This document shows positions 1 to 64,000 of a stretch of DNA of 64,000 bases, in pieces. How positions within the stretch are numbered: the first letter of the stretch is position 1; each line of letters begins with the position of its first letter. Both the position numbers and the translations under genes were made by a program. The notes beneath the pieces were generated by a model, which had not been told where the DNA came from, made no database searches, and worked only from the letters and a program-made list of their open reading frames with translations. Origin of the DNA: Escherichia phage CLB_P2; the sequence record OL770107, one strand, 5' to 3'.

Positions 1-119
1 CTTTTAATAAACTCTTTAAGTCTTTAACTGAAGATGAACGTGATACTCTTATTGAGCAATTTAATGAAGGGTATGAAGATATACACCGTTATCTAATGAT
101 GTATACCTCCAATTTTTAA
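1..119 (+). CDS. asiA: anti-sigma70 factor AsiA, C-terminal fragment (gene starts upstream of window)
   Basis: Frame-3 ORF running off the 5' edge; tail ...LTEDERDTLIEQFNEGYEDIHRYLMMYTSNF resembles the T4 AsiA C-terminus as I recall it; convergent with holin t as in T4. Confidence 0.55.
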   Translation, partial: FNKLFKSLTEDERDTLIEQFNEGYEDIHRYLMMYTSNF

Positions 120-769
120 CGAGTTCGACCTAATGTTCTCCCAGCCTGACCACACATAGACGAAAGTCTAGGAAATCCTAAATCCGGTTTGATATCGTAC
201 CAATATAATGATATCGAGCCGGCATAGATGTTATCCAAATTAAAAAACGGGCATGAAAACATATAAGTGAAATGGGTTTTCTCCTTTGTAGGGAGAAACA
301 CAGATTCAGTAGATGATTCAAAATAGTTCCCGTTAACTCCCGCCATATACTCTACTGACGTTTTGTCAATCGGGAATCCTCCCGTATTTTTTGCGTCTAC
401 CGTTTCCGGTAATTTACCCTCATAAGCTACCATATCCACAAAATAATTCATGTTGGTTGGCCTAAAAGAATATATTGCTGTGAAGTCTGCGCCTGAAGAA
501 GAATGCACTATTCGGAGCTGCTCGATAGCCGCAATTTTAAATCTATTGTCCTGGTCTTGTCTAATCATTTCAGTATAAGAGGCATAAGTTGTCTCTTTGT
601 AAAAGTTTAGAATATGCTCGCCTTTATACCAAACCAATGCCATAAAGAACAATAATATTACGACTAGGACCCGGGAAAAAACTACTTTCCCGGAAGAAGT
701 ATCTTTAAAAATTCTATCAAGAAGTCCAAAAAGTAGGTCTGTTATCGAAAATCCTACTTTTGGTTCCAT
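116..769 (-). CDS. t: holin (T4 gp t type)
   Basis: 217-aa ORF; N-terminal hydrophobic segment VLVVILLFFMALVWY; strong resemblance to T4 holin T (218 aa) incl. FNLDNIYAG and YSFRP-N-NYFVD motifs; sits next to gene 38. Confidence 0.85.
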   Translation of the reverse strand: MEPKVGFSITDLLFGLLDRIFKDTSSGKVVFSRVLVVILLFFMALVWYKGEHILNFYKETTYASYTEMIRQDQDNRFKIAAIEQLRIVHSSSGADFTAIYSFRPTNMNYFVDMVAYEGKLPETVDAKNTGGFPIDKTSVEYMAGVNGNYFESSTESVFLPTKEKTHFTYMFSCPFFNLDNIYAGSISLYWYDIKPDLGFPRLSSMCGQAGRTLGRTR

Positions 770-787
770 ACTTTTCTCCTTTAAAGA

Positions 788-795
788 TATTTATA
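788..795 (-). promoter_or_regulatory. T4-type late promoter core (TATAAATA) upstream of holin
   Basis: Minus-strand TATAAATA about 20 nt upstream of the t start codon. Confidence 0.45.
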
Positions 796-806
796 ATACA
801 GAAGTA

Positions 807-1595
807 TTAAACTCGGCTGCCGTGAATAGTACCAACGTTTTGCCAAGAAGGAGCATTACCTGTAACGGCTGCACCAGCAGAACCACCTGCAGAAGTATAA
901 ACGTTAGAACCCCATCCTCGTCCGCCGCCAGCACCAACGTTACCGCCATTACCCGCGCCGTATTGGACCGTGGTACCACCTGTGCCTGCAGCAGTTAGGG
1001 ATGCGTTTGAACCGGACAATATGCTATCCGTCCCTATTTTCCCGCCGACGCCGAATGGTCTACCACCACCGCCACCACAGGAACCGTTAGTCGGGTAGTT
1101 ATTTTGCAATGATACTGCGCCACCACCGCCACCACCGCCAGCAATAGTACCGTTGTTCCGAATGCGTAATTTGGTTCCTGCTGAGTTACGTATCGCAACA
1201 CCACCATTTCCGCCTGCTGAACCGTTAGTTGAACCATTACCACCACGTCCATAAACAGTTACACCACTATTAATAGTAAGTTGAATATATGCATTAGGAA
1301 GGTCGCTAGGAAATTCTAAACAAGCATTACCTGTACTATTGGATACTAAATCGCCTGTTATAGTAATAACTACGGGCGCGCCACCTTGAGCTCTCATCCA
1401 GTTGATTAGACTATTTCTATCATAGTTATGGTTAGCCCCTATAGATAAGTAAATTTCTTTTGATTGGTTAGCCATCGAACCCATCCAGCCTGGAACTGCA
1501 ACACGAACATCTCGCATTGCAGCATCCATCCAACGTTGACCTGTTTCGTCAACCGCAGATTGTCCAATCCAACCAGGTAATCCTACAATCGCCAT
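807..1595 (-). CDS. 38: long tail fibre tip adhesin gp38 (T2-type, glycine-rich)
   Basis: 262-aa ORF directly downstream of gp37; N-terminus MAIVGLPGWIGQSAVDETGQRWM; several poly-Gly tracts (GGGGGGGAVS, GSCGGGGGRPFG, GAGGGRGWG) separating short variable segments, as in T2/T6-type gp38. Confidence 0.8.
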   Translation of the reverse strand: MAIVGLPGWIGQSAVDETGQRWMDAAMRDVRVAVPGWMGSMANQSKEIYLSIGANHNYDRNSLINWMRAQGGAPVVITITGDLVSNSTGNACLEFPSDLPNAYIQLTINSGVTVYGRGGNGSTNGSAGGNGGVAIRNSAGTKLRIRNNGTIAGGGGGGGAVSLQNNYPTNGSCGGGGGRPFGVGGKIGTDSILSGSNASLTAAGTGGTTVQYGAGNGGNVGAGGGRGWGSNVYTSAGGSAGAAVTGNAPSWQNVGTIHGSRV

Positions 1596-1606
1596 TATAA
1601 ATCCTT

Positions 1607-1624
1607 AGAGGGCCGAAGCCCTCT
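1607..1624 (-). promoter_or_regulatory. GC-rich hairpin in the 37-38 intergenic spacer
   Basis: Perfect inverted repeat AGAGGGC-CGAA-GCCCTCT between gp37 stop and gp38 start; no clear U-tract, so more likely an attenuator or processing structure than a strong terminator. Confidence 0.3.
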
Positions 1625-1626
1625 TA

Positions 1627-4600
1627 TTAGTTTAACTTAGCTTCAAGTTCTTTTACTTTAGCCGACAGAGTTTTAACTGCTTCAATTAATAGAGCAACTT
1701 GTGCCTGAGTAGAAACTGTCAGAACTTTATTACCTTTGATATCTTCAACTTCACGAATAGCTTCAGGTAATACTTCATTCAATTTCTGTGCAATAACACC
1801 TGCTTCAGTGTGAACAACCTCTCCACCAATATAATCAGCTTTATCATAGATTAAACCATCAAGCTGTTCAACCTTTTCAAGAGCGTTTTCAATTGGTTTG
1901 AAGTTTGATTTCAAACGAATATCAGAACGAATATAAACGTTTGGAGCATTTATATTCATATCTGAATAAGTGTCACCACCTTGGAATCGCATACGGCGAG
2001 AAGCATTAGTCCAAACTTCTAAAAGACCGTCACCAACTTGTCTAAAACCAGTATCGCTATCCCCAATTACAAGTGAGTTACCACCAAACCCGTTTATTGT
2101 GTTAATACCGAAGGCACTTGTTTGTGGTAGCAGTACTTTACCTGGACACTCTAAAGTACCGTCCATTACAAAGCGCCATCTTGCTTGTTGGCCATTAGCA
2201 TTGTCGCCACGTATACGAATAATACCATCACGCCATCCAGCTGTGGTACCAGAACCAACCCAACCAAACTCAAAGGTCTGACGATAACCTGCTGAACCAT
2301 AGTTACTCCACGCTCCGACAATAGGATAATAACTACCTGAATTGGATAAATCACCATGGTCTGCCATAAAGGTGATTTTAGGTTTCATTGCATCTGAGTT
2401 ATCACCCCAGCCTGCAGGTGAACGTGCAGAAGAAACTACACGAGAGGTAATATTACCAAGGTTTGTATTACCGCCTGTAACGTTTAATCCGCCACCAGTA
2501 ATATTCAGACCGTGGTTCATACCAACGCGACCATCAGCCATATTAATAGAGAAAGGTCTTAAGCCATTCCAATCACCATTAGCCGCATCGGGTTTTTCTG
2601 TCGTATTTTTATCTGTAGCTAAAATATAAAAACTTCCACCGTCGTTTCTAAGTAAAGCAGCATTAGAATCTAAATCATTACCTTTAGATTTAATACGCAT
2701 ACCTTTTTGGTTATTGGTAACATATTCACCACGAGTAACAATATCTGATTCACCAGCAGCAAACATTCCGTCAATATTGTTCAGCATTCTTACAGATTTA
2801 CCTACAATATGACCTTCAGGTAATGTTTCTACCAAAGGCTGGATGCCGCTATCCATACCTACTACGGTTACTTTACTATTGCTACTGCATGTATATTCTA
2901 CTACTAAAGAATTAGAATATCCACCCAAATAAACGTAAATATCATAGATATCTTCGCTTGTATTAACCGAAGCAATCTGGGAAATAGCTTCAGAAGTCCT
3001 ATTCCACAACGTAGCATTAAGGCCTTTAGGGTTATTATTACCAGTTCTAAGGATTATTTCAGCTATTGAAGCCTGACCATAACTTTTAAAATTAAATCCG
3101 GAACCACCAAATATTTTAAAAGATACCGTGCCTGTTGACTGCGGAATTTCTACAGTAGCAAATTTATACCAACCTGTAGTAGCACCACCCGACCATCCGC
3201 CCATATTAACTTTATGGTCTAATGTTGAATTCAGGTTTTTAAAGTTGTCTAAGGTAGAACTGCCTGTAATGTTACCATCTGTACCAATACGAATATCAGA
3301 ACCTATTTTAAGAGGCTTGGTTATATCAACAGTATCAGAGTTTAATGCAATACCATGTGAATAAGTATAGTTATGTAAACGAACAACGTTACCGCCGTCA
3401 CCAATACCAAGATACCATTTTGTAACGTCTGCTTTACGTCCTTGGATAAAGTTGGATGCTGCTTGAGATGAAGCATTCAAAACAATACCATCGGAATCCA
3501 TATTAACACGCAACCTACAGTCAGTTTGGACAAATTTACTTACGTTGTCGACTGTAAAAAGTGGACCACCTGTAGATTTATTCCCCATTATAACGGTACC
3601 ATTGGCTAAATTAATAGACAACGGACGGAGGTCGCTTATTCCACCATTTTCACCGGCGTTTTGAAGGGTAGGAATAAGATGGAATGAAGCAGAAGAACCC
3701 GTTTCTGAACGACGGAAAATCAAACCATATTCAGCGTTCCAAATTCTTAATGCGTCAGCAGTACCACCCATTTTAACTTGGCCACTAATTGAAGCGCCGC
3801 CTTGGACAAACAGGCCATTAGTCATGGTAACATTGCCACCAAAAGAACCGGTACCGGATGCACTTATATTTCCGAGACTAGAAAAATGACCTGTTTCAAC
3901 AGAGCCGTTGAACTTGAAGTTAATAGGGCCTACAGTTTCACCGGAAGCCGGATTAGTACGTTGGCCATAGAAATAATATCCTTGTGAATCTGATACTTCG
4001 AATACAGTTTCTCTATTACCGCCACCGGCGTTAAATGAGTTACCCCATGCTTTCATGGTAACGGTATTTTTGTTCTGGCCATTTCGGGTACCAGCGTCCC
4101 AGTTAATGGTTTTTGTACCATCAACACCGGTAGGAGCAGTTAATGCCAATGCAGAAGTATTATTGTTTGCGTTAAGAACTAGGCCGTTATTAACCATTAA
4201 ACGCTGTGTAGTAGAAACTGTGCCGTCTGCTCTAAGATTTAATTCGTTAACCCCGGTCTTAATATTTAAAATACCAGGTTCAATAATCATACCTTCTGCC
4301 ATAGAAATGGCTACACGACCTGTGCCACGGAAATAATGATAAAGTTTACCATTAGAATTATAACCCAAATGGGTTTGGCCATCCCCGGAGTTATTACCAT
4401 CTATTTCGGTTCTAATAGAAACCATAGAAGAATTCTGGCCCGGCAGAAGCCAAGTAAGCCCCTGGTCATTACTACGTCCAAATATGGTTTTGCTTGTACC
4501 GCGGAAACCATCAGTAGTAATAGAAGCAACAGAATAACCTCCACCCACCAAATCAAAATTACCTTGTTTAATATATTTTAAACCGGTCGCGGTATCACCT

Positions 4601-5493
4601 AAAACTAGGTATTTGTCACCCATAGCTCCGGTATTACCATAATCGCTAGATGGGAAATCGGTAGTCATAGTACCTAATGCAAGGCTATTTCTACCAATCA
4701 AACGGCCGTCGTTACGAACACCGTATTGTTTAGACTGAGGAGTATTACCTGTCCACCAAGACATTTCATCAGCTTGGCCTAATTGAGCAGTACAAAGCTC
4801 ATGCCACATAGTGCCGCCAGATTTGGCACGAACTTTACGAAGATAGTTTACACCATTTGTTTCGCCGGTGCCCGGGTATACGTAATTAACTAAAGATTGG
4901 CTGTCATACTGTCCAAACGTTTTTGAATCATGGTTTACTAAGTTAACGGAAATTGTAGGTGTTGATATTGAAGTTAAAGCCGCTAATTTACGAGCCTGAA
5001 AAATACCACCATCATTAGAAATAAAGTGAAACTCTGAATTTTGCGCGCCGGCAGCAGTACCTTGGCGAACACGCATGGTAATTACGCCTTCATTTTCAAG
5101 CTGTGGTTTAGCATATAAAACACCACGTTCAGTGCCATTTGCGTTTTCAAACCAATAATGTGCGTTAGAAGTATCATTAGACGCTCTAGAATAAAATGAG
5201 CCCTTACTAGCTCGGAAAACAGGGGCAGTAATACTACCTTCAGTTCTCATACCTGCCGTACCTGTTTGGACAAGTTCACCATTTAAATTCAAAGTCCCGT
5301 TAATATTAACATCACCATCAACTTGTCCACCTTTAGCAAAGCCCAAATCAATAATCTGTCCTTGGTCTGACTTAGTAAAAATAGTGCGGTCACGCAAGTT
5401 AATAGCCAGTTCACCTTCATCTAACTGGGCTGCAGTAGGCTTGGCTCCTGCTATTTTACTTCTTTTAAATTGTATCGATTTTAAAGTAGCCAT
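1627..5493 (-). CDS. 37: long tail fibre distal subunit gp37
   Basis: 1288-aa ORF after gp36; conserved N-terminus MATLKSIQFKRSKIAGAKP...; position and size fit gp37. Confidence 0.85.
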   Translation of the reverse strand: MATLKSIQFKRSKIAGAKPTAAQLDEGELAINLRDRTIFTKSDQGQIIDLGFAKGGQVDGDVNINGTLNLNGELVQTGTAGMRTEGSITAPVFRASKGSFYSRASNDTSNAHYWFENANGTERGVLYAKPQLENEGVITMRVRQGTAAGAQNSEFHFISNDGGIFQARKLAALTSISTPTISVNLVNHDSKTFGQYDSQSLVNYVYPGTGETNGVNYLRKVRAKSGGTMWHELCTAQLGQADEMSWWTGNTPQSKQYGVRNDGRLIGRNSLALGTMTTDFPSSDYGNTGAMGDKYLVLGDTATGLKYIKQGNFDLVGGGYSVASITTDGFRGTSKTIFGRSNDQGLTWLLPGQNSSMVSIRTEIDGNNSGDGQTHLGYNSNGKLYHYFRGTGRVAISMAEGMIIEPGILNIKTGVNELNLRADGTVSTTQRLMVNNGLVLNANNNTSALALTAPTGVDGTKTINWDAGTRNGQNKNTVTMKAWGNSFNAGGGNRETVFEVSDSQGYYFYGQRTNPASGETVGPINFKFNGSVETGHFSSLGNISASGTGSFGGNVTMTNGLFVQGGASISGQVKMGGTADALRIWNAEYGLIFRRSETGSSASFHLIPTLQNAGENGGISDLRPLSINLANGTVIMGNKSTGGPLFTVDNVSKFVQTDCRLRVNMDSDGIVLNASSQAASNFIQGRKADVTKWYLGIGDGGNVVRLHNYTYSHGIALNSDTVDITKPLKIGSDIRIGTDGNITGSSTLDNFKNLNSTLDHKVNMGGWSGGATTGWYKFATVEIPQSTGTVSFKIFGGSGFNFKSYGQASIAEIILRTGNNNPKGLNATLWNRTSEAISQIASVNTSEDIYDIYVYLGGYSNSLVVEYTCSSNSKVTVVGMDSGIQPLVETLPEGHIVGKSVRMLNNIDGMFAAGESDIVTRGEYVTNNQKGMRIKSKGNDLDSNAALLRNDGGSFYILATDKNTTEKPDAANGDWNGLRPFSINMADGRVGMNHGLNITGGGLNVTGGNTNLGNITSRVVSSARSPAGWGDNSDAMKPKITFMADHGDLSNSGSYYPIVGAWSNYGSAGYRQTFEFGWVGSGTTAGWRDGIIRIRGDNANGQQARWRFVMDGTLECPGKVLLPQTSAFGINTINGFGGNSLVIGDSDTGFRQVGDGLLEVWTNASRRMRFQGGDTYSDMNINAPNVYIRSDIRLKSNFKPIENALEKVEQLDGLIYDKADYIGGEVVHTEAGVIAQKLNEVLPEAIREVEDIKGNKVLTVSTQAQVALLIEAVKTLSAKVKELEAKLN

Positions 5494-5501
5494 AATGCCT
5501 C

Positions 5502-6161
5502 TTAATAATATCCAAAATCTTCAGACGTACCTCTAAGAACAACCTGGTCAATACGAGGAACATGTTCGTTCAATGTACCTGGATTCCTAGATATGAAATT
5601 CGGGGCTGAAAGAACACCAGCCATAGATTGTATGTTACTATTATTTATTTGGACCTGTTTTGCGTTATCTACATCACTTAATCCAACCTGGGCTTTAGTA
5701 GGGGTGTTACCAGGTGAAAATACTCGACCGGATTCATCTTTAATCTGACGGCCAAGAATATCGCCCATTACGGTAAGACGGTTAGCTCCTACTGTAGTGC
5801 TAGGGTCAAAGATTACAAATGGCGTCCCATCTGCTGTTTCAAGTCCCATACCTTTACTCATTCTAAATGAGAAAGAATACGTAGTCGACATTGGAGTAGT
5901 ATTGGTTTTTCTACCTAATTTAACCCAATAACCATCCGAATCTTTAAATTGTAGGTCTTTATCAAAGTTTACAGTACCCAAATAATTCCCACCGTTGGCT
6001 TTAGAAACAAAGTCGTTATCTGCGGCTTGGGGCTTATTAAATTCGGTATAGATTTTGTAGGTTTTATATAAAATATCATTTGATACCGGCGTCAGCGGAA
6101 AGTTACCTTGGTGCCATATAACGGAACCTCCAGCGGTTGAGCCTAATTTTAAATCAGCCAT
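5502..6161 (-). CDS. 36: long tail fibre distal connector gp36
   Basis: 219-aa ORF between gp35 and gp37 (T4 gp36 about 221 aa); N-terminus MADLKLGSTAGGSV. Confidence 0.8.
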   Translation of the reverse strand: MADLKLGSTAGGSVIWHQGNFPLTPVSNDILYKTYKIYTEFNKPQAADNDFVSKANGGNYLGTVNFDKDLQFKDSDGYWVKLGRKTNTTPMSTTYSFSFRMSKGMGLETADGTPFVIFDPSTTVGANRLTVMGDILGRQIKDESGRVFSPGNTPTKAQVGLSDVDNAKQVQINNSNIQSMAGVLSAPNFISRNPGTLNEHVPRIDQVVLRGTSEDFGYY

Positions 6162-6186
6162 AGTTATTCCTCTTTATTAGATAACG

Positions 6187-6194
6187 TATTTATA
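6187..6194 (-). promoter_or_regulatory. late promoter core TATAAATA for gene 36
   Basis: Minus-strand GCTATAAATACG about 25 nt upstream of the gp36 start. Confidence 0.5.
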
Positions 6195-6218
6195 GCAAAA
6201 AGGGACCTCACGGTCCCT
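6195..6218 (-). terminator. hairpin terminator after gene 35
   Basis: Minus strand AAGGGACC-GTGA-GGTCCCTT followed by TTTTTG, overlapping the gp35 stop codon. Confidence 0.5.
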
Positions 6219-7342
6219 TAATATTTTTCTTTAAATTCTTGAACAAATACTTTACCTGCATTACCGGATGATTTATCATTCAACTGTGCAATAACATTAT
6301 CCATTGAACGGGTTTCTGTACCAAAGTTCATACGAATACCGTTAACACCAATTTCGGCGGATTTAGGAGTATCTTCAGGTCTAGCTATTTCACCAAACAC
6401 AACATTTCTAACACCACCTTGACCGTCTAGGACAGTTTTTCTGGCATATAAGGTAAATCCATTAGCATTTAATGGAACTTCTACTACACGCTCAAAGGAC
6501 ATCCATGCGCCTGCCGGTGGGGAGCCAGCTCCTACAGGAATATTGATATCAGTGGATTGAAGCATTTCTTGCCCATTAAAAAATCGTATGGACATCTGGG
6601 TCGTCCCTAAATCTTTTAAAGCCTGGTCATAGGTCATTTGGAATTTAAGATAAAAGAAATCTCCTGGAACCATATTATAATCTGCACAAGGAGTTATAGT
6701 GGCTTCAGTAGGAAACCTTTTAATTTCTTGGGTAGCTCCACTATAATAAGTATTTTCATCTTCGACAATTCTAACCGGGAATCCTGTCCCACCTACGTCA
6801 TTAAAATTATCATAAACTACTTCTAACGGAGTTGAAACATCTTCAACTAAAACACCGTCGTTATAAAGAACGTGCTCCATTACAATGGCATTTCTTCCTG
6901 AAACGTAAAAAGCTGAATAAGAAGTATCCACTTTATCAATGAGCCATTTATCTGGAAAGGCCGCAGACCCTGCAGCTCTAAACCAATCAATTAACACTTG
7001 CGAGGCGTTTAATTTGCCGGAAGAAATAAAGCAAACAATTCTACCGGCAGGTATAGAAGAAATATAAGTTATAAACGCTTGGGAAATAACATCATGGTCT
7101 TTGGTAAAGGCGTATGATTTTGTAGCCACTATTGTGTTATTTGTCGGGTCTATTTCAACCAAATTTAGCCCGGATTGGAAATTCTGAGGACCAAAGTCCT
7201 CATCTTGAAATTTAATATAAGCCTTTTTAGTAGACTTAGTACAGCTCCCTGCTATACTAAGTTTATAACTAACGGCATTATTTTCAGATAGTACAGGAAT
7301 TTGAACGTAATCTTGTCCAAATTCAGCCATAAATCTTTCCAT
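6218..7342 (-). CDS. 35: long tail fibre hinge connector gp35
   Basis: 374-aa ORF (T4 gp35 372 aa) between gp34 and gp36. Confidence 0.8.
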   Translation of the reverse strand: MERFMAEFGQDYVQIPVLSENNAVSYKLSIAGSCTKSTKKAYIKFQDEDFGPQNFQSGLNLVEIDPTNNTIVATKSYAFTKDHDVISQAFITYISSIPAGRIVCFISSGKLNASQVLIDWFRAAGSAAFPDKWLIDKVDTSYSAFYVSGRNAIVMEHVLYNDGVLVEDVSTPLEVVYDNFNDVGGTGFPVRIVEDENTYYSGATQEIKRFPTEATITPCADYNMVPGDFFYLKFQMTYDQALKDLGTTQMSIRFFNGQEMLQSTDINIPVGAGSPPAGAWMSFERVVEVPLNANGFTLYARKTVLDGQGGVRNVVFGEIARPEDTPKSAEIGVNGIRMNFGTETRSMDNVIAQLNDKSSGNAGKVFVQEFKEKY

Positions 7343-7350
7343 ATTACCTC

Positions 7351-10300
7351 TTATGGTGTATCAATCCATTCGAATTTAACAGAACGAGTTACCGGGTCCG
7401 GAATTATACGAACGTTACCAATACGCAACCAATCACGAATGGTCAAGTTACTCATTGAAGCATTATCAGAAGGTAATGCACCGATATCAGACGGTTGAGG
7501 TGGATTACCGCCATCAAATACCTGAACAAATCCAGACCAAGCATTTTTATTTTGCTGCCAAGTACGAGTCCAACGAGTAGTGCTTCCGTCTGCAGTATTT
7601 GGATAGGTAATCCAATCCTGGTAAAGTGAATTCAGAGTGTTACCGAACTGAGTTAACGTACCAGGCGATTTAACTTCTTCACCACGAACCAAATACGGCA
7701 ACCCTGTTACTTCGTTAATTTTTTCAACCATTTTAAAATAACCAGGGAATTGGTTATATGTGGCTTCGTCATTAACGTCAACAGACCAAAAGCCGGTATT
7801 GTCTGCATTAGGTTTTCTGGAATAAAGGTCGGCAGGTTTAGTACCTTGAGAACGAATTCTCGAGTTAACCGTTAAACCACCTGAGTTAATAGTTGCGCCT
7901 TTGGCAATAATAAGACCTTCGCCAATTGTAACCTGGCCAGATGTATTACTAATAGCTAATGGTCTTAATCCATTAAAGCCACCTGTTTGATCGCCTGAGT
8001 CGGTCAGCATAAAATAGACATTAGAGTTATCATTACGAATAAAGAATCCATAATTACCACTAATTGCTCTAAATGCGTTCGAACTATAAGATATAAATTC
8101 GCCCTGAGCTGTAACCGAACGACCGAATGTTGCAACGCCATTCACATTCATTAACCCGGAAGCATTCACATTTATCGGCATTACAGTACCATTAATGCTA
8201 AACGCTATATTACCATCTTTATTGCGTTGGGAATAAAAATGGTTAGACGTTTCATCACCGACTTCAAACACGGTAGAACGACTCGTATCCGAACCACCGC
8301 CATACTGGTTACCCCATACACGGATGCTCATTGACTGAACCGGGTTAGTTCCTGTTTGAGGGCCCTTTTCAAATACTATACGAGTAGCCGTTCCCGTGTT
8401 ACGGATAGTAAATGTACTATTAGCAGCTAAAGAACCACCAAATTCACCGGTACCGCCTGTAGCCAACTGGCCATCCACTCTGATGTTTTTACGAAGGGTT
8501 AATGTTCCTTCAACTATTTGGTCGATATCTCTCCTGACGAACTGAGAGCTATCCAGGTTGTCCAATTTATCAGAGTCAAAAGCCTTACCTTTAATCGGAA
8601 GATAGTGAGTTAACGCCGTATTCAATTGAAGAGGGGAAATAGCAAAGCCGTTGTCTTCAAATTTGGCCAGGTTAGCAACAGAACCATTAGTATCGTCACC
8701 TTCCCAAGTGGCTGTACCTGTAGTTAATTTAACATATCCTCTACGAGCAGAAGTAGCTTCCCAGGATTTTTCCTGTTGGACGATATATTTGTAATGCTTA
8801 GGACTAAACGCTTTATTACTTACCGTACCATCAATAACTTCGGCCTGAGTAGCAAGCTGGATAATACCTTCGGCATTTTCGGTAGCCTTTTTAGCTTGAA
8901 GCTTAAGCGGAGTAATGATTGTTTTATCATCGGTTCCGGTATTAACTTCAGTTTGGGTAGCCAAACGGGCCGTACCACGTTGGGTATTACTTGCTTCACG
9001 GATATCTAGTGTATAATGGTTCCATAAGGTTCCTGATTCAACCAAACCACTGGCTACTGAGACAGAAGTTCTAGCAGTATTATCAAATCTTGTTTTAATT
9101 TTCAACGGAGTTGAAATAACATTATCTAATACACCTGCATCAAATTCTACTTGAGTACCAATACGAGCAATACCAGTTAAAGTCTCTGTAGCCTTCCTAT
9201 CATTTAACGTCTTAGGCGTTACCGCACGAGTATAATCAGTTCCAGCATCAGTTTCCTGTTGCGTAGCAATTTCAATTAAACCATGATTGGTATCAGTAGA
9301 ACGACGAGCACCTAATGTTTCAGGTGTGACAACCGAGTTACTAAAACCAGGGTTAGTAGCACCAGCATTAACTTCGGCTTGCGTAGCAAGATATACAGCA
9401 CCTTGGTTATTTTGGTCGGCTTTATACTGGTCCAAAGCTTTAGGAGAAATAACTAAAGTAGTAGTGTTCTTATTATAAACGTTGGTACCTACAGTTGCTC
9501 TGGAGTCCGCAGGAGTGGTTCCTGTGGTAGATACATATTTTACTATACCAGATAGGCTTTCGGTTCCCTGGCGCGTCTGTAGCTTCTTAGGAGTGATAAT
9601 GGTTGTATCATCAACACCTGCATCAGTTTCCTGTTGCGTAGCAATTTCAGCTACACCACGACGAGTTTCGGTAGCAGTACGTTCGTTTAATTTCTTAGGA
9701 GAAATAATCAAATCGTCCTGGAAAGCGAAAGTTGTATTCTGGTTTACCTGAGCAGTTGTAGCAATACGAGCAATACCACGACGTGATTCGGTGGCAACAC
9801 GATTAGCTAAAGTCTGTGGAGTAATTGCAAGTTCTTTTTCAGGATTATTTTCATGGTCGACGTTTGCCTGGGTCTGAGATGCAAGGGCAATAACACCGAG
9901 ACGAGCACGAGTTAAATCATCCTTAGAATCCACACGTTCTACAGTAGGAACGTTCTGAGCAACCACCCAGTAGTTAACGTTAATATCTGTATCTTCAAGA
10001 TAACTTAATTCGATAACCGGAGTATAACTTAAGTTACCATTAAAGGTCAATACGTCATTCAGAACCCATTCAGTATCCGGTGGATATTCCGAACGTTTAG
10101 GGAACTGGAGCAATTGAACCGAAGAAGCAATTTTATCACCTACAGCAGCCTTAATATTTACTGTCTGGGCTTTACGAAGGTAGTTCAATGCGATTTTAAT
10201 AGTATCGCCTTGCGCTACGTTAGTAGGTAAAGTGATATTAATAGTTTGTGGAGTTGTGTTATTAGGACCAAAAACAATAACACTTTCATTAGCCAAGAGC

Positions 10301-11250
10301 TCAACATCGTCACGAATTACACGTAAACGAGTTTGACGGTCTCCGTCCCAAACATACCACATTTTTTCAACAGAGTTATAAACAAAGAACCCATCACCTG
10401 AGGTACGGAATTCCATGCTGTGTTGCCCGGGCTTACCTAATGAAGACGACGCATCAAACGTTTCAACTACTAAATGGAACTTACTTCCAAGACCATCGAT
10501 ATCAACGGTTTTAACCATATCACCTTGGTTTGCATACTTAGGAAGAGTAAATTTAATTACTGCACCTGAAGTATAACGACGTAAAACGTTATCACCTGCT
10601 TGTGATTGGAACTGTGCAGTGTTAGGCTCTACACGAATACCGCGTTCTTCGTTACCTGCTTCCCAGAAATGCCAAAGACGGTTAGCAAAGATAAGCATGT
10701 TATAAGAAAAAGGTTTGGTTATCAGAGTTTCAGAGAACTGGTTACCAAATCGAACAATTTTCTGATTACCACCGCCTGGAGCAGAACTAGATTGAACCTT
10801 GATTTCATTATAACCTACACGCCCACCAATGTCCTTGATTACAATGGTATCACCATCAGTAGGGTTAGGAGGCAGAGTAAATGTAGTAAAGCTAGCAGCA
10901 GAATCCACTGCGATATATTCACCAGAAGCCAGCTGGCGTGTAGGAGATGCTACTGTAATCCATTTAGGGTCAGTACGGGTAGCGGTCCAATAACCGGGTA
11001 CAAAAGTTCCGGCCGGGGCATCGATGTCACGTTGAGCAACCCAAATACGTTGGTCATGGATTACGGCAAACCCTTTCTTATATCCGCGCGTCTCGTCGTA
11101 CGCCTGGATGGTGTTCTCATCTATAAAGAATTCAACGTTGACGCCATCATCTAGTACATTGTAATCGGCTTTGGCAACATTGATAACTTTCTCGCCCGCA
11201 GCATCGAGTCCGGATGTAGCACGGAATGCAGGTTTTAAAATATCAGCCAT
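7351..11250 (-). CDS. 34: long tail fibre proximal subunit gp34
   Basis: 1299-aa ORF (T4 gp34 1289 aa), first gene of the 34-35-36-37-38 block, divergent from rnh. Confidence 0.85.
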   Translation of the reverse strand: MADILKPAFRATSGLDAAGEKVINVAKADYNVLDDGVNVEFFIDENTIQAYDETRGYKKGFAVIHDQRIWVAQRDIDAPAGTFVPGYWTATRTDPKWITVASPTRQLASGEYIAVDSAASFTTFTLPPNPTDGDTIVIKDIGGRVGYNEIKVQSSSAPGGGNQKIVRFGNQFSETLITKPFSYNMLIFANRLWHFWEAGNEERGIRVEPNTAQFQSQAGDNVLRRYTSGAVIKFTLPKYANQGDMVKTVDIDGLGSKFHLVVETFDASSSLGKPGQHSMEFRTSGDGFFVYNSVEKMWYVWDGDRQTRLRVIRDDVELLANESVIVFGPNNTTPQTINITLPTNVAQGDTIKIALNYLRKAQTVNIKAAVGDKIASSVQLLQFPKRSEYPPDTEWVLNDVLTFNGNLSYTPVIELSYLEDTDINVNYWVVAQNVPTVERVDSKDDLTRARLGVIALASQTQANVDHENNPEKELAITPQTLANRVATESRRGIARIATTAQVNQNTTFAFQDDLIISPKKLNERTATETRRGVAEIATQQETDAGVDDTTIITPKKLQTRQGTESLSGIVKYVSTTGTTPADSRATVGTNVYNKNTTTLVISPKALDQYKADQNNQGAVYLATQAEVNAGATNPGFSNSVVTPETLGARRSTDTNHGLIEIATQQETDAGTDYTRAVTPKTLNDRKATETLTGIARIGTQVEFDAGVLDNVISTPLKIKTRFDNTARTSVSVASGLVESGTLWNHYTLDIREASNTQRGTARLATQTEVNTGTDDKTIITPLKLQAKKATENAEGIIQLATQAEVIDGTVSNKAFSPKHYKYIVQQEKSWEATSARRGYVKLTTGTATWEGDDTNGSVANLAKFEDNGFAISPLQLNTALTHYLPIKGKAFDSDKLDNLDSSQFVRRDIDQIVEGTLTLRKNIRVDGQLATGGTGEFGGSLAANSTFTIRNTGTATRIVFEKGPQTGTNPVQSMSIRVWGNQYGGGSDTSRSTVFEVGDETSNHFYSQRNKDGNIAFSINGTVMPINVNASGLMNVNGVATFGRSVTAQGEFISYSSNAFRAISGNYGFFIRNDNSNVYFMLTDSGDQTGGFNGLRPLAISNTSGQVTIGEGLIIAKGATINSGGLTVNSRIRSQGTKPADLYSRKPNADNTGFWSVDVNDEATYNQFPGYFKMVEKINEVTGLPYLVRGEEVKSPGTLTQFGNTLNSLYQDWITYPNTADGSTTRWTRTWQQNKNAWSGFVQVFDGGNPPQPSDIGALPSDNASMSNLTIRDWLRIGNVRIIPDPVTRSVKFEWIDTP

Positions 11251-11282
11251 TTTATTTCCTTTTCGTTTTCAGGGTATAGAAC

Positions 11283-11290
11283 TATTTATA
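11283..11290 (-). promoter_or_regulatory. late promoter core TATAAATA for gene 34
   Basis: Minus-strand CTATAAATAG about 33 nt upstream of the gp34 start. Confidence 0.5.
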
Positions 11291-11297
11291 GCAAAGT

Positions 11298-11326
11298 GTT
11301 TACTTCTTCCAGGGCCATGATATAAT
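11298..11326 (+). promoter_or_regulatory. sigma70-type early promoter for rnh
   Basis: GTTTAC, 17-nt spacer, TATAAT about 30 nt upstream of the rnh ATG. Confidence 0.55.
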
Positions 11327-11357
11327 AACCTTCTACACTAATTGGACAGAGGTTCAT

Positions 11358-12305
11358 ATGAACGATTTAGATTTTTTACTTCCTGAAGAAGACCAACAAA
11401 AAGATGGATTTTTACTCCTGGATTTCAGCCAAATCATCATGGCTGCGGCTTTCCAAGAATTTGGTGAGAATGCTGGATTTCCTAAAGTAACCACGGCAAT
11501 GCTTCGACATCTCGTGTTGAATTCAATCAAGAAAAACATTAAAGACTTTAAAAAACAAGGTTATAACCAACTAATCATTTGTGTTGATAACTCTAAATCA
11601 GGTTATTGGCGTCGTCGTTATTCTTCTTATTATAAGAAAAACCGTGCCAAGGCACGTGATGAATCACCATTTGATTGGGAAGGCTTATTCACTGCAATGC
11701 ATATTATTGTGGATGAACTGGAACAAAACATGCCTTATATTGTTATGAATATCGATACAATCGAGGCTGATGACCATATTGCTGTATTGACTCGTATCCT
11801 TACGGCTAAAGGCCATCCGGTTATGATTGGTTCTTCTGATGGTGACTTTACCCAACTTCATAAATTCCCTGGTGTAAAACAATGGTCTCCAATGCAGAAA
11901 AAATTCGTCAAAACAAAATCTGGTGATGCTCTGCTTGATTGTGTGACTAAGGTTATTAAAGGTGACCGCAAGGATAACGTTGCAAGTATTAAAGTTCGTG
12001 GTGATTATTGGTTGACAATGGTTGAAGGCGAACGTACTCCTAGCACTCGTGCCAAGGAACTTGAAGCAATTGCTCTTAATTATTATGACCATGATATAAT
12101 TAAAACACTTCTTACTGAGGAACAATATGAACGTTTCTGTGAAAACCAAATCTTAATTGATATGGACTTTATTCCAGATGATATTGTTGCTTTAATTACT
12201 GAAAGATATAATACGTATAACAAACCTTCGAAATCTAAAGTTTATCCTTATTTCGTTAAATCAGGTTTGTCTAAACTAACTGCTACAGTAGCTGATTTTT
12301 ATTAA
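11358..12305 (+). CDS. rnh: RNase H / 5'-3' flap exonuclease
   Basis: 315-aa ORF; motifs shared with T4 RNase H (VDNSKSGYWRR, IEADDHIAV, SSDGDFTQLH, VKQWSP); position between gene 34 and dsbA. Confidence 0.85.
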   Translation: MNDLDFLLPEEDQQKDGFLLLDFSQIIMAAAFQEFGENAGFPKVTTAMLRHLVLNSIKKNIKDFKKQGYNQLIICVDNSKSGYWRRRYSSYYKKNRAKARDESPFDWEGLFTAMHIIVDELEQNMPYIVMNIDTIEADDHIAVLTRILTAKGHPVMIGSSDGDFTQLHKFPGVKQWSPMQKKFVKTKSGDALLDCVTKVIKGDRKDNVASIKVRGDYWLTMVEGERTPSTRAKELEAIALNYYDHDIIKTLLTEEQYERFCENQILIDMDFIPDDIVALITERYNTYNKPSKSKVYPYFVKSGLSKLTATVADFY

Positions 12306-12315
12306 GGTGAATATA

Positions 12316-12585
12316 ATGGCTAAAGAAAAAGTGAAAGTTGAATTCAACCAAGAAGAACATGGTAATACCCTAGCCCAGTTGATTAAAACTGCTTCCGATA
12401 CCAAATTAAAAATGGAAGCATACGGCGACGAAATTAAAGATATCAAAGACCGTGCTAAGACTGAACTTGGTGTAGACGGTAAAATGTTTAACCAGCTGTT
12501 CTCCCTGTATCATAAAGGCACTCGTGAACGTTTCGAAGACGAAAAAACTGAAGTGGTAGAACTGTATGACACAATCTTTGAATGA
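12316..12585 (+). CDS. dsbA: dsDNA-binding late transcription enhancer DsbA
   Basis: About 89-aa ORF from ATG at 12316 (table ORF starts at an upstream GTG); RBS AAGGTGA; position rnh-dsbA-33 as in T4. Confidence 0.65.
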   Translation: MAKEKVKVEFNQEEHGNTLAQLIKTASDTKLKMEAYGDEIKDIKDRAKTELGVDGKMFNQLFSLYHKGTRERFEDEKTEVVELYDTIFE

Positions 12586-12868
12586 TTTTGACGGAGCGGT
12601 TAATACCGCTTCTGAACCTGTCCATGTATTGGTAAATAAACAACAGAATGGCCTTGATATTGAGGCCTTTGTTGAGGCTGAAGGATGTAGCTATCTCGAA
12701 GCGGCTACCGCATGGTTGGAAGAGAACAGCATCCCTGAAGGTAACTTTGCTCGTTATTTGCCTGCAGGAATTATTGATAAAATTATGAACGAGGCCATTG
12801 ATGATAACTTGCTTCGTCCTTCAATGGCACGAACGCAAAAAACTAATACCCTGGATTTCTTGTTATGA
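12566..12868 (+). CDS. 33: late transcription co-activator gp33
   Basis: 100-aa ORF; central and C-terminal similarity to T4 gp33 (YLEAATAWLEENSIPE, LLRPSMARTQKTNTLDFLL); start overlaps dsbA 3' end. Confidence 0.75.
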   Translation: MTQSLNDFDGAVNTASEPVHVLVNKQQNGLDIEAFVEAEGCSYLEAATAWLEENSIPEGNFARYLPAGIIDKIMNEAIDDNLLRPSMARTQKTNTLDFLL

Positions 12869-13518
12869 TTAAGATTCGCATGCCACCAAACAATAACCGT
12901 ATGGTGAATGGTAAGAGCGTATATTCACTATACTTAATGCTCAAACATCACTTCAATGCCAAATACGACGTTATAAAATATAACTGGGTCATGCGAATCT
13001 CTGATACGGCTTACCAAAAACGTCGTGACAAATATTTCTTCGAGAAATTGAGTGATAAATACACTTTGAAAGAGCTTGCTCTTATCTTCATGAGTAACTT
13101 GGTGGCTAACCAAGACGCATGGATTGGCGACATCAGTGATGCTGACGCCTTAGTCTTTTACCGAGAATATATCGGTAGACTTAAAAGAATAAAACAAGTT
13201 TTTGAGGACGATATCAAAAACATCTATTATTTCAGTAAGAAAGTGGAAGTTCAAGCGCTTTCTGAAATTTTTGAATATAATAAAAAAGTTAACTCGAGCT
13301 ATATTTTTAAGCTCCTTCAATCGAATGTTATTTCGTTCGAAACGTTTATTTTGCTTGATTCATTTATGGATATAATAAATAAACATGATGAACAGACCAA
13401 CGATTTAGTGTGGTCTAAGTATTCGACTAAATTAAATGCTTATAAGAAAATTCTTATAATCGATAATTTAGAAGCTCGTAAATTGTTCATTGAAACTATC
13501 AAATCTTGTAAGTTTTAA
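12865..13518 (+). CDS. 59: helicase loader gp59
   Basis: 217-aa ORF; near-identical blocks to T4 gp59 (YDVIKYNW, ANQDAWIGDISDADALVFYREYIGRLK, FETFILLDSF); ATGA overlap with gene 33. Confidence 0.85.
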   Translation: MIKIRMPPNNNRMVNGKSVYSLYLMLKHHFNAKYDVIKYNWVMRISDTAYQKRRDKYFFEKLSDKYTLKELALIFMSNLVANQDAWIGDISDADALVFYREYIGRLKRIKQVFEDDIKNIYYFSKKVEVQALSEIFEYNKKVNSSYIFKLLQSNVISFETFILLDSFMDIINKHDEQTNDLVWSKYSTKLNAYKKILIIDNLEARKLFIETIKSCKF

Positions 13519-13608
13519 TGCTTCATATTAAATGTGTTAATATACTAACTCAATCTGTTAAAAACTGTTAATAAAATACAACTGCTAAAATCTGCTAAGG
13601 TAAATAAT

Positions 13609-14514
13609 ATGTTCAAACGTAAAGACCCTTCCCAACTGGCTGCTCAACTGTCTGCAATGAAAGGTGGTTCTTCTTTCTCTTCCGATGATAAAGCTGAATG
13701 GAAATTGAAAGATGACAATGGTGTTGGTACTGCGGTAATTCGTTTCCTACCTTCGAAAAACGAAGAAAATCCATCTCCATTCGTTAAGCTCGTTAACCAC
13801 GGCTTTAAGAAAAATGGTCAATGGTATATTGAAAACTGTACGTCTACTCACGGTGATTTCGATTCTTGTCCTGTATGTAAATACATGAACCAGAACGATA
13901 CGTATAATACTAATAACGCCGAATACAAACTGATGAAACGTAAAACTTCCTTCTGGGCTAACATCCTTGTTATTAAGGATAGTGCAGTGCCTGCTAACGA
14001 AGGTAAAGTGTTTAAATTCCGTTTCGGACAGAAAATTATGGATAAAATCAACCAGATGGTTGAAGTTGATACTGATATTGGTGAAGTGCCGGTTGACGTA
14101 ACATGTCCGTTTGATGGTGCTAACTTCGTACTGAAATCTAAGAAAGTTGGTGACTTCAAAAACTACGACGATTCCAAATTCATGGGTCAGTCTGAAATTC
14201 CTAACATCAATGATGAAGCTTACCAAGCTAAATTGATGGAAGAAATGCACGACCTTTCTAAACTGCTCGAGTTCAAATCCTTTGAAACTAACGAAGCCAA
14301 GTTTAAGAAAGTTGTTGGTACTGCTGCTCTTGGTGGTGCTGCCGCTAAAGCTTCTGCAGCTGCCGATAAGATTGGTGATGACCTGGACGCATTCAGTGCA
14401 GACCTTGATGCATATGATTCTAAACCGTCTACACCGACCCGTTCCACTACTCCTGAACCATCAGTAAGTCCTTCTGATGACGATGGTTTGGACGACCTGT
14501 TAGCTGGTCTATAA
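13609..14514 (+). CDS. 32: ssDNA-binding protein gp32
   Basis: 301-aa ORF; Zn site [12 protein letters not shown]; LAST-like N-terminus [14 protein letters not shown]; acidic C-terminus [13 protein letters not shown]. Confidence 0.9.
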
Positions 14515-14530
14515 GTTATTGATTTATAAT

Positions 14531-14556
14531 GGGAAGACTTCGGTCTTCCCTTTTTT
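14531..14556 (+). terminator. rho-independent terminator after gene 32
   Basis: GGGAAGAC-TTCG-GTCTTCCC followed by TTTTTT. Confidence 0.7.
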
Positions 14557-14567
14557 GGCATTTAATG

Positions 14568-14596
14568 GTTTACAATGCCTTTAAACATGATACTAT
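14568..14596 (+). promoter_or_regulatory. early promoter cassette (PeSL-like)
   Basis: GTTTAC, 17 nt, TACTAT, then conserved TAGACC..CATGAGGAAATAAAAATG leader with GAGGA RBS. Confidence 0.5.
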
Positions 14597-14625
14597 AGAC
14601 CTATCAACTACATGAGGAAATAAAA

Positions 14626-14994
14626 ATGGAAACTGGTAAATTTTATGTATTAGACCCTGCTGCCAAAAAACAATTCATCGCTGGTAGTCCTGATAACAAT
14701 TCGCGTATGGTTAAGATTATGGAACAACATGGCAGTTCCTTTAAAGTCCTGGGCATGTGTTATATCGACGGTGATTATTTTGTCGAAAAAGTTGAAATGA
14801 AAGATGGTACCATCCTGAAGTCTGTTTATGATAATGCTGACGAGTATTTTGAACTCGCTGAATGGGAATTCAAACACTTCATAGAAGTTGATGGTGATGC
14901 TCCTGCTGTTGATACCCAAACCATTCATGTGCAGGTAAATCATAAAAATGCGGCAGAAGTTGTTGCCTTGATTAAAGCTACCTTTGGAATTTAA
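14626..14994 (+). CDS. hypothetical early protein (tandem paralog A)
   Basis: 122-aa ORF with promoter and RBS; shares DGD-FV-K, EYFEL-E-EF and IH-V motifs with the next ORF. Confidence 0.5.
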   Translation: METGKFYVLDPAAKKQFIAGSPDNNSRMVKIMEQHGSSFKVLGMCYIDGDYFVEKVEMKDGTILKSVYDNADEYFELAEWEFKHFIEVDGDAPAVDTQTIHVQVNHKNAAEVVALIKATFGI

Positions 14995-14996
14995 AA

Positions 14997-15380
14997 ATGA
15001 AAATCGGTAAAAAATACGAACTTCGTCCTGAGCGTATCAAATCTTTTATCAATATCAGCCCTATCAATAATAATGATATGGTTGATATTATCCAAGAAAA
15101 CGGTGGATGGTTTGAAGTAAAGGACGTTATGACCTCAGATGGGGATGAATTTGTAACTAAAATCAAATGTGCTAATGGTGAGGTTTTTAGTTCGGACGGG
15201 ACACTAGAGGAATATTTTGAATTGCATGAAGATGAGTTCTATTGCTTCCGTGAATACGTTGAACAAGATGAAGTTGATGAACCCGTTTCTAAGGCCGGTG
15301 TGACCCAAATCCATTGCGTTGTCACTGAACAGAACGTTGACCAAATCATTGAACTTTTGCAAAAAACTTTTAAGGCCTAA
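14997..15380 (+). CDS. hypothetical early protein (tandem paralog B)
   Basis: 127-aa ORF, 2 nt after the previous stop; paralogous to 14626..14994. Confidence 0.5.
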   Translation: MKIGKKYELRPERIKSFINISPINNNDMVDIIQENGGWFEVKDVMTSDGDEFVTKIKCANGEVFSSDGTLEEYFELHEDEFYCFREYVEQDEVDEPVSKAGVTQIHCVVTEQNVDQIIELLQKTFKA

Positions 15381-15381
15381 T

Positions 15382-15642
15382 ATGACTAAAGATGATTTCC
15401 TGGATGCCGTAGAAAAAGCCAGTGAGAAATTTGAAGTGATGGGTGTACGAGTTCATAAAGACCGAAATTATGGGCTCGATGTCCAAACGTATTCGTTATG
15501 GCTTGTAGGTGAACATAGTCTTGTAACCAGCTTAGTTATGGGTGTTGATGCTCAACCCTTACTGGTTAAATTTAGAAGTATGGAAAAAGCTACCAAAGAA
15601 ATGATTAAGCTTGGTAAATGGCTTGATAAAATTCAAAAATAA
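15382..15642 (+). CDS. hypothetical protein
   Basis: About 86-aa ORF from ATG at 15382 (table ORF extends upstream into the previous gene). Confidence 0.4.
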
Positions 15643-15644
15643 GT

Positions 15645-15673
15645 GTTTACAAGGTCTGTAGATATGATACTAT
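15645..15673 (+). promoter_or_regulatory. early promoter cassette (PeSL-like)
   Basis: GTTTAC, 17 nt, TACTAT, leader ..CTATCAACTAATGAGGAAAATAAAATG. Confidence 0.5.
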
Positions 15674-15701
15674 AGACCTATCAACTAATGAGGAAAATAA
15701 A

Positions 15702-15929
15702 ATGGCTAAGGTTAATATTGATATCGTTGATTTTGAATACACTTACGAAGTTATCCGTAATCGTTATCCTTCTTTGACTATGACTTATATCAAAGACACA
15801 CAATTCTGTAGTATGCAAATTGAAGTTCAAGGTCCTCTTGAAGACCTTACCCGCTTTATGGCTGATGAATATTGTGATGGTATGCATGCTGAAGACGCTG
15901 AATTTTATATGGGCTTAATTCAAAAATAA
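15702..15929 (+). CDS. hypothetical protein
   Basis: 75-aa ORF with cassette promoter and GAGGA RBS. Confidence 0.45.
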
Positions 15930-15931
15930 GT

Positions 15932-15961
15932 GTTTACCTAAGGCTATGGTAGTGATACTAT
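15932..15961 (+). promoter_or_regulatory. early promoter cassette (PeSL-like) with hairpin
   Basis: GTTTAC, 18 nt, TACTAT; inverted repeat AAGGCTAT...ATAGCCTT brackets the -10 region. Confidence 0.5.
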
Positions 15962-15987
15962 AGCCTTATCAACTTGAGGAGAATAAA

Positions 15988-16227
15988 ATGAAATTACAAC
16001 GCGAATCAATCAAAGATTCTGAAGTTAAAGGCAAATGGTACTTCACAATCCAAGGTAACAATCCGGAAGCTCTGGAAAAAGCCGAACAAGCTTTGTGTGA
16101 AATGGGTTGGAAAGATGAGTGTGATGGGTGTCCTCTTTATGAAGATGGTAGCTCATCTGGTTTCTGGATTCACCATTCTGATGTTGACCAATTTAAAGCC
16201 GACTGGAAAGTCGCTAAGAAAGCGTGA
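15988..16227 (+). CDS. hypothetical protein (Cys-rich)
   Basis: 79-aa ORF; CEMGWKDECDGCP motif. Confidence 0.45.
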   Translation: MKLQRESIKDSEVKGKWYFTIQGNNPEALEKAEQALCEMGWKDECDGCPLYEDGSSSGFWIHHSDVDQFKADWKVAKKA

Positions 16228-16237
16228 GGAAAATATA

Positions 16238-16567
16238 ATGCTTACTGAATACACTTGCTTTGCTAAAGATGATGCACATCCTGAACTGATTCTTGAAGTT
16301 AAGGTTAATACACTTGAACAAAAATTTGATTGGAGCCTTTACATCTATCCTAAAAATAATATTGATGGTCCACAGAAATATACGCTTAACGACAAGTGCA
16401 TTAGCGGTATCATTGGATACGGGTCTAGCGAAAGCAAATATTCATTAGAAGATATTCGCCAATCACGTTGTGCCGTCGCTTATTTTGATACTAGTACCAT
16501 TAAATATCTTTACAAATTGGTTCTTGATATTCGCAAAGATTTTACCGCAATTAAAAAATGCAGTTAA
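16238..16567 (+). CDS. hypothetical protein
   Basis: About 109-aa ORF from ATG at 16238 with GAGGA RBS (table ORF begins at an upstream alternative start). Confidence 0.4.
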   Translation: MLTEYTCFAKDDAHPELILEVKVNTLEQKFDWSLYIYPKNNIDGPQKYTLNDKCISGIIGYGSSESKYSLEDIRQSRCAVAYFDTSTIKYLYKLVLDIRKDFTAIKKCS

Positions 16568-17360
<793 letters not shown>

Positions 17361-17361
<1 letters not shown>

Positions 17362-18221
17362 TGAAACAATACCAATTTTTAATTAAAGATATCCTGGAAA
17401 ATGGCTACGAAACCGACGACCGTACCGGCACCGGTACAATTGCACTGTTCGGTACTAAATTACGTTTTGATTTAACTAAAGGCTTTCCTGCAGTAACAAC
17501 TAAAAAATTAGCATGGAAAGCCTGTATTGCTGAGCTCCTTTGGTTCCTTTCGGGTTCAACTAACGTTAATGACCTTCGTTTCCGTACTCACGGTTCACTA
17601 ATTGGCGGTAAAACTATTTGGGACGAGAACTACGAAAATCAGGCCAAAGACCTAGGTTATCATAGTGGTGAACTTGGTCCGGTATACGGGAAACAATGGC
17701 GAGATTTTGGTGGTGTCGACCAGGTTGTAGAAATCATCAACCGCATTAAAAAGATGCCTAATGACCGACGTCAAATCGTATCTGCATGGAACCCGGCTGA
17801 AATCAACCAGATGGCTCTTCCACCGTGCCATTGTTTTTACCAGTTCAACGTTCGTAATGGACATCTTGACCTCCAGTGGTACCAACGTTCTGTTGACGTG
17901 TTCTTAGGATTGCCATTTAATATTGCCTCTTACGCCGCTCTTGTGCATATTGTAGCTAAGATGTGTAATCTTATTCCGGGCGATTTAGTGTTCTCAGGCG
18001 GCAATACACACATCTATTCTAACCACGTTGAACAATGCCAAGAAGTTCTTCGTCGTGAGCCTAAAGAGCTTTGTGAACTGGAAATTAATTGGCCTGAAGG
18101 ATTCTCTGATTGGAGCACGACATTACAGCTTCATTGGGTAACAGAGCATATGGTCCATGAAGATTTTAAACTCATTGGTTACGAATCACACCCTACCATT
18201 AAGGCTAAAATGGCTGTATGA
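17361..18221 (+). CDS. td: thymidylate synthase, intron-less
   Basis: 286-aa continuous ORF from ATG at 17361 (MKQYQFLIKDI); active-site LPPCHCFYQFNV; near-identical to T4 TS over its length. Confidence 0.9.
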
Positions 18222-18282
18222 AAATTCAAATTGCTGGTACCTTATTTTTGGTTATTATGATTGGGCTGAATTTGGTGCTATA

Positions 18283-18576
18283 ATGAGAGTCTGTAGAGTT
18301 GTTAACAAGTATAAAGAAGATTTTGATGTCAATATCCAACGCGGAACCATGTGGGGTAATCCATTTAAAGATGGGACCCGTGAGGAAAACATCAAGAACT
18401 TTAAAGAATACTTTATTGCTAAAATAAAATCGGGTGAAATTAAAAGAGAACATCTTGAAACCCTTAGAGGTATGCGTATAGCGTGTACCTGTAAACCTAA
18501 GGACTGTCATGGGGATGTGATAGCCCTGGTTGTTAACAAACTTTTCAAAGACACGTTCTCATTAGAAGACCTATAA
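18283..18576 (+). CDS. hypothetical protein with GNPF and CxC-x5-CHGD motifs
   Basis: About 97 aa from the only ATG downstream of the td stop in this frame; MWGNPF and CTCKPKDCHGD motifs; start uncertain (table ORF extends to 18157 inside td). Confidence 0.4.
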   Translation: MRVCRVVNKYKEDFDVNIQRGTMWGNPFKDGTREENIKNFKEYFIAKIKSGEIKREHLETLRGMRIACTCKPKDCHGDVIALVVNKLFKDTFSLEDL

Positions 18577-18587
18577 ATATCAGTCCA

Positions 18588-18612
18588 TGCTTAACAGGTT
18601 CTATGATAGAAT
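18588..18612 (+). promoter_or_regulatory. candidate MotA-box middle promoter for nrdA
   Basis: ATGCTTAAC then about 14 nt then TAGAAT; a TATAAATA also lies at about 18572-18579. Confidence 0.3.
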
Positions 18613-18642
18613 AATTATAGAACCTAACATATTGAGGAAATT

Positions 18643-20898
18643 ATGCAAGTACAAAAAAGTAGCGGTGTATCCCAAGATTTTGACGCACAAAAAATTATTA
18701 AAGTTCTGACTTGGGGCTGTGAAGGAACCCAAATCGACCCCTATGAATTATACGAAGAAATCAAATCCCATCTTCGTGATGGTATGACCACCAAAGATAT
18801 CCAGAATCTGACTGTTAAGGTAGCAGCCAACCTTATCTCGGTTGAAGAACCCGATTACCAATATGTTGCTGCAAAGCAACTGATGTTTGCACTGCGTAAA
18901 GAAGTTTATGGGCAGTTCGAACCGCGTAGTTTTATAGACCATATTTCCTATTGTGTTAACGAAGGTAAATATGACCCTGAATTGCTGTCTCGATATTCTG
19001 CAGAAGAAATTACTTTCTTAGAATCTCATATCAAGCATGAACGCGATTTCGAATTAACCTATGCTGGTGCAATGCAGCTGAAAGAGAAATATCTGGTTAA
19101 AGATAAAACAACCGGTAAAATCTACGAAACCCCTCAGTTCGCTATTATGTGTATTGGTATGGCCTTACACCAAGACGAGCCAGGTAACCGTTTAGCACAT
19201 ATTATTCGTTTTTATGACGCTGTAAGTACTCGTCAGGTTTCGTTGCCTACTCCTATTATGGCAGGAGCACGTACTCCAACCCGTCAATTTAGTTCTTGTG
19301 TGGTTATTGAAGCAGGCGACTCGCTGAAATCTATTAACAAAACCGCTAACTCAATAATTGAATACATTTCTAAACGTGCAGGTATTGGTATCAACGTTGG
19401 TATGATTCGTGCTGAAGGTTCTCGTATTGGCATGGGTGAAGTCAAGCATACCGGTGTTATTCCATTCTGGAAACATTTCCAGACTGCTGTTAAATCATGT
19501 TCACAAGGTGGAATCCGTGGCGGCGCTGCTACTGCTTATTATCCTATTTGGCATTTGGAAGTTGAAAATCTGCTCGTTCTGAAAAACAACAAAGGTGTCG
19601 ATGAGAACCGTATTCGACATATGGACTACGGAATCCAGTTGAACGACCTTATGATGGAACGTTTCGGTAAAAATGATTACATCACGTTGTTCAGTCCTCA
19701 TGAAATGGGCGGTGAGCTTTATTATTCTTATTTTGAAGACCAAGAACGTTTCCGTGAATTGTATGAAGCGGCTGAAAAAGACCCTAGCATTCGCAAGAAA
19801 CGTATTAAAGCACGCGACCTCTTTGAATTGTTCATGACCGAACGTTCAGGCACTGCACGAATTTATCCTCAGTTTGTTGATAACACTAACAACTTCACAC
19901 CATTTATTCGTGAAAAGGCTCCTATTCGCCAGAGTAACTTGTGTTGTGAAATTGCTATCCCGACCACCGATGTGAATAGTCCGGACGCTGAAATCGGGTT
20001 GTGTACGCTGTCTGCATTCGTGTTGGATAACTTTGATTGGCAAGACCAAGACAAAATCAACGAACTTGCTGAAGTACAGGTACGTGCACTTGATAACTTG
20101 TTAGATTATCAAAGCTATCCTGTTCCTGAAGCTTTGAAGGCTAAGAAACGTCGTAACCTGGGTGTAGGTGTTACGAACTACGCCGCATGGTTAGCAAGCA
20201 ACTTTGCTTCTTATGAAGATGCAAACGATTTAACTCACGAATTGTTTGAGAGATTACAGTATGGACTTATCCGAGCATCAATCAAGTTGGCCGAAGAAAA
20301 AGGGCCTTGCGAGTATTATTCAGACACTAAATGGTCTCGAGGCGAGCTTCCTATCGACTGGTACAATAAAAAGATTGACCAAATCGCAGCCCCAAACTAT
20401 GTTTGTGACTGGTCGTCGTTGCGGGAAGACTTGGCTAAACATGGCATCCGTAATAGCACATTATCAGCACTTATGCCATGCGAGTCAAGCAGCCAAGTTT
20501 CCAACTCTACAAACGGTATCGAACCTCCGCGTGGTCCGGTAAGTATTAAAGAATCTAAAGAAGGTAACTTCCGTCAGGTAGTTCCTAATGTAGAACATAA
20601 CCAAGGCCTCTATGATTACGCTTGGAGCCTCGCTAAGAAAGGTAATAAACCTTATCTTACCCAAGTAGCAATTATGTTGAAATGGGTTTGCCAATCTGCA
20701 TCAGCGAATACGTATTACGACCCTCAGAACTATGAGAAAGGAAAAGTTCCTATGTCAGTAATGCTTGATGACCTGTTATATTTCTGGTACTTTGGTGGTA
20801 AGAACCTTTATTATCATAATACCCGTGATGGCTCTGGTACTGACGATTACGAAATCGAAACTCCTAAAGCCGATGATTGCGCAGCTTGTAAGCTTTAA
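18643..20898 (+). CDS. nrdA: ribonucleotide reductase large subunit NrdA
   Basis: 751-aa ORF; active-site NLCCEIAIP; C-terminal redox pair CAACKL; collinear with T4 NrdA. Confidence 0.9.
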   Translation: MQVQKSSGVSQDFDAQKIIKVLTWGCEGTQIDPYELYEEIKSHLRDGMTTKDIQNLTVKVAANLISVEEPDYQYVAAKQLMFALRKEVYGQFEPRSFIDHISYCVNEGKYDPELLSRYSAEEITFLESHIKHERDFELTYAGAMQLKEKYLVKDKTTGKIYETPQFAIMCIGMALHQDEPGNRLAHIIRFYDAVSTRQVSLPTPIMAGARTPTRQFSSCVVIEAGDSLKSINKTANSIIEYISKRAGIGINVGMIRAEGSRIGMGEVKHTGVIPFWKHFQTAVKSCSQGGIRGGAATAYYPIWHLEVENLLVLKNNKGVDENRIRHMDYGIQLNDLMMERFGKNDYITLFSPHEMGGELYYSYFEDQERFRELYEAAEKDPSIRKKRIKARDLFELFMTERSGTARIYPQFVDNTNNFTPFIREKAPIRQSNLCCEIAIPTTDVNSPDAEIGLCTLSAFVLDNFDWQDQDKINELAEVQVRALDNLLDYQSYPVPEALKAKKRRNLGVGVTNYAAWLASNFASYEDANDLTHELFERLQYGLIRASIKLAEEKGPCEYYSDTKWSRGELPIDWYNKKIDQIAAPNYVCDWSSLREDLAKHGIRNSTLSALMPCESSSQVSNSTNGIEPPRGPVSIKESKEGNFRQVVPNVEHNQGLYDYAWSLAKKGNKPYLTQVAIMLKWVCQSASANTYYDPQNYEKGKVPMSVMLDDLLYFWYFGGKNLYYHNTRDGSGTDDYEIETPKADDCAACKL

Positions 20899-20951
20899 TA
20901 AAATCTGATTATAATTGACTCATGGATGAGTCACTAACAAATGAGAATAAC

Positions 20952-22091
20952 ATGTCTACAGTTTTTAATACTACCCCGGTTGATGTTTTAGTCGAACCGA
21001 TGTTCTTTGGTTCAGGATTGGGTATTGCTCGTTACGATATCCAACGTCATAAAGTATTCGAAGAGCTTTGTGAAAAGCAGTTGAGTTTCTTCTGGCGTCC
21101 AGAGGAAGTTAACTTGATGATGGATGCTGCCCAGTTTAATAAGCTTCCTCAATTCCAACAAAATATTTTTACCAATAACCTGAAGTATCAATCACTTCTG
21201 GATAGTATCCAGGGACGTGCTCCTTCTGCTGCGCTCCAAGCATTGATTTCAGACCCTAGCCTTGATACATGGGTGGCTACATGGACCTTTAGTGAAACCA
21301 TTCACTCTCGTTCGTATACCCATATCATGCGTAACCTCTATACAGACCCATCTAAGGTATTTGACGAAATTCTATTAGATGAAGCTATCATGAAACGTGC
21401 TGAATCTATTGGTCGTTATTATGATGATGTTATTGAGAAAACTCGTAAATACCAAAATGCTTTAGAAGAATACCATGAGTTCAGTGAAGGTGTTAAAACC
21501 GCTAAATACGAACTAATGCGTTCTCTTTACCTCTGCCTGCATGTAATAAACGCATTGGAAGCTATTCGTTTTTATGTATCTTTCGCATGTACCTTTAACT
21601 TCCATAAGAATATGGAAATCATGGAAGGTAATGCTAAGATTATGAAGTTCATTGCACGTGATGAACAGCTTCACCTTAAAGGCACCCAGTACATTATCCG
21701 TCAACTCCAGCTTGGTACAGATGGTGATGAATGGGTTAAAATTGCTCAAGAGTGTGAACAAGAAGCAGTTGATATTTTCATGGAAGTTAACCGACAAGAA
21801 AAAGAGTGGGCCGCTCACCTGTTCAAAGATGGTACTTGCCCTGGATTAAATACTCAGAACATGGGTGCTTTTGTCGATTACCTGACAGTTTCTCGTATGA
21901 AGCAATGTGGCTTACCATGTCCTATTACTGATGCTCCTACTCGCCATCCTTATCCTTGGATTCGTGAATACCTGAACTCTGATGCTGTACAGGCTGCTCC
22001 TCAGGAAGTGGAAATCAGTTCTTACCTTGTAGCACAAATTGATAATGATGTCGATGAAAAAGTAATGGCATCATACAAGAAATATTTTTAA
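20952..22091 (+). CDS. nrdB: ribonucleotide reductase small subunit NrdB, intron-less
   Basis: About 379 aa from ATG at 20952 (MSTVFNTTPVDVL as in T4 NrdB); continuous ORF, no intron. Confidence 0.9.
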   Translation: MSTVFNTTPVDVLVEPMFFGSGLGIARYDIQRHKVFEELCEKQLSFFWRPEEVNLMMDAAQFNKLPQFQQNIFTNNLKYQSLLDSIQGRAPSAALQALISDPSLDTWVATWTFSETIHSRSYTHIMRNLYTDPSKVFDEILLDEAIMKRAESIGRYYDDVIEKTRKYQNALEEYHEFSEGVKTAKYELMRSLYLCLHVINALEAIRFYVSFACTFNFHKNMEIMEGNAKIMKFIARDEQLHLKGTQYIIRQLQLGTDGDEWVKIAQECEQEAVDIFMEVNRQEKEWAAHLFKDGTCPGLNTQNMGAFVDYLTVSRMKQCGLPCPITDAPTRHPYPWIREYLNSDAVQAAPQEVEISSYLVAQIDNDVDEKVMASYKKYF

Positions 22092-22096
22092 GGAAT

Positions 22097-22115
22097 GGGG
22101 CTTCGGCCCCTTATT
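22097..22115 (+). terminator. hairpin after nrdB
   Basis: GGGGC-TTCG-GCCCC followed by TTATTG; weak U-tract. Confidence 0.35.
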
Positions 22116-22118
22116 GCT

Positions 22119-22532
22119 ATGAAAGAAATCGCAGATGAATTTAGCTTTATCAAGTACGTTACACTGGAGCTCCAAACAGATGCTACTATAGCCCCTATCA
22201 CGGTTCCAAATAAACAAAATGTCATATATGCTATAGCGGTTGATGATATACTAGTCTACATCGGGAAGACTAAAAATCTTCGTAAGCGCATCAACTACTA
22301 CCGAACCGCCATTAATCGTAAGGACCAAACGTCGGATTCGACCAAGTCCATTCTGATTCATGAAGCATTAATGGCTGGTAAAAAGGTAGAGTTCTATGCT
22401 AGACAGTGCTTTAATCTGTCGATGACTAACGAACTTGGAACTATGTCAGTTGAGACCATGTCTCTTGAAGAGCCAATGTTCATAAAGAAATTTAATCCAC
22501 CTTGGAATACCCAACATAGGATAAAGCAATGA
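22119..22532 (+). CDS. denA: endonuclease II (GIY-YIG family)
   Basis: About 137 aa from ATG at 22119 (MKEIADEFSFIKY); VYIGKTKNLRKRINYYR motif; strong resemblance to T4 EndoII. Confidence 0.8.
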   Translation: MKEIADEFSFIKYVTLELQTDATIAPITVPNKQNVIYAIAVDDILVYIGKTKNLRKRINYYRTAINRKDQTSDSTKSILIHEALMAGKKVEFYARQCFNLSMTNELGTMSVETMSLEEPMFIKKFNPPWNTQHRIKQ

Positions 22533-23677
22533 TTGAATTATATGATAACTTGATGACTTTGGTTAAAAACTCGACTAAATCTAAGTTCTTCTTTAAAGAC
22601 TTCCAGAGTGCGCTAGGAGTCAACTATCGCATCTTTAGTTATAACTATGCATCGTACAGTGATTGGTTGGAAGACGGCGCACTAGAGTGCCGAGGCATTA
22701 TGTTTGAAATGGACGAGAATGGTCCTGTACGTATCGCTGCTCGTCCTATGCAAAAGTTCTTTAATCTCGATGAAAACCCACTGACTATTGGTTTGGATTT
22801 ATCACAAGAAAATATTGATTTGGTTATGGCCAAGGAAGATGGTTCCTTGATTTCTACCTTCATGGATAGACAATATCTTTCTGTTAAATCTAAAGGCTCT
22901 ATCCATTCATCGATGGTACATGATTCTTTACGTTTCCTTCGTCTCCCTGAAAACGAGGCCTTCGCTGCTCGTTTAGAAGAAATTACTAAAGCAGGCTATA
23001 CATGTAACCTCGAGTATGTTTCGCCTACTAACCGTATTGTGCTGGCATACCAAGAAACAAACCTTATCTTACTGAACGTTCGTAATAACGAAACAGGTGA
23101 GTATATCCCTTACGCTGAACTGTTTAAAGATGGCGCTCTGCGTAAGCATTTGGTTAAAAGCTATGAACTCGCTGAAGGTGATTTTGTTGACAATATCCGT
23201 AAACAAGAGGGTATTGAAGGCTTTATCTTTGTACTTAAAGATGGCACGTTCTTTAAACTCAAAACCGCTTGGTATAGCGCACTGCATCATACCAAAGATT
23301 CCATTAACAATAACGAACGTTTGTTTGAAGTTGTAGTGGCTGGTGGAACCGATGACCTCCGAGGTTTGTTCAGTACTGATTCATTTGCTATTGAGAAAAT
23401 CAATGCATTTGAACGTATTCATTTAGACTACTTAGAACAGTCCTTGGCTTTGTTAGAAGCAGCATATTCTCAGCTCAAGGGTCGTGACCGTAAAGACTAC
23501 GCTGTTACCGGTCAGTTAATCCTCAAAGACTTCCCAGGGCTGTTCTCTATTCTTATGCAGGCGTACGTAGGCGGTATTAATTATGATACGGTCGTAGACC
23601 AGATTAACTCTGTGTTCTTGAAAAATCATAAGGCCCAAATCCCTGAAAAATATTTGAAAGAAATTGTGATAGAGTAG
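22529..23677 (+). CDS. rnlA: RNA ligase 1
   Basis: 382-aa ORF; N-terminal block [28 protein letters not shown] as in T4 Rnl1; KEDGSL adenylation lysine motif; ATGA overlap with denA. Confidence 0.85.
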   Translation: [382 protein letters not shown]

Positions 23678-23705
23678 TTTACATCTCCTCATGATGTGTT
23701 AGTAT
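23677..23705 (+). promoter_or_regulatory. early promoter cassette (PeSL-like)
   Basis: GTTTAC, 17 nt, TAGTAT; inverted repeat CTCCTCAT...ATGAGGAG spans promoter to RBS. Confidence 0.45.
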
Positions 23706-23735
23706 AGACTTACCAACTAATGAGGAGAAAACAAA

Positions 23736-24236
23736 ATGAATATGCAAATGATTACTAACGAAATGGTTGTTAAAGCTTTTGGTGACTCTACTGACGGTAT
23801 CCAAGTTTTTAAAGGTTCTCGTGCAGTAGGGTACCTAACCGATCTTCGTGTTACTTTAGCTAAAAATGCTAAAAAGAAAATTAAGCAAAAAGAATACTCT
23901 ACCCGTTATGCAGAAGAAAAGCGTGAAGCCATGCCTGAAGCTGTTAACTCTATGGTTGAGTTTCTCCAAAACAACCTTTCCAAGTATGATGCTGAGGTAT
24001 TCATTAATATCAGCCAACCTAATGTCAAAATCGCAGGAATCACTTTCTATTTGATTTGCGACCCATTAAGCGATAAGTTTAATCGCCTTGGCATTTCGAG
24101 TCCTTACCATACCGCTGAAGAATTGTGCGTGATGTTCGAAACGTATAAAATCCAGTGTGAAAACCCTAAAACGGTTCTTATCAACTCCCTGTCACGTGAT
24201 GACATCATCGAGATTATTACCAAATGTCTAAATTAA
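23736..24236 (+). CDS. alc: Alc-like host transcription inhibitor (positional call)
   Basis: 166-aa ORF (T4 Alc 167 aa) directly downstream of rnlA; identity rests on size and synteny only. Confidence 0.5.
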   Translation: MNMQMITNEMVVKAFGDSTDGIQVFKGSRAVGYLTDLRVTLAKNAKKKIKQKEYSTRYAEEKREAMPEAVNSMVEFLQNNLSKYDAEVFINISQPNVKIAGITFYLICDPLSDKFNRLGISSPYHTAEELCVMFETYKIQCENPKTVLINSLSRDDIIEIITKCLN

Positions 24237-24577
24237 GTATTTACCTTTTAGCTGGAGCCATTGTAGTAGGTGCTTACAGTCTTATTTCGTATCAATCAAG
24301 CCGTATTGATACATTAACTGAAGAACTGAAAACAACCCAGCAAACAGCTAAACAGAACGCCGAAGCTGTTGATGACCTTCGTGGTCAATATTCAGATATT
24401 GAATTCCGTACTACTGAAATGAATGCCAGACTGGATAAAATTAAGGTAGAAAATGAAAAGCTCCGTAAAGATTCGAAGAAGGCGCACGTGGTGGCAAGTA
24501 AGCCAGGATTGGTCGAAAAACAAATCAACAAGTCCTTCGATTCCTTTACAGAAGACTTCAGGAGCATCACAGAATGA
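24224..24577 (+). CDS. i-spanin (inner-membrane spanin subunit)
   Basis: 117 aa; N-terminal TM helix LSIYLLAGAIVVGAYSLI followed by coiled-coil-like charged region; immediately upstream of a lipoprotein ORF. Confidence 0.65.
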   Translation: MSKLSIYLLAGAIVVGAYSLISYQSSRIDTLTEELKTTQQTAKQNAEAVDDLRGQYSDIEFRTTEMNARLDKIKVENEKLRKDSKKAHVVASKPGLVEKQINKSFDSFTEDFRSITE

Positions 24578-24864
24578 TTAAATTGACTGCTGTAATGTTA
24601 TCTATTGGATTGCTAGTTGGATGTGCCCAGGATGTTCCTGTAGCGCCTAAACAACAACTCCACCCTTCATGGCCACAACCTATTGCCGAACATAATGTTA
24701 AGTGGCAGGTTAAGGTAATCGATGGTAAGGCTTGGGTCGGTATGCCGTTTGAAGACTCACAAGAACATCGTATTTGGTTGAATGACGTAAAAAGATATGT
24801 ACAAGACCAGAAATCTATGTTATGTTATTATCGTTCCGGGTTAAAAGAGGAGAAGTGCAAATGA
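24574..24864 (+). CDS. o-spanin (outer-membrane lipoprotein spanin subunit)
   Basis: 96 aa; signal peptide with lipobox LLVGC; ATGA overlap with the i-spanin gene. Confidence 0.65.
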   Translation: MIKLTAVMLSIGLLVGCAQDVPVAPKQQLHPSWPQPIAEHNVKWQVKVIDGKAWVGMPFEDSQEHRIWLNDVKRYVQDQKSMLCYYRSGLKEEKCK

Positions 24865-25031
24865 TCGAGGCTTGTGCTGACGGGTGGGATATCGTTCGAT
24901 TTGGTTTTGCATGCTTTTGTTTTGGAATCGTGTTCAGCATGTGTATGAACGGTATTTTTGGAAAGTAGTGTACAAACTCTTGGGAGCAGAGTATAATGCT
25001 CCTACGGATTATAAAAATTGAGGAAATGACT

Positions 25032-25489
25032 ATGAAAATATTATGGTATGTTGAGAACGCTAATAATATCATGAAGTGTAAAGACGAATTCTTCCAAAAT
25101 CTGGCCCGAATTGGTTCTTGCCGTAAAACACCTTTGGAAGGTAAAGCTCGATTCTTTATTTCAGAATGTAAAGACAAAGCTATTACAGAAGTTGAATACT
25201 ACGCCCCATGGAATGATTTCCCGAGCAGAGTGTTGAAATTATCCAAGCCTATTCCTTCTGATGTGTGGAATTCAATCTTAGATGTTACTGCATGCTATGA
25301 AGAAAACCAATCACTTCATGAAGAAAAAGAACGTATTCGCGAACTGGTAAAAAGTTTTGAATACGCGGCTAAACGCCATGGCCAAATGCAATCCGCAGTA
25401 ACCCTTGGCGATGTTCCTGAAAGTGTTGCTTATGAATCCGGTAAAATCCTTAAAACCTGCCGTGAAGAACTTTATAAGGAGCTCGGTGT

Positions 25490-25493
<4 letters not shown>
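25032..25493 (+). CDS. hypothetical protein
   Basis: About 153 aa from ATG at 25032 with GAGGA RBS 8 nt upstream; function unknown. Confidence 0.4.
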
Positions 25494-26714
<1,221 letters not shown>

Positions 26715-26715
<1 letters not shown>

Positions 26716-26912
26716 TGGCATGGCATCATGAAACCTGGGCAGTCGTTCATGTGGACGGTGGCCTAGTTGGAACTAACAATGGGCAATTCTGTGTATTCAC
26801 TAGTCAATCTAAAGCCTGGGAAGAATGCCTTAAATTAAAAGCCAAAAACCCGGGTATTGAATTAACAGTAAAGCAAACTAAAATCCCGTTACCGTGGAAA
26901 ACCTATGAATAA
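26715..26912 (+). CDS. hypothetical protein
   Basis: About 65 aa from ATG overlapping the pseT stop (TAATG). Confidence 0.35.
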
Positions 26913-27102
26913 TATCGAAAAGATTTTTCGTACAATCGAAGAAATTGAAAAACGTAAATGCTTTTTCTTCGGCGTGTGGCCTTTAACTGATGGTCGTATT
27001 GGCCTGGATGTTATGGACTATAAAGATGAAGACAAGGTCGATGGTGGTATTTTTAAATCCGCGCCAGAACTCCTTGCCTTCTTGGAAGAACATTATGTAT
27101 AA
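26905..27102 (+). CDS. hypothetical protein
   Basis: 65-aa ORF overlapping neighbours by a few nt. Confidence 0.35.
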   Translation: MNNIEKIFRTIEEIEKRKCFFFGVWPLTDGRIGLDVMDYKDEDKVDGGIFKSAPELLAFLEEHYV

Positions 27103-27310
27103 CAAACACCACGAAGTTGAAGAAGAAGCTTATAAAGAGCTTCAGAAACTGGTAGGACAGAATATGTCTCCTGCTCTCATTAACTCGCTTGCCACTCTTC
27201 GTAATGACTTGAACGAACGTTACAAAGGTGAATATTATGTCGAGTTCGTTCCACTGACTGAAGTCGTTGACCGGTTTATTGTTAACGTGAAGGTCCATAC
27301 AGTACACTGA
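27095..27310 (+). CDS. hypothetical protein
   Basis: About 71 aa from ATG at 27095 (MYNKHHEVEEE...). Confidence 0.35.
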   Translation: MYNKHHEVEEEAYKELQKLVGQNMSPALINSLATLRNDLNERYKGEYYVEFVPLTEVVDRFIVNVKVHTVH

Positions 27311-27317
27311 GGTGATT

Positions 27318-27596
27318 ATGTTCCCTACTTATTCTGAAATTGTTAAAGTAGTTTTTAGTCAGATTGTATCTGATTACCTATACGAACCTGTCGACACGTC
27401 GACTGAACTAAAAGTGCACGGACGTTTGTCTGCTATTCTGGAAATCATGTTCCCGGATGCAGTCGATGCAATCACTGTCCAACTCACGCCCGGTGCAGCA
27501 TTTGCAATTGTTCCATTTAAAATTGATAACCACATTTTGGCTATTTCATGCAAAATGGACTTCCAGAAACAAACGGTAGTTGTCGAAGCAATTTAA
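27318..27596 (+). CDS. hypothetical protein
   Basis: About 92 aa; GAGGTG RBS upstream of ATG. Confidence 0.35.
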   Translation: MFPTYSEIVKVVFSQIVSDYLYEPVDTSTELKVHGRLSAILEIMFPDAVDAITVQLTPGAAFAIVPFKIDNHILAISCKMDFQKQTVVVEAI

Positions 27597-27598
27597 GT

Positions 27599-27637
27599 GT
27601 TTACAACACGGTAGGACTGTGGTATAGTAGTCCTACC
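27599..27637 (+). promoter_or_regulatory. early promoter cassette (PeSL-like) with hairpin
   Basis: GTTTAC, 18 nt, TATAGT; perfect 9-bp inverted repeat GGTAGGACT...AGTCCTACC encloses the -10. Confidence 0.5.
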
Positions 27638-27658
27638 GAAACAAATGAGGAAATCGAA

Positions 27659-28213
27659 ATGGGTAAGTTCTTTGAAGAGCGTAAGTTTTATAAGTTCATT
27701 AGCGAATACACTAAAAACAAATTCACTAATAACGGCTCTTATGGCCTCAATACAGCTTTTGCCAAGTATGTAGGTATGAACCCGTTTGAAGTTGAAATTG
27801 ATTACCATAATGGGCGTGAACGTGTAAGCCGAATTCGTGTATATGACGAGATGATGTTTGTCGACCCTAGCAAAATCACAGGTAATCCTGATGATGCAAA
27901 TGCTGTTCTTTTTAATTCAACAGGCCTTTTTGGCCATGAATTCGATTACTTTATTGAAGTGGTACGTCCACTGGCCTCGGTGAGTATTCCTGAAAATGGT
28001 GGACCTAAACCAGTAAAAGCCACTGCGGATTGGAAAGTGCTTATCGTTAAAAATGGTAAGATTGAAGTTCATTCTCGCCATAACACAAAGGAACAAGCCG
28101 ACCGTCAAGCCGAAGAGCTTTTGACCAGTTCGTTCCAACAAGTGTGTTATATTGTTAAAGGCGACGTTACCCAAGCTACCACTACCAAACAACTTAAGTT
28201 GGAGACCATCTAA
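27659..28213 (+). CDS. hypothetical protein
   Basis: About 184 aa from ATG at 27659 with GAGGA RBS. Confidence 0.45.
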   Translation: MGKFFEERKFYKFISEYTKNKFTNNGSYGLNTAFAKYVGMNPFEVEIDYHNGRERVSRIRVYDEMMFVDPSKITGNPDDANAVLFNSTGLFGHEFDYFIEVVRPLASVSIPENGGPKPVKATADWKVLIVKNGKIEVHSRHNTKEQADRQAEELLTSSFQQVCYIVKGDVTQATTTKQLKLETI

Positions 28214-28446
28214 TGCTGAGCGAACAACCCATTACTGTAGAGCAGTTCCAAGTTAAAGTTAAAGAATTTGCTCAGGCTCTGATTAATAAGGTTTCTGTAC
28301 GTTTTCCTGATGCAACTCTGCGAGTAATTCAGGAATCACCACGTGCGGTATTGGTTATCGTTAATCCTAAAAATGGCGGCCAGATTACCCAGTTAAAACT
28401 TGGTTCTGATGGTCTGGTCGAAGCGCAGCGAGTGTTCGTAGAATGA
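28213..28446 (+). CDS. hypothetical protein
   Basis: 77-aa ORF, TAATG overlap upstream and ATGA overlap with cd. Confidence 0.35.
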   Translation: MLSEQPITVEQFQVKVKEFAQALINKVSVRFPDATLRVIQESPRAVLVIVNPKNGGQITQLKLGSDGLVEAQRVFVE

Positions 28447-28988
28447 AAGCAAGTACATATCTTCAGATTGCCTATTTGATTTCTCAGGAATCAAAATGTT
28501 GTTCATGGAAAGTGGGCGCGGTTATTGAAAAGAATGGCCGTATTATTTCTACAGGGTATAATGGTTCTCCGTCTGGTGGCGTTAACTGTTGTGACCATGC
28601 AGTGGAACAGGACTGGACTCGTGTTGTGTATGACCCAGCACGAATGTCCCATAAATCGATTCTTCTTAAAGAACATCGTATGGCCCATGCCGCATGGTCA
28701 TCCAAAAATGAAATCCATGCCGAATTGAATGCTATCCTGTTCGCAGCTCGTACAGGAAGTTCTATTGACGGTGCTACGATGTATGTGACACTATCCCCAT
28801 GTGCAGATTGTGCTAAGTCTATTGCGCAGTCCGGAATTAAAACACTGGTTTATGCTGAACTCTATGACCGAAATCCTGAAGGTTGGGATGATATCCTCCG
28901 TGAATCAGGCATCGAAGTTATCCAGTATAACCGTACTGGCCTCCGTTCTCTGAACTGGGAATCAATTCAAAACTATTGTGGTGAATAA
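28443..28988 (+). CDS. cd: dCMP deaminase
   Basis: 181-aa ORF; zinc-deaminase motifs HAELNAI and PCADCA; N-terminus MKASTYLQIAYLISQESKCCSWKVGAVIEKNGRIISTGYNGSP as in T4 Cd. Confidence 0.85.
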   Translation: MKASTYLQIAYLISQESKCCSWKVGAVIEKNGRIISTGYNGSPSGGVNCCDHAVEQDWTRVVYDPARMSHKSILLKEHRMAHAAWSSKNEIHAELNAILFAARTGSSIDGATMYVTLSPCADCAKSIAQSGIKTLVYAELYDRNPEGWDDILRESGIEVIQYNRTGLRSLNWESIQNYCGE

Positions 28989-29221
28989 TGAAATTTCGTC
29001 TAGTTAAGTTTTCAGGTCTGAATTCAAAAGGTGAAAGCTTAGTAGCCTATTCGGTAGAATACAAAAAGTACTTTTTCTCTCGATGGAAATCGTACTATAA
29101 ATCCGAGTGGGTTTATGCCGACATGAATTACAAAACAGTGCCTATTCTTGAGAATTGCCATAGCCTATTAAGAGCTCTAAAAGAGCGTAATGCAACCACT
29201 ATTAAAACTATCCTGGAATAA
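28988..29221 (+). CDS. hypothetical protein
   Basis: 77-aa ORF. Confidence 0.35.
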   Translation: MKFRLVKFSGLNSKGESLVAYSVEYKKYFFSRWKSYYKSEWVYADMNYKTVPILENCHSLLRALKERNATTIKTILE

Positions 29222-29223
29222 TT

Positions 29224-29523
29224 ATGATTTTAACTGAACAAGAAACTATTCGGCTCCGTGAAAAAGTCAAGACTATCTTGTCTGTAGGCTTTCACGAAGT
29301 TCTGTTTGAAAAGGCGGATGGCAGCGTTCGTCGTATGACTTGTACTCGCGACCTAGACCTCCTCCCATATAAAGAAATTCAAGCACCGGGCCCAGAAGCT
29401 AATAAAGAACCGGTTAATTATATTCGTGTATTTGATACCAAGGTTAATGACTGGCGCTCGTTCCGTTTCGATAAACTGATTTCTATTAACGGGCTTCAGA
29501 CTGAAACTCTGCTTGTCCTGTAA
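29224..29523 (+). CDS. hypothetical protein
   Basis: 99-aa ORF. Confidence 0.35.
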   Translation: MILTEQETIRLREKVKTILSVGFHEVLFEKADGSVRRMTCTRDLDLLPYKEIQAPGPEANKEPVNYIRVFDTKVNDWRSFRFDKLISINGLQTETLLVL

Positions 29524-29525
29524 TA

Positions 29526-29551
29526 TGCTTTAAGAATAGCGTGTTATTATT
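29526..29551 (+). promoter_or_regulatory. candidate MotA-box middle promoter for gene 31
   Basis: ATGCTTTAAG then about 14 nt then TATTAT, about 30 nt upstream of gene 31. Confidence 0.35.
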
Positions 29552-29581
29552 AATCTATCAACAAAACAACATGGATTAAAT

Positions 29582-29905
29582 ATGGAACTTCCTATTAAAG
29601 CGGTTGGAGAATATGTTATTCTCGTTTCCGAACCAAAACAAGCTGGCGATGAAGAAACTACTGCATCTGGTATCGTTATTGGCAAACTTCATCAAGGTGA
29701 AATCCCTGAACTTTGTGAAATTTATTCTGTAGGACCTGATGTCCCTGAAGGTTTTTGTGAAGTAGGCGATTTGACTCCACTTCCTGTTGGTAAGATTGCT
29801 AACGTGCCTCACCCTTTAGTTGCATTGGGTATTAAACAGCCTAAAGAAATTAAACAGAAATTCGTTACCTGTCACTATAAAGCTATTCCGTGTCTTTATA
29901 AGTGA
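29582..29905 (+). CDS. 31: co-chaperonin (GroES-like) gp31
   Basis: 107-aa ORF; [14 protein letters not shown] and VPHPFVALG-like blocks; C-terminus [15 protein letters not shown] as in T4 gp31. Confidence 0.85.
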
Positions 29906-30065
29906 TATAAATAATAATATGGATTGGCTGATGCCATACAGAGCTTTGCTGGTGTATGGGGTTAGCTAATCCTAAGCGGTGGACTACAACTGAGAGACTT
30001 GCCGAAAGGAAGTGAAATTCAGAAGAACGTGTCCACCAATCTTTATCTCGAATTGAGAATTTAAA

Positions 30066-30314
30066 ATGAACAAACATCTGAATCACGCTCTTGAACTGCA
30101 ACGCAACGCTTGGAACAACGGCCACGAAAACTATGGTGCATCTATTGATGTTGAAGCCGAAGCACTGGAAATCCTGCGTTATTTCAAACATCTTAATCCT
30201 GCTCAGGCTACTCTGGCTGCTGAACTGGAAGCAAAAGATGAACTGAAATATGCTAAGCCTTTGGCTTCAGCAGCTCGTAAAGCAGTACGTCATTTTATTA
30301 TTACCCTGAAGTAA
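30066..30314 (+). CDS. rIII: rIII-like lysis-inhibition accessory protein (positional call)
   Basis: 82-aa ORF in the position rIII occupies next to gene 31 in T4; no motif confirmation. Confidence 0.5.
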   Translation: MNKHLNHALELQRNAWNNGHENYGASIDVEAEALEILRYFKHLNPAQATLAAELEAKDELKYAKPLASAARKAVRHFIITLK

Positions 30315-30667
30315 AATCGAGGAGCCGTCGAACTGTCTGATTAATGATTTGCGAATCATTATAGTTTTAAGACCCCGGCAGTTTTACGGTGTACCTCTTG
30401 AATGTTATTTTATAGCGGCAAGTGCATGCTACCCCGAGGTGATGGCCAATCGGGAGTACGCCTCAAGGCCTATATACCCATCAGTATATATCTTATCCTC
30501 GAGAAATCGAACCCGGAACCTTTAAGCTAACGGTGTGCAACAGATAAGAGCTATGATGACGAGGTTTATGGTTATCCTGTCGTTAAATATCCGAAACCTA
30601 TGTTCCCCTTGAGGGCTTGCGCAGGCAACGCCAATAAGTCCTGCATTCTAATTTAAGAGATTTAAAA

Positions 30668-30829
30668 ATGGCTAAGAAAGAAGTTAAAGTAGTTGACGGA
30701 ACCTCTAAACGCGCTGGTTACAAGCGTGCGTCTAACAAGCGTATCAATCAGGTAGTTGATAAGCTTCAAGCTCGTGCTCGTGCAGTATTGCGTGCAGATG
30801 CTGCTTGCTTCGGTAAAGTTATTGCATAA
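30668..30829 (+). CDS. small basic protein (53 aa)
   Basis: Below the ORF-track cutoff; read by eye: MAKKEVKVVDGTSKRAGYKRASNKRINQVVDKLQARARAVLRADAACFGKVIA; AAGAG RBS; followed by a strong terminator. Confidence 0.35.
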   Translation: MAKKEVKVVDGTSKRAGYKRASNKRINQVVDKLQARARAVLRADAACFGKVIA

Positions 30830-30834
30830 GTTAT

Positions 30835-30860
30835 GGGACTCTTCGGAGTCCCATTTTTGT
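30835..30860 (+). terminator. rho-independent terminator
   Basis: GGGACTC-TTCG-GAGTCCC followed by ATTTTTGTTT. Confidence 0.7.
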
Positions 30861-30880
30861 TTCTAAATCTTTAAAAAAAG

Positions 30881-30909
30881 GTATACATCTCCGGTAGGCA
30901 TGATACTAT
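30881..30909 (+). promoter_or_regulatory. early promoter cassette (PeSL-like)
   Basis: GTATAC, 17 nt, TACTAT, followed by the 37-nt leader GTACCAAATAATACGAAAACAAACTGGAGAATAAAATG. Confidence 0.45.
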
Positions 30910-30950
30910 AGACATGTACCAAATAATACGAAAACAAACTGGAGAATAAA

Positions 30951-31319
30951 ATGAAAATCAATCTTAACTCATACATCAAAGGTAAAGACCACGACGGTTA
31001 CAAAGCCATTGAAACTAAAGAGATGCAATGGCGCTTGTACAAAGAACAATTTGAATTTGTAGGTTGTATGACTCCTGAAGGTCCTTCCGATGACTTCTCT
31101 TGGAAAATTTTGGTAACAAACTTTTTTACTGGCGATACCTACGAACTGAAAACTATCATAACCGGTAAGATTCGTTGTAAGACCTATGAAGATGAAGAAA
31201 CCGGTTATTCTGAAGATGTTACATGGTATCAAAATGGTCGTATCACTACAGATAACCTGATCGAAAAAATGAATGCCAAAGGTGAATTAAATTTAGATAA
31301 TTGGATTAAAGTTGCATAA
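30951..31319 (+). CDS. hypothetical protein
   Basis: 122-aa ORF behind cassette leader with GGAG RBS. Confidence 0.45.
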   Translation: MKINLNSYIKGKDHDGYKAIETKEMQWRLYKEQFEFVGCMTPEGPSDDFSWKILVTNFFTGDTYELKTIITGKIRCKTYEDEETGYSEDVTWYQNGRITTDNLIEKMNAKGELNLDNWIKVA

Positions 31320-31323
31320 AACG

Positions 31324-31352
31324 GTTTACTTTGGTACAGGTTGTGTTATTAT
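31324..31352 (+). promoter_or_regulatory. early promoter cassette (PeSL-like) with hairpin
   Basis: GTTTAC, 17 nt, TATTAT; inverted repeat GGTACAGGT...ACCTGTACC; same 37-nt leader as the cassette at 30881. Confidence 0.5.
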
Positions 31353-31393
31353 AGACCTGTACCAAATAATACGAAAACAAACTGGAGAATAAA

Positions 31394-31759
31394 ATGAACT
31401 ACATCAACTTCGAACGTAAATATGTTTCTAACGGTATCGCTGGTTCTTCTGAAGTTATTTGTCTGTGGAAACACAACAACGGCACAGTGTGTGAAATCGA
31501 ACAGTGCATGACTCCTAACTACGTTTATATGCGCTTTGAAAATGGTATCACAGTTTCAATCACTATGGAAGGTTCTACTTTTAAAATCGCTTTGGACGAT
31601 GATTTCCGTCAACGTGATTTAGGTACCCATCCTTGCTGGAACGGTTCTAATCGTAAGCTTCTGGTTAAAACCTGGATTCGTCACATCCTGAGCAACCGTG
31701 CTAAACCTGAACACCTGGAAGCAATCTTTGATGTAGTTCTGAATGAATTTGATATCTAA
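31394..31759 (+). CDS. hypothetical protein
   Basis: 121-aa ORF behind the identical leader. Confidence 0.45.
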   Translation: MNYINFERKYVSNGIAGSSEVICLWKHNNGTVCEIEQCMTPNYVYMRFENGITVSITMEGSTFKIALDDDFRQRDLGTHPCWNGSNRKLLVKTWIRHILSNRAKPEHLEAIFDVVLNEFDI

Positions 31760-31770
31760 TCTTAAAAATG

Positions 31771-31790
31771 GAGGCTTCGGCCTCCTTTGA
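31771..31790 (+). terminator. hairpin terminator
   Basis: GGAGGC-TTCG-GCCTCC followed by TTTGAGG. Confidence 0.45.
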
Positions 31791-31800
31791 GGAAAATATT

Positions 31801-32088
31801 ATGTTTATGACCACTTATTTCGATACTCGTAAAAATTTCTGTGAAGTTGTTTTCTCTAAGGCAGGTAAAGATGTTCCTGCTGAAAAACAGCCTACTCGTG
31901 AATCCATTAAGGCTTATGCTGATGTGGTTTGTCCAGTAGAATTCCGTACAGTCAATGGTCGTGACACCCTAGCAATCACTAAGCTCAACCATGATATTAA
32001 CATCGACCCTAGCGCTGCCCGTGAAGTCAATACTTCTGACATCTACGGTGGTAATGTTAAATCACATGGATTTCAGATGAGGTTCTAA
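31801..32088 (+). CDS. hypothetical protein
   Basis: About 95 aa from ATG at 31801 with GAGGA RBS; the table ORF start at 31768 would include the terminator hairpin. Confidence 0.4.
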   Translation: MFMTTYFDTRKNFCEVVFSKAGKDVPAEKQPTRESIKAYADVVCPVEFRTVNGRDTLAITKLNHDINIDPSAAREVNTSDIYGGNVKSHGFQMRF

Positions 32089-32282
32089 TGCAACTATTCT
32101 TATCACAAACCGTTCAGCTAAAAGGCATAGGTATTCCTGGTATGATTTCAAAGGTTTTACCTGCTTTTAAATTAGGTAATGCTACTATTAAAGAAGCCTA
32201 CACCGTCCTATGGGTCGATGGCACTGAAGACGTTCGCATGGGTTCTGAATTGTCTGTAATCAAATGTTTGAAGCGAGGATAA
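32088..32282 (+). CDS. hypothetical protein
   Basis: 64-aa ORF. Confidence 0.35.
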   Translation: MQLFLSQTVQLKGIGIPGMISKVLPAFKLGNATIKEAYTVLWVDGTEDVRMGSELSVIKCLKRG

Positions 32283-32283
32283 C

Positions 32284-32496
32284 ATGTTTAGGAAATTGAT
32301 TCAGAAATTATTAGGTACGGAAATGGTCGAAGTGACTTATCGTGTAACCGACGTAAGTCCATGGGCCCGGAATATTGAACCATATACTAAAACAATTAAA
32401 ATGCTGAAATCTGACGGTGGATTATCTATTAAAGACCGTCTTCCCGGTTATGGACATTGGGCTGATGTCGAAATTATAAGTGTCAAAGATGTCTGA
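32284..32496 (+). CDS. hypothetical protein
   Basis: 70-aa ORF. Confidence 0.35.
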   Translation: MFRKLIQKLLGTEMVEVTYRVTDVSPWARNIEPYTKTIKMLKSDGGLSIKDRLPGYGHWADVEIISVKDV

Positions 32497-32947
32497 GTTA
32501 GAAATTAGAAGTAACTTTCCATGGCCATCATGCGCATTAAGTAACTTTGCTAAATGGCCTTTCGTTATGGATGGTATCCAATTTGGTGGACTCGAAGGAT
32601 TCCTCCAAGGATGTAAGGTGAAAAATGTTGAACAACAAAAACGTATATTTAGGATGTCCGGGTTGGACGCGCAAAAAGCTGGACGAGCTTATGCTAGAGC
32701 TGCGGACCGTGGGACGCTTTTCTGGCTTGGAATTCCCTTTTCAAGATACTCTGCAGCATGGAAAGAGTTGTATACAAATGCATATTTTGAAGCAGCGCTC
32801 CAGAACAAAGGATTCCGAGAAGCTTTACAAGCCACTAAAGGTAAGGTTTTAAAGCATTCAATGGCAAGCCACCTCAAAGAATGTGATACAATACTAACTG
32901 AAAAAGAGTTTATCGACATCCTAAACAAATTGAGAGATTTATTATGA
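32489..32947 (+). CDS. NADAR/YbiA-like (DUF1768-type) protein
   Basis: About 152 aa from ATG at 32489; LSNFAKWPFVMDGIQFGGLEGFLQGCKV resembles the YbiA/NADAR core as I recall it (FSNFAAWP..DG...SEHYFQAQKF); family call by memory only. Confidence 0.45.
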   Translation: MSELEIRSNFPWPSCALSNFAKWPFVMDGIQFGGLEGFLQGCKVKNVEQQKRIFRMSGLDAQKAGRAYARAADRGTLFWLGIPFSRYSAAWKELYTNAYFEAALQNKGFREALQATKGKVLKHSMASHLKECDTILTEKEFIDILNKLRDLL

Positions 32948-33582
32948 AACCAGTTATCTTAACAGATATCGATGGAGTATGTTTGAGTTGGCAGTCCGGC
33001 TTGCCTTATTTCGCACAGAAATATAATTTGCCTTTAGAACATATTTTGAATATGATTCAGGACGAACGTTTCTTATCTCCAGGCGAACTGTTTAATTGTG
33101 ACGACGAATTAGGCTCACGTTTAATAGAGAAGTATAACCAGTCAGATTTTATTCGTTATCTGTCCCCTTACATGGACGCATTAAAACACATCAACAAGCT
33201 CAAAAAAGACTTCGATTTTGTAGCCGTGACTGCGCTAGGCGACTCAATTGACGCTCTGCTGAATAGACAATTCAATTTGAATGCTTTGTTCCCTGGCGCA
33301 TTCAAGGAGATTCTGATGTGTGGCCATTCAGAATCAAAAGAAGACCTGTTCATAAGAGCTAAAAATACGTACGGCAAACGCATTAAGTTTTATGTTGACG
33401 ATTTGGCTCACCACTGTGATGCTGCATCCAATATTCTCATGGATATCCAAGTTTATTGGTTAGCCCGTGGTGAACGCGACTTTAAACCTAATTTAGCCGT
33501 AAAGGTTAATTCATGGGACGATATCGCAGCTATCGAATCCCTTCGTAATAATGCAGCAGTTGAATGGATTGCTCGAGGTTAA
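32944..33582 (+). CDS. HAD-superfamily hydrolase-like protein
   Basis: 212 aa; HAD motif I VILTDIDGV, motif II FVAVTALGDS, motif IV KFYVDDLAHH. Confidence 0.5.
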   Translation: MKPVILTDIDGVCLSWQSGLPYFAQKYNLPLEHILNMIQDERFLSPGELFNCDDELGSRLIEKYNQSDFIRYLSPYMDALKHINKLKKDFDFVAVTALGDSIDALLNRQFNLNALFPGAFKEILMCGHSESKEDLFIRAKNTYGKRIKFYVDDLAHHCDAASNILMDIQVYWLARGERDFKPNLAVKVNSWDDIAAIESLRNNAAVEWIARG

Positions 33583-33583
33583 T

Positions 33584-33856
33584 ATGTTTGTTGTTCATAC
33601 AATTTCAGGCCATGGCCCTACCACTACAATGGATTATGGTCACGTCAATCAGTTCTTTCGTCATCAACCTTTATTTAGGATTGCCAAAGAAAATCCTTTA
33701 TTTAAAGAATGTGTGGAGCAAGGGTTTATTTACATCAGCAAATACGACGTAAATATGTTTTCCACAGGCAATAATAGAATGATTACCTACAATAAACGCC
33801 TTGACTTGCTGTTAGAAGAAGTGGCGTATAATAGAAATCAATCCGGAAGAAGGTAA
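33584..33856 (+). CDS. hypothetical protein
   Basis: About 90 aa from ATG at 33584 with GAGGT RBS. Confidence 0.35.
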   Translation: MFVVHTISGHGPTTTMDYGHVNQFFRHQPLFRIAKENPLFKECVEQGFIYISKYDVNMFSTGNNRMITYNKRLDLLLEEVAYNRNQSGRR

Positions 33857-33859
33857 ATT

Positions 33860-35365
33860 ATGATTTTAGATATTTTGAACGAAATTGCTGCTATCGATTC
33901 TACTAAAGCTAAAGAAGCTATTATTGCACGTGAAAAGGATAACGAGCTTCTGAAACGCGTTTATCGTATGGCTTATACCCGTCGTCTGAACTACGGTATT
34001 AAAAAGTGGCCAGAACCTGGATTTACGTCTCAGTCCTTTGGTATGATTACACTTGAAGACCTTCTTGATTTCGCTGAGTTCACACTAGCAACCCGTAAGA
34101 TTACAGGTAATGCTGCTATTGAAGAACTTGCCCAAATTATTGCCGATGCTAAGGGTCAAGATGCCGAGGTATTACGTCGCGTAATGATGCGTGACCTTGA
34201 ATGTGGTGCATCGATTTCTATTGCTAACAAGGTTTGGAAAGGTTTAATCCCTGAACAACCTCAAATGTTGGCTAGTTCTTATGACGAAGCCCTGATTAAG
34301 AAAAATATTAAATGGCCAGCGTTCGCTCAATTAAAAGCTGATGGTGCTCGTTGTTTTGCTGAAGTTCGTAACGACGGGGTAACATTCCTTACTCGCGGTG
34401 GTAATGAATATCAAGGGCTTACTAAATTAGCTGAAGAACTTATTAAAATGACTGAAGAAGCTCGTCAGCGTCATCCTAATGGTGTTATGATTGACGGTGA
34501 ATTAGTTTACCATACGCCTAAGGTTGAACCGAAAGCATCTAACGATTTGTTTAGTATGTTTGATGAAGAACTTCCAGAATTAAGTAAAGCCAAGGAATTC
34601 CAGACAGTCGCCGACCGTTCTACTTCAAATGGTTTGGCTAATAAGGCCCTCCAAGGAACCATTACTCCAGCTGAAGCAGATGGTATGGTATTGCAGGCAT
34701 GGGACTATGTTCCACTGGATGAAGTTTATTCTGAAGGCAAAATTAAAGGTCAAAAATACGATGTCCGTTTAGCGGCATTAGTACAAATGGCTGAAGGTTT
34801 TACACGTGTCGAGCCTATTGAAACGCAATGGGTTAATAATCTTGAAGAAGCTAAAGTCGTTTATAAGAAATATGTCGACCAAGGCCTGGAAGGTATTATC
34901 CTTAAGAACATGGACTCCTACTGGGAAAACCGCCGTTCTAAGAATCTTATCAAGTTCAAAGAAGTAATCGATATCGCTTTAGAAGTGGTAGGTTATTATG
35001 AACACTCGAAGGACCCTAACAAACTTGGTGGTGTTGAGTTAGTATCGCGGTGCCGTCGAATTACATCCGACTGTGGTTCAGGCTTTAAAGATACTACCCA
35101 TAAGAAAGATAAATCGGGTAAAAAGGTATTGATTCCATTAGAAGACCGACCTGATTTAGACCGTGAACTTCTTATGAAACAAGCTCGTGAAGGTAAGTTG
35201 ATTGGACGTATTGCTGACTGTGAATGTAATGGTTGGGTTCATTCTAAAGGACGTACAGATACTGTAGGTATTTTCCTTCCAATTATTAAAGGTTGGCGTT
35301 TCGATAAAACAGAAGCTGATACATTTGAAGATGTATTTGGCGATTGGTCTCAAACTGGACTATAA
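33860..35365 (+). CDS. 30: ATP-dependent DNA ligase gp30
   Basis: 501-aa ORF; adenylation motif FAQLKADGARCF; N-terminus MILDILNEIAAIDSTKAKEAII and extensive blocks match T4 DNA ligase. Confidence 0.9.
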   Translation: MILDILNEIAAIDSTKAKEAIIAREKDNELLKRVYRMAYTRRLNYGIKKWPEPGFTSQSFGMITLEDLLDFAEFTLATRKITGNAAIEELAQIIADAKGQDAEVLRRVMMRDLECGASISIANKVWKGLIPEQPQMLASSYDEALIKKNIKWPAFAQLKADGARCFAEVRNDGVTFLTRGGNEYQGLTKLAEELIKMTEEARQRHPNGVMIDGELVYHTPKVEPKASNDLFSMFDEELPELSKAKEFQTVADRSTSNGLANKALQGTITPAEADGMVLQAWDYVPLDEVYSEGKIKGQKYDVRLAALVQMAEGFTRVEPIETQWVNNLEEAKVVYKKYVDQGLEGIILKNMDSYWENRRSKNLIKFKEVIDIALEVVGYYEHSKDPNKLGGVELVSRCRRITSDCGSGFKDTTHKKDKSGKKVLIPLEDRPDLDRELLMKQAREGKLIGRIADCECNGWVHSKGRTDTVGIFLPIIKGWRFDKTEADTFEDVFGDWSQTGL

Positions 35366-35366
35366 T

Positions 35367-35540
35367 ATGAAAGCTTATTTAGAAACAATTGTAATATCGC
35401 ATACTACGGCGGCCCCAGCCGTTTCTCAAACCATTTTAGAATTCACAGATGAAGCCGCATATAATAAATTTATTGAAGTCTTTGATGGCTATGAAAAAGG
35501 CCCGACATTCGAAGTATATCGTACGTTGCTACCACTTTAA
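35367..35540 (+). CDS. hypothetical small protein
   Basis: About 57 aa from ATG overlapping the ligase stop. Confidence 0.3.
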   Translation: MKAYLETIVISHTTAAPAVSQTILEFTDEAAYNKFIEVFDGYEKGPTFEVYRTLLPL

Positions 35541-35558
35541 GGCCTTCGGGCCTTTTAT
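35539..35558 (+). terminator. hairpin terminator
   Basis: AAGGCC-TTCG-GGCCTT followed by TTATGG. Confidence 0.5.
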
Positions 35559-35590
35559 GGCATAAATACGGTTATTAAAGAGGAATTATT

Positions 35591-37651
35591 ATGACCGAAC
35601 AATTGAATGAGGTGTTTGAGTCCGAAGGCACCCTGCCTACTGTAAACTTAAACCCAAAACTTAAAGTACCCCAGATTTGGAAGATTGGCGATGCTGAATC
35701 CCAATTGGTTGCTCGTATGGTATCTTATGCCTCTGAAGGCGATGCTATTAAACAGGTTAAATTAGGTGATAAATACGCCCACGTTATCCTTATGAGCCTT
35801 TCAGCTAAAGGTTCTCCAGCCGAACTTAAAGGCGGCCTAGGCCCTACTCCTATTGATGCTATCAATACCATTTTCGACGTAGTATTCGAACAAGTTAAAA
35901 AGCTTCGTATGGATGCAGTGATGTTCCGTTTTCCAACCAAGAAAATGAAAGGACAAGGCCCTATTGTCCAACGGATTATCCAACGTTTGGTAGCACAGAA
36001 AACCGGTGGACGTTTTAAAGTAGTTCCTGCTATGTACCAATTTACCGGTAAACATACTTATATCCTAGTAGTTCGTAAACAAGCTGATATCGAAGATATC
36101 AAAGGTATGCCAGGAATTAATTCCGAATTATACACTAAGGTAGATTCTGATGTCGGTGAAGTTTATATTTCTAAAAAAGAAGGCGTACAGGTTACTAAAG
36201 AAACTGCTATTGCCGGCAGTATTGCCAAAGTTGAAGAACGTCGCACTGATAAAATGGTTATAACCAAGACTAAGATTTCTCGTCGCGCTATTGCAGCAAG
36301 CCAGTCTTTAGAATCCTATCGTAATGAAAGTGAACTGTTTAAGAAATATGAAGCCACTGCCGCTGATTTTAATAAACCGGCAACAGCTCCATTAATCCCT
36401 GAGGCCCAGGAAATGGTCACCAATAACAATTCTCCTGCGGCTAAAAATAAAGTTGCTAATATAGTAGCTGAAGGCACTGCTGAAGAGTTGCATTACGATT
36501 ATAAAATGTTTCCTCTTCACGGTATAGGTGAAATCCAAGAGAAAATTAAAGAGAAAATCCTTACAGCCATCAAAAACGAACCTTTGACATCTGTTAAAGC
36601 TCTAGAAAAATATGCCTCTGTTATTAATACAGTTTTTGAAGAATATAAAGGCGAATGGCTGGCTATACATAACAAAACTCGTAAAGGTCAACCTGACGAC
36701 GTCTGGAATGAATTAACCGAGTCCAAGTGGAAAGCCGCTAAGACCAAGTTCATTAAAAAACGTGTTTATAGTTTTGCTGGTGTAGGTGGCGGTATTATGG
36801 TTGATATTACTTTAGGTCATAGTGCAGATAAATACACCCCTTCTCAAAAACGTGGTATTCGTGAATATTGTGGCTCCGGATATGGCGATATCAATAACCT
36901 TCTTTTAGGACGATATAATCCTCAGAACTATGAAGTTATGAGCGAAAAAGATATCGAATCTGCAGTTAATAATTTGGATTCTGCTTTTGAAAACGGTGAT
37001 AGATTACCTGAAGGCATCACAGTTTATCGTGCACAGAGTATGACGTGGGCCATATATAATGCTTTAGTCAAAAATAAAGTATTCTATTTTAGAAACTTTG
37101 TATCAACTTCACTGACCCCTATTATTTTCGGTCGTTTTGGTGTTACTCATGCCGGTGTAGGTCTTTTAGAGCCTGAAGTTAGAGCCGAACTTACTGTAGA
37201 TAAAAATGATGAAGGTTATACTAAGGTCCAAGGTTCCGGCGACAAATTGGTTAAAGTTGGTTGGGCCATTGACGGTGCTTCTAAAGTTAACGTGGTATTC
37301 CCAGGACAACTTGGTATTGCTACTGAAGCTGAAATCATTCTTCCGCGCGGACTAATGGTAAAAATTAATAAGATAACAGATGCATCTAATAATGATGGTA
37401 TAATATCCAACAATACAAAACTCATTCAAGCTGAAGTTATGACATCAGATGAGCTTCAAGAATCTGTAGTGTATGATGGTGACGTACTAATGGAAACCGG
37501 TGAATTGGTTGTATACCAAGATGACTTCGATACTTCCGAAAGCCCTGTATCTTTTGATTCATTTGTTAAATCTACACGGTTTGACGTACTGCCTCTTTTG
37601 GCTTCATGCATAGACCTCTATGACATACCAGAAAAATTCATCCAAGGGTAA
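35591..37651 (+). CDS. alt: Alt-like ADP-ribosyltransferase (paralog 1)
   Basis: 686 aa (T4 Alt 682 aa); LNE near N-terminus; C-terminal R-S-ExE motifs YRAQ, STS, EAEIILPRG; N-terminal 230 aa shared with paralog 2. Confidence 0.8.
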   Translation: MTEQLNEVFESEGTLPTVNLNPKLKVPQIWKIGDAESQLVARMVSYASEGDAIKQVKLGDKYAHVILMSLSAKGSPAELKGGLGPTPIDAINTIFDVVFEQVKKLRMDAVMFRFPTKKMKGQGPIVQRIIQRLVAQKTGGRFKVVPAMYQFTGKHTYILVVRKQADIEDIKGMPGINSELYTKVDSDVGEVYISKKEGVQVTKETAIAGSIAKVEERRTDKMVITKTKISRRAIAASQSLESYRNESELFKKYEATAADFNKPATAPLIPEAQEMVTNNNSPAAKNKVANIVAEGTAEELHYDYKMFPLHGIGEIQEKIKEKILTAIKNEPLTSVKALEKYASVINTVFEEYKGEWLAIHNKTRKGQPDDVWNELTESKWKAAKTKFIKKRVYSFAGVGGGIMVDITLGHSADKYTPSQKRGIREYCGSGYGDINNLLLGRYNPQNYEVMSEKDIESAVNNLDSAFENGDRLPEGITVYRAQSMTWAIYNALVKNKVFYFRNFVSTSLTPIIFGRFGVTHAGVGLLEPEVRAELTVDKNDEGYTKVQGSGDKLVKVGWAIDGASKVNVVFPGQLGIATEAEIILPRGLMVKINKITDASNNDGIISNNTKLIQAEVMTSDELQESVVYDGDVLMETGELVVYQDDFDTSESPVSFDSFVKSTRFDVLPLLASCIDLYDIPEKFIQG

Positions 37652-37654
37652 ATA

Positions 37655-39778
37655 ATGGAAAATTTAAACGAAGTTTTTGATAGTGATTCCGCTAAAAACT
37701 ATCCAGTAACAAATCTTAAGCCAGGCTCAGGTATCCCACAGATTTTCTCTATCCAAGCACCAGGTAATGATAACCTGGTTGCTCGTATGGTATCTTATGC
37801 GTCTCAAGGAGACGCTATTAAAATGGTTAAGCCTGGCGACAAATATGTCCACGTTATTCTAATGAGTTTGTCAAGCAAGGGTGCTCCGGCTGAACTCAAA
37901 GGTGGGCTTGGTTCCGACCCGCTTGGTGCATTGAATACTATTTTCGATACGATATATGAACAAGTAAACAAACTTAAAATGGATGCAGTTTTGTTCCGTT
38001 TCCCTACCAAGAAAATGAAAGGTAAGGGTCCTACTGTTCAGCGGGTATTAGCTCGTTTGGTGATGGCACGTACCGGTGGTAAGTTTAAAGTTGTTGATAA
38101 CATGTTCCAATTCAGTGGAAAACATACCTATGTTCTTTTAGTACGTCGCGGCACTAATATCGAAGATATCAAGGGTATGCCTGAAATTGATGCTGACCTT
38201 TATACCAAGGTTGAGTCTAAAGTTGGTGAAGTTTATGTTTCTAAGAAAACTGGCCGGGCCGTAAGTAAGGTCGAAGCCGTGGCGGCATCTATTGCACAGG
38301 TTGAAGAGAAACGTACCGATAAGGCTGTTATCTCTCGTACTAAGATTTCTCGTCGTATGGCTGCAGCAGCACAGTATTCTACTGCCGAACCTGAAACTTT
38401 ATCCCCTAAAGAATTGCAGGTTTATAATGAGTTTGAAGCTTCTGTACCTGTTCATTCGGCTGAAGGTCCTGAGAACGAAGGTATTGAACAAATTAGCCAG
38501 AACTTTAAAAAAGGTGCTATTACTAAAATGCGTCAGGCCTCTCAGTTTAAATCTAAGAGTGAGGACCTTGCCAACTTTAGATACACCATTGCTCTCACAC
38601 ACGCTTTAATGACTGATAGTAAATTTAAACTAAATTATGCTAATAGAGATAAACAAGGGTTTGAAATTTACTCTAATAATATGGCATTTTTTAATACGGA
38701 AGTCGATAGACTTTTAAGCGGCCTTTCTCAAATCAATACTACCAATAGTCTGGATATTATTAAGAGAATTGTTAATAACCTGAGTGCCCGTTTTCAGGGG
38801 TCTCCTTCAGAGAAAGCATCCCGAATTGCTTTCGCTATGGAAGCCGTTTATAAACTGATTAACGATTCTATTAGCGATGCATATGCTTATTCAGGCGAGC
38901 TCATTAAACCTAAGGGCTTGACCAAAGACGAAAGTAATGCCATTATTGAATATTGTGCGGCTGAATATGCTCCTATGAACTTATTCCTTTTAGGTAAACC
39001 TGAATCCGAAAACAATACAACAGCTATTAAATTGATTAAGGATTTAGACTCAGCATTTACCAAGGGTATTAAACTTCCTAAAGGTACTATTTTGTATCGT
39101 GGTCAGGATTTACCATACAAAATTCTGCGCCATAATATTGATAACAAAACCTTTTACTTTAAGAACTTTGTATCCGCTTCATTAAAGCCTAATATCTTTG
39201 GTGAATTTGGTAAAAATTATATGGCCCTCGACAACCAAGCAGTTTTTGTTGGTGATGAAGGTTCTTTATCCTCCGCCGATGAGTTGTTTAAATTGGCCAG
39301 TGGTAGTTCATCTGACGTAGGTGAAGTTGATGATGAAGAGGTAGAATGGGAAGAAGACGAGTTTGGTAATCCAATTGCACCTGAAGGCCCTGCAGACAGG
39401 ATTGCTGAAATTGGTATGGTTATTCGAGGTGCTGAAGCAGTTAAAGTTATCGCTCCTGGTGACCTTACAGAATATGCCGAAGAAGCGGAAATTATCCTTC
39501 CGCGCGGATTATTGTTGAAGGTTGATAAAGTAGCAGCTTTTGCTATGAATGATAGGGTATCTCACAAATACCTTATGGAAGCTACAGTGACATCTCCTTC
39601 AGAACTCAGTGAGTCCGTTTACGATGGTGACCATCTGATGGAAACCGGCGAAGTTAAATTGATGAATGGGTTTAAAGAATTCCTAGTTTCAGAATCTGTT
39701 TCAGAAAGTAACGAGGCTATGGAAATCCTTGCTGCATCTTTGGACATCTCTTCTTTACCAAATAAATTCAAAATGTAG
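37655..39778 (+). CDS. Alt-like ADP-ribosyltransferase (paralog 2)
   Basis: 707 aa; same N-terminal module and C-terminal YRGQ / SAS / EAEIILPRG motifs; unrelated central 250 aa and acidic insert DDEEVEWEEDEFG. Confidence 0.75.
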   Translation: MENLNEVFDSDSAKNYPVTNLKPGSGIPQIFSIQAPGNDNLVARMVSYASQGDAIKMVKPGDKYVHVILMSLSSKGAPAELKGGLGSDPLGALNTIFDTIYEQVNKLKMDAVLFRFPTKKMKGKGPTVQRVLARLVMARTGGKFKVVDNMFQFSGKHTYVLLVRRGTNIEDIKGMPEIDADLYTKVESKVGEVYVSKKTGRAVSKVEAVAASIAQVEEKRTDKAVISRTKISRRMAAAAQYSTAEPETLSPKELQVYNEFEASVPVHSAEGPENEGIEQISQNFKKGAITKMRQASQFKSKSEDLANFRYTIALTHALMTDSKFKLNYANRDKQGFEIYSNNMAFFNTEVDRLLSGLSQINTTNSLDIIKRIVNNLSARFQGSPSEKASRIAFAMEAVYKLINDSISDAYAYSGELIKPKGLTKDESNAIIEYCAAEYAPMNLFLLGKPESENNTTAIKLIKDLDSAFTKGIKLPKGTILYRGQDLPYKILRHNIDNKTFYFKNFVSASLKPNIFGEFGKNYMALDNQAVFVGDEGSLSSADELFKLASGSSSDVGEVDDEEVEWEEDEFGNPIAPEGPADRIAEIGMVIRGAEAVKVIAPGDLTEYAEEAEIILPRGLLLKVDKVAAFAMNDRVSHKYLMEATVTSPSELSESVYDGDHLMETGEVKLMNGFKEFLVSESVSESNEAMEILAASLDISSLPNKFKM

Positions 39779-39807
39779 TTTACAACACCACAAGGATGTG
39801 GTACTAT
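39778..39807 (+). promoter_or_regulatory. early promoter cassette (PeSL-like)
   Basis: GTTTAC, 18 nt, TACTAT, then CATGAGGAGAACATTATG leader. Confidence 0.45.
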
Positions 39808-39835
39808 TACCTTACACAAACATGAGGAGAACATT

Positions 39836-40126
39836 ATGAAATCTGCATTCCGTTTTAATGGTCAAGAACTGGTAGTTGAAAACGTTATCCCTGCTTCTGA
39901 AGAGTTCGACAGTGCAGTAGGTAATGAATTACGTCGAGTTTTCGGCGAAGACAAACAGTTCGACTTACGCCCGGTTGAAAATTTTTCACAACCTGAGCAA
40001 ACCGAAAATATTTTTAATGGTGTAGTAACCGGTCAGCTTGAATCTGAAGCTCCTATTTCTATCACGGTCTTTGTTAAAAAGCAGCCATTAATGACCGCTG
40101 CAGGTTTTATCTCGTTCCGTAAATAA
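39836..40126 (+). CDS. hypothetical protein
   Basis: 96-aa ORF behind cassette promoter. Confidence 0.4.
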   Translation: MKSAFRFNGQELVVENVIPASEEFDSAVGNELRRVFGEDKQFDLRPVENFSQPEQTENIFNGVVTGQLESEAPISITVFVKKQPLMTAAGFISFRK

Positions 40127-40133
40127 ACCCCTA

Positions 40134-40159
40134 AAGGAGAGCGTAAGCTCTCCTTTTTT
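40134..40159. terminator. bidirectional terminator between convergent genes
   Basis: AGGAGAGC-GTAA-GCTCTCCT flanked by A-run and TTTTTT. Confidence 0.6.
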
Positions 40160-40160
40160 G

Positions 40161-41114
40161 TTATAACAACCTGGATACTCCATTATTAATAGCACGCCCA
40201 CCAAATGTATTAACCAACCCGGTCAATCCACTAGAAGCTCCTGAAAGTCTACTTAATTTAGCTACAGAAGAACTTAATGAGTTACTCTCACTTATACCTG
40301 CTACGCCTTTAAGGACTTTATCTTCCAGCCATTCATAAGCAGCTTGTTTACCGACTGCACCCGTCTGTACACTTCTATAAGCAAATGTAACATCAAACGA
40401 AGCAATCTGGTTATCGCCATCATAAGATAATTCCGGCGATGAAACACTTACAGGAACACATCCATTAAGCATTACTACCGTATGTGGCAATCCATTACGA
40501 GAATGAAGGTTGACTTGGATATCGGCTTCAACATCCTCTGGCAATGCTCTTAATTGTGTAATAGGGTCTTGGACACTGTTGACCCAATCATTAAAAGCAC
40601 GGTAGTTAGCAGCTTCAGAATCCATACGGAAGCTTAATACCAATGGAGAATATTCTCTTCCGGTAATTTTGATATTAGGCGAGTTGTGATTCAAATCCAT
40701 TTCATAGTTCAAAGTATTATCTGGGATTTTAACAGCATGGACTAAAAGACCTGCCGTAGGATAAGCCATATTGAAAAAATCCATCAGATAAGTCCCGACT
40801 TCAAACTCACCTAGTAAGCTCTGCACAACCCTGGATGACATAGCACCAATCAGATATTTACTTATGCCTGACTTACGAATCAACTTCTGAGTGCCCGCGG
40901 TCACTAATGTCGTAACACCTTGAGTCAACTCTCCTTGAGTAATTCCAAACAAATCAGTGTTCAATGGGATATTGTTAAATAAAGCTCCACCGAACTGGTC
41001 GAGGAGCGCTTGGGATTTAGAAGAAGGAACTGTAGCAAATACTACACTAAACAGGTTATTCCTCTGTAGGTCAATATTAATTGCCTGGTTTTGAAATTCT
41101 TGTAAAGTATACAT
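40161..41114 (-). CDS. 54: baseplate tail-tube initiator gp54
   Basis: 317-aa ORF (T4 gp54 about 320 aa), last gene of the 51-27-28-29-48-54 operon. Confidence 0.75.
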   Translation of the reverse strand: MYTLQEFQNQAINIDLQRNNLFSVVFATVPSSKSQALLDQFGGALFNNIPLNTDLFGITQGELTQGVTTLVTAGTQKLIRKSGISKYLIGAMSSRVVQSLLGEFEVGTYLMDFFNMAYPTAGLLVHAVKIPDNTLNYEMDLNHNSPNIKITGREYSPLVLSFRMDSEAANYRAFNDWVNSVQDPITQLRALPEDVEADIQVNLHSRNGLPHTVVMLNGCVPVSVSSPELSYDGDNQIASFDVTFAYRSVQTGAVGKQAAYEWLEDKVLKGVAGISESNSLSSSVAKLSRLSGASSGLTGLVNTFGGRAINNGVSRLL

Positions 41115-42208
41115 TAGAATCCTTCCGTATAAAGTGAGCCACGGTTCAAAGTAATGATTTCACGGAAAGTAACTTCTAAACTAAACGTAGATGGTAAGTT
41201 AGGAGCAATAGCCAAACCGTTAAAATGTCCATCAGGAGTTTTATCAAATCGTATACTTTGGATTTGGCAGGGTCCGAAAATATCTTCACGGCCATCGTAT
41301 GAACTACTATCACCAAAGTTTCGAATATACCAAATAGTTGGGTTACTTACCACAATAACATTAGAAAGGAAGCTCGTAATACCTTCGCCTAATAGTTTGC
41401 CGTCAAAGTTATCAATAGCTTCTTTTTTAAATGTGGAACGGTACCAAGTATCAATCTTCTCTTTTAATTCACCGGCGAAGGCAGAGTTACCGGTTTCACC
41501 ATAAGAATAGTAATTAAAGATTTCGTATATTTTAATAATCTGAATAAGGTCTTGGGCGTTTCTAGGGGTCATTTCCCAAGTAAATACCTTAGTACGGTTA
41601 TCTGGCCCTGCATACATACTACGGGCGGTTGTGTATATTTGCTCACCTGAATCGGCCATTACGCCGTTAGTTACGGATTCCAATGCTCCAAATACAGCAG
41701 TACTGGCAACGTTACTCAAAATACCGGTAGCAGTACCACCACCTTTAGTAATTAATGATTCGCCTACATCATTAAATTTATGGGTAACCGAATCAACATC
41801 AGATTTAGAACGTGGGAGCAAAATATTGGCTAAAGCCTGGCTATCAAATTTAACTCCTTTAGAGTTGTTACTAAACAAGTTTTTAACCGCACTGAATCCT
41901 CCGGTATTACCGGTAAGTTTACTAGCGGCTTTTGAAAACTTTTTAGTCATTTGGCTTGAACGGTCATTACGCAAATCGGGTGATACACGAGAGCTAAAAT
42001 TATATGCTGTAAAAAGTAGCCCGTTTTTATATAAATCGCTTAACACCATATCCGTAGAGGTGTCATTACCAGAGGCCCTTTCTGCTGGGTATTGGGCCGT
42101 TACTGTAGTTTGGACCGGTTTAGCTTTAGACTGGCCGGCGGAGGTCTTTGAACCTCCTTTAAACAAGGAGGCTACGTCAATGTCAATTTCTTTTACTTTC
42201 ATTATCAA
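41114..42208 (-). CDS. 48: baseplate tail-tube cap gp48
   Basis: 364-aa ORF (T4 gp48 364 aa); ATG overlap with gene 54. Confidence 0.75.
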   Translation of the reverse strand: MIMKVKEIDIDVASLFKGGSKTSAGQSKAKPVQTTVTAQYPAERASGNDTSTDMVLSDLYKNGLLFTAYNFSSRVSPDLRNDRSSQMTKKFSKAASKLTGNTGGFSAVKNLFSNNSKGVKFDSQALANILLPRSKSDVDSVTHKFNDVGESLITKGGGTATGILSNVASTAVFGALESVTNGVMADSGEQIYTTARSMYAGPDNRTKVFTWEMTPRNAQDLIQIIKIYEIFNYYSYGETGNSAFAGELKEKIDTWYRSTFKKEAIDNFDGKLLGEGITSFLSNVIVVSNPTIWYIRNFGDSSSYDGREDIFGPCQIQSIRFDKTPDGHFNGLAIAPNLPSTFSLEVTFREIITLNRGSLYTEGF

Positions 42209-42210
42209 TC

Positions 42211-43947
42211 CTAATTAACTTTAGTAGCTTGACGCATACCAGGAGCAGGAGTAGAAGACTGTGGTGGTAAATTATAACTGGTCTTACTCGTTTTCTTGAT
42301 ATTCGTTTGCTGATTTATTTGAGTTGGAGCTTGCTGACTATATTTAGCATTTTCCTTTGCTCTCATTTGCTCGTCAACCTTTTTAACCTGGGTGTTTTCA
42401 GGAGATTCCGCTACAGAAGCAGGTTTAGGCTTTTCAGCTTCGTTAAATTTCTCTAAAGATTTATTCATCTTATCAAGTAATTGCTGGATATTAAGGTCCT
42501 TAGGTGCTCCACCTTTAGCCATAATAGGGTCAGCCAATTGTTTCTCGATATCCGCTTTAAATGCCTTGGCATTTTCGATATCTTTAGAATCAGGCTTCAT
42601 TATATTATCGGCGGTTTGAGTTAAACGAATAATATCGGCCTGTGCTTTATCACGTTTCTTGAAATACTCTAAACGTTCTTCTTCAGGGAGGTCACGGAAG
42701 CTTGTGTCAATTCCACCTGCGCGTAATTGGTCAGCTTGTTCTTTAGTAAGGTTACCGTATTTCTCTGCCTGGTTTATAAGCTCGGGTTTATCCTTATACT
42801 TCTTATTCATTTTCTCGGCTGCTTCTAAAGCCTCGGCAGAACGTCTATCATGATACTTGGCTACTTTAGTTTGGTCTTCGTCATCTAAAGTGGCTCCGGT
42901 ATTTTGTTGATATGACATTAAAGCGGATGCCTCTACGTTTTCAGCCAACTCGCCCATACCTGGTATTTTACTTAAAATGGCAGAAATCAATTTAGAAATA
43001 CCGAGCATTAACAGTTGTGCCATATTTTTGGTAAGATTAACCATACCGCGAATAATAGCTTCTGCCAGACCTAGCCAATTTCTTTCGCTAAACATAGCTT
43101 CAGCATTCTTGGCCCAGGTCATTAAGCCTTCAAGTACAGGTCCCCACTCTTTAAACTTATCGTTAAATTTTTTCCATCCTTCATTAAATTGGTCCATGAA
43201 ATATTGGAAGTATACACGAATAGCATCTATACCAAATATTAAAAGGGCTAAACCTGCGGCAAGTTTAGCGGCTTCTGCAGCAGCAGTAATAGTATACTTA
43301 AAAAGCATGTCTGAAATTCTATCAGCGACGCCTATAGAAGCTTTAAATCCTTTTTCGGTTATTTTTGTAAGGGCTTCGATTTTATCAGAAAGAGAAGACT
43401 TATCACCTTCTTTACCTTCATCCGAATTTTTAGGAGGCTCTGGCATAAATTCGGCGTCAGGTTTATTATCTTCAGGCGGAAGAATATCTTCAACAACAGC
43501 AGGGACTTTAGGAGTTTCGGCCTTGGGTTCTTCCGGAATAGAGTCTTCAATAACCTTTAATGAGCTCCCGTCCGGTGGAATAGAAATACCGGAAAATTTA
43601 GCCTCCAACATATTAGAAAGCTTATTAATCTTTTCGTTTAATGCATCCGAAAGAGCTTTAGACTGTTGGGTTTGTTCTGATATAGCTTCAGCTGTTAATT
43701 CTGTTCCAGCGACAACGTCTTGGACGCTTTTATCTACTCTATCTACAGAATTAATAATCTGATTGGACTTTGTCTCAACCACTTCAGAGAGCAATTCAGA
43801 CGCCGCCTGGGAATCAGATAAAACATCTGATATATTTCCTAATTCATCGTTCTGAGTTTGGGCTAGCGCCTCAGCACGACGCTGAGGAGCCATTTCTTCA
43901 ATCAGTTTATTGCGACGAAAACTATTCTGATTAGATTCATTCTTCAT
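42211..43947 (-). CDS. 29: baseplate hub / tail length tape-measure protein gp29
   Basis: 578-aa ORF (T4 gp29 about 590 aa); extended helical, charged composition. Confidence 0.75.
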   Translation of the reverse strand: MKNESNQNSFRRNKLIEEMAPQRRAEALAQTQNDELGNISDVLSDSQAASELLSEVVETKSNQIINSVDRVDKSVQDVVAGTELTAEAISEQTQQSKALSDALNEKINKLSNMLEAKFSGISIPPDGSSLKVIEDSIPEEPKAETPKVPAVVEDILPPEDNKPDAEFMPEPPKNSDEGKEGDKSSLSDKIEALTKITEKGFKASIGVADRISDMLFKYTITAAAEAAKLAAGLALLIFGIDAIRVYFQYFMDQFNEGWKKFNDKFKEWGPVLEGLMTWAKNAEAMFSERNWLGLAEAIIRGMVNLTKNMAQLLMLGISKLISAILSKIPGMGELAENVEASALMSYQQNTGATLDDEDQTKVAKYHDRRSAEALEAAEKMNKKYKDKPELINQAEKYGNLTKEQADQLRAGGIDTSFRDLPEEERLEYFKKRDKAQADIIRLTQTADNIMKPDSKDIENAKAFKADIEKQLADPIMAKGGAPKDLNIQQLLDKMNKSLEKFNEAEKPKPASVAESPENTQVKKVDEQMRAKENAKYSQQAPTQINQQTNIKKTSKTSYNLPPQSSTPAPGMRQATKVN

Positions 43948-44458
43948 TTAAGATATCCATGATTTTAAGCAATCCTTTGATAGGACCATTAGGACCAGGG
44001 ATAGCTACAGTAGAAGTTATATCGTCGGCCCATGTAGCAACAAAGGCAGGCATATCCAGAAAATCTGGTACATCGTTACCAAGGTAAAGAGATTGTAATA
44101 CACTATCAACCGGACCAAAGGTCTGGAATGGTTCGTGTGATTTGAATTTAAATGTTTTACCTTGGAATTGGAATTCAAGTCGCTGGCAGATATAAAGGTC
44201 ATTTAGGTTATACGTAAACCCGTCTTTAGTTACTTTACTTTTTAATCTTCCATTGAATTCTAAAAGATGAAGAGCAGCGAAATCAGTCTCCGCTGCAGTT
44301 AAACCCTTATAAATGGAATTCATTAATATATGAAGAGCTTTATAAGGGTCCTTTTCATCTTTAACCAATTTTTGGTGTTTAAGACCTAATTTAGGAATGG
44401 AAATCTCTTTATCACCCAGCGTTATTTTCTTGATCGGGAGTATCAGTTTTAAGTTCAT
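43937..44458 (-). CDS. 28: baseplate hub distal subunit gp28
   Basis: About 173 aa from ATG at 44458 (AAGG RBS); the table ORF extends upstream to 44500 with an alternative start; overlaps the gp27 3' end. Confidence 0.65.
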
Positions 44459-45581
44459 TTTTAACCTTCGGTGGTTCTTCAATCTTAATAGGCTTACCAT
44501 TAGTAAACATATAAAGGTTTGTAATTGATGTATTGTTACTCACTTCATGAATAACTTCGTCTACATAAAAATCGTACTGGAATTGGTTTTTAGGGTCATA
44601 GAAATTAATCTTATCACCTGGAGTTAATTCAAAGTTCCCATATACCTTACAATGAGCATAACCATCGTACTGGGCCATTGTAACTAATCTATCAGCTTCT
44701 TCAAATCCATTTCGGTAGGTATAATCAGAATATCCACCTGAACGAGAAACCAATATACTGTTTTGTCCATCACCAAAAGTAATTCGTGTAGCGTTTTTAT
44801 CTAGGAACGAATGGGCATATACTGTAGCATTTTCGTATGGCTTTCTGGTATGTTGGTTAGCTTTAGTTAGCCACTCAAAATCAAATGCAATAGGGGTATC
44901 CATATCTTGGACGTATTGGCCTATTAAACGAGGCTCACCAACCACAAAATTGATAGGCTCCTGATTAACCATAAATTCGTAGTCCATGATAGAAATACCA
45001 TCTATATCTTCCCAGACAAATACAAATTTATCGGATTCAACAGCCATACCTACTTCTCGCACAAATTCCATATATCTGTCCATAGAATCACACCACGGAA
45101 CATTAGGAACGTAAACGTTTATTCCGTTCAAAGGAGGAGCAAGTAACGGACGGTCTTGGTAAATAACACCAATCATTTCTGTTAATGTTTCTTGAACGCT
45201 AGGGAAGAACATACGTCCGAATTTAAGATTTTCTAAAAAGTGGATAGGGGCGAGTTGTATTGTTATGATATTGTCGCCCTTAGAATCCACCCCTACTGCA
45301 AAGTGTTTACTTCCGTAAATTCTTGATTGGGTACGTTCAGAGTTGGCATTCTTAACAGAAACTTGGATAATTTGTTCACCATCCATTTTAGTATGAAGGT
45401 TTTTTGCATCATAAAACTGGAGCAATCCTTCATTACTACCGTAAAGGCCATCACGCATTGTTAGGGTAGTAAATGTCGCGCCTAGTTCAACAAAACGATG
45501 CTCTAACCAGGCGTCATAATCTTCGTAAAGGCGTATACTAATATTAGGAAAGCCTTCACGCTGCATAGTTTTTGAACTCAT
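44412..45581 (-). CDS. 27: baseplate hub subunit gp27
   Basis: 389-aa ORF (T4 gp27 391 aa) between 51 and 28. Confidence 0.8.
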
Positions 45582-46330
45582 TTCTTAAGGTCCTTTTCAA
45601 CCAAAGACAAAGCAATACCGCGTTCGATTGGAATCATCTGCATAATGCTTTCTAATGAATAATTGTTCTTTACCAATAAATGGTTTATTTGGTAAAATAA
45701 AAATATCTCATCCGGATTGACTATAAGCTTAAACACCTCTAAAATATCGGTATACGTAATTGTTCTACGATTACAGCATCCATATTTGAGTTCGAAATGA
45801 ATAGGGCTTGTTTGTTTGACTATATCCTCTAAAGTGGATAAGTCTATAGCATCTATTACGGCCAACTGGTCTTCTTCAGAAAGGTCAGTCCAATTATATG
45901 TCCCATTTTCATCTTCGACGGTTTGGAGGGTGTTCAAAATCAATTCAGATTTGTCGTGATATTCTATTTCCGGAAATTTGAATGTTAGTTTCAAGCCAGC
46001 CACTTCAATTGTAGGGTTATCTAACTTGGCCTGTTTCAAATTGAATAAGACTTGTTTATCCTTTTCACACTTACTGCAAGTGTATCGGATAGGAATTTTG
46101 GTCTTGCCGAGTGATGACGTGTAAAGTTCAATGAACATATACGGGCGCCATGACATAGGATATTCACCGAAGTATTCTTCCAGTAACTCATCTAAAATTT
46201 GTTTTTGCTCTTCAGGTGATTTATTATTCATGTCATTTCGAATCAAAATAAAATCACGATAATCAGCTACTGTAAAAGGTTTAAATCGGTGGACTCCATC
46301 GGGCATTTCACAACGTACTATATTAGCCAT
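45578..46330 (-). CDS. 51: baseplate hub assembly catalyst gp51
   Basis: About 250 aa from ATG at 46330 with GAGGA RBS (T4 gp51 249 aa). Confidence 0.7.
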
Positions 46331-46350
46331 AGGGTGTCCTCTTATTGATG

Positions 46351-46362
46351 TATTTATAAATA
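46351..46362. promoter_or_regulatory. divergent late promoters (palindromic TATTTATAAATA) for genes 51 and 26
   Basis: TATAAATA readable on both strands within 12 nt, centred between the divergent 51 and 26 starts. Confidence 0.5.
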
Positions 46363-46380
46363 AGCTTAAAGGAGAAGACA

Positions 46381-47004
46381 ATGAATTATACTTTTGACGT
46401 AAAAATTAAAAACAAAACCATAAAATGCAGAGCATTTACCCTCAGAGAGTATAAGGACTTGCTCCAAGCTAAATTAGAAGGCAGAATAGAGTCCTTTATC
46501 AATGAACTCATTTCGAATTGCACAGATGCTCGTGATTTAAACAAGCAAGAATCTGAGCTCCTGGTGATAAACCTGTGGGCCCATTCATTAGCTGAAGTTA
46601 ATATAGAACGTGAGTGGGTTTGTAGTTGTGGTCGCTCACAGGTTGTTCCTATGACACTAACTCGCGCAACATTAGGTAAAGAGCCAGATGTTATTAAAGA
46701 CTTTGGCAACTTTAAAATCGTGTTCAGATATCCTAAACTCTTTGAAGATAAAAATAGAGCTATGATGGTCGCAGGGTGTATCGATTATATTTTAACTTCT
46801 GCAGGCGAAAAGCTTTTTCTTTCCGATTTAAGTGATGCGGAACTTGATGACCTTTATTCTGTGATAACAGAAAAAGATATAAAAGAAGTTTATGATGCTC
46901 TAGTTGCCCCTAAGCCTATTTTGGCCATACCTATTTCTTGTGAATGTGGTGAACATACCGTCCATGTTATTGAGGGACTTAAAGAGTTCTTTAAGGTGAT
47001 GTAA
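46381..47004 (+). CDS. 26: baseplate hub subunit gp26
   Basis: 207-aa ORF (T4 gp26 208 aa); AAGGAG RBS. Confidence 0.75.
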   Translation: MNYTFDVKIKNKTIKCRAFTLREYKDLLQAKLEGRIESFINELISNCTDARDLNKQESELLVINLWAHSLAEVNIEREWVCSCGRSQVVPMTLTRATLGKEPDVIKDFGNFKIVFRYPKLFEDKNRAMMVAGCIDYILTSAGEKLFLSDLSDAELDDLYSVITEKDIKEVYDALVAPKPILAIPISCECGEHTVHVIEGLKEFFKVM

Positions 47005-47393
47005 TGAATATCAATAAAATGTATTCAGATTTAGACCCTGAAATGAGGACGTCTTGGAATAGAGACGTCGCTAAAGCTACAGGGGCCCGTGCAGTAAAAA
47101 ACAGTTTGCTAGGCATTATTACCACCCGTAAGGGTTCTCGCCCTTTTATGCCTGAATTCGGTTGTGATATCAGTAATCAACTATTTGAGAATATTACTCC
47201 ATTAATCACGGATACCATTAAGCGTAATATAGTTTCCGCTGTGCGGAACTTCGAACCCAGAATTTCTGCTCTTGCCGTAGGCGTTACCCCTGTTTATGAT
47301 GACAACTCTATTATAGTAACCGTCCAGTTTAGTATTGTTGATGACCCGGATACATTAGAGCAAATTAGAATCCAGCTCTCACAGAGTGGTTAA
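47004..47393 (+). CDS. 25: baseplate wedge subunit gp25
   Basis: 129-aa ORF (T4 gp25 132 aa); ATGA-coupled to gene 26. Confidence 0.8.
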   Translation: MNINKMYSDLDPEMRTSWNRDVAKATGARAVKNSLLGIITTRKGSRPFMPEFGCDISNQLFENITPLITDTIKRNIVSAVRNFEPRISALAVGVTPVYDDNSIIVTVQFSIVDDPDTLEQIRIQLSQSG

Positions 47394-47394
47394 T

Positions 47395-47420
47395 TGCTGT
47401 TCAAATGAATAGTGTATAAT
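47395..47420 (+). promoter_or_regulatory. candidate MotA-box middle promoter for uvsY
   Basis: TTGCTGT then 15 nt then TATAAT about 30 nt upstream of uvsY. Confidence 0.35.
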
Positions 47421-47451
47421 GGTCCTATGGTTATTACACAGGAAACATGCG

Positions 47452-47886
47452 ATGAGTAAAGAGATTGAATATAAATTGGAATCATTCCAAGATGCATTAG
47501 ATGAAGATTTAAAAATTGATGGGACTCGTTTACAGTATGAAGTACAGAACAACGTTTTGCTGCACAGCAAATGGCTAAGGCTGTATACGAATTGTAAGAA
47601 AGAGATAATGCGATTAGAAATCCAGAAAAAGACCTCTCTCAAGAAGAGATTAGATTTCTACACGGGACGTGGAGAGCCTGGTGATGAGGTTTGTATGGAC
47701 CAGTATGAGAAGTCAGAATTAAAGACTGTAATGGCCGCAGATTCTAGCGTGATTAAAATCGATACATCAATTCAATATTGGGCTTTATTACAGGACTTTT
47801 GTAGTTCGGCACTTGATGCCATTAAGGCGCGTGGGTTTAACCTTAAGACCATGCATGAGATGAGACAATTTGAGGCAGGTAAATAA
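47452..47886 (+). CDS. uvsY: recombination mediator UvsY
   Basis: About 144 aa from ATG at 47452; blocks LQYE-QNNV-L-SKWL, YEKSE-KTV-AADSSV-K-DTS-QYW and C-terminus FEAGK as in T4 UvsY. Confidence 0.85.
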   Translation: MSKEIEYKLESFQDALDEDLKIDGTRLQYEVQNNVLLHSKWLRLYTNCKKEIMRLEIQKKTSLKKRLDFYTGRGEPGDEVCMDQYEKSELKTVMAADSSVIKIDTSIQYWALLQDFCSSALDAIKARGFNLKTMHEMRQFEAGK

Positions 47887-47996
47887 TGAAAAATATTAGT
47901 GAGATTCTTGATGAGATGGTTGTTTCTGCTAACAGAATAACCGAAATTGTTAACGAATTGAAAGCAAAAGCCGCAGCAATGAAGGCTAATAAATAG
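47886..47996 (+). CDS. mini-ORF (36 aa)
   Basis: ATG overlaps the uvsY stop; T4 has small ORFs in this position; below the ORF-track cutoff. Confidence 0.3.
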   Translation: MKNISEILDEMVVSANRITEIVNELKAKAAAMKANK

Positions 47997-48024
47997 ATAT
48001 GTAAGATAAACTAAGGAGACAATC

Positions 48025-48192
48025 ATGTCAGATAAGATTTGCGTTGTCTGTAAAACTCCAATCGATGCTGCATTGGTTGTTGAAACAGAAAAAGGTCCGG
48101 TTCATCCGGGTCCATGTTATAATTACGTTCAAAGCATGCCTGTTACGGAAAACACTGAAGAACAGCTGAACGAAACCCAATTATTACTTTAG
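48025..48192 (+). CDS. mini-ORF (55 aa) with CxxC...C motif
   Basis: AAGGAG RBS; MSDKICVVCKTPID...PGPCYNY; ends at the bidirectional terminator. Confidence 0.35.
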   Translation: MSDKICVVCKTPIDAALVVETEKGPVHPGPCYNYVQSMPVTENTEEQLNETQLLL

Positions 48193-48222
48193 TCTAGTGT
48201 GTATAGCCATTTTATGGTTATT

Positions 48223-48254
48223 GGCCCTTCCGAAAGGTTGGGCCCTTTTTGTTT
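48223..48254. terminator. bidirectional terminator
   Basis: GGCCCTTCC-GAAA-GGTTGGGCC flanked by T-runs on both strands. Confidence 0.5.
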
Positions 48255-48482
48255 TTAGAACTCTTCTTGCTCTTCGTCATCCATGGATTCTAATTCAGCT
48301 CGTTTACCTGCTAGGGCATCACGAACACTGATATCATCCGAATCTCGAAGTTCAGCTTCTTTACTACGAGTTTTGTAATACTTCTCCAATTCCTTCAAAC
48401 CGTCCATGGTTTGACAAGAACTAATTTTAGACATGAAGCTCTCGATAGAGGCTTCATAGATAACTTCTTTAAAGGACTTCAT
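48255..48482 (-). CDS. UvsW.1-like small acidic protein
   Basis: 75-aa ORF immediately downstream of, and start-overlapping, the uvsW helicase gene. Confidence 0.5.
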   Translation of the reverse strand: MKSFKEVIYEASIESFMSKISSCQTMDGLKELEKYYKTRSKEAELRDSDDISVRDALAGKRAELESMDDEEQEEF

Positions 48483-49975
48483 AAATCCACCTGTTTCATT
48501 ACGTAATTAAATTTCTCGTCAGCATAACGTTGAATACGTTCTAAGGCATGTTTTAATGCATAATTCAAATGAACATATTTCTTTTTAGCATTTGCTGATT
48601 TAGGCTTAACGCCCATGTCGTCTATAATGTCCCAAACTTGTGCTGTTGATTTAGAAGCATGTTTACGGAGCACACGACCTATTGTCTGGAGTACAATGAT
48701 TTTGGATTTTACCGGATGCGCAAATACTACATGGTGAAGGTTCTTAACGGAAATACCGGTAGAGAACACACCGTAACTTGCCACAACAATAATACCCTTA
48801 CCATTTTCCGCCATTACTTTAAGAGCATTACGAGTTTCTGTATTAACTTCACCTGATACGTAATAAACTTCTTTATGTTGCTCTTTAACCATTTCAAAAA
48901 GAGTTTTACCGTGCTCGATGTTTTTAAACATCAGGAATACGTTCTCTTCTTTCTTAGCGAGTTTAACAGCTAAATTAGCAACCCATTTATTACGACGGGT
49001 AGCCTTAGTAATGACTTTAATTTCTGATTGGTAATCTTTACCTTTCATCTTAACAGTGAATTCATCTGGATAACGAAGGAAAATACTGTTTATTTTTAAA
49101 TCAGTGACCTGTCCTTCTTCCATTAACTGTGAAGTGGATACTGGCTTAAACACATCACCAAACAAACCCATATATTGCATTAAATTGGCTTTACCGTCTT
49201 TTAAAGAACCGGACAAACCGAATTTAAACATACAATTGGTAAGGCCTTCGATGATGGTAGAAATTGATTTACCTGTTGCCAAATGGCATTCGTCGTTCAT
49301 AAACATACCAAACTGAGCAAACCATTCTTTAGGTTGTTTAATAGCCGTTTGATAAGTTGAAACATAAATCATTGCATCGGAATCACGAGCAGTACCTGAA
49401 CGAATACCAAGCATAGCAGCTTTAGGGAACAAACGATAATCAATGAAGTCATTAATCATCTGGTCGACAAGTGCAGTAGTAGGAACTAAGATAAGAATTT
49501 TACCTTCATAGTTCTCAACGTAATATCGACTCAGGAGCGCCTGAATCAATGATTTACCTGCAGATGTAGGTAAATTCAGAATTGCACGACGTTTTGTCAG
49601 ACCGTTGTATACGGCTTCATTCTGATACCAATGTGGCTCAATCTTGGTAGAACCTGAATAAATCTCTTGTGAAGCTACCCATGAGTCAAAATCTTCACGT
49701 GAAATATCTTCTTGTTCAAGAATTCGTGGGTCAATCCAAAGAGAGTATTCAAACTGGTCAGCGAATTTTTTAATTTGTGGGACTAGACCATACGGAAGTT
49801 TACGGTTATAATCTAGAAGACGAATTCTCCCATCCCATTGCCCGTAACGGTATTTAGGGTTAAATTTATATCCATCAGCTTCAAAGCTGAAATAGTCTCT
49901 GAGTTCGTAGAAGGTGGATTCATCACACTCAACACGAACATGACTAAAATTATCAAAATGTACTTGAATTTGCAT
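48479..49975 (-). CDS. uvsW: UvsW DNA/RNA helicase
   Basis: 498-aa ORF; Walker A LPTSAGKS, Walker B DECH; N-terminus MQIQVHFDNFSHVRVECDESTFYELRDYFSFEADGYKFNP as in T4 UvsW. Confidence 0.85.
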   Translation of the reverse strand: MQIQVHFDNFSHVRVECDESTFYELRDYFSFEADGYKFNPKYRYGQWDGRIRLLDYNRKLPYGLVPQIKKFADQFEYSLWIDPRILEQEDISREDFDSWVASQEIYSGSTKIEPHWYQNEAVYNGLTKRRAILNLPTSAGKSLIQALLSRYYVENYEGKILILVPTTALVDQMINDFIDYRLFPKAAMLGIRSGTARDSDAMIYVSTYQTAIKQPKEWFAQFGMFMNDECHLATGKSISTIIEGLTNCMFKFGLSGSLKDGKANLMQYMGLFGDVFKPVSTSQLMEEGQVTDLKINSIFLRYPDEFTVKMKGKDYQSEIKVITKATRRNKWVANLAVKLAKKEENVFLMFKNIEHGKTLFEMVKEQHKEVYYVSGEVNTETRNALKVMAENGKGIIVVASYGVFSTGISVKNLHHVVFAHPVKSKIIVLQTIGRVLRKHASKSTAQVWDIIDDMGVKPKSANAKKKYVHLNYALKHALERIQRYADEKFNYVMKQVDL

Positions 49976-49988
49976 GTCTAATTCTCAG

Positions 49989-50010
49989 TTATAAATATAA
50001 TTATATTTAT
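49989..50010. promoter_or_regulatory. divergent late promoters for uvsW and the inh-like gene
   Basis: Plus-strand TATAAATA at about 49989-49996 and minus-strand TATAAATA at about 50003-50010. Confidence 0.45.
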
Positions 50011-50030
50011 ACACCAACAAGAGACTAATT

Positions 50031-50702
50031 ATGGATACTCAATATATTGAAGAGCTTCGTGCACTCGAAGATAAAAAAGAAGCTAAAGCTAAGTTAATCG
50101 AATACGGCGAACAGTTCGGTTTAAAACTTAAGAAAACCCGTTCGTTTGATAATTTGATTATCGATATCTCTGAAGGCCTTAAAGCCCTGGCTGATGAACC
50201 ACTTCCAGAAACCGAAGGTTTGTCTATTTCTGATTTGATTGATGCCGCCGACGAACTCACAGGTGCTAACGAATTTGTTGATGGTGCTGAACCTGCCAAA
50301 GAAGAAGCTACCCTATTATTTGATGCCCCTGAAGCGGTAGTTGAAGTTATTGAGGTAGCCGAACTTCCTAAGGTAGAGATTATTGAAGAAGATGTTCCTT
50401 TTGTCGAAGAGAAATTCAAAGAGGCTGTAGCCGAGGTTATTGAATCTGAAAAACCTGTATTCTCTTTGCCTGAAAACTTTAGTCCTAATCTTTTGCTTAT
50501 TGGTAAAAACCCTGGTTACTGTACTGTTCCTTGGTGGATTTATCAATGGATTTCTGAAACCCCTGATTGGAAAGACCGTCCTAAAGATTTCCAACACCCT
50601 TCTGCCCACCAAACATTATTCAGTCTGATTTATTACATCAATCGTAATGGCTCAGTATTAGTACGTGAAACACGTAATTCATCTTTTGTAACTTTAAAAT
50701 AA
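50031..50702 (+). CDS. inh: Inh-like protein (possible prohead protease inhibitor), positional call
   Basis: 223-aa ORF (T4 Inh about 226 aa) immediately upstream of hoc; acidic N-terminal half; identity by synteny only. Confidence 0.4.
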   Translation: MDTQYIEELRALEDKKEAKAKLIEYGEQFGLKLKKTRSFDNLIIDISEGLKALADEPLPETEGLSISDLIDAADELTGANEFVDGAEPAKEEATLLFDAPEAVVEVIEVAELPKVEIIEEDVPFVEEKFKEAVAEVIESEKPVFSLPENFSPNLLLIGKNPGYCTVPWWIYQWISETPDWKDRPKDFQHPSAHQTLFSLIYYINRNGSVLVRETRNSSFVTLK

Positions 50703-50711
50703 GGGTAAAAT

Positions 50712-52124
50712 ATGGCTTTTACTGTAAGTATAGCCGGCGCTGCGTCTATTAAAATAGGCGAAAGCGCCAACTACACTGCTACCGCAACAGGTGCAGCTGT
50801 AGAAGGAACCGTTACATATGTATGGACCATTGACGGTGCTTCTAATCCGGAGGCAACCAATGTTTTGAGATATACCGGTGCGGCTCCAGCTGGTAAGAAA
50901 GTTTTAAAAGTAGTAGCAACTTCTACTCCGGCCGAAGGCGAACCTGAGGTAGCTGAAAAAACTTTTGAAGTTACCGTAGCTAATAAGACCATGACTATTT
51001 CTTTGGCCTTAGACCCTACTTCCGTTTCTAAAGAAATTGGCCAGTCCCAAGTTGTTACTGCTAACGTGACGGGTGCTCCTGCTGGTGCTACAATTGCTTA
51101 TGTTTGGAAACGTAATACAACTGTAATTTCAGGACAAACTGGTAAAACTATTACTGTAACCGAAGCAGCAGAAGCAAATTACACGTTGAACTGTGAAGTT
51201 ACTGTTACCGCCCCTGAATATGACCCGGGTACCGCTACTAAAGGTGTTGCGGTAACTTTTGTTAAGAAAACTATATCAGGTGCTTCCGTTACTTTAACAC
51301 CAGCCTCAATTAGTACAGAGAAAGGCTCATCTGCACAGTTTAAAGCGGATGTAGTTGGCGCTCCTTCCGGCGTAAATGCAACTTATTCTTGGAAGAAAAA
51401 TGGTTCTATTATTCCAGGCGAAAGCAGTAATATTCTTGCCGTCGATACATCTACAATAGGTTCTTACTCTATTGAAGTTTCGGTACTCCTAAAAGGTACG
51501 GATTATAATGATTTAACCGTTACCAAAACAGGAAGTGTAACAATTACTAAAAAGACTATGGCAGGTGTTTCTGTTAATTTAACGCCTGCTTCTATTACTG
51601 TCTCTGAAGGAATCCCGGCTTCTTTTAAAACCACGGTAGTCGGTGCGCCTAGTGGTGCTACTTTTGCTTATTCTTGGAAGAAAGATGGTTCACCTGTTGT
51701 GGGTGCTACGGATACATTAGTAATTGACACAAGCGCTGAAGGTTCACAGGTTATTGAAGTTTCTGTTGTGGTTTCGGCTACCGACTATAATTCTGTGACC
51801 GTCACAAAATCCGGTAATGTAACAATTACGGCTAAAGTCGCTCCTGAACCAGAGGGCGAACTACCTTACGTTCATCCGCTACCAGTTCGTAATTCAGCTT
51901 ATATTTGGTGTGGTTGGTGGGTTATGGACGAAATTCAGAAAATGACCCTTGAAGGCAAAGACTGGAAAACTGACGAACCTGATAGTGAATATTATCTCCA
52001 TCGTTATACCCTTCAAAAAATGGTAGCCGATTATCCTGAGGTTGATGTACAGGAATCTCGTAATGGTAGAATTATTCACAGAACCGCTTTGGATGCTGGA
52101 ATTATTTACGATTACGTTTATTAA
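50712..52124 (+). CDS. hoc: Hoc capsid decoration protein with four Ig-like repeats
   Basis: 470 aa; four repeats of about 90 aa each with a Y-W-K pattern; C-terminal capsid-binding block IWCGWWVMDEIQKMT...YPEVDVQESRNG as in T4 Hoc. Confidence 0.8.
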   Translation: MAFTVSIAGAASIKIGESANYTATATGAAVEGTVTYVWTIDGASNPEATNVLRYTGAAPAGKKVLKVVATSTPAEGEPEVAEKTFEVTVANKTMTISLALDPTSVSKEIGQSQVVTANVTGAPAGATIAYVWKRNTTVISGQTGKTITVTEAAEANYTLNCEVTVTAPEYDPGTATKGVAVTFVKKTISGASVTLTPASISTEKGSSAQFKADVVGAPSGVNATYSWKKNGSIIPGESSNILAVDTSTIGSYSIEVSVLLKGTDYNDLTVTKTGSVTITKKTMAGVSVNLTPASITVSEGIPASFKTTVVGAPSGATFAYSWKKDGSPVVGATDTLVIDTSAEGSQVIEVSVVVSATDYNSVTVTKSGNVTITAKVAPEPEGELPYVHPLPVRNSAYIWCGWWVMDEIQKMTLEGKDWKTDEPDSEYYLHRYTLQKMVADYPEVDVQESRNGRIIHRTALDAGIIYDYVY

Positions 52125-52128
52125 TAAA

Positions 52129-52148
52129 GGGCCGCAAGGCCCTTATTT
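52129..52148 (+). terminator. terminator after hoc
   Basis: GGGCC-GCAA-GGCCC followed by TTATTT. Confidence 0.55.
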
Positions 52149-52209
52149 AGTTTATGATAATGTTTCGGGAGATTAAGTTATTGACGAATAATTTTTAATA
52201 GGTGGATAT

Positions 52210-52389
52210 ATGAAATTTAACAAAGATATAGGGTTGTTGGTTTTCTTTATAGTGCTGTTTTTGTTTTCGTTAATTTCATTAACTAGTGGGTTGTTTGCTT
52301 CTATATTGGCTCTTTTCACATGCATTAGTTCCTTTTTTGGGATAATAGCTACTATAGATAAAATTTTACATACCAAAAAGGGCCCGTAG
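52210..52389 (+). CDS. small hydrophobic protein (59 aa, two predicted TM segments)
   Basis: Below the ORF-track cutoff; MKFNKDIGLLVFFIVLFLFSLISLTSGLFASILALFTCISSFFGIIATIDKILHTKKGP; sits between two terminators. Confidence 0.3.
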   Translation: MKFNKDIGLLVFFIVLFLFSLISLTSGLFASILALFTCISSFFGIIATIDKILHTKKGP

Positions 52390-52405
52390 GCCCTTTATTA
52401 TTTTT
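52376..52405. terminator. bidirectional terminator
   Basis: GGGCC-CGTA-GGCCC flanked by AAAA and TTTATTATTTTT; overlaps stop codons of both convergent ORFs. Confidence 0.6.
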
Positions 52406-53264
52406 CAGGAGGGACGTAAACTAAGTCTTTCCTTTCTAAGATGTAGCCATTTCTCGACTCTTGTATCTCTACTTCAGGATACTTAGACAAAAGGTCGGCT
52501 ACTTTTTGTAACTCACATTTATACTTGTATGGGCTGTTGTTTATATCCAAAGTCCAATCTTCTCCCAATCTAACGGCTTCTCTTATTTCGTCCCATACCC
52601 ACCAACCTATCCACATATACGATTCATTTCTTCCACCGCCATATGGTAAATAAGCATTAAGGTCGTTATCATATATGAAAGGGCACTGCAATACATCATC
52701 CCTAGGTTTTATTTCAACTAAAAGTTCTTCAGAAGCAGGGATATATGCTCCTTCGCAGGTCGCTATAGATTTTAATGTATAATCTCCAAATTTATCAGGG
52801 TCGTCTATTAATATATCAATATCTTCGTCTTTAGATAATTCTACTCCATCTCTATACCATCTACAAATTCTTTCGGCATAAGTGGGTTCCACTCTACACG
52901 ACGGGCGAAGTGAAACTGTTTCTCCTATATTGGCATATATTAATTCCCTAGAGTTTATATCTAGGACTATTCTTCTTGGAAGGGTACCTATTTCAAGTTC
53001 TATTTCGTTACTCTTTGTTATTTCACCACTTTTCTTATTTGTTATGGTCGCATAAAATGTTCCTGCCGCCGGGAATCCTACTTCCCATAAATTTAATTCA
53101 AAAGGGTCTTCGGTAGGAAGTTGTGGAATATGGACATCGTTTTTATACCAATTAATTTCTACATCATCTAGAGTAGAACCGGGTGGTAATACAAACCCGG
53201 TATAAAAGGTTACTGTCCTGCCAACCAATTCATATCTAGGACCATTTATTTTAAGTACAATCAT
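52398..53264 (-). CDS. second Hoc-like Ig-domain protein with Hoc-type capsid-binding C-terminus
   Basis: 288 aa; Ig-like motifs INWYKNDV and CRWYRDGVEL; C-terminal block MWIGWWVWDEIREAV...YPEVEIQESRNG parallels the Hoc tail; AAGGAGG RBS. Confidence 0.6.
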   Translation of the reverse strand: MIVLKINGPRYELVGRTVTFYTGFVLPPGSTLDDVEINWYKNDVHIPQLPTEDPFELNLWEVGFPAAGTFYATITNKKSGEITKSNEIELEIGTLPRRIVLDINSRELIYANIGETVSLRPSCRVEPTYAERICRWYRDGVELSKDEDIDILIDDPDKFGDYTLKSIATCEGAYIPASEELLVEIKPRDDVLQCPFIYDNDLNAYLPYGGGRNESYMWIGWWVWDEIREAVRLGEDWTLDINNSPYKYKCELQKVADLLSKYPEVEIQESRNGYILERKDLVYVPPEK

Positions 53265-53273
53265 TTAACCTCC

Positions 53274-54779
53274 TTAAAACGTGCTCATATTGGTATGGTC
53301 TTCGACAGAAAATAAAACTTCAACAGGGATATCTGTAGTCGTATTAAGAGGGCCGCCTACAATAAACACAGATACAGTGTAGTATTTTCTAGTATCACGG
53401 TCAAATATTTCGTAACGGTTAAATTGTCTTGCACTAGAATAAGCCAAATCGTCGAATAATTCAGGAGATGATGACCACAACACATTACTCCAGTTGGCAC
53501 ATTCTATTCCGTTTTCATAGTTGGTAAATCTTTTAATATCAAGCCTATTAGTAAGACCTGCATTAGTAGCCCTTATATGGATGCCTACAGATGAGTACAT
53601 GCGAACATGAAGAACCATATTAAGGTCCCACAAACGTATTTCCTTCCACTCTGAAGTGTTCAGAGGCTTATCAAATCTTAAAGAGCCTTTCCAATATCTA
53701 GGTGGATAGAATGGGAAAAGTTTATCATATAAAGATTTTAATTGAGACTGGGTTAAAGAATCGACATCAAATACTGCATCTTTGCCTGGCGCACCTGCAG
53801 GACCTATAGGACCTTGAATACCTTGAGGACCTTGATCGCCTTTTTCACCTTTAGGTCCTGGATTACCTTGTGGACCCTGCGGCCCTTGAGCACCGGGCGC
53901 GCCATCTTCTCCTGGATATCCAGGTCTTCCTTCTTGTACAAACAAATGCCAATAATCAACCCATAGGTCTCCACGGCCTGGATAACTATCATTATTTGCT
54001 ATATTGTCCTGAATACAAATCCAAGAAGACCCTTCGCACTGGACTAAATCATTTACATAATAAGGTGTGCCAGGGTCCCAGTTTCCGGCCCAGATAAACC
54101 CATTACCATCTTGGCCTGGCGCGCCTTGTGGACCTTGAGGGCCGGTTGGGCCTGTTGGTCCTTGAGGACCTGGTGCACCGATATTAGCCAATAGCGCCCA
54201 AACTCCTTCGCTAGGAGGTATTGTTCCTGTATTAGAACTGATGCAAAAATAAGAAGCTCCCTGGTATCCAACTGCATCGTCTTTAGAGTATTGGGTAGAT
54301 TCATCCCAGGCTCCCTTCCACACCAAACCTGCCGGGCCTATAGGACCTTGTGGTCCTTGCGGTCCTACTTCTCCTTGGGCCCCTTGTAAACCCTGAGGGC
54401 CTTCTTTTCCTGGTGAACCCGGGTCTCCTTTAGGACCTTCTGGACCTGCTGGTCCTGGTTCGCCCTTTTCTCCTTTAGGACCCGGGTTACCTTGAATACC
54501 TTGCGGCCCTGGGTCTCCTTTAGGGCCTTGTGGACCTTCAGTACCAGGTGTTAGCATCTCATTAGTTATACCTAAATGGGCCAACGCGCCTTCCCTAGAA
54601 GCTTGTTTTATAAATTCAAGTCCATAACTTTGAGAAGAATCCAACATAGTAGGGTCTAAGGTGCTTTCACTAGTGAGTATGTCTGCAAATTCCAATGATT
54701 TATCCTGCGGAACTTCTACTAATGATACGCCTCTAAAGTGACCTCTACCGTCATGCCCGTATAATGGATTGTCTGACAT
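53274..54779 (-). CDS. collagen-like triple-helix repeat protein with Trp/Tyr-rich interspersed modules
   Basis: 501 aa; three Gly-X-Y blocks (about 24, 9 and 17 triplets) separated by two 50-aa modules (W.GAWD...Y..D.V.Y.G..Y.C...P....W); 180-aa C-terminal globular region. Confidence 0.8.
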
Positions 54780-54789
54780 AAAATCTCCT

Positions 54790-54819
54790 GTTTACAAGTT
54801 AAAATTCTCATGTTACTAT
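54790..54819 (+). promoter_or_regulatory. early promoter for the small HTH-like ORF
   Basis: GTTTAC, 18 nt, TACTAT in the 70-nt divergent spacer. Confidence 0.45.
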
Positions 54820-54848
54820 TGAATAGTTCAAATCACAAGAGAACTGTT

Positions 54849-55061
54849 ATGGATAAGATTAAAGTACATTTTTTACATGAATCGGGTATGAATTTTATTG
54901 ATATTGCTAAAAAGATTGGCGGAACTGCCAGAGATATGGCTAAAGCTTGGGCCGAAGTTGAGAATGCTAAGGCCAAGTTTAAAGCAAGAGAGAAAGTCGT
55001 ATATCGTAAAAGATTAAACAACAAAAAAGTCAGCGCAAAGCGCGTTTTTGGTCTAAAGTAA
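54849..55061 (+). CDS. small HTH-like basic protein
   Basis: About 70 aa from ATG at 54849; helix-turn-helix-like FIDIAKKIGGTARDMAKAW; lysine/arginine-rich C-terminus. Confidence 0.4.
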   Translation: MDKIKVHFLHESGMNFIDIAKKIGGTARDMAKAWAEVENAKAKFKAREKVVYRKRLNNKKVSAKRVFGLK

Positions 55062-55175
55062 TATGCTTTAAATTTAGGTGTGTTATAATGGGTCTAGGTC
55101 CTTCCGTTAAACCATTTGGCTTGGTGACAGAAGATTACTAGCTCTTCTATTTAATTATATTTATTATGGTGATTT

Positions 55176-56183
55176 ATGTTCAAGAAATATAGCAGTCTGG
55201 AAAACCACTACAACAGTAAGTTTATCGAAAAACTCCGTACCAATGGTTTGACTGGTGGTGAATGGGTAGCACGTGAGAAGATTCACGGAACCAACTTTAG
55301 TTTAATCATAGAACGTGACGCAGTCACATGCGCCAAGCGCACTGGCCCAATTCTCCCTGCCGAAGATTTCTATGGCTATGAAATTGTACTTAAGAACTAT
55401 GCTGATTCTATTAAATCTGTTCAACATCTAATCGAATCCATTAATTATCAGTCATATCAAATTTATGGCGAGTTCGCTGGTACAGGTATCCAGAAGAATG
55501 TGGATTATGGCGATAAAGACTTTTATGTATTTGATATCCGTGTTACTAAAGAAGATGGTACCGAATCCGTTTTAACTGATACCCTTATGGAAGCTTTCTG
55601 TATTATTCATAAGTTTAAGGTTGCTCCGTGCTTAGCCACAGGTAGCTTTGAAGACCTTATTAAACTGCCGAATGATTTTGATTCTGTTATCCCAGATTAC
55701 AATTTTGCAGTGGATAACGCAGGTTTAACCATTGCTAACTCAACCGATTTTATTCCTAAGGTCGAAGGTAAAGTATTTACGGCTGAAGGCTTTGTACTGA
55801 AACCTGATGTTCCTATCTGGCTGCCTAATGGAAATCGTGTAGCAATTAAATGCAAGAACTCTAAATTCAGCGAGAAGAAAAAGTCTGATAAGCCTATTAA
55901 GGCCGCAGTAATATTGTCCCAAGACGATATGGACTTGATGTGGCAATTCACCGATTATGTGACTGTTAACCGTATTAACAACGTTATCAGTAAGATTGGT
56001 GAAGTATCACCTAAAGATTTTGGAAAGGTAATGGGACTGACGGTCCAAGATATTTTGGAAGAGGCAGCCCGCGAAGAATTAGAATTAACCGATGCAGAAA
56101 ACCCTGTTGAAGTTAAAAAGCAGCTTATCGAGTGCGTTAAAGATACGCTACGAGCTGTGTGGATTGAATTAGTATCCAAATAA
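55176..56183 (+). CDS. rnlB: RNA ligase 2
   Basis: 335-aa ORF; adenylation lysine motif [10 protein letters not shown]; near-identical to T4 Rnl2 over the N-terminal 90 aa and C-terminal region. Confidence 0.9.
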
Positions 56184-56187
56184 ACAA

Positions 56188-56218
56188 TAAAGGGACCTTA
56201 CGGTCCCTTTTATTTTTC
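56188..56218. terminator. bidirectional terminator between rnlB and the head gene operon
   Basis: AGGGACC-TTAC-GGTCCCT flanked by A- and T-runs. Confidence 0.6.
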
Positions 56219-57490
56219 TAGTGGTGGAAGTTTAACACCGAGATAAGAACTCAACTGACTTTGATTAGCCATTTTGTCCATATCCGAACCATCAATAATG
56301 CGAGCTTCTTTATCGTCCTTAGCGACGGTATAAGGGTTTGCAGTCAATGCATAACGAGCAAGCAATGCTACTGTAGGTTGTAAGCTTTCCGGGTCAACAA
56401 TAACCTTAAATTCACCTACTGAAGTATCACCTTCTTCATCAACCACATCCAAACCTTCCGTATAAGGCGCATAATATAAAGATGCGACCGTCTGTCCTTC
56501 ACCCATCTGAGCATTTACACCAACAATAACATAATCACATGGACTATTCATATCGGCATAAAGAGGTAGACCATTCTTTAATACACCATAAGCCAATTCA
56601 TCTTGGTCTTCCTTTTTCTCAACCCAACCGGAAGCGGCGAGAATAGCAGCACAACGAGAACTAGCTACTGCATAAGTCCCAGCGAAAGAAGTTTGACGTT
56701 GGACGGCAGAGTTCATCTCACACATGTAATAATATAATGTACGAGCACGGTCCTGGGCATTATCATAACGTGGGTTAGTAAGGTCCAATACGCCCTTTTC
56801 AGAAACACCTTGGACTTTAAAACGAGAACTCACCGTAATTAATGACTGTAATACGTCCTTATTAATTTCTTCTGCCATTTGAATGCCTAGCAGATTTTCA
56901 ATGAAATTAGGAGCATTAAATCCGTTTGATTCTAGGTCTTGGGCCAATTCGACTGTCAACGAAGTTTTCAGTTTACGTGATTTAACTTCAGATTGCCATT
57001 TGTCAATACGGAAGCCTGCTTCAGCAATTTCAGGATGGCCTTGTTCGAATTTAGAAGTAATAGCAGCATCTGATACCATACGAATATGTCCGGCCGCCAC
57101 TGCTTCAGAAATAACTTCACCGAGGTCGGTTTCCGTGGTTCCGGCGAAAGGAGATGCTTCTAGAACTTTAAACACTACACTTTCAAACTGGAACATATCG
57201 CCGGCTGCATAAGCTGTAGACGAATCGGTAAATTCAGGAATATTTTCACGTTCCGACATACCAATCTGACCTGCAAATGTGGCGCCACCAAGATAAGTCA
57301 TTTTGTCGTCAGGATTAAGTACACGAACCCCGTACAGAGCGGCCACAGGTTGGCTTGTTTTTTGTTCAGCAACTAGGGCTTTAAAGATTCGTTTATTAGT
57401 TGCTTGGGTGTATGAAAGAAGAGCAGGACGGCCAACCGAGTTGGCAGCCGTCAATGTGGATTCTTTAATTAGGTCTATAATCTTAGACAT
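56210..57490 (-). CDS. gp24-like head vertex protein, diverged paralog
   Basis: 426 aa; about half of positions shared with the upstream gp24, incl. RKLKTSLTVELAQDLESNGF, INKDVLQSLITVS, YAPYTEGLD and LTANPYTVAKDDKEARIID. Confidence 0.8.
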   Translation of the reverse strand: MSKIIDLIKESTLTAANSVGRPALLSYTQATNKRIFKALVAEQKTSQPVAALYGVRVLNPDDKMTYLGGATFAGQIGMSERENIPEFTDSSTAYAAGDMFQFESVVFKVLEASPFAGTTETDLGEVISEAVAAGHIRMVSDAAITSKFEQGHPEIAEAGFRIDKWQSEVKSRKLKTSLTVELAQDLESNGFNAPNFIENLLGIQMAEEINKDVLQSLITVSSRFKVQGVSEKGVLDLTNPRYDNAQDRARTLYYYMCEMNSAVQRQTSFAGTYAVASSRCAAILAASGWVEKKEDQDELAYGVLKNGLPLYADMNSPCDYVIVGVNAQMGEGQTVASLYYAPYTEGLDVVDEEGDTSVGEFKVIVDPESLQPTVALLARYALTANPYTVAKDDKEARIIDGSDMDKMANQSQLSSYLGVKLPPLEK

Positions 57491-58773
57491 TAATCAGCCT
57501 CGTAAATAATTGCTGGAAGTTTAACACCAAGCAGATAGGACATATTACTCTGACCGGCCATTAAATCCATATTGGTTGCATCGATAACACGAGCTTCTTT
57601 ATCGTCTTTAGCTACGGTGTACGGGTTAGCGGACAGTGCATAACGAACCATCAGAGAAATAGAAGGCTGTAATGAATCCGGGTCGACAATAACCTTATAA
57701 GCACCAACGTGTTCTTGGTCGTCTAAATCCAGGCCTTCTGTATATGGGGCGTAGAAAATAGAACCGACAACTTCATTACCACCATAGTTCTCTTTAACAC
57801 CTACGATAACATAATCCAATGGGCTGTTAACGTCGCAGAACAGAGGTAATCCATTCAACAAATAACCATAGGCCGTTTCTGGGAGCCAATTATTATCTTC
57901 AGGTCTATGTTTTAACCAGCCAGAACCTGCAAGCATTGCAGCCACACGACTTGAAGCCACAACAAACGTACCTGAATAAGAAGTAGTTTTCTGGATTTCA
58001 GAATTCATCTCACAAACAATTTCATAAAGTTTACGTGCAGATTCTGGAGCACTATCATAAGTCAAATCGATGATGCCATTATCAGATACACCCGTAACTT
58101 TATAGCGTTTGGATACGGTTATTAGAGATTGCAGAACATCTTTATTAATTTCATCTGCCATTACCGTAGCCAGGAGGTCTTCTAAGAATGCAGGGGCGTC
58201 GAAGCCATTTGATTCCATATCCTGTGCTAATTCTACGGTCAAAGCAGTCTTCAATTTACGGGTCTTAACAGGGGCATTCCATTTATTAACCTGGAATACA
58301 GCATCAGAGATTTCTACATCACTCTCTTCAAATTTAGTGGTATGGGCTGCATCAGGAACCAAACGACACGTTAATGACACCAAACCTTCTTGAAGAGCAT
58401 CGGCCAATTCTGTAGCGCTAGTGGATGCGAGTGGGCTTGCTTGAAGAGCCTTATAAACCACATTCTGATACTTAAAGTAGTCACCCTTGGCAATCGCCTG
58501 GGCTTTATCTGTGAGTTCCGGGATAGTTTCACGGTCTTTAGAACCAACTTCACCACCATAAACTGCACCGGTTTGGAAACTGAATTCATTATCAGGGGTA
58601 AGATATTTGACACCATACAACGCAGCGATAGGTTGGTTTGTACGTTGTTCAGCGATGATATCGCGATAAATTAGTTTAGTGGTAGCACGGGTCAAAGCAA
58701 CAAGATTAGGGCGACCCAATGAGTTGCTGGTAGTAGTTGTTGACTCGCGCAGTAATTCGTTAATCTTTGCCAT
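57490..58773 (-). CDS. 24: head vertex protein gp24
   Basis: 427-aa ORF (T4 gp24 427 aa); N-terminus MAKINELLRESTTTTSNSLGRPNLVALTRATTKLIY nearly identical to T4 gp24. Confidence 0.9.
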   Translation of the reverse strand: MAKINELLRESTTTTSNSLGRPNLVALTRATTKLIYRDIIAEQRTNQPIAALYGVKYLTPDNEFSFQTGAVYGGEVGSKDRETIPELTDKAQAIAKGDYFKYQNVVYKALQASPLASTSATELADALQEGLVSLTCRLVPDAAHTTKFEESDVEISDAVFQVNKWNAPVKTRKLKTALTVELAQDMESNGFDAPAFLEDLLATVMADEINKDVLQSLITVSKRYKVTGVSDNGIIDLTYDSAPESARKLYEIVCEMNSEIQKTTSYSGTFVVASSRVAAMLAGSGWLKHRPEDNNWLPETAYGYLLNGLPLFCDVNSPLDYVIVGVKENYGGNEVVGSIFYAPYTEGLDLDDQEHVGAYKVIVDPDSLQPSISLMVRYALSANPYTVAKDDKEARVIDATNMDLMAGQSNMSYLLGVKLPAIIYEAD

Positions 58774-58801
58774 TGCGCTTTCCTTATTGAGGGTATATGT
58801 T

Positions 58802-58809
58802 TATTTATA
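58802..58809 (-). promoter_or_regulatory. late promoter core TATAAATA for gene 24
   Basis: Minus-strand TTTTATAAATAAAC about 30 nt upstream of gp24 start. Confidence 0.5.
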
Positions 58810-58815
58810 AAAGTT

Positions 58816-58845
58816 GTTTACAGCAAGGTTCCCACGTGTTACTAT
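58816..58845 (+). promoter_or_regulatory. early-promoter-like element pointing antisense into gene 23
   Basis: Plus-strand GTTTAC, 18 nt, TACTAT, followed by the hairpin at 58863-58880. Confidence 0.35.
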
Positions 58846-58862
58846 AGTACAGAAACAAGAAT

Positions 58863-58880
58863 GGGAGACCGAAGTCTCCC
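58863..58880 (-). terminator. hairpin terminator after gene 23
   Basis: GGGAGAC-TTCG-GTCTCCC on the minus strand followed by ATTCTTGTTTCTG. Confidence 0.5.
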
Positions 58881-58896
58881 ATAATAAGGTTAGGTC

Positions 58897-60456
58897 TTAG
58901 ATACCTTTAACATAAACGCGACGGAAGTAACCATTCAGACCGAGGCTGTTAACGATGTCCGGCATACCATTCTGAATACGTTTGGTAGGTGCCTGAGCAG
59001 CTGGGTCAGCGAACGGGTTAATACCGATACCGTAACGAGTTTTGAAGCCCATTACCGGCTGGAAGTTCTTCGGATCGGAACCGCGCAGTGGGGTCAGTGC
59101 AACGTAAGGGGCGTAGTAGATACCTGCGTCCATTTCGTTGGAACCTTTATAACCGATGGTGAAGTAATCAGCACGGGCATACTGGTCGATGTAAACGCGA
59201 TATTTACCACCAAGAACACCGGCAAATACTGCTTTAGTGGTGTCAACGTTGAAACCTTGACCCAGACCTTGAGCTGCATAACTTACAGAAGTATCAACTG
59301 CAGCCAGTACGTTAACTACGTTACGGGAAGCGATGATGAAGTTACCAGCACCACGACCGGTCTGACGAGCGATTTCGGCTGCTTCTTTATCAATCTGGAA
59401 CAGAAGGGCTTTAAAGCTCTCACCGGCCCAACGAGCACCACGGATATCGATCGGGTCCTGGAAGTCAAACACACCAGCTTTAGCGCCAACGGTGTTGGTC
59501 ATACCAGATTTACCAACCTGTGCAGAGTAGTTAATCCAATCAATAACTTCACGGTTGATTTCGAGCATAATTTCGGTAGCAAGGATACCGGACAGTTCAG
59601 CATCTGCATCCATACCGTGTACTGCACGAAGGTCCTGTGCCAGTTCGATGGAGTAGCTTGCTTTCAGCTGACGGGATTTAGCTTCGATAACTTGTTTATC
59701 GATACGGAAGCCCATTTCGTTCCACGGGTTGTCCTGAGAACCGTTAAAGCCTTCCTGAAGTTCAGCGATAGAAGTAGCCATACCTTCAGCCAATTCAGCC
59801 AGCTGACCAGCTTCCAACAGAGCGGTTACGGCAACATCCAGTTTAGCAGCATCGGTAGCAGCAGCATCAACGGTTACGGCTTCAACAGCCTGGAAGTGTG
59901 CAGAACCGGTAGCTTCGAAGAAGTGAGAATAAATTTTACCAACTTCCAGAACTTTACCTGCAGCCAGTGCTTCAAAAGTCTGAGCAGCACCCTGACCAGA
60001 GAACATAGCATTCGGAGCATACATCGGGTGGAAAGCTTCTTTAGCGCCAGCAGCGATAGGGTCTTTACCGTATACTGCGCGCAGTGCAAATACCTGGCCG
60101 GTAGGGTTATTCAGAGGCTGAACACCACAAATATCAAAAGCAATCAGATGAGGAATAGCACGACGAACCATACCCATTACTGCCGGCCCAATCTGAGTTA
60201 CAGCACCAGAGGTCTGGCCAGCTGCGATATTGGTAGCATCATAACCGTGGTCACCACCGATTTCAGCTTCAGTCAGGAAAGAACCAAATGCTTCGGAGAT
60301 TTTTTCGTCACGATATTCAGGAGCGGTCAGAATATCTTGTTCCTGGTTTTCAAAGATTTTAGCGATGATAGCTTGTTTAGAAGCACCAACGATTTCAGGA
60401 AGAGCTTCGTTTTCCAGCAGAGCGGACCATTTTTGTACTAATGCATTCTTTTTCAT
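58897..60456 (-). CDS. 23: major capsid protein gp23
   Basis: 519 aa; long identical stretches to T4 gp23 (IIAKIFENQE, GGDHGYDATNIAAGQTSGAVTQIGPAVMGMVRRAIP, QLKASYSIELAQDLRAVHGMDADAELSGILATEIMLEINREV). Confidence 0.95.
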   Translation of the reverse strand: MKKNALVQKWSALLENEALPEIVGASKQAIIAKIFENQEQDILTAPEYRDEKISEAFGSFLTEAEIGGDHGYDATNIAAGQTSGAVTQIGPAVMGMVRRAIPHLIAFDICGVQPLNNPTGQVFALRAVYGKDPIAAGAKEAFHPMYAPNAMFSGQGAAQTFEALAAGKVLEVGKIYSHFFEATGSAHFQAVEAVTVDAAATDAAKLDVAVTALLEAGQLAELAEGMATSIAELQEGFNGSQDNPWNEMGFRIDKQVIEAKSRQLKASYSIELAQDLRAVHGMDADAELSGILATEIMLEINREVIDWINYSAQVGKSGMTNTVGAKAGVFDFQDPIDIRGARWAGESFKALLFQIDKEAAEIARQTGRGAGNFIIASRNVVNVLAAVDTSVSYAAQGLGQGFNVDTTKAVFAGVLGGKYRVYIDQYARADYFTIGYKGSNEMDAGIYYAPYVALTPLRGSDPKNFQPVMGFKTRYGIGINPFADPAAQAPTKRIQNGMPDIVNSLGLNGYFRRVYVKGI

Positions 60457-60477
60457 GTGTTGTATAACCTTATTAAA

Positions 60478-61293
60478 TTAAGAAATTCGAGATGCTGCGA
60501 TTGCAGACAGGTCCGCGAAGGACAGGGTAGGCTTAGCGCCTTTTTCTTCAACTGCTTCCGAAATGTAATTCAGTGCTGCAGCATCGTCTTCAGTTTTATT
60601 TATAGCGGCTTCGGTGATTGGGTTTTCAACGTCAGTCTGACCTTTAACCATTTCAACGATAGCGCCAATTTTTTTACCAAATGCATCGGAATAATCCATG
60701 CCTTCTACCAGAGAACTAACTTTTTCTTTCTGAGATTCAGTCAGGTCTTTGGTTGCTTCCATAACAGCTTGTTCACGCTGTACGTAATTAATATATGCGT
60801 CACGCTTGCCAACTTCTTCGAACAAACGAGCGGTTTCAGCTTTCTGTTCAGCCAATTCTTCTTCCATTTCAGCGACAACGTCTACTGCTTCTTCTGGAAC
60901 AACCACGTTATGTTCAACAAACAGTTCTTTCATACCCATCAACATGGATTCGAACAGTTCGGCTTTAATACCTTTATCAACAGCCAGCTGGTTTTCAGCC
61001 ATCCATTCTTTAGCGACGTGGTCAAGGAAACGTCCGGCAGCTTCTTGGATTTTCTTATCAGCTTTTTCTTCAGCTTCTTCTTTATTTTTCTCAACTTCTT
61101 CTTCCGCTTTTTCAGCGATTTTAGCGATATGAGATTCAGCCAGTTTAACGGCGTGTTGCTTGACGGTAGCTTCGAATACAGTGCCGAAAGTTTCTTTTGC
61201 TTCCGGAGAAATATTAACTGATTCGAAAATACTGTCAAGAGCAACGGAAGCATCAATATTCTGTGCTTCGGCGATCAGTTGTTCTTTAAGCAT
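60478..61293 (-). CDS. 22: prohead core scaffold protein gp22
   Basis: 271 aa; N-terminus MLKEQLIAEAQNIDASVALDSIFESVNISPEAKETFGTVFEA as in T4 gp22. Confidence 0.85.
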   Translation of the reverse strand: MLKEQLIAEAQNIDASVALDSIFESVNISPEAKETFGTVFEATVKQHAVKLAESHIAKIAEKAEEEVEKNKEEAEEKADKKIQEAAGRFLDHVAKEWMAENQLAVDKGIKAELFESMLMGMKELFVEHNVVVPEEAVDVVAEMEEELAEQKAETARLFEEVGKRDAYINYVQREQAVMEATKDLTESQKEKVSSLVEGMDYSDAFGKKIGAIVEMVKGQTDVENPITEAAINKTEDDAAALNYISEAVEEKGAKPTLSFADLSAIAASRIS

Positions 61294-61320
61294 TTTGTAG
61301 TCCTGTTGTTTAGATAATAA

Positions 61321-61328
61321 TATTTATA
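61321..61328 (-). promoter_or_regulatory. late promoter core TATAAATA for gene 22
   Basis: Minus-strand GTTATAAATATT overlapping the gene 21 stop. Confidence 0.45.
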
Positions 61329-61959
61329 ACGCTTTTTTCATGGCCTCTGCGAGAGCCATAAAGGCGTCATCGGCACTGGTATCGGTATCTACCGTTTGTG
61401 ATTCTGTAATTTGTTTAGGAGTTACATAAGCATCAGGAGCAGATGGACCCCATACTGCATCAACACCGACGGTTAATTTATAACCTTCGTTTACACGCTT
61501 ATATCCTTTATTGGTTTCAGTTAAAGAACCTAGACCACGAGAACTAACACCAGGCACCCAACCGGCTCTAATATTAGCAGCTAGTTTATCACCAGGACCA
61601 TGGTCGCCTTCAATAATACGAGCACGTCCATAAACGTCATTACCTTTCCACCACATATCTTCAATAATAATAGCGGCTTGCATAGGGTCGACGTTAGCAC
61701 GAGGCGGATGATTTAATTCTCCTAAAGCTTGTTTAGTAGCAACCTGTTCTGCCATATAATCAGCAACAGCTTTTTCCAAAATAGGTTTTGGATAAAGGCG
61801 TTTATTACGGTTAACCACTTCGGCTTGCATGAATATGCCTTCTATATAAAGGCCCGGGGCAAGTCCAGAATCTTTTCCATCATGAGATTCCAACATCGGA
61901 ACCCCATCGATAATTTCACCTGGTTGTCCCCAATGTTCGATGAGCAATTCAGGTTTCAT
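61324..61959 (-). CDS. 21: prohead core protease gp21
   Basis: 211 aa; near-identical to T4 gp21 (GVPMLESHDGKD, GELNHPPRANVDPMQAAIIIEDMWWKGNDVYGRARIIEGDHGPGDKLAANIRAGW). Confidence 0.9.
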   Translation of the reverse strand: MKPELLIEHWGQPGEIIDGVPMLESHDGKDSGLAPGLYIEGIFMQAEVVNRNKRLYPKPILEKAVADYMAEQVATKQALGELNHPPRANVDPMQAAIIIEDMWWKGNDVYGRARIIEGDHGPGDKLAANIRAGWVPGVSSRGLGSLTETNKGYKRVNEGYKLTVGVDAVWGPSAPDAYVTPKQITESQTVDTDTSADDAFMALAEAMKKAL

Positions 61960-62387
61960 TAGTTAAGTCCAAAGGCTTTACGTTTAGAACGAGCTTTCTT
62001 ACGCTTACGTTCAGCACGTACTTGAGTAGACGGGTTAGCACGTTTGGTTTTAGACGCTTTGCGAGCAATCTGACGGCGTTTTGCTTTAGACAACCCAGTC
62101 GTTTGATAAGCGTTGCGTTGACGGGTTTTAATATCTTTAGTACGAGTAAGCTCACCTTTAGAAGAGACGTGCTTAACGATAAATTCGTTAAGAGCCATAT
62201 TTTCATTCAAAGAGGCAATGGCGATAGCTGTATCGATATCACCATCAGCAATCATGTTCTCTACAAGATTATTTATATCGCTTTTCTCGAGGGCTTCAGA
62301 AAGAGTAGCAAAACGTCCCTGTGCTTCTGGAATTTTGGCCTCTACGCTTTCTAGAGTTAATTCGTAATCATCAGGGATAAGGAACAT
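61959..62387 (-). CDS. 68: prohead core protein gp68
   Basis: 142-aa ORF (T4 gp68 141 aa) between 67 and 21. Confidence 0.6.
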
Positions 62388-62665
62388 TATTCGTCGTCCT
62401 CGTCTTCATCATCATCGCCGTCATCACCTTCATCCGCATCGTCAGATTCTTTTTTGTCTTTCTTATCTGCTTTATCGGATTTTTCGTCTTTATCTTCGTC
62501 TTCGTCATCTTCGTCGGCTTCTTCGCCTTCAATCATAACGGAGCGAGCAATTTCTGCTTTACGGGCTTCAATCAAAGCGGCTACTCGAGATTCGATAAGC
62601 GGGGCTGCTGCTTTACGAACTGCTACGAGGTCGTTTGATTTAATAGCTTCGATTAAATCTTCCAT
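62387..62665 (-). CDS. 67: prohead core protein gp67
   Basis: 92-aa ORF with an extremely acidic C-terminal half; between 20 and 68. Confidence 0.6.
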
Positions 62666-64000
62666 TAGAAATCCTCTTCTTCTTCATCTGGGTTTTGGAA
62701 ACGAGCCTCTTTAGACTCTTCTTCAATTTGCTTAGCTTCTTGATTAATTTCTTCGTCAGTCATCTGAAGGAAATCTTTCATAGCCGTTTGATGTGAAATA
62801 TACTTACCAATAAATGGTTCAGCCATCGTTAGCATATTGATTCTGCGTTCCATGATTTCCGCATCTTTCATTTCACTGAAATAGCTATCACGATTGAACG
62901 TAACTTTAATATTATTTATTTCCTTTTCCCACTCATCTTCTGTAATAATCTTTTTAAGAATGAGGTTTGTTTTTAACGGGTCTAGGAAAATTTCTTCAAA
63001 TTTGTTTTGTAGCTGGCGAATCCATTTAGCAAATTTCAACTCATCACGAGTGATTGCTGTACCGGCATCAAACATAACGCCTGAATTAGATTCACTAGGG
63101 ATACGTGACTCTGGAATACGCAGTGCACGATAAAGTGCTGTGCGGAAATAAAGAACATCATCCATATCACTCATACCAGTAGCACCTGGCATTGTATCAA
63201 CTTCTGTTACCGCTTTACCGTCACGACGTTGCAACCAATAGTCTTCAGTCATAGACATATTATGTTGTTGGTTTTTAATTTTACCTGTCGAAGCATCATA
63301 CACCACACGGTTTTTCATCGTGTTCATGATATGTTGCATTTGTGCTGCAGCCTTACGTGAAGGCATATTACCTGTATCGATATAAAACACACGACGGTCA
63401 GGAGCACGTGTAATACGGTAGATGACCATTGCGTCTTCCATCAATTTAAGCTGGTTTGCAGGCTTAATAGCACGTTGCAAATAGCCAATGATGTTTTTAC
63501 CGCAACAATCTAATAATCCGGAATGTGCATAAACTACGGCAGCACGAGGAATTTTAACTTTAGTCCCGGCTGAATAAATGCGTCCATCAGCGCAATAACT
63601 TTCATGGCCTGTGTCGTAAACGAAAAACTCGCGATACCCGTCTACAATTTTAACGCCGTCTTCCATACGTGTAACGATTTCACGAATATATTGGACTTGG
63701 CGCGGGTCTAAGCGTCGAAGCTCTTGTACGCCATCTTTCATTTTTTTAGGGTTTATAATTTTATGAAAGAATATTCTCGAGTCTACATACCAACGTTGGA
63801 AATGGTCAGTGCCTTTACGTTGGAAATTTAAAAGGTTTAAAACTTCACTAAATTCAGCCAAAATTTTATCTTTAATTGATTGACTAAATTCCGTGCCGTC
63901 TAAATTCAATGCAACTACTTCTTTATCATCCTCGTAGACAATAGCGTCAGACACAATTTCTTGAACGGCATTGTCGACTTCATAGTTGTTCATCAAATTA
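62665..64000 (-). CDS. 20: portal vertex protein gp20, N-terminus beyond window edge
   Basis: ORF open to the 3' window edge; long near-identical stretches to T4 gp20 ([65 protein letters not shown]). Confidence 0.9.

Follow-up and report, generated by a model that had tools for sequence, protein, structure and literature searches.

A repeated leader at genes 30.8 and 30.7 of a Dhakavirus as the probable mark of two adjacent promoter-early stem-loop cassettes

Promoter-early stem-loop (PeSL) cassettes of T4-type phages are an established element type (Arbiol et al. 2010, PMC2839356; Comeau et al. 2014, PMC4122927). They are defined by an AT-rich region, -35 and -10 boxes, a stem-loop that lies 5' of the boxes, between them or over them, a Shine-Dalgarno sequence and a start codon, and the crossovers observed in them map between the -10 box and the ATG. 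T4 early promoters have been described as an UP/-35/TGn/-10 arrangement (PMC2988021). At the T-even internal-protein (IP) locus, unrelated or divergent early-region ORFs are swapped between conserved regulatory flanks (Repoila et al. 1994, cited in PMC4122927), and integron gene cassettes exchange small single-ORF cargo at conserved boundaries. For the endoribonuclease RegB, which acts with ribosomal protein S1, 26 mapped sites in T4 are given by Durand et al. (2006, PMC1702504), with a consensus of an invariant GGA followed by G (or U) and RAYARAA at positions 5-11 (optimum AAUAAAA) and an optimal cleavage site of GGAGAAUAAAA.

The repeat and its two genes

The window analysed here, 64,000 nt of Escherichia phage CLB_P2 (OL770107), was 100% identical to Dhakavirus CLBP2. 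On sequence grounds the phage is assigned to Dhakavirus, in the JS98 group of T4-type phages, and the two ORFs to T4 genes 30.8 and 30.7; the names 30.9, 30.8 and 30.7 were taken from the JS98 annotation and Pfam was in agreement. The coordinates of the features are given in Table 1.

The 38-mer GTACCAAATAATACGAAAACAAACTGGAGAATAAAATG was present in exactly two plus-strand copies in the window (30916-30953 and 31359-31396), while 100 dinucleotide shuffles contained no match. A sequence-only reading of this DNA had reported the exact duplicate, which was borne out, and had set its 5' end one position too early (30915 and 31358); it had also called the repeat a 37-nt leader, whereas the 38-mer consists of a 35-nt leader plus the ATG. 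A search with the surrounding 55-mer returned 64 phage records at an identity of at least 95%, with two places in each record listed in that band. The exact-repeat comparison with the genome and related phages, suggested along with that reading, thus returned two copies here and the same pair in more than 60 Dhakavirus records including JS98, Bp7, IME08 and WG01. The repeat is probably the promoter-proximal part (-10 box, 5'UTR and start codon) of two adjacent PeSL-type cassettes, in which the RegB/Shine-Dalgarno segment would be selected, the remainder homogenised and gene 30.8 swapped at the cassettes.

Table 1. Features of the 30.8/30.7 locus (positions in the window)
Feature	Position	Strand	Details
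Terminator hairpin, cassette 1 stem-loop	30833-30859	+	After gene 30.9; 9-bp stem, UUCG loop, T-run; from terminator scan
A-tract TTTAAAAAAAG	30870-30880	+	TTTAAAAAAA at 30870-30879; upstream of -35 box, at UP-element position; putative role
Predicted 30.8 early promoter	30881-30909	+	-35 GTATAC 30881-30886, 17-nt spacer, TGa, -10 TACTAT 30904-30909
Repeat copy 1	30901-30955	+	55 nt, matching copy 2 at 52/55 positions; TGn, -10 box, 5'UTR, ATGAA
Predicted 30.8 5'UTR	30916-30950	+	35 nt, A-rich, unstructured; predicted start G30916, 7 nt past -10 box
GGAGAATAAAA, copy 1	30941-30951	+	Shine-Dalgarno and exact 11-nt RegB/S1 consensus; GGAG starts at 30941; last A is the A of the ATG (30951)
Gene 30.8, long allele	30951-31319	+	122 aa; Pfam PF06019, E=2.5e-41
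Predicted 30.7 early promoter	31324-31352	+	-35 GTTTAC 31324-31329, 17-nt spacer, TGt, -10 TATTAT 31347-31352
30.7 promoter-embedded stem-loop	31330-31366	+	Arms TTTGGTACAGGT 31330-31341 and ACCTGTACCAAA 31355-31366; -10 box in loop
Repeat copy 2	31344-31398	+	55 nt, 52/55 identical to copy 1
GGAGAATAAAA, copy 2	31384-31394	+	30.7 Shine-Dalgarno and RegB/S1 consensus; GGAG starts at 31384; ATG at 31394
Gene 30.7	31394-31759	+	121 aa; Pfam PF06919, E=3.2e-52

The two proteins had been described from the sequence as lacking obvious similarity, and the searches agreed. They belong to different Pfam families (Table 1) and different PHROG families, and remote homology was rejected on a BLASTP match of E=0.042 over 28 aa and an hhalign probability of 0.7%. 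The tetrapeptide CMTP found in both corresponds to YMTP in T4 gp30.7 and to VETTEG in the other 30.8 allele, and its sharing is due to chance. AlphaFold models of the two proteins were confident (pLDDT 90.6 and 85.2) and the predicted folds differ in the order of secondary-structure elements. The cargo proteins had no match in a PDB sequence search and the cargo genes none in PADLOC. By alignment, gp30.7 shares 90-97% amino acid identity with sampled homologues from T4, Mosigvirus, Gaprivervirus and other T4-like phages.

Predicted promoters, stem-loops and RegB sites

Promoters were located by a pattern search, with a generic sigma-70 scan run alongside. The pattern GT(A/T)TAC-N17-TGn-TAYTAT was found at both genes and at about nine further plus-strand sites in the window. 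The promoter-like element claimed earlier to precede each copy corresponds to a predicted T4-type early promoter. The 30.7 promoter is kept in T4, Mosigvirus and Gaprivervirus and was the only one of the two reported by the generic scan, which the 30.8 promoter failed. The -35 box of the latter is weak (GTATAC or GTGTAC); its -10 context TGATACTATAGAC recurs at four other early-promoter-like sites in the window. The AT-rich stretch 5' of the -35 box is clear in cassette 1, and in cassette 2 it comprises just TAAAAC after the 30.8 stop codon. The T4 records NC_000866 and AF158101 carry no annotated promoter features for this region. Judged from the promoter geometry, host sigma-70 RNA polymerase would initiate at about G30916 and G31359 and produce two mRNAs with the same A-rich, unstructured 35-nt leader, which should load ribosomes efficiently.

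Structure prediction, also proposed in the sequence-only reading, left the leader unstructured (MFE 0 kcal/mol). Rfam searches returned no match, either for 30300-32200 at E up to 1 or for the whole window at the gathering score. A pairing of CUCCGGU (30889-30895) with the 30.8 Shine-Dalgarno sequence was considered and set aside; it was judged not significant (fold z=-1.86) and CUCCGGU also lies upstream of the predicted transcription start. Separately, an unannotated structured RNA with strong covariation was observed at 30417-30549.

Both cassettes have a stem-loop. The terminator hairpin of cassette 1, at 30833-30854 shortly before the promoter (-15.7 kcal/mol, z=-4.35, 0/200 shuffles), was invariant in five Dhakavirus genomes and has an equivalent in T4. 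The 30.7 hairpin has 12-nt arms that are 100% complementary (-22.5 kcal/mol, z=-4.56), and the initial 8 nt of the repeated leader lie within its 3' arm. Its arms are out of register between lineages and it was consequently assessed by per-lineage folds with shuffles rather than by a column-wise covariation alignment. It folds in six lineage classes with different arms (z -4.0 to -6.8, 0/200 shuffles each) and is conserved by whole-arm covariation across lineages. The lack of a U-tract makes simple intrinsic termination an unlikely role for it, and its covariation across genera argues for a PeSL stem-loop function of its own.

The 3' end of both leaders is the 11-nt sequence GGAGAATAAAA, identical as RNA to the published optimal RegB/S1 site. 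Exact copies occur three times in the 64 kb, each ending in a start codon just 3' of an early-promoter-like site. Positions 5-11 are the exact AAUAAAA in both leaders, preceded by GGAG, and GGAG or GGAU was found across all lineages sampled. In the predicted centroid structure the site was unpaired in both 75-nt contexts, and the predicted MFE structure of the 30.7 context placed GGAG in a weak 4-bp helix at a frequency of 0.03. The regB gene is annotated in JS98, and a tblastn search located a 99.3% identical copy in the same genome beyond the window (OZ035781.1, approximately 134167-134622). The two leaders are probable RegB targets, and the factor acting on them in trans is likely to be RegB, an endoribonuclease working with ribosomal protein S1, and not a classical repressor. 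Like the known targets (PMC1702504; Uzan and Miller 2010, PMC3014915), the site is predicted to be single-stranded and forms the Shine-Dalgarno sequence of an early-type gene in a genome with regB; it differs in that it covers just 11 of 38 identical nucleotides and that cleavage here is a prediction. These last 11 nt would serve as both Shine-Dalgarno sequence and optimal RegB substrate, and a cut at GG^AG would turn both messages off soon after infection.

Selection and recombination in the leaders

About 25 loci were sampled in total for comparison. Scanning IMG/VR with gp30.7, whether with one sequence or with an alignment, returned only the same 14 loci, and an encoding-contig search widened the sampling. 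In T4, Mosigvirus, Gaprivervirus, Dhakavirus, Winklervirus, Serratia and Yersinia phages and in metagenomic lineages, both genes retain the block of GGAG/U, AAUAAAA and AUG. The leader upstream of this block differs among these T4-like lineages. Because GGAGAATAAAA and the ATG are kept upstream of both genes across lineages, selection is supported as the likely account of the 3' end of the repeat (RegB/S1 consensus, Shine-Dalgarno sequence and ATG), and the 11-mer would be held by selection in all lineages.

Recombination is supported as the likely account of the remaining repeat because the 25 nt beyond the RegB site are identical between the leaders only in Dhakavirus, and other lineages have different leader segments common to 30.8 and 30.7. 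These lineage-specific shared segments point to concerted evolution by recombination, and neighbouring cassettes would have been homogenised in the Dhakavirus lineage by homologous recombination or gene conversion. The longest common substring of the leader cores averaged 12.3 nt between 30.8 and 30.7 of the same genome versus 7.1 nt across genomes (permutation p=0.0003, the lineages in this test being not fully independent). Long identities between the two leaders, unrelated to each other in sequence, are present independently in Dhakavirus (26 nt) and in Yersinia phage MHG19 (28 nt). Both earlier proposals, recombination within the leader and selection on a shared 5'-UTR site, therefore gained support, each accounting for a different part of the repeat.

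The 30.8 leader start equals the 3' arm of the 30.7 hairpin in several lineages, though the arm sequence varies (GTACCAAA in Dhakavirus, CTCAATCAGCAA in MHG19 and another sampled locus, L030, and CTCAATAAAC in a further one, L032). As GTACCAAA is native to the 3' arm of the conserved 30.7 promoter hairpin, this leader start was apparently copied from 30.7 to 30.8. The central 17 nt are A-rich and such short sequences resemble each other, so a direction of copying is suggested for the GTACCAAA start alone.

It is conceivable, though unlikely, that the 35-nt leader in its entirety functions as a specific operator, bound for example by the RegA repressor or a small RNA, which co-regulates 30.8 and 30.7 and whose identity is kept by selection. 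As an operator would predict, almost no variation is seen in either copy across about 30 Dhakavirus genomes, and several other lineages also have alike 5' parts of both leaders. However, the 25-nt part varies between genera whose two genes stay 85-97% identical, Dhakavirus VR5 (L023) and a metagenomic locus (L035) have a new 3' third of the 30.7 leader unlike their own 30.8 leader, and single substitutions occur in just one copy in EcWhh-1, WG01 and QL01. The absence of predicted structure and of an Rfam match in the search of 30300-32200 also speaks against it. The RegA operators of T4 and RB69 are A/U-rich and unstructured and overlap the AUG (PMC3014915), and the leader resembles them in these respects, with poly(A) 5' of and overlapping the AUG, so that AAUAAAAUGAA is compatible with RegA binding. 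RegA has no sharp consensus and this compatibility means little; the leader has no match to the SELEX consensus AAAAUUGUUAUGUAA, and the class is defined too loosely for a sequence test.

A doubtful further role concerns the 5' arm of the 30.7 hairpin, which lies in the 3'-terminal part of the 30.8 message and could pair with the 5' end of the 30.8 mRNA or with the 30.7 leader, forming an RNA switch that couples the stability or translation of both messages. If true, such a switch may for example protect the 5' end or, once RegB has cut, define the 3' end, and the 5' end common to both leaders would have a role beyond that of a gene-conversion by-product.

That a promoter-leader-gene module was duplicated in tandem long ago, with the leaders as its remnant and proteins diverged past recognition, is highly improbable. 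It would fit the similar protein sizes, the MK/MN with which both proteins begin after ATGAA, and the weak BLASTP match around CMTP at the same position. Against these stand the profile-profile probability and the differing predicted folds reported above, the conservation of CMTP in neither family, and leaders in T4 and Gaprivervirus that are unrelated 5' of the RegB site, making the leader identity derived rather than ancestral. An assembly or sequencing artefact, named in the sequence-only reading as the outcome that would overturn it, or a chance match in A-rich sequence, has a negligible probability, as low sequence complexity is all that speaks for it, not one shuffle yielded a match, and the pair is present in JS98, Bp7, IME08, WG01 and dozens of other phages sequenced independently, in which the insert between the copies is allele-specific.

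Exchange of gene 30.8 and comparison with PeSL cassettes

Within Dhakavirus two 30.8 alleles were found. The nucleotide identity of the window allele is 49% with that of JS98 and 91.6% with its Gaprivervirus counterpart. In nine of ten Dhakavirus genomes the flanking regions (igr1, igr2, 30.9 and 30.7) showed 93-100% identity, with lower values for igr2 and 30.7 in the tenth, VR5 (86-89%). The alleles diverge from the position directly after ATGAAAA up to the -35 box that opens the next promoter. Four-gamete tests were positive on both sides, as each 30.8 allele occurs with either haplotype of the 30.9 3' end and with either state of site 69 in 30.7, so that all four combinations exist in both cases. 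In other genera one or two additional ORFs lie between 30.8 and 30.7. Gene 30.8 appears from these patterns to be exchangeable cargo between both cassettes, and the conserved cassettes would act as homology patches where the 30.8 ORF swaps between phages.

Loss of 30.8 by recombination between the repeats was searched for with a synthetic junction query in which the promoter and leader of 30.8 run directly into the start of the 30.7 coding sequence. It was found in none of the 40 best records, all of which aligned in two pieces with a span of 653-691 bp. Excision or mini-circle formation, one half of the PeSL model, is therefore unsupported here.

The arrangement is best classed as a pair of PeSL cassettes. 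Both have a predicted sigma-70-like promoter with spacing of about 17 nt, a stem-loop, and a Shine-Dalgarno sequence and ATG at the 3' end, and cassette 1 has a clear AT-rich stretch. The stem-loop positions correspond to those of T4/PST, where it precedes the promoter, and of RB49/phi1, where it lies between or over the boxes. They stand in tandem in a plastic early-gene region where an ORF between conserved flanks varies between close relatives, and the zone of identity, from -10 box to ATG, is the zone of mapped PeSL crossovers. The locus differs from described PeSLs in that its two copies show 100% identity throughout the 5'UTR and that the 30.7 stem-loop has no U-tract. The PeSL literature examined contained no description of the JS98 group or of the 30.8/30.7 pair. 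Swapping of ORFs between conserved regulatory flanks is shared with the IP locus as cited, which is another locus. Integron cassettes are comparable in their small exchangeable cargo, and circular intermediates have been proposed for PeSLs; however, integrase and attC are absent at this locus, a promoter comes with each cassette, and exchange presumably occurs by general homologous recombination.

These results extend the PeSL concept to the JS98 group and do not overturn current views. For the annotation of Dhakavirus genomes, two probable RegB targets and two predicted early promoters are gained. Two forces could be separated on one 38-nt repeat, with selection probably acting on 11 nt and homogenisation by recombination on the remainder. 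The locus offers a clear natural illustration of small accessory gene exchange in T4-type phages, in which short selected regulatory sequences (early promoter, hairpin and RegB/Shine-Dalgarno) would double as homology patches, and the ORF between them could be replaced with its expression undisturbed.

Leader repeat and cassette architecture

An exact 38-mer occurs twice on the plus strand in the window, with no match in 100 dinucleotide-shuffled windows, and is embedded in a 55-nt extended repeat (52/55 identical) that runs from just 5' of the -10 box through ATGAA. The identical leader pair noticed in the sequence-only reading was confirmed by the exact search, while its 5' coordinates were one base off; the leader is 35 nt plus ATG. 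Identity over this region was 100% with Dhakavirus CLBP2 (OZ035781.1) and 96% with phage JS98, where the annotated gene order is 31, rIII, 30.9, 30.8, 30.7 ... 30 (DNA ligase) on the strand that is plus here. The 122-aa and 121-aa ORFs that follow the repeats are gp30.8 (PF06019) and gp30.7 (PF06919), respectively. The earlier view that these proteins are unrelated was borne out by BLASTP (E=0.042 over 28 residues) and by a profile-profile probability of 0.7%, and the CMTP tetrapeptide is kept in neither family, being YMTP in T4 gp30.7 and VETTEG in the short 30.8 allele. Neither protein had a match in PDB or PADLOC, and no convincing structural neighbours were found for their confident AlphaFold models.

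Cassette 1, upstream of 30.8, begins 3' of the 30.9 stop codon and consists of a terminator hairpin, an A-tract and a predicted promoter, while cassette 2, upstream of 30.7, begins 5 nt past the 30.8 stop codon. The GTTTAC-N17/18-TGn-TAYTAT architecture was also present at approximately nine other plus strand sites in the window and agrees with the UP/-35/TGn/-10 type described for T4 early promoters (PMC2988021). The G opening the exact repeat lies 7 nt 3' of the -10 box in both copies, and from this promoter geometry the exact repeat would represent the complete 5'UTR plus ATG. Structure prediction, suggested earlier as a check, returned a fully unstructured leader RNA (MFE 0 kcal/mol).

Features of the 30.8-30.7 region, other elements of the window and related loci (window numbering unless a locus is named)
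Feature	Position	Strand	Details
Exact 38-mer	30916-30953; 31359-31396	+	exact search
Extended repeat	30901-30955; 31344-31398		repeat finder
Cassette 1 terminator hairpin	30833-30859	+	UUCG loop, T-run; -15.7 kcal/mol, z=-4.35
Cassette 1 predicted promoter	-35 30881-30886; -10 30904-30909	+	GTATAC, 17-nt spacer ending TGa, TACTAT; pattern search
Cassette 2 predicted promoter	-35 31324-31329; -10 31347-31352	+	GTTTAC, 17-nt spacer ending TGt, TATTAT; pattern search, sigma-70 scan
Cassette 2 inverted repeat	31330-31341 / 31355-31366		TTTGGTACAGGT / ACCTGTACCAAA; -22.5 kcal/mol, z=-4.56
30.7 promoter hairpin arm pairs			GGTACAGG / CCTGTACC; GGTGAGGGTCT / AGACTCTCACC; GTGAGATAACA / TGTTATCTCAC; GCTGATTGA / TCAATCAGC; GCTGATTGAGTGT / ACACTCAATCAGC; CCTCCGTTGTAT / ATACAACGGAGA (L032)
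Hairpin upstream of 30.7 in L032	L032 ~1430-1500		-23.4 kcal/mol, z=-6.8
30.7-30.6 gap hairpin	31770-31785	+	GGAGGCTTCGGCCTCC, UUCG loop
Extra-ORF regions	L027 1906-2908; L029 1905-2931; L030 1912-2998; L031 440-1442; L032 896-1429; L033 416-1470; L034 339-1425
133-nt element	30417-30549	+	in rIII-30.9 spacer
Remainder of rIII-30.9 spacer	30315-30405; 30556-30667	+	conserved, non-coding
Second promoter-leader family	14563-14625; 15640-15702; 15928-15990; 23672-23734	+	repeat finder, pattern search
Direct repeats	35706-36178 vs 37776-38248; 37325-37396 vs 39482-39553		72-80% identity; spacings 2070 and 2157 nt
Dense 9-nt periodic repeats	53784-54550		ACCTTGAGG-type

Sources of leader identity

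Both leaders terminate in GGAGAATAAAA, and its final A is also the first base of ATG. From assays of nearly all T4 intergenic GGAG/U motifs, Durand et al. (PMC1702504) describe efficient cleavage by the phage endoribonuclease RegB and ribosomal protein S1 as needing the single-stranded 11-mer GGAGAAUAAAA (degenerate GGAGRAYARAA), and this 11-mer is reported to be usually the Shine-Dalgarno of an early gene (PMC1702504; review PMC3014915). The 64-kb window held only three exact copies of the 11-mer, all of them just 3' of an early-promoter-like site and ending in a start codon, and regB, annotated in JS98, has a 99.3% identical copy in the present genome outside the window. A GGAG/U-AAUAAAA-AUG block was located 5' of both 30.8 and 30.7 in all sampled lineages, which covered T4 and four other Tequatrovirus loci, Mosigvirus, Gaprivervirus, ten Dhakavirus genomes, Winklervirus Kc304, Erwinia phage Virsaitis27, Serratia phage 92A1, Yersinia phage MHG19 and five metagenomic lineages. 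Variants were minor: some 30.7 leaders have GGAU instead of GGAG, which RegB can also cleave if a strict A-rich sequence follows. As the block is kept on both genes in all of these lineages, selection on a common site for regulation and translation initiation best accounts for the leader's 3' end, and RegB cleavage at this site is predicted from the motif. In the gap between 30.7 and 30.6, a hairpin just 5' of the 30.6 Shine-Dalgarno carries GGAG within its stem, a class reported as RegB-resistant by Durand et al. (PMC1702504). There is no promoter in this gap and 30.6 is therefore probably transcribed together with 30.7.

The leaders 5' of the RegB site were unrelated in T4 and in Gaprivervirus, those of Mosigvirus agreed over the first ~8 nt and the last few only, and whole-leader identity was specific to Dhakavirus among the lineages compared. 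Identity is not obligatory even within Dhakavirus, since the 30.7 leader of VR5 (L023) has a different 3' third, as does that of metagenomic lineage L035, and single substitutions in one copy only were present in EcWhh-1, WG01, QL01 and IME281. Elsewhere the two leaders have different sequences in common, amounting to 28 nt (TATATAACCTCAATCAGCAATACAACAA) for Yersinia phage MHG19, 14 nt for L030 and 10 nt for metagenomic lineage L032. The mean longest common substring was 12.3 nt for leader pairs of the same genome vs 7.1 nt across genomes (permutation p=0.0003, the lineages not being fully independent). This excess similarity within genomes has the signature of repeated homogenisation between the two cassettes, which may have occurred via gene conversion or unequal recombination. 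The sequence-only reading had offered recombination within the leader or selection on a shared 5'-UTR site; the former fits the lineage-specific sharing upstream of the RegB site and not the site itself, while the latter fits the cross-lineage conservation of the RegB site and not the rest of the leader.

The spacer and start region of cassette 2 contain a perfect 12-bp inverted repeat surrounding the -10 box. A hairpin was found at the same position in every sampled lineage with six distinct arm sequences, each class beating 200/200 shuffles (z -4.0 to -6.8), and the structure is thus conserved via whole-arm replacement. The repeated leader opens with the 3' arm of this hairpin (8 nt, GTACCAAA), and the 30.8 copy has the 3' arm and lacks the 5' arm, which suggests that this part of the leader is native to 30.7 and was probably copied to 30.8. 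The hairpin is without a U-tract and could serve as an attenuator, protect the upstream message at its 3' end or act as a signal at the DNA level. On a further reading, of low probability, the common start of the leaders and the hairpin would together make up an RNA switch that couples the 30.8 and 30.7 messages. In L032 the 3' arm ATACAACGGAGA (partner CCTCCGTTGTAT) contains the Shine-Dalgarno GGAG, and on read-through RNAs the hairpin would mask the site for ribosome and RegB.

Exchange of gene 30.8 and neighbouring elements

Nine of ten Dhakavirus genomes were 95-100% identical to the window over the intergenic cassettes before 30.8 and 30.7 (igr1 and igr2) and 93-100% identical over the 30.9 and 30.7 genes, the exception being VR5 with 86-89% in igr2 and 30.7. 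Gene 30.8 itself occurs as two alleles with only 49% DNA identity, one of 122 aa (the present genome, ABTNLsp5, IME341, IME08, dhaeg and Ec2-ASingh) and one of 110 aa (JS98 and most other Dhakavirus genomes). The long allele here was 91.6% identical to that of Gaprivervirus and the JS98 short allele 78% identical to that of T4. Divergence begins right past ATGAAAA and extends up to the 30.7 promoter, stopping at its -35 box. Four-gamete tests gave all four combinations of 30.8 allele class with the 30.9 3'-end haplotype (eight linked differences) and with 30.7 site 69, which places recombination within ~130-145 bp on each side of 30.8, in intervals that include the repeated cassette. Among the 40 best records there was no genome with 30.8 deleted via repeat-repeat recombination.

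Between 30.8 and the 30.7 promoter cassette, Winklervirus, Erwinia and Yersinia phages and metagenomic T4-like lineages have one or two additional ORFs of 156-182 aa that gave no Pfam match. These lack a promoter of their own and have just a small hairpin with a GAGG Shine-Dalgarno. The 30.8/30.7 junction is therefore also an insertion/deletion hot spot in distant genera.

The 353-nt rIII-30.9 spacer holds an element of ~133 nt that was 83-99% identical across 406 records of T4-like phages from many genera, including phages of Klebsiella, Escherichia, Enterobacter, Yersinia, Citrobacter, Serratia and Edwardsiella. It was always in this position with one copy per genome and is absent from T4. 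Most records have no annotation for it, and a few list a hypothetical protein there. The RNAalifold consensus had 39 pairs in six helices with standard pairs in 100% of cells, against only 26-41% of cells paired in slid controls, and compensatory double changes at 10 pairs; the observed values were reached by 0/500 shuffles. There was no tRNA, tmRNA or Rfam 15 match. Its invariant 20-mer GCTAACGGTGTGCAACAGAT had no match in 185,579 bacterial and archaeal genomes and 18 in IMG/VR, where each lay on a large viral contig (93-178 kb), several of these being T4-like phage genomes already sampled for the cassettes. The element looks like an undescribed phage structured RNA and is possibly more novel than the leader repeat. 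Within the conserved remainder, module A, directly 3' of rIII, has a multi-stem fold and is shared with T4 and Gaprivervirus, and module C, just 5' of 30.9, is common to all coliphage genera compared. ABTNLsp5, WG01 and Gaprivervirus have an unrelated ~55-nt stretch in place of the 133-nt element, and the spacer is thus itself mosaic.

Elsewhere in the window, direct repeats 3' of the DNA ligase gene suggest two or three tandem paralogous genes, and the 9-nt periodicity, which would give Gly-X-Y when read on the minus strand, suggests a collagen-like repeat region in a minus strand gene.

Relation to promoter-early stem-loop cassettes

Promoter-early stem-loop cassettes (PeSLs) have been defined in RB49/phi1, T4/PST and KVP40/nt-1 as an AT-rich stretch, a sigma-70-like early promoter, a stem-loop that lies either 5' of this promoter or between or across its -35 and -10 boxes, and a Shine-Dalgarno with start codon (PMC2839356; PMC4122927). 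They are clustered in plastic regions, on either side of ORFs that vary between close relatives, and their crossovers and mini-circle junctions have been mapped between the -10 box and ATG (PMC2839356; PMC4122927). A predicted promoter, a stem-loop and a Shine-Dalgarno with start codon were present in both cassettes here, the AT-rich stretch is clear for cassette 1, cassette 2 has just TAAAAC between the 30.8 stop codon and the -35 box, and the identity zone is the same -10-to-ATG zone. By these features the 30.8 and 30.7 cassettes are of the PeSL type and ordinary for T4-type phages. A second early promoter-leader family, GTTTAC-N17-TGATACTATAGACCTATCAACTA(A)TGAGGA(A)AATAAAATG, whose members match the reference copy (14563-14625) at 60-79% over 63 nt, comprises further PeSL-like elements with their own common leader type, and the exact RegB consensus is also found in the one at 15978. 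Added here to the PeSL description are the cross-genus covariation in the promoter hairpin and the assignment of part of the repeat identity (11 of 38 nt) to a RegB/S1 site.

Follow-up and report, generated by a model that had tools for sequence, protein, structure and literature searches.

Two adjoining genes of Escherichia phage CLB_P2 (record OL770107; the window analysed is a stretch of 64,000 nucleotides) very probably encode two independent enzymes, an orthologue of the T4 protein AdfN that would counter the DarT1 toxin alone and an NT5C-like HAD phosphatase that would act outside that function. The phage is a T4-like Dhakavirus whose sequence is 100% identical to OZ035781, and both open reading frames are present on the plus strand, at 32489–32947 and 32944–33582. 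On the evidence of its sequence and modelled structure the product of the former, gp30.3 (152 aa), is an enzyme of the NADAR fold, orthologous to T4 gp30.3 (AdfN), and can be described as a predicted stand-alone DNA ADP-ribosylglycohydrolase. A sequence-only reading of the window had arrived at the NADAR assignment from a core motif, had recognized a HAD phosphatase in the overlapping downstream frame and, taking in two Alt ADP-ribosyltransferases nearby, had speculated about an ADP-ribose handling or counter-defence module. The NADAR and counter-defence part of this inference is right but already known, since the biology has been published for the T4 orthologue, and the locus therefore adds only one more intact copy of AdfN, in a Dhakavirus. 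The letters of the DNA did suffice to spot the NADAR signature and to predict the reversal of DNA ADP-ribosylation as a means of counter-defence.

The gp30.3 frame begins with an ATG, the codon from which T4 gp30.3 is also annotated; a start at the in-frame GTG at 32480 would lengthen the protein by three amino acids. The protein is 85% identical to T4 gp30.3, ungapped over all 152 aa, with 23 substitutions, none of which falls at a known catalytic position. It matches Pfam PF08010 (E = 1.1e-64, 216.8 bits against a cut-off of 36, profile positions 2–138 of 138) and PHROG 420 (E = 2e-70). The core in which a resemblance to NADAR/YbiA had been noticed, residues 17–44 (LSNFAKWPFVMDGIQFGGLEGFLQGCKV), is aligned by phmmer to residues 29–56 of E. 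coli YbiA (PDB: 2b3w), FSNFAAWPIKVDGKTWPTSEHYFQAQKF, and the two proteins share the signature [FL]SNFA.WP...DG......E.[FY][FL]Q..K. YbiA was retrieved from the PDB only marginally, with E = 0.61 from the gp30.3 sequence and E = 0.025 from the family profile, and the Pfam NADAR profile (PF08719) is not matched by gp30.3 itself at E ≤ 1. Because PF08719 is unmatched and the YbiA profile match is weak, the NADAR assignment draws on fold, transitive matches and literature; fold comparison and transitive profile matches were used for gp30.2 as well, since the PDB sequence and profile searches gave marginal matches for both proteins. Twenty of the 60 members of the gp30.3 family match PF08719 (best E = 1.5e-7). 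The AF2 model of gp30.3 (pLDDT 94.6, pTM 0.89) consists of helices at residues 35–41, 47–54, 58–66, 89–105, 107–115 and 138–151 besides short strands, and its best three Foldseek matches in the PDB are all NADAR structures, namely 2b3w (YbiA, probability 1.0), 8bau (PnNADAR, 1.0) and 8bat (the DarT-associated NADAR of G. lovleyi, 0.98), with the remaining matches at a probability of 0.06 or less.

Conservation was assessed in three alignments, comprising 60 gp30.3 homologues (A1), 55 gp30.2 homologues (A2) and 66 gp30.2 relatives of 20–33% identity (A3). The candidate catalytic residues of gp30.3, whose loss would have spoken against the NADAR assignment, are retained throughout A1: the glutamate E36 (codon GAA, 32594–32596, plus strand) and the lysine K43 (AAG, 32615–32617, plus strand), each of which T4 AdfN cannot lose to alanine without loss of function (PMC11257639), are invariant and correspond, within the motif E..[FY][FL]Q..K, to YbiA E48 and K55. 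Equally invariant is H123 (CAT, 32855–32857, plus strand), the last-strand residue described as family-distinguishing (PMC11125620), a position at which phage NADARs of the gp30.3 type have His, YbiA has Glu and DarT1-linked NADARs have Asp (PMC11125620, PMC11257639). The C-terminal helix (residues 138–151; 32900–32944, plus strand) is intact, being modelled with high confidence and covered by the end-to-end alignment with T4; in the RB69 copy of AdfN, loss of the last 15 residues inactivates the protein (PMC11257639). The Dhakavirus protein thus resembles T4 AdfN in length, gene position, the residues E36, K43 and H123, the C-terminal helix and a 4-nt overlap with 30.2, and differs from it in its 23 substitutions and in its host genome, T4 being a Tequatrovirus.

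T4 gp30.3 has been named AdfN, anti-DarT factor NADAR (Johannesman, Carlson and LeRoux, PMC11257639; Cihlova et al. 2024, PMC11125620), and is a DNA glycohydrolase of guanine-ADP-ribose, both required and by itself enough to overcome DarTG1 (PMC11257639, PMC11125620). Deletion of adfN renders T4 and T2 about 10^4-fold sensitive to DarTG1, and RB69 is rescued by ectopic AdfN, not by the E36A or K43A mutants (PMC11257639). Purified AdfN frees DarT1-modified DNA of ADP-ribose, and a two-hybrid assay of AdfN and DarT1 gave no interaction (PMC11257639); in vitro, guanine-ADPr is a substrate and thymidine-ADPr is not (PMC11125620). The challenge with DarTG hosts that the sequence-only reading had proposed for its counter-defence idea has in effect been carried out on the T4 orthologue, where AdfN defeats DarTG1 (PMC11257639, PMC11125620). 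T4 AdfN is no antitoxin in uninfected cells, and the authors allow for another phage factor (PMC11257639). In the proposed mechanism, the host DarT1 toxin would ADP-ribosylate guanines in replicating phage DNA, and AdfN, working alone and without binding the toxin, would hydrolyse the guanine-ADP-ribose bond with E36, K43 and H123, so that ADP-ribose is released and a clean template is left from which the phage could replicate on DarTG1-carrying hosts. Worked out on the T4 protein, this mechanism should extend by orthology to Dhakavirus AdfN, whose activity we infer from its 85% identity.

Among NADARs, the DarG1-type antitoxins (DarT1-associated, BC4488 family) are the clade nearest to the phage proteins (PMC11257639). 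These antitoxins, exemplified by that of Geobacter lovleyi (8bat), have the same fold (Foldseek 0.98, TM 0.58) and, like T4 AdfN, take ADP-ribose off guanine in DNA. The phage protein, in contrast, has no N-terminal extension, carries His rather than Asp on the last strand and is an orphan with no toxin gene, and its T4 counterpart gives uninfected cells no protection.

The gene order 30.4 / 30.3 / 30.2 / 30.1 / lig / alt is common to this Dhakavirus and T4. In the window, gene 30, the ATP-dependent DNA ligase (33860–35365, plus strand; Pfam PF01068, E = 9e-24), is the conserved downstream neighbour of gp30.2, and two tandem, paralogous Alt-like ADP-ribosyltransferase genes occupy 35591–39778 on the same strand (35591–37651 and 37655–39778; Pfam PF03496, E = 5e-32 and 6e-18; no NCBIfam match). 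The Alt-like genes indeed lie where they had been noticed, 2–6 kb downstream of the pair, and are context only, with no part in the AdfN mechanism. The start codon of gp30.2 overlaps the stop codon of gp30.3 by 4 nt in the sequence ATGA (32944–32947, plus strand), as it does in T4. The junctions throughout the 30.5–30 stretch are all equally tight, ranging between 8 nt of overlap and a gap of 3 nt, and the overlap is therefore not specific to this pair; the two genes adjoin because a tightly packed 30.x-lig-alt order of the T4 type has been inherited. Promoter and terminator scans of 30000–36000 gave nothing better than shuffled sequence, and nothing between gp30.3 and gp30.2. An internal frame, 30.3', was considered as a conserved overlapping gene and rejected, being open in close relatives only.

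Sequence and model together show that gp30.2 (212 aa; 32944–33582, plus strand) has a true HAD fold and stands nearest to the NT5C-type 5'(3')-deoxyribonucleotidases, and we describe it as a predicted, NT5C-like HAD-superfamily phosphatase with a C1 cap. The four HAD motifs that had been read from the translation (DIDGV, T, K, DD) are all borne out, every one of their residues being conserved in A2, at 90% or more where not invariant. Motif I (D8-I-D10-G-V12; 32965–32979, plus strand), which provides the nucleophile Asp and the general acid/base Asp, lies at the end of strand 4–7 of the AF2 model, with D8, D10 and G11 invariant in A2 and D8 and D10 in A3. The second Asp of this motif marks phosphatase-type, not dehalogenase-type, HADs. 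Further along the plus strand, motif II (T96; 33229–33231) is at the end of strand 91–97, with conservation of 90% or more in both A2 and A3, motif III (K132; 33337–33339) stands just before helix 133–146 and is invariant in both alignments, and motif IV (D152-D153; 33397–33402), at the end of strand 147–152, is invariant in A2, with D153 invariant in A3 also. The model (pLDDT 93.7) has a Rossmannoid HAD fold in which motifs I–IV are placed canonically and a helical insert right after motif I, residues 16–86, forms the C1 cap; 161 HAD matches were obtained in the PDB at E ≤ 1e-3.

The Pfam searches suggested with the sequence-only reading gave a divided answer, for gp30.3 fell squarely into PF08010, though not PF08719, and gp30.2 stayed under the HAD thresholds: no Pfam HAD profile scored above threshold, NT5C alone appearing with E = 0.08 and 13.2 bits against a gathering score of 24.8. 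NCBIfam gave no match for gp30.2. The search with the gp30.2 family profile returned 1232 clusters. Nine of the 55 close homologues match PF00702 at E ≤ 0.1, and among the 66 remote relatives the family matched most often is Pfam NT5C, by 32 of them (best E = 4e-10). The profile built from these remote relatives matches 3bwv over its full length (E = 6e-6), as well as the nucleotide phosphatases SSM1/Sdt1 and an XMP phosphatase; matches to cdN in the PDB were marginal, with E = 0.15 from the sequence and E = 0.087 from the family profile. Identity to the NT5C-type enzymes (PF06941; cdN 2jao/6g2n, mdN 4mum, S. epidermidis 3bwv) is 14–18%, and gp30.2 departs from them in its score below the gathering level and in family-invariant residues of its own (R108, N111, F116-P117). 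Its substrate is most likely of a small nucleotide type: as a Mg2+-dependent HAD phosphatase, gp30.2 would remove phosphate from a dNMP or NMP, with D8 forming the aspartyl-phosphate intermediate.

The protein is widely conserved, in about 1,400 phage records, and in some GenBank records it is called 'haloacid dehalogenase-like hydrolase', '5'-3' deoxyribonucleotidase' or 'phosphatase'. T4 gp30.2 shares 75% identity with it across a catalytic core of 194 residues and is likewise encoded upstream of 30.1 and the ligase; it differs in being 278 aa long, with a variable C-terminal tail of roughly 85 residues that is absent from the Dhakavirus protein. A literature search on gp30.2 and on T4 30.1, 30.2 and 30.3 found no study of gp30.2 and no biochemical data on any gp30.2. 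In T4 Tn-seq data all 72 of the 72 TA sites in 30.2 carry insertions, which marks the gene as non-essential, and LB and M9 gave no difference. The gene is dispensable under laboratory conditions and lies outside the anti-DarTG1 function.

One competing interpretation takes the NADAR and HAD proteins as a joint unit for handling ADP-ribose, perhaps tied to the Alt ADP-ribosyltransferases, in which the HAD protein either processes an ADP-ribose-derived product or is itself the missing phage factor on which AdfN depends in vivo. It could appeal to the ATGA overlap, which suggests translational coupling and is kept in T4 and throughout the close relatives among the Tevenvirinae, and to the failure of T4 AdfN to rescue DarT1 toxicity in uninfected cells, for which its authors mention an extra phage factor (PMC11257639). 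RB69, in which the ectopic AdfN rescue was performed, also has its own 30.2 (and a 30.3 homologue), and the rescue is therefore not a strict test of AdfN sufficiency without gp30.2 in vivo. Against this stand the published T4 Tn-seq data, in a comparison that we take to be Control versus DarTG1 from its position in the dataset and from the depletion of 30.3: insertions in 30.3 have a log2FC of -7.25 (q = 0) on DarTG1, those in 30.2 of -0.12 (p = 0.61), in alt of -0.01 and in nudE of -0.03. Purified AdfN alone, moreover, de-ADP-ribosylates DNA (PMC11257639, PMC11125620). Linkage of the genes has been lost in most Straboviridae, gp30.2 being found within 4 kb in 20 of 80 viral gp30.3 loci and gp30.3 upstream in 36 of 71 viral gp30.2 loci, and on many phage genomes of 160–175 kb the two are about 58 kb apart. 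Where gp30.3-type NADARs are unlinked to gp30.2 they have no recurrent neighbour, only heterogeneous small ORFs, any one of them in at most 10 of 55 loci, and the overlap itself is as unspecific as the other tight junctions of the 30.5–30 stretch. For DarTG1, a functional link between the NADAR and HAD proteins is largely refuted, and the joint unit appears very unlikely. The proposed tie to Alt fares no better, given the neutral alt insertions. Alt modifies proteins on arginine. The NADARs tested act on guanine-ADPr in DNA (PMC11125620).

The ligase is the neighbour that gp30.2 keeps: it lies downstream in 68 of the 71 viral loci, in many at a distance of 14–600 bp, and does so also where gp30.3 is no longer nearby. 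Because of this linkage we considered whether gp30.2 is a 3'-phosphatase of DNA ends, or some other phosphatase of DNA repair, that prepares ends for the ligase encoded just downstream, and one remote relative does match Pfam HAD_PNKP. We rank this role low, as very unlikely, because of the large C1 helical cap and the NT5C affinity. In the HAD classification attributed to Burroughs and colleagues in 2006 and to Allen and Dunaway-Mariano, capped C1 members reportedly act on small molecules, and polynucleotide phosphatases are capless (C0). Among the remote relatives NT5C is matched by 32 of 66 and HAD_PNKP by 1 of 66, and the Pnkp match spans only about 125 core residues. The adjacency in T4-like phages can be explained by inherited gene order alone, and the T4 ligase is essential, whereas 30.2 is not.

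For gp30.3 itself, a role like that of YbiA would make it an N-glycosidase acting on riboflavin-pathway intermediates or on small ADP-ribose/NAD metabolites rather than on DNA. YbiA (NADAR/DUF1768, PF08719) is its best PDB match in sequence and in fold (E = 1.3e-4, TM 0.67), and NCBIfam TIGR02464 (riboflavin-intermediate N-glycosidase) is weakly matched (E = 0.027). That score, 14.7 bits, is far under the cut-off of 73.7; YbiA is only 19% identical to gp30.3, and its defining last-strand Glu is replaced by His, H123 here, in all gp30.3-type proteins. YbiA has been linked to riboflavin-intermediate N-glycosidase activity and gives no DarT1 protection in vivo (PMC11125620), whereas T4 gp30.3 is active on guanine-ADPr DNA and has a DarTG1 phenotype (PMC11257639, PMC11125620, and the Tn-seq data). 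A YbiA-like role is extremely unlikely and, as far as the 85%-identical T4 protein is a guide, already contradicted by experiment.

With the two-enzyme reading preferred, the practical value of the analysis is negative evidence: an 'ADP-ribose module' of NADAR, HAD and Alt should be kept out of the annotation, because the adjacency of these genes is inherited T4 gene order. The other protein, gp30.2, is a widely conserved, predicted NT5C-like phosphatase whose gene stays next to DNA ligase and is dispensable in T4. It could be a phosphatase that edits the nucleotide pool, with a role that would show only under particular conditions, such as a nucleotide- or NAD-targeting defence or a DarT variant, and it could be functionally tied to DNA ligase and not to AdfN, an idea that we consider improbable. 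A weaker variant of it would make the small upstream gene 30.4 an accessory factor of AdfN, beyond a mere polar effect; insertions in T4 30.4 are mildly depleted on DarTG1 (log2FC -1.79, q = 0.014).

The two open reading frames that the sequence-only reading had placed at 32489-32947 (gp30.3, plus strand, 152 aa) and 32944-33582 (gp30.2, plus strand, 212 aa) are both real, and gp30.2 starts inside the gp30.3 stop codon (ATGA). The 2-kb stretch around them matches Dhakavirus CLBP2 (OZ035781) at 100% identity and other JS98-like phages at 92-95%, Dhakavirus being a genus within Tevenvirinae, family Straboviridae. The gene order of the window (30.8, 30.7, 30.6, 30.5, 30.4, 30.3, 30.2, 30.1, DNA ligase, Alt) agrees gene for gene with the annotated T4 map from 30.8 to Alt.

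The recognition of gp30.3 as a NADAR protein was correct. Its motif LSNFAKWPFVMDGIQFGGLEGFLQGCKV aligns with FSNFAAWPIKVDGKTWPTSEHYFQAQKF of YbiA, the protein scores E=1.1e-64 against Pfam PF08010 (Bacteriophage protein GP30.3), and it is 85% identical to T4 gp30.3 over all 152 residues without a gap. In a Foldseek search of the PDB with the AlphaFold2 model (mean pLDDT 94.6; input of 60 homologues), the top three matches were exactly the three NADAR structures, namely E. coli YbiA (2b3w, probability 1.00), the Phytophthora NADAR with ADP-ribose (8bau, 1.00) and the Geobacter lovleyi DarT-associated NADAR (8bat, 0.98), all remaining matches having a probability of at most 0.06. The proposed profile check for DUF1768 came out mixed: the window protein itself does not reach the Pfam NADAR profile (PF08719), but 20 of 60 family members do, with a best E-value of 1.5e-7. 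Residues E36, K43 and H123 are invariant in the alignment of homologues, and the C-terminal helix (residues 138-151) is present in the model of the window copy.

The function of the T4 orthologue is settled by the literature. The gp30.3 proteins form a phage branch of the NADAR superfamily in which the last-strand Glu/Asp is replaced by His, and purified T4 gp30.3 takes ADP-ribose off guanine in DNA, not off thymidine (PMC11125620). Johannesman, Carlson and LeRoux renamed the gene adfN and reported that its deletion in T4 and T2 causes ~10^4-fold sensitivity to DarTG1, that ectopic AdfN rescues RB69, whose natural copy lacks the last 15 residues and is inactive, that mutants E36A and K43A are inactive, and that AdfN does not bind DarT1 (PMC11257639). 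The purified protein is active alone in vitro (PMC11257639, PMC11125620), and the DarTG1 phenotype of adfN has been reproduced by T4 transposon sequencing (bioRxiv 10.1101/2025.11.20.689424). Since window gp30.3 retains all features of known importance, the C-terminal helix among them, we assign it the T4 AdfN mechanism by orthology. The earlier guess of counter-defence was thus right for gp30.3, although this biology is already published and not new.

The proposed coupling of the NADAR and HAD genes into a module is not supported. The most direct evidence comes from a supplementary T4 transposon-sequencing table of control versus DarTG1 hosts, in which the relevant sheet was identified by its file position and the 30.3 depletion, not by a header: on DarTG1, insertions in 30.3 are depleted with a log2 fold change of -7.25 (mean reads per site falling from 261 to 0.7, q=0), against -0.12 (p=0.61) for 30.2; the values for alt (-0.01) and nudE (-0.03) are not significant. 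T4 30.2 is non-essential (insertions at all 72 of its 72 TA sites) and shows no difference between LB and M9 medium. Linkage gives the same answer, gp30.2 lying within 4 kb of a gp30.3 relative in only 20 of 80 diverse viral loci, mainly from close Tevenvirinae relatives. Among 71 gp30.2 loci flanked on each side by 3 kb or more, gp30.3 is upstream in only 36, whereas a DNA ligase gene is just downstream in 68; many complete genomes of 160-175 kb have gp30.2 and gp30.3 ~58 kb apart. Nor is their 4-nt overlap special, because the junctions from 30.6/30.5 through 30.1/ligase vary between 8 nt of overlap and a gap of 3 nt, with the same layout in T4. No recurrent neighbour gene was found for the unlinked gp30.3-type NADARs.

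Gene 30.4 (32284-32496, plus strand) overlaps the adfN start by 8 nt, and insertions in its T4 counterpart are mildly but significantly depleted on DarTG1 (log2 fold change -1.79, adjusted p=0.014); this is most likely a polar effect on downstream adfN, while 30.4 may instead have an accessory role. The value for T4 30.5 (-3.0) has p=0.64 and reflects a few high-count sites. Many large phage contigs, up to 358 kb (loci L025-L081 of those compared), carry gp30.3-type NADARs of ~40% identity away from the ligase locus, with unrelated small ORFs on either side, placements which suggest that the gene has changed position within Straboviridae-like genomes. The spacing between gp30.2 and ligase is often 14-600 bp even where gp30.3 is elsewhere (33582-33860 in the window; loci L082-L157), an adjacency that may reflect either an inherited gene order or a functional connection.

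That gp30.2 is a real HAD phosphatase, as had been recognized from its four motifs (DIDGV, T, K and DD, here DIDGV, T96, K132 and D152-D153), is borne out by the conservation of their residues, which is complete or almost complete in 55 homologues and largely maintained in 66 relatives at only 20-33% identity. Direct matches are weak (Pfam NT5C, E=0.08; cdN in the PDB, E=0.087-0.15). In the AlphaFold2 model (pLDDT 93.7) all four motifs lie at canonical strand ends, and an all-helical insert (16-86) directly after motif I forms a C1 cap; Foldseek returned 161 PDB chains at E<=1e-3, the best 50 of which are all HAD-fold proteins. A profile search reached 1232 clusters among 1.8 billion representatives. 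The Pfam matches of 66 mostly remote family members are chiefly NT5C (32), HAD_2 (15) and Hydrolase (14), and a profile of the remote relatives matched 3bwv over its full length (E=6e-6), as well as the nucleotide phosphatases SSM1/Sdt1 and an XMP phosphatase. A motif I of DxD form marks HAD phosphotransferases, not dehalogenases, and C1-capped HADs act on small-molecule substrates. The best reading of gp30.2 is a putative Mg2+-dependent (deoxy)nucleoside-monophosphate phosphatase, probably a nucleotidase; its NT5C-like character and its persistent place beside DNA ligase are the only leads to its role. T4 30.2 (L001:3456-4292) encodes 278 aa, and the 212-aa window protein lacks its variable tail of ~85 residues; many other homologues resemble T4's (270-300 aa), the difference residing in a poorly conserved C-terminal tail past the HAD core (~residue 195). 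One metagenomic homologue of 302 aa (P0132) is fused to a DUF3045 (gp30.1) domain.

The two Alt-like ADP-ribosyltransferase genes noted nearby are present 3' of the ligase gene (35591-37651 and 37655-39778, plus strand; both PF03496). Their suggested link to AdfN is not supported beyond inherited gene order: the NADARs tested act on guanine-ADP-ribose in DNA (PMC11125620), and insertions in T4 alt are without effect on DarTG1 hosts. The paralogues are 65% identical across their first 240 residues and only 34% in the catalytic domain, which suggests that their targets have diverged.

Within gene 30.3, another frame holds a 75-aa ORF (32625-32852, plus strand) at the position of the annotated T4 gene 30.3'. 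Of 14 relatives at 80% identity or more, 13 have 76 open codons in this frame; in 66 diverged gp30.3 genes the open stretch has a median length of just 42 codons, so the ORF does not appear to be conserved as an overlapping gene. A 53-aa ORF (30668-30829), which lies just upstream of gene 30.8 in the place taken in T4 by 30.9 and rIII, is directly followed by a strong terminator-like hairpin (30833-30854, plus strand; a T-run follows its 9-bp stem, which has 5 G-C pairs), and this hairpin probably marks the 5' limit of the transcription unit that runs from 30.8 to ligase.

Follow-up and report, generated by a model that had tools for sequence, protein, structure and literature searches.

A tandem pair of Alt-family ADP-ribosyltransferase genes in the Dhakavirus CLB_P2

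Organization of the alt locus

Alt and Alt2 are head-packaged phage enzymes that put ADP-ribose on host proteins. The window analysed here is a 64,000-nucleotide stretch of Escherichia phage CLB_P2 (CLBP2; sequence record OL770107), a Dhakavirus and T4-like coliphage, and matches Dhakavirus CLBP2 at 100% identity. Two adjacent open reading frames, altA and altB, lie in it on the + strand, 3 nt apart, which is also the distance between alt and alt.-1 in T4 (Table 1). A sequence-only reading of this DNA had described the two frames, of 686 and 707 aa, as tandem Alt-like paralogs, and this observation is confirmed. The gene order is that of T4, running from ligase through alt.1, the two alt genes and alt.-3 to the convergent genes 54, 48 and 29. 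For the alt.1 homologue, the ATG start was taken in place of TTG 35325, where the listed reading frame begins.

Upstream of altA, the hairpin AAGGCC-TTCG-GGCCTT is unchanged in CLBP2, JS10, MX01, AdolfPortmann and T4. Its T-run is too weak for the terminator scan; of six T4-like genomes, five were described as having a predicted terminator ahead of alt (Nolan et al. 2006). Just after this hairpin, the box CATAAATA occupies the site of TATAAATA in T4 and AdolfPortmann and is kept in three Dhakaviruses. Since matches to the late consensus with one mismatch are not more frequent in the window than expected by chance, it is the position of CATAAATA that marks it as a putative promoter. An AAGGG Shine-Dalgarno-like sequence for altB is found within the 3' end of altA. 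Together, altA, altB and alt.-3 would form one late transcript, extending from the CATAAATA box to the terminator-like hairpin that separates them from the convergent gene 54.

Table 1. Coordinates of the genes, predicted protein regions and putative signals of the alt locus within the window.
Feature	Position	Strand	Remarks
alt.1 homologue	35367..35540	+	57 aa from ATG; same slot as alt.1 in JS10 and T4
Terminator-like hairpin upstream of altA	35539..35554	+
Late-promoter-like box CATAAATA	35561..35568	+	7/8 match to T4 late consensus TATAAATA; putative function
altA	35591..37651	+	Alt-family ADP-ribosyltransferase, slot-1 'Alt'; 686 aa, 76.1 kDa precursor
AltA predicted N-terminal propeptide MTEQLNE	35591..35611	+	cut after E7
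AltA N-terminal alpha/beta module	35612..36304	+	residues 8-238; common to AltB
AltA helical centre, class A (T4/T2 Alt class)	36305..36835	+	residues 239-415
AltA ART catalytic domain	36836..37462	+	residues 416-624
AltA predicted C-terminal propeptide	37463..37648	+	62 aa, pI 4.05; low pLDDT
altB	37655..39778	+	second Alt paralogue; 707 aa, 77.8 kDa precursor
AltB predicted N-terminal propeptide MENLNE	37655..37672	+	cut after E6
AltB N-terminal alpha/beta module	37673..38374	+	residues 7-240
AltB helical centre, class B	38375..38920	+	residues 241-422
AltB ART catalytic domain	38921..39613	+	residues 423-653
Acidic, predicted disordered loop insert SSSDVGEVDDEEVEWEEDEFGNPIAPEG	39305..39388	+	AltB residues 551-578
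AltB predicted C-terminal propeptide	39614..39775	+	54 aa, pI 4.35
alt.-3 homologue	39836..40126	+	96 aa; annotated alt.-3 in JS10 and T4; last gene of predicted operon
Intrinsic-terminator-like hairpin	40133..40156	+	10 bp stem, then TTTTGTT; between alt operon and convergent gene 54

Catalytic residues and predicted prohead processing of AltA and AltB

The Pfam family PF03496 (ADPrib_exo_Tox) matches AltA at 5e-32 and AltB at 6e-18, and PHROG 802, 'Alt-like RNA polymerase ADP-ribosyltransferase', covers both proteins end to end (6e-258 and 1.7e-251, respectively). The Arg, Ser-x-Ser and Glu-x-Glu motifs quoted earlier are found in both, and alignment revealed that neither copy has lost them: AltA carries R480 in VYRAQ, S505 in STS and E579/E581 in EAEIILPRG, and AltB carries R482 in LYRGQ, S507 in SAS and E610/E612. 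Across the 71-73 sequences of the family alignment, no substitution is seen at the Ser or at either Glu, and conservation of the Arg is 90% or higher; AltB has S-A-S in place of S-T-S, where the Thr is at least 90% conserved across the family. The ART fold is present in both AF2 models (mean pLDDT 83 and pTM 0.71 for AltA, 74 and 0.69 for AltB).

The acidic insert previously noticed in AltB is indeed present, but it is located in the ART domain, between S-x-S and E-x-E, and not in the centre. The insert SSSDVGEVDDEEVEWEEDEFGNPIAPEG contains 12 D/E among 28 residues and no K/R, and pLDDT of AltB falls below 50 at residues 518-539, 547-566 and 572-581. Among the sequences examined, it occurs only in Dhakavirus AltB (CLBP2, MX01), and it is missing from the 72%-identical orthologue P0002.

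The L-N-E tripeptide, formerly placed at residues 5-7 of both proteins, occupies these positions in AltA but residues 4-6 in AltB. Its assignment as a prohead-protease site is supported: the tripeptide is homologous to ITE-6 of T4 Alt, and 127 of 128 family members keep the Glu. A second site, overlooked by the sequence-only reading, is predicted at LQE-624 of AltA and LSE-653 of AltB, homologous to LTE-619 of T4; 126 of the 128 members have the Glu here, and it never varies among the 73 aligned sequences. Cleavage of T4 Alt at ITE-6 and LTE-619 has been mapped by mass spectrometry (PMC5694885; also PMC9026906), the latter cut taking off 63 C-terminal residues (PMC5694885). Recognition of both T4-type sites in both paralogs is an addition of the present analysis.

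By homology to T4 Alt, the 76-78 kDa precursors would enter the prohead core, and a gp21 homologue would trim both ends, cutting after LNE-7 and LQE-624 of AltA and after LNE-6 and LSE-653 of AltB. The mature proteins are predicted to have masses of 68.3 kDa (AltA, pI 8.9) and 71.2 kDa (AltB, pI 6.1); for mature T4 Alt the computed mass, 68.2 kDa, equals the published value. Mature AltB is acidic, unlike AltA and T4 Alt (pI 8.4), which could affect its co-packaging with DNA. Once ejected with the DNA, mature AltA and AltB would mono-ADP-ribosylate arginines of host proteins.

Terminal modules, centres and the probable unit of exchange

BLASTP comparison of the two proteins gives 65% identity between AltA residues 3-238 and AltB 2-240 (E 3e-104), 34% between AltA 416-683 and AltB 423-705 (E 2e-41), and nothing significant between the N-module and the ART domain. 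The 'shared ends' described earlier are therefore both similar, but to a very unequal degree. The centres, given before as 250 aa and unrelated, have no detectable similarity, though they span only about 177 and 182 aa. The class A centre forms a cluster of 93 of 128 homologues and occurs in 787 phage records. The class B cluster comprises 8 of the 128; tblastn locates this centre in 445 phage records, with identity of 95% or more in 43 of them and of about 45-48% in the rest, which are mostly Tequatrovirus including T2. Aligning the two classes by hhalign gives a probability of 1.3%, and no chain of intermediates links them among 21 subclusters.

'Unrelated' can be read here only as without detectable sequence homology, since both centres are predicted to be all-helical and are similar in length, which leaves room for extreme divergence. 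We give somewhat less than even odds to the alternative that both derive from one ancestral helical domain, diverged past recognition under diversifying selection after an old whole-gene duplication; the paralogues would then differ by divergence over their whole C-terminal two thirds. Besides the nearly equal lengths, this would account for the 6-7 predicted helices, similarly long and in matching order (the AltA centre is all helices at pLDDT >90) and fits the saturated dS of the duplication. The centre also evolves fastest even among clear orthologues: it is 34% identical between AltA and T4 Alt, against 60% for the ART domain, and falls as low as 62% in pairs whose ART cores are at least 85% identical. 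Against this alternative stand the hhalign result and the lack of intermediates. Furthermore, the same test joins class A members only 23% identical at 96-99.7% probability, so it reaches deep and yet finds nothing between A and B.

The sequence-only reading had proposed a swap of the centre between shared ends, and in that form the proposal is not supported. Across 123 family members, centre identity tracks that of the ART core, with a regression coefficient of 1.16 and a Spearman value of 0.90, but not that of the N-module, for which the coefficient is -0.03. The alt gene of AdolfPortmann (Tequatrovirus) is a natural recombinant: both its ends are 95-99% T4-like, whereas an interior of about 350 codons, which includes the ART core, is 43-70% identical to T4 and nearer to Dhakavirus alt1, reaching 80-94% with the latter only over the ART core. 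Because of this regression and this recombinant, the exchangeable unit appears to be the centre plus the ART core, rather than the centre alone. Module identities across genera likewise group by cargo type. These comparisons show a common build, in which a lineage-specific frame (the N-module and two terminal propeptides) bears a cargo (centre and ART core), and they assign the two cargoes to different, old classes, AltA carrying a T2/T6-type Alt cargo and AltB an Alt2 cargo.

With its distinct centre, 34%-identical ART core and altered pre-E-x-E loop, each enzyme would act on a different target set in host take-over or anti-defence; different substrates for AltA and AltB are plausible. Evasion of Mokosh type I was restored by T4 Alt but not by the Alt of phage Bas37 (preprint 10.1101/2025.11.20.689424), and the idea has already been put forward for another phage pair (PMC13600099).

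The N-module is found at 1818 places in 1201 phage records. Rather than serving packaging or delivery alone, it could have a GNAT-like acyl-CoA transferase fold and be a further catalytic or ligand-binding domain, making both proteins bifunctional injected effectors, but we consider this unlikely. The module would be kept in the mature protein, since cleavage takes only 6-7 residues, and its Gly-rich and basic loops are invariant (L79, G84, P87, R113, G121). However, it has no Pfam match at E up to 1, and a profile search against PDB sequences returned chance-level matches only, at E 0.43 or worse (trypanothione reductase), leaving the GNAT-like fold without sequence-level support in either search. 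Sequence identity to the hits is 2-16%, and the AltA and AltB models are not independent, because their modules are 65% identical.

Less likely still is that the N-modules owe their likeness to recent gene conversion across the tandem pair and not to functional constraint. They are closer within a genome than across genera: identity is about 66% for AltA and AltB and 67% for T4 Alt and AdolfPortmann Alt2, against 47% for AltA and T4 Alt and 47% for AdolfPortmann Alt2 and CLBP2 AltB; the ART core has the reverse pattern. Co-adaptation of both modules to one partner specific to the phage, for instance the prohead core, fits this pattern equally well. Their likeness is now held by purifying selection (dN/dS 0.05-0.2), and dS is saturated, at 1.44 for AltA and AltB (third-position identity 47%) and at 1.89 for alt2 and alt3 of MX01 despite 88% amino-acid identity. 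A recent event is largely refuted by these values, and any conversion would be ancient because synonymous divergence is saturated. For the same reason, the altA/altB duplication is old.

Both copies are under purifying selection: against the JS10 orthologues, dN/dS is 0.007-0.045 in the three AltB regions and 0.02-0.17 in AltA. That altB has become redundant or is decaying, like T4 alt.-1/alt.-2 (an Alt2 gene that has lost 1.69 kb internally), with AltA alone biologically relevant, is very improbable: despite the tolerated loss in T4, the S-A-S change and the disordered insert within the ART domain, altB has an intact frame, keeps R, the first S and E-x-E, shows these low dN/dS values in all three regions and is 95-99% conserved as a protein across Dhakaviruses, and the Alt2-type centre is retained in the 445 records. 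Since T4 lost Alt2, the second enzyme is dispensable in at least some hosts.

Relatives of the locus and overall reading

We read this as the two-gene alt locus that is standard among T-even-type phages (Alt and Alt2; alta/altb in Dhakaviruses), working by the mechanism proposed above, with a probability of roughly 0.7. The two-gene arrangement is real but not new, since the annotations of hundreds of related phages already include it; JS10 and IME08 carry the same pair as alta/altb, and the BASEL Tequatroviruses as Alt/Alt2. T4 Alt (gpAlt, NP_049811; PHROG 802; PF03496 and PF26846) is homologous end to end, at 48% identity to AltA and 33% to AltB. It occupies the same slot between ligase/alt.1 and alt.-3/gene 54, with the same hairpin and promoter position, and has the R-S-E residues and both gp21 cleavage sites in common with AltA and AltB. 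Nevertheless, T4 has one intact alt copy against two in CLB_P2, and its cargo is a third subtype, closest to Bp7 (61% in the centre, 78% in the ART core) and VR5 (49%, 80%); identity to AltA is 34-35% and 60-64%, respectively.

The Tequatrovirus Alt2 (AdolfPortmann bas44_0032; T2; the T4 remnant alt.-1/alt.-2) stands in the second slot, as does AltB, its orthologue. In AdolfPortmann it has the centre class and ART subtype of AltB (46% and 56% identical), whereas the N-module follows the host-phage lineage, at 47% to AltB and 67% to T4 Alt; its pre-E-x-E loop is shorter and has no acidic run.

More distantly, the C3/VIP2/iota-toxin-type R-S-E mono-ADP-ribosyltransferases (PF03496) have the same catalytic fold and R, S-x-S and E-x-E motifs, but are related only to the C-terminal third of AltA and AltB, and they rely on secretion or a binary-toxin partner where Alt is packaged in the phage head. 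The T4 internal proteins IPI-IPIII and polymorphic-toxin-style effectors also combine a conserved delivery element with horizontally exchanged, diverse cargo, a likeness in working only. No immunity gene is evident here. The sole common part of the IP proteins is a capsid-targeting sequence (PMC3012670); the Alt frame, by comparison, is not a 10-aa peptide but a folded domain of 230 aa that maturation leaves in place, together with a C-terminal propeptide.

Within the Dhakaviruses, JS10 has an identical layout, its alta being 92% identical to AltA and its altb 98.7% to AltB. MX01, QL01, AnYang and C6 carry three-gene alt arrays, and CLBP2 is without the middle gene of these MX01-type phages. 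Compared with its Dhakavirus relatives, CLBP2 altA has a divergent allele over codons ~376-600, with 62-85% nucleotide identity there and 93-99% elsewhere in the gene.

The tandem alt locus of CLB_P2

The unannotated record of Dhakavirus CLBP2 (OZ035781.1) is 100% identical to the window across the queried 4.2 kb, and phages dhaeg, dhabil, Esco_phi_B-01 and JS10 share 94-97% identity with its alt region. The two proteins considered here, AltA and AltB, are labelled 'hypothetical protein [Escherichia phage CLB_P2]' in the protein database, and PHROG 802 ('Alt-like RNA polymerase ADP-ribosyltransferase') matches both of them end to end. Their genes are preceded by gene 30 (DNA ligase) with an alt.1 homologue, and followed by an alt.-3 homologue and then the convergent baseplate genes 54, 48 and 29. 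This order is the same in T4 and JS10, with the pair occupying the slot from gene 30/alt.1 to alt.-3/gene 54. AltA is 47.8% identical to T4 Alt across residues 3-686 and AltB 33% across residues 1-705 (E 1.8e-105), with no alignment obtained between the centres of AltB and T4 Alt in profile and subcluster-chain comparisons.

Both proteins score above the gathering threshold for Pfam PF03496, the C3/VIP2-like R-S-E superfamily, and both models have the ADP-ribosyltransferase (ART) fold. The catalytic Arg, Ser-x-Ser and Glu-x-Glu elements proposed by the sequence-only reading are kept in both paralogs, at R480, S505 and E579/E581 of AltA and R482, S507 and E610/E612 of AltB. Across the Alt family, each R-S-E column is either invariant or conserved in at least 90% of sequences; the Ser-x-Ser element of AltB reads S-A-S where the family has S-T-S. 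Searching PDB chains with the AltA sequence gave no match at E <=0.01, and there appears to be no solved structure for any Alt relative detectable by sequence. NCBIfam holds no family for AltA or AltB. PF26846 is precomputed beside PF03496 on all protein-database homologues, and our local Pfam-A search reported it for neither protein; we presume that it covers the Alt N-terminal module.

The earlier description of two adjacent Alt-like ORFs with shared ends is real, and accurate apart from small numerical slips. BLASTP aligns AltA and AltB over an N-terminal segment (3-238 versus 2-240, 65% identity, E 3e-104) and a C-terminal one (416-683 versus 423-705, 34% identity, E 2e-41), with no significant similarity between these segments. 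Since only the two flanking segments align, the non-alignable centre does exist, but it spans 177 and 182 aa rather than the proposed 250 aa. Similarly, the L-N-E tripeptide stands at residues 5-7 in AltA but at 4-6 in AltB. The acidic insert of AltB is present at 551-578. It belongs to the ART domain, where it separates the S-x-S and E-x-E motifs, and the segment that holds it is predicted to be disordered. This acidic run was seen only in Dhakavirus AltB sequences among those examined; a 72%-identical AltB orthologue does not have it and the corresponding loop of Tequatrovirus Alt2 is shorter.

The tandem alt locus is already known, and the biological reading of the pair is essentially the accepted annotation. 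For instance, the two genes are annotated alta and altb in JS10 and IME08, three alt genes are present in each of MX01, QL01, AnYang and C6, AdolfPortmann (a Tequatrovirus of the BASEL collection) has genes annotated 'Alt' and 'Alt2', and Aeromonas phage L9-6 carries two alt copies. The comparison of copy number suggested earlier thus gives two or three copies in several relatives and one intact copy in T4, whose record notes alt.-1/alt.-2 as a duplication of the start of alt. Nolan et al. 2006 (PMC1524935) described this duplication origin and also a second alt copy of full length in Aeromonas phage 44RR. A 2026 paper on phage 6phi13 proposed to read the Alt pair of that phage as the sequence-only reading does here, with divergence after duplication and a wider target range (PMC13600099).

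Coordinates of features at the alt locus and in related loci. Positions are those of the window unless preceded by L002, L003 or L004, the alt loci of Dhakavirus MX01, T4 and AdolfPortmann, respectively.
Feature	Coordinates	Strand	Description
Hairpin AAGGCCTTCGGGCCTT	35539-35554		Upstream of altA; invariant across Dhakavirus and Tequatrovirus, flanks differ
Late-promoter-like box CATAAATA	35561-35568		After the hairpin; 7/8, one mismatch to TATAAATA
AltA	35591-37651	+	686 aa ORF; predicted mature form 617 aa, 68.3 kDa, pI 8.9; C-terminal propeptide 62 aa, pI 4.05
AltB	37655-39778	+	707 aa ORF, 3 nt after altA stop; predicted mature form 647 aa, 71.2 kDa, pI 6.1; C-terminal propeptide 54 aa, pI 4.35
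Strong terminator	40133-40156		Downstream of alt.-3
TATAAATA back-to-back pair	46351-46362	opposite strands	
TATAAATA back-to-back pair	49990-50011	opposite strands	
MX01 alt2	L002 5089-7134		Third alt gene of MX01-type Dhakaviruses
T4 alt.-1/alt.-2	L003 5066-5451		
AdolfPortmann alt	L004 2901-4997		
AdolfPortmann Alt2	L004 5001-7058		

Processing sites and expression signals

As determined by mass spectrometry, T4 Alt is cut at ITE-6, with loss of six N-terminal residues, and at LTE-619, with loss of 63 C-terminal residues, giving a mature protein of 68.2 kDa (PMC5694885; reviewed in PMC9026906). The mass computed from the T4 sequence minus the cut residues, 68.2 kDa, matches the published one, which validates the mapping of the cleavage sites. 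Motifs of the prohead protease (gp21) occupy the homologous columns at LNE-7 and LQE-624 of AltA and at LNE-6 and LSE-653 of AltB. The earlier proposal of an N-terminal (L/I)-x-E protease site agrees with the T4 cut at ITE-6. The Glu is conserved at the N-terminal site in 127 of the 128 homologues and at the C-terminal one in 126 of them, and the P3 residue of the latter is L or I in 118/128. With the conserved C-terminal site, the Alt model gains a second step of processing; the C-terminal propeptides of AltA and AltB are mostly of low confidence in structure models.

No exact copy of the late-promoter motif TATAAATA was found ahead of either altA or altB. The box CATAAATA stands in the exact place of TATAAATA in T4 and AdolfPortmann, and this C variant is common to three Dhakaviruses; one-mismatch TATAAATA sites show no enrichment in the window. 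The hairpin preceding the box was missed by a simple terminator scan because its T-run is short. Scanning for sigma-70 promoters and terminators gave nothing above the shuffled expectation, except the clear terminator at 40133. The start of altB is preceded by an AAGGG Shine-Dalgarno-like sequence inside altA. From this arrangement we infer that altA and altB would be co-transcribed as a late operon. As a separate observation, exact TATAAATA motifs are enriched in the window as a whole (13 found versus 6.45 expected; 0/100 shuffles reach 13), and the two back-to-back pairs are possibly divergent late promoters.

Probable exchange of the centre and ART core

When 128 Alt homologues are clustered by BLAST, all N-modules fall into one cluster and all ART domains into another, whereas the centres split into a large class A (93 members, including AltA, T4 Alt and MX01 alt2), class P (17), class B (8, including AltB) and singletons. 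The AltA and AltB centres are both predicted to be all-helical, with 6-7 helices in similar order, so that classes A and B could be one ancestral domain after extreme divergence; we give this possibility rather less than an even chance, since profile-profile comparison reveals no relationship between them (probability 1.3%) and no intermediate chain links them among 21 subclusters, a test in which class-A members were joined at 96-99.7% probability. A Foldseek search of BFVD with the AltB model returned Alt homologues, the best among the matches listed being SP18 (TM 0.69/0.78); T4 Alt is absent from the best 50 matches, and none of these is a class-A Alt aligned across the centre. A link between classes B and P reached a probability of 87% with pooled alignments and fell to 35% with finer subclusters; it is taken as unproven.

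The N-modules group by phage lineage and slot, while centres and ART cores sort jointly by 'cargo type', irrespective of genus. Indeed, when 123 full-length proteins are compared in 7503 pairs, the identity of the centre follows that of the ART core (Spearman 0.90), with regression coefficients of 1.16 on ART identity and -0.03 on the N-module, and 46 of these pairs have N-modules at least 85% identical yet ART cores at most 55% identical. The idea of a swapped centre was thus half right: the centre differs, but the differing unit is the centre plus the ART core. 'Shared ends' is a fair description when taken to mean the N-module at one end and the region of the C-terminal propeptide at the other, as the differing interior includes the catalytic core.

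Amino-acid identity by module between selected Alt proteins. 'Outside' means that the second protein is not among the four closest.
Pair	N-module	Centre	ART core
AdolfPortmann Alt versus T4 Alt	100%	outside	64%
AdolfPortmann Alt versus MX01 alt1	outside	67%	95%
Bp7's other alt versus AltB	91%	outside	outside
Bp7's other alt versus T4 Alt	outside	61%	78%
AdolfPortmann Alt2 versus AltB	47%	46%	56%
AdolfPortmann Alt2 versus T4 Alt	67%	outside	outside

The same pattern is visible in DNA. Over codons 1 to ~235, AdolfPortmann alt shares 95-99% identity with T4 alt; identity reaches 85% near codon 601 and 94-95% in the remainder of the gene, starting at codon 626, whereas the interior of AdolfPortmann alt has only 43-70% identity and is closer to MX01 alt1 (61-76% in the centre, 80-94% in most of the ART core). 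This gene looks like a mosaic, in which the centre and ART core were replaced between genera with the flanks conserved. Since the difference between its centre and its ART core is sharp, the data suggest either repeated exchange or a centre that came from an unsampled donor. On a smaller scale, codons ~376-600 of CLBP2 altA (36716-37390) have 62-85% DNA identity to altA of JS10 and MX01, against 88-99% for the rest of the gene, or 93-99% when JS10 alone is compared. Identity is lowest (62-65%) in the loop that separates S-x-S from E-x-E, a pattern indicative of allelic replacement inside the genus.

The T4 alt.-1/alt.-2 region matches AdolfPortmann Alt2 over its first ~350 nt (94.7%) and then the last Alt2 nucleotides and alt.-3 (97.4%), with the two matches overlapping by 9 nt at the junction. 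Since both flanks match an intact Tequatrovirus Alt2, alt.-1/alt.-2 is what remains of a full-length Alt2 gene after an internal deletion of ~1.69 kb, and not just an 'old duplication of the first part of alt'. T4 is atypical in having lost its second alt gene. MX01 alt2 has an N-module 88% identical to that of alt3 and a different cargo, namely a class-A centre that shares only ~23% identity with other members, combined with an ART core for which Yersinia phage TG1 has the nearest counterpart (50%). CLBP2 bears no trace of this gene in the 3-nt gap between altA and altB.

The duplication is old, since synonymous divergence of the N-modules is high, both between AltA and AltB (dS 1.44, dN 0.31, third-position identity 47%) and between MX01 alt2 and alt3 (dS 1.89 at 88% amino-acid identity). 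Recent gene conversion as the source of the N-terminal similarity is rejected, dS being saturated; the similarity is kept by purifying selection. Comparison with the JS10 orthologues gives dN/dS values of 0.04 (N-module), 0.045 (centre) and 0.007 (ART core) for AltB and of 0.02, 0.17 and 0.12 for AltA; both genes are constrained.

Distribution and possible role of the proposed injected cassettes

By tblastn, the N-terminal module is found at 1818 places in 1201 phage records, the AltA-type centre in 787 records and the AltB-type (class-B) centre in 445, of which 43 are at least 95% identical and the rest ~45-48%, mostly Tequatrovirus, T2 included. AltB corresponds to Alt2, since it is the second gene of a tandem pair with a class-B centre and the matching ART subtype, its centre and ART core having 46% and 56% identity to those of AdolfPortmann Alt2. 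A literature search found no usable Dhakavirus virion proteomics or Alt2 biochemistry.

Alt is the textbook case of host reprogramming by an enzyme that the phage head delivers, and nearly all experiments on it were done on T4. Late expression, packaging of ~40 copies per head and ejection alongside DNA are traits of the T4 Alt family. [quoted passage not shown] By analogy, the two late-made precursors, AltA and AltB, would enter the prohead core, be trimmed by the prohead protease at both ends, and be ejected with the DNA to ADP-ribosylate arginine of host proteins. The N-module and propeptides would constitute a phage-specific frame, which probably serves to incorporate the proteins into the core or to tether them, and the centre and ART core would be the specificity-bearing cargo.

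A more novel reading, to which we give a probability of about 45%, is as follows. The alt locus of T-even-type phages could be a polymorphic injected-effector array, in which a lineage-specific delivery frame (a possibly GNAT-like, folded N-module and two protease-removed terminal propeptides) carries centre-plus-ART cassettes exchanged horizontally by recombination within the frame. One to three cassettes would be stacked, with at least three mutually unalignable centre classes and with anti-defence or take-over specificities under arms-race selection, AltB/Alt2 being one widespread, uncharacterised cassette. Polymorphic toxin systems, to which alt is likened for mechanism only, join a conserved delivery region to an exchangeable C-terminal toxin and have a cognate immunity gene behind it. 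The alt genes do show cargo modules exchanged on a constant frame; no immunity gene was recognised, the downstream gene being alt.-3, and we do not place the locus among these systems. Alt variants differ in defeating the host defence Mokosh type I (preprint 10.1101/2025.11.20.689424), so it is likely that cargo differences affect host range. A second ADP-ribosyltransferase (AltB/Alt2), and sometimes a third, is predicted to be injected by T-even-type phages that number in the hundreds among sequenced genomes, CLB_P2 and other therapeutic candidates included. In practice, this flags AltB/Alt2 as a widespread, uncharacterised injected effector, and the cassette-like exchange pattern designates the centre-plus-ART cassette as the unit to exchange experimentally.

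Finally, BFVD matches include 'split' Alt genes of ~270-480 aa, annotated in Acinetobacter phages ZZ1 and Henu6 and Citrobacter phage CF1, which suggests that N-module and cargo can exist as separate polypeptides.

Follow-up and report, generated by a model that had tools for sequence, protein, structure and literature searches.

uvsY.-2 and a lineage-restricted candidate microprotein gene downstream of uvsY in the T4-type phage CLB_P2

Gene Content and Signals of the uvsY Distal Region

We analyzed the region downstream of the recombination mediator gene uvsY in Escherichia phage CLB_P2 (sequence record OL770107; CLBP2 hereafter), a Dhakavirus and JS98-like T4-type phage, within a stretch of 64,000 nucleotides (the window) to whose numbering all positions refer. 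uvsY (47452..47886, + strand; 144 aa; Pfam UvsY, E 6e-54) was assigned the start ATG 47452, which gives the 435-nt CDS used in the annotations of JS98, VR5, and ABTNLsp5, and a longer ORF starting at 47419 was rejected; its TAA stop occupies 47884-47886. Two small frames follow on the same strand, a candidate 36-aa microprotein gene that we call ORF36 (47886..47996) and ORF55 (48025..48192), the 55-aa orthologue of T4 uvsY.-2. They are met on the - strand by uvsW.1 (48255..48482; 75 aa; Pfam UvsW-1, E 1.9e-24, and synteny), whose start overlaps the end of uvsW (48479-49975). The arrangement of uvsY.-2 on the same strand beside uvsY and convergent with uvsW.1/uvsW matches that of JS98, VR5, T4, and ECD7. 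Searches of Rfam, PADLOC, and NCBIfam returned nothing meaningful for ORF36, ORF55, or the region.

Upstream of uvsY we detected a middle-promoter-like element (47391..47420, + strand), made of a MotA-box-like TAATTGCTGTTCA (47391-47403) and TATAAT (47415-47420). It aligns with the equivalent sequence of SP18 (TAATGCTTTA ... TATAAT) and with the region upstream of T4 uvsY (ATAATGCTTCA ... TATAAT), which we take to be a promoter, and the element may function as a middle promoter in CLBP2. A second element, the late-promoter-like AATAAATA (47988..47995, + strand), holds the first two bases of the ORF36 stop codon. It matches T4 TATAAATA at 7/8 positions, a single match that is not significant alone; across 55 distinct loci, the orthologous position carries a perfect TATAAATA in T4 and 14 others, AATAAATA in 24, and TAAATA in 9. 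The late promoter consensus TATAAATA spans -13 to -6, and T4-like phages often have A or T at its first position, -13 (PMC1524935). With A/T tolerated at -13, AATAAATA fits the definition of a T4-type late promoter, and we consider it a putative one. The ribosome-binding site TAAGGAG (48012..48018, + strand) can be read from the sequence 6 nt before the ORF55 ATG, and the GGAGACAATCATG block is conserved across loci.

The hairpin of the uvsY operon terminator begins 30 nt beyond the end of ORF55. This intrinsic terminator (48223..48256, + strand) was identified by RNA folding as the hairpin GGCCCUUCCGAAAGGUUGGGCC (48223-48244) and a T-run (48246-48256) that overlaps the uvsW.1 stop codon on the opposite strand, and the fold of the region reaches -21 kcal/mol across 73 nt (z = -2.8). 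A simple terminator scan found nothing, the stem being interrupted by a 2x2 internal loop; the terminator was recovered via RNA folding and a comparative scan, with hairpin and T-run present in 40 of 45 distinct loci, where stem sequences differ and pairing is kept. A first-pass annotation, made from the sequence alone, had ORF55 ending at a bidirectional terminator. The terminator itself is there, but its bidirectional character did not stand: on the + strand the hairpin is followed by TTTTTGTTTTT and on the - strand by AAUAACCAUAAAAUGG, and a - strand T-run exists in only 3/45 loci and is absent in the CLBP2 window. With a T-run on the + strand only, this is not a canonical bidirectional terminator; it is a + strand terminator within a convergent junction. 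RNA folding also yielded a small AU-rich hairpin (48203..48221, + strand) upstream of the terminator hairpin, and a similar one recurs in related loci.

We read the interval as the distal part of the uvsY transcription unit in a JS98-like phage of the T4 type. This unit would run from a middle-type promoter through uvsY, ORF36, the late-promoter-like AATAAATA, and uvsY.-2 to a + strand intrinsic terminator, with uvsW.1/uvsW converging from the other side.

ORF55 Is an Orthologue of T4 uvsY.-2

The ORF55 frame extends from ATG 48025 to TAG 48190-48192. Its product scores 101.7 bits against Pfam PF10886 (DUF2685; cutoff 25, E 2.5e-29), a score that places it far beyond chance; the match covers residues 3-55 and profile positions 1-55, and phrog_1043 (PHROG 1043) is matched at E 8e-30. 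ORF55 is an orthologue of T4 uvsY.-2 and encodes a conserved small protein, whose family is already catalogued as DUF2685 and is not a new one. The first-pass annotation correctly stated that T4 has small ORFs at this position, which are uvsY.-1 and uvsY.-2. The orthology of ORF55 with uvsY.-2/DUF2685 had escaped it.

The protein is identical to the VR5 and dhabil copies, and tblastn finds matches to ORF55 in 1193 phage records. Hosts range from Escherichia to Acinetobacter and Aeromonas, and the core of the protein is invariant. Querying PDB sequences with the family profile brought up no credible relative; the top match (E 0.075) was a formylmethanofuran dehydrogenase segment without the ligands, and the BFVD viral structure library returned uncharacterized family members and generic zinc fingers only. 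Three long proteins (P0076, P0083, P0090) were discarded as remote homologues, their matches being repeat or low-complexity artefacts (DUF11 and similar).

A Probable Zinc Site and an Acidic Tail

The first-pass annotation had noted an AAGGAG RBS and the pattern CVVC...PGPCYNY in the 55-aa frame, all of which are present, the latter as C6-V-V-C9 and H27-P-G-P-C31-Y-N-Y. We aligned 64 diverse UvsY.-2 homologues (34% mean column identity). C6, C9, and C31 are present without exception (64/64), while the H27 position is His in 62/64 and Cys in 2/64; K10, G24, and G29 are each at least 95% conserved. The four candidate ligands, together with a C-terminal motif, form the most conserved columns. Exchange of His and Cys is typical of metal ligands. 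Metal binding by ORF55 is well supported at the sequence level, and the conservation pattern together with the His-to-Cys exchange indicates that UvsY.-2 probably binds zinc. The earlier proposal of a small metal-binding protein, for which loss of the cysteines in homologues had been named as counterevidence, gains support from these 64 sequences.

Residues 1 to ~38 would most likely fold round one Zn2+ held by C6, C9, H27, and C31. The AlphaFold model contains one CxxC knuckle, a beta-hairpin, and H-x3-C at a helix start, with pLDDT values of 82-90 for residues 1-40 and 56-72 for the tail, and both AlphaFold models place H27 and C31 at the N-terminus of helix 30-37. The secondary-structure order of a treble clef (knuckle, beta-hairpin, ligand-bearing helix) is present in the predicted models, and the N-terminal ~38 residues are most likely a single treble-clef finger of the C2HC type that resembles half a LIM domain. 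The best structural neighbours are all treble-clef zinc fingers (LIM halves, eL24, PKC C1, FYVE, YacG, CsfB); the top Foldseek matches are LIM domains, and these matches carry neither statistical significance nor sequence homology.

Two other assignments were rejected. A zinc ribbon, as the first-pass annotation had suggested, needs two CxxC-type knuckles, and the predicted structure has only one, in keeping with a treble clef. A complete LIM domain does not fit either, as ORF55 has four candidate ligands in one finger and gives no Pfam LIM match.

The tail after the finger is predicted to be disordered and is acidic. ORF55 contains 3 Lys, 0 Arg, and 8 Asp/Glu (net about -5), and the tails of the 64 homologues have a mean net charge of -3.9. 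With such a charge, direct nucleic-acid binding is unlikely and protein docking more plausible. Within the tail of the 64 homologues, E42 is invariant in the context hydrophobic-x-E42-S/N, and the conserved C-terminal motif reads L-x-E-[TVI]-[QE]-L-L-hydrophobic, ORF55 ending in LNETQLLL. Judged by the definitions of the beta-clamp (QLxLF) and T4 gp45-binding motifs, the C-terminal QLLL was rejected as either of them for want of support: about a sixth of the homologues end in ...QLL, Gln is replaced by Glu in 19/64, and no aromatic residue follows.

A Rare Candidate Small Gene in a Variable Slot

ORF36 (MKNISEILDEMVVSANRITEIVNELKAKAAAMKANK; + strand) runs from ATG 47886-47888 to TAG 47994-47996 and shares one base with the uvsY stop in the sequence TAATG, and the coordinates and overlap given by the first-pass annotation hold. 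The predicted peptide is a heptad-patterned amphipathic helix. AT-rich DNA can contain a 36-codon ORF by chance, and the case for ORF36 as a gene is a comparative one. tblastn found it in 34 of 50,697 phage records, and a degenerate DNA pattern scan of IMG/VR returned three contigs, only the three known VR phages. Two phages carry a disrupted frame, VR5 through a frameshift and CJ20 through a nonsense mutation.

These observations could mean that ORF36 is non-functional, a frame left over from cassette exchange whose conservation reflects recent ancestry or an RNA constraint. Such a reading would agree with the small number of records and contigs and the two disruptions, with the slot being empty in many phages, and with the lack of a family match in Pfam, PHROG, and NCBIfam. 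Moreover, the final residues NK and the stop are dictated by the promoter element, and the antisense frame has a similar synonymous fraction. Selection on the sense frame speaks against it. With dS reaching about 1.4, the dN/dS of ORF36 is 0.1-0.25, the same as for the neighbouring bona fide gene uvsY.-2, and the variable sites of ORF36 are distributed 11/4/16 over the three codon positions. In frame, 12 of 23 changes are synonymous vs 5 and 4 in the two other sense frames, an excess with a binomial P of about 6e-4 against 20% expected. The a/d heptad pattern remains clean, the closest relative carries a disrupted version of the 84-aa antisense ORF, and the ORF36 start abuts an upstream stop in three genomic contexts (TAATG after uvsY, ATGA after uvsY, and TAA-ATG after uvsY.-1). 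We regard a non-functional frame as unlikely, yet deserving of serious weight.

The preferred reading is that ORF36 is a rare small gene, apparently dispensable, in a highly variable slot. It would be a separate, lineage-restricted accessory gene for a single amphipathic helix, translationally coupled to the gene upstream and under purifying selection where intact. The slot itself would be a hot spot, where small cassettes of unrelated sequence take each other's place between two conserved borders, the uvsY stop and the block of late promoter and RBS. No alignment was found between ORF36 and the 32-35-aa alternative cassette of JS98-type phages. The first-pass annotation had implied that the 36-aa frame is the small ORF of T4, a suggestion that we could not uphold: ORF36 gives no BLASTP alignment with UvsY.-1 at E <= 100 and no phrog_1541 match, and the two genes stand side by side in SP18, MN01, and VR26. 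T4 UvsY.-1 was scored 'Not Fit' by CRISPRi-ART.

Across genomes, ORF36 is unannotated or inconsistently annotated, and in one of them the antisense frame is annotated instead. The chief interest of ORF36 lies in illustrating how a microprotein cassette can occupy a recombination hot spot, and it is also a caution to annotators.

Pairing With uvsY and Possible Role of UvsY.-2

Of 65 distinct uvsY.-2 loci, 60 have uvsY on the same strand no more than about 700 nt away, and in 27 the two genes are directly adjacent. The 60 include all seven distant metagenomic homologues, which keep the pairing in either order and with overlaps of 1-4 nt or 1-nt gaps, while in 7/7 all other neighbours change. The T4 protein (Q00778) has been found by MS; its RNA is classed as middle and the protein as late. 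UvsY.-2 probably has two sources, uvsY middle transcripts that read through into its gene and, later, a late promoter of its own. Knockdown of T4 uvsY.-2 by CRISPRi-ART lowers fitness ('Semi-Fit', score 1.12), an effect validated with a single guide and complemented.

We propose that UvsY.-2 would act as a small protein-docking adaptor or modulator, and not as a DNA binder, with the UvsY recombination-mediator machinery. The zinc module would give one contact and the C-terminal peptide a second; both the partnership with UvsY and the docking role of the tail are what we infer here. A zinc-stabilized docking partner of the UvsY machinery, with ORF36 as a separate accessory gene, is our overall explanation of the locus, plausible enough to be put forward although still tentative. 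A narrower version is possible but in our judgment rather doubtful: UvsY.-2 could be a dedicated zinc-finger cofactor of the UvsY mediator that docks UvsY, UvsX, or gp32 via E-x-Q-L-L and tunes presynaptic filament assembly or recombination-dependent replication. If so, the classical T4 mediator would be a two-component system whose second component escaped notice over sixty years of T4 genetics on account of its very small gene.

Other roles have to be weighed against this docking role. UvsY.-2 may inhibit or modulate a host protein, with its proximity to uvsY reflecting shared transcription only. Small zinc proteins with such functions include E. coli YacG, a zinc finger with a C-terminal tail that plugs GyrB, and B. 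subtilis CsfB/Gin, a zinc-binding anti-sigma factor. ORF55 shows no sequence similarity to YacG or CsfB, DUF2685 is its only Pfam match, and PADLOC gives no match. The wide host range and the invariant core would require a highly conserved target, and the pairing with uvsY outlasts order inversion and full turnover of neighbours, beyond what operon inertia would lead one to expect. A host target is, in our estimate, somewhat less likely than the dedicated cofactor. Membership of ORF55 in the YacG gyrase-inhibitor family, which we defined by a C4 finger, a YacG profile match, and GyrB binding, was rejected.

Less likely still, UvsY.-2 could be a late accessory of morphogenesis or DNA packaging, connected with the adjacent baseplate genes 25, 26, and 51, with its own late promoter as the main source of expression. 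It lies downstream of gp25 and gp26 in most Tevenvirinae, [T/A]ATAAATA is found 15-33 nt upstream of its ATG in 39/55 distinct loci, and the kinetics of the T4 protein are classed as 'late'. However, late expression also holds for uvsY itself, a gene of DNA metabolism, and the distant homologues adjoin uvsY and not baseplate genes, their other neighbours including a Dda-like helicase, a denV-like gene, gp23, and an Alt-like gene; we find such a role improbable. A nucleic-acid-binding zinc-finger regulator of transcription or translation, the literal sense of the 'regulator' named in the first-pass annotation, is highly improbable. Many treble-clef fingers do bind nucleic acids (e.g., GATA, ribosomal eL24) and K10 beside the knuckle is nearly invariant, but the protein and its tail are acidic as described above, and the protein displays no conserved basic surface patch, and matches no DNA-binding family.

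uvsY.-2 is one of a small number of functionally unassigned T4 genes for which a fitness effect has been confirmed (CRISPRi-ART, 2025). From our comparisons it takes on a testable shape, with four candidate ligands at a single metal site, a disordered acidic tail that bears an invariant Glu and a conserved C-terminal peptide, and pairing with uvsY. The metal site, tail motifs, and pairing point experiments at the T4 recombination-mediator system, which is a textbook model for mediators of the Rad52/BRCA2 type.

Comparison With Known Systems

The closest known counterpart of ORF55 is T4 UvsY.-2 (NP_049797, UniProt Q00778, Pfam DUF2685/PHROG 1043), which shares 85% identity across the 40 residues aligned by BLAST and differs by ten substitutions, counted from both sequences. 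Both proteins have 55 aa, the C2HC motif, and the C-terminal LNETQLLL, and both genes lie downstream of uvsY, convergent with uvsW, with the same RBS block and terminator. The two loci differ in the late-promoter element, which is AATAAATA in CLBP2 and TATAAATA in T4, and in the gene upstream of uvsY.-2, which is ORF36 in CLBP2 and uvsY.-1 in T4.

Among zinc proteins, the first, C2HC finger of LIM domains (C-x2-C-x16-23-H-x2-C) has a ligand order and spacing similar to the C-x2-C-x17-H-x3-C of ORF55, with a last ligand spacing of H-x2-C in LIM vs H-x3-C in ORF55. LIM domains consist of two contiguous fingers, ~55 residues in total, whereas ORF55 would form one. YacG has four Cys ligands, vs C2HC in UvsY.-2; the two share no sequence similarity and their tail motifs differ.

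For ORF36, the comparison is one of position. T4 UvsY.-1 (74 aa) fills the corresponding slot immediately behind uvsY, with the same kind of start/stop coupling to uvsY, but its sequence is unrelated. T4-type genomes are known for modular cassette exchange in hyperplastic regions, and the ORF36 slot resembles such exchange: small unrelated ORFs replace one another there, bordered by short conserved flanks, regulatory sequence included. The flank is a late-promoter-like element here, vs the early-promoter stem-loops described for T4-type exchanges.

Gene Organization Around uvsY

The window is identical to Dhakavirus CLBP2 (OZ035781.1, unannotated; 100% over the 901 bases compared), and JS98-like phages share 94-98% identity with it. 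Gene order around uvsY runs from gp51 (minus strand) through gp26 and gp25 (47004-47393) to uvsY (47452-47886; Pfam UvsY, E 6e-54), a 36-aa ORF (ORF36, 47886-47996) and a 55-aa ORF (ORF55, 48025-48192); a hairpin and T-run separate the latter from the convergent minus-strand genes uvsW.1 (48255-48482) and uvsW (48479-49975). The first-pass annotation of this region stands overall, save for the polarity of the terminator. The uvsY stop and ORF36 start do overlap as TAATG, ORF55 has a TAAGGAG ribosome binding site with its ATG 6 nt further on and encodes both CVVC and HPGPCYNY, and the small ORFs said to occupy this place in T4 are uvsY.-1 and uvsY.-2.

A mechanical ORF list begins uvsY at ATG 47419 (155 aa), a form that is probably not used; the conserved, annotated start is ATG 47452 (144 aa, MSKEIEY...), with AGGAAAC just before it. 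uvsW.1 and uvsW overlap by 4 nt in the window, whereas in Shigella phage SP18 (locus L056) an annotated homing endonuclease (1793-2392) lies between them, directly after uvsW.1.

ORF55 Is a UvsY.-2 Protein With a Predicted Zinc Site

ORF55 is a full-length match to DUF2685 (Pfam, 101.7 bits; cutoff 25) and also matches PHROG 1043. Its protein is identical to the annotated UvsY.-2 of VR5 and dhabil, and T4 UvsY.-2 shares 85% identity with it across 40 BLAST-aligned residues. The family was found by tblastn in 1193 phage records, with hosts ranging from Escherichia to Acinetobacter and Aeromonas, and searching 1.84 billion representatives with a profile gave 68 clusters, nearly all of 50-67 aa. 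No sequence relative was found among solved structures in a PDB sequence search with the family profile.

Across 64 aligned homologues (column identity averages 34%), the sole invariant residues are C6, C9, C31, and E42; K10, G24, and G29 each reach at least 95% conservation. Position 27 is His in 62 sequences and Cys in two, an exchange typical of metal ligands. The invariance of the three cysteines supports the earlier proposal, judged here from the alignment, that ORF55 is a small metal-binding protein. In the AlphaFold model, residues 1-40 (pLDDT 82-90) comprise a CxxC knuckle, short strands, a beta-hairpin (19-26), and a helix (30-37) beginning at the H-x3-C pair; this predicted arrangement is a treble-clef and not the zinc ribbon first suggested, and the label of "regulator" is likewise not supported. 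We hold the identity of ORF55 and its predicted zinc-site architecture with very high confidence.

The ORF55 tail is modeled with far lower pLDDT (51-72). Across the family, the tail behind the finger is acidic (mean net charge -3.9; about -5 for the entire ORF55 protein), places E42 in a hydrophobic-x-E-S/N context, and closes with a motif that is itself conserved, L-x-E-[TVI]-[QE]-L-L-hydrophobic. A terminal peptide kept in this way on an acidic, disordered tail looks like a docking motif, and nucleic-acid binding is therefore disfavored.

uvsY.-2 Is Recurrently Paired With uvsY

We surveyed 65 distinct loci from annotated phages, IMG/VR, and metagenome contigs. In 60 of them uvsY and uvsY.-2 share a strand and lie no more than about 700 nt apart, either directly adjacent (27 loci) or with one or two small ORFs inserted (33 loci); the other five have no uvsY nearby. 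When the loci of seven of the most divergent DUF2685 homologues were looked up, all seven genes abutted uvsY, with overlaps of 1-4 nt or gaps of 1 nt, uvsY coming first in three and DUF2685 first in four. The remaining neighbors vary wholly (baseplate genes, Dda-like helicase, gp23, denV-like, Alt-like, uvsW). Of the evidence at hand, the survival of the pair through inversion and the loss of all other synteny speaks most strongly for UvsY.-2 being functionally linked to the UvsY system. There are exceptions: uvsY is absent beside uvsY.-2 in Acj61-type Acinetobacter phages and in some Aeromonas phages, where a YqeY-like ORF precedes uvsY.-2. Cyanophage and Vibrio phage records also contain UvsY, and these genera are not among the top ten listed for UvsY.-2; as the listing covers those ten and the 55-aa query is less sensitive, UvsY.-2 may still occur in them.

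The YqeY-like ORF is a second recurrent neighbor, placed immediately before the DUF2685 gene, which it frequently overlaps, in Aeromonas phages phiAS4 and avDM10, one IMG/VR contig, and one metagenome contig (loci L007, 1026-1499; L009, 1016-1483; L054, 1031-1465; L066, 3564-4004). Three copies were assigned by Pfam PF09424 matches that fall under the gathering score (E 9e-6 to 1.5e-3), and the L054 copy by sequence resemblance only. The order in L066 is YqeY-like, DUF2685, UvsY.

Candidate Promoters and a Terminator

In a time-resolved proteome and transcriptome study (PMC9697503, supplementary files 4 and 6), T4 uvsY.-2 (Q00778) was detected as a protein; its RNA was assigned to the middle class and the protein to the late class, which agrees with a middle transcript combined with a late promoter. 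Upstream of uvsY, a MotA-box-like sequence and TATAAT can be aligned with the T4 uvsY upstream region. Directly upstream of ORF55 lies AATAAATA (47988-47995), whose T4 counterpart is a perfect TATAAATA, the T4 late-promoter consensus from -13 to -6 (PMC1524935); A or T is common at -13 in T4 relatives (PMC1524935). As a lone 7/8 match AATAAATA is not significant. Among 55 distinct loci, the element before uvsY.-2 is TATAAATA in 15, AATAAATA in 24, and TAAATA in nine, finishing 15-33 nt ahead of the ATG, and this conservation at the orthologous position makes it a candidate late promoter. TATAAATA occurs 13 times in the window, where 6.5 sites would be expected, including perfect back-to-back pairs on opposite strands at 46351-46362 and 49990-50011, one in the gp51/gp26 divergent junction and the other just past the uvsW start.

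Downstream of ORF55, a GC hairpin (48223-48244) followed by a T-run (48246-48256) is predicted to form an intrinsic terminator. Both are kept in 40 of 45 distinct loci with differing stems, such as GGCCC/GGGCC, GCCCC/GGGGC, GGCTCTCC/GGAGAGCC, and GGCCAGC/GCTGGCC. An opposite-strand T-run occurs in only three of the 45, the window not among them, so the terminator does not qualify as bidirectional by the canonical definition.

A Variable Slot and ORF36

Depending on the phage, the slot between the uvsY stop and uvsY.-2 is empty or holds uvsY.-1, ORF36, a 32-35-aa basic ORF, a 222-aa ORF, or other ORFs, which makes at least six unrelated states. Its length reaches 707 nt at most, and at the other extreme there is no gap, some loci showing a 4-nt overlap. 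It is an insertion/replacement hot spot (47886-48024 in the window, with equivalents in comparison loci L001-L059). Many slot ORFs run into the conserved late-promoter-like [T/A]ATAAATAG and for that reason terminate in ...NK and a stop. The 222-aa ORF (MCYQTLVYSPNGTRRYFGKHSSDKI...), present in two Dhakavirus contigs (L011, 804-1472; L013, same position), has no Pfam match and may be a mobile or homing-type gene. An IMG/VR T4-like contig (L021) carries an extra 30-aa ORF (MTNYKEVFRLLAEMEACLKRVQEMRFKMGL) between uvsY.-1 and uvsY.-2, 121-29 nt upstream of the latter, a further helical microprotein cassette at the same spot.

ORF36 has no family match in Pfam, PHROG, or NCBIfam, and is unrelated to both T4 UvsY.-1 and the 32-35-aa slot ORF of JS98-type phages. 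It was found by tblastn in 34 phage records, its carriers being CLBP2, Esco_phi_B-01, ABTNLsp5, and Gaprivervirus phages such as SP18, VR5, VR20, VR26, and MN01. Because it follows uvsY.-1 in SP18, MN01, and VR26, the two are different genes. Several observations indicate that it codes for protein. Its dN/dS is 0.10-0.25, with dS reaching about 1.4, and uvsY.-2 gives the same values in the same genome pairs; variable sites per codon position number 11/4/16. Against SP18, 12 of 23 differences are synonymous in frame (binomial P about 6e-4 vs 20%), and reading the other two sense frames gives 5 and 4. The ATG adjoins an upstream stop in three different contexts, and the protein has a hydrophobic a/d heptad (I4, L8, M11, A15, I18, V22, L25, A29, M32). 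The frame is broken in VR5 by an A-run frameshift and in CJ20 by a CGA-to-TGA change, and the slot is empty in many phages, which counts against an important function. ORF36 is probably a real but dispensable microprotein gene.

One antisense frame has a similar synonymous fraction (10/23), a further point against an important function of ORF36. An 84-aa antisense ORF (47772-48026, minus strand) spans ORF36, the uvsY end, and the uvsY.-2 start, and phage CJ20 has a CDS annotated in the equivalent frame. In ABTNLsp5, the closest relative, the frame breaks off after six codons, so this ORF is most likely spurious.

Possible Roles of UvsY.-2

In CRISPRi-ART, T4 uvsY.-2 scored 1.12 ("Semi-Fit"), an effect confirmed with a single guide and by complementation; its neighbors scored 0.05 (uvsY.-1), 0.09 (uvsY), and -0.10 (uvsW). 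As uvsY was not fit in this screen, which missed several known essential genes, a role exerted purely via UvsY is disfavored. That UvsY.-2 partners the UvsY machinery is put forward tentatively; action on a host target in the manner of YacG seems rather unlikely. The family was already known and the sequence already deposited. What is added here is a specific, testable model for uvsY.-2, a T4 gene of unknown function with a confirmed fitness effect.
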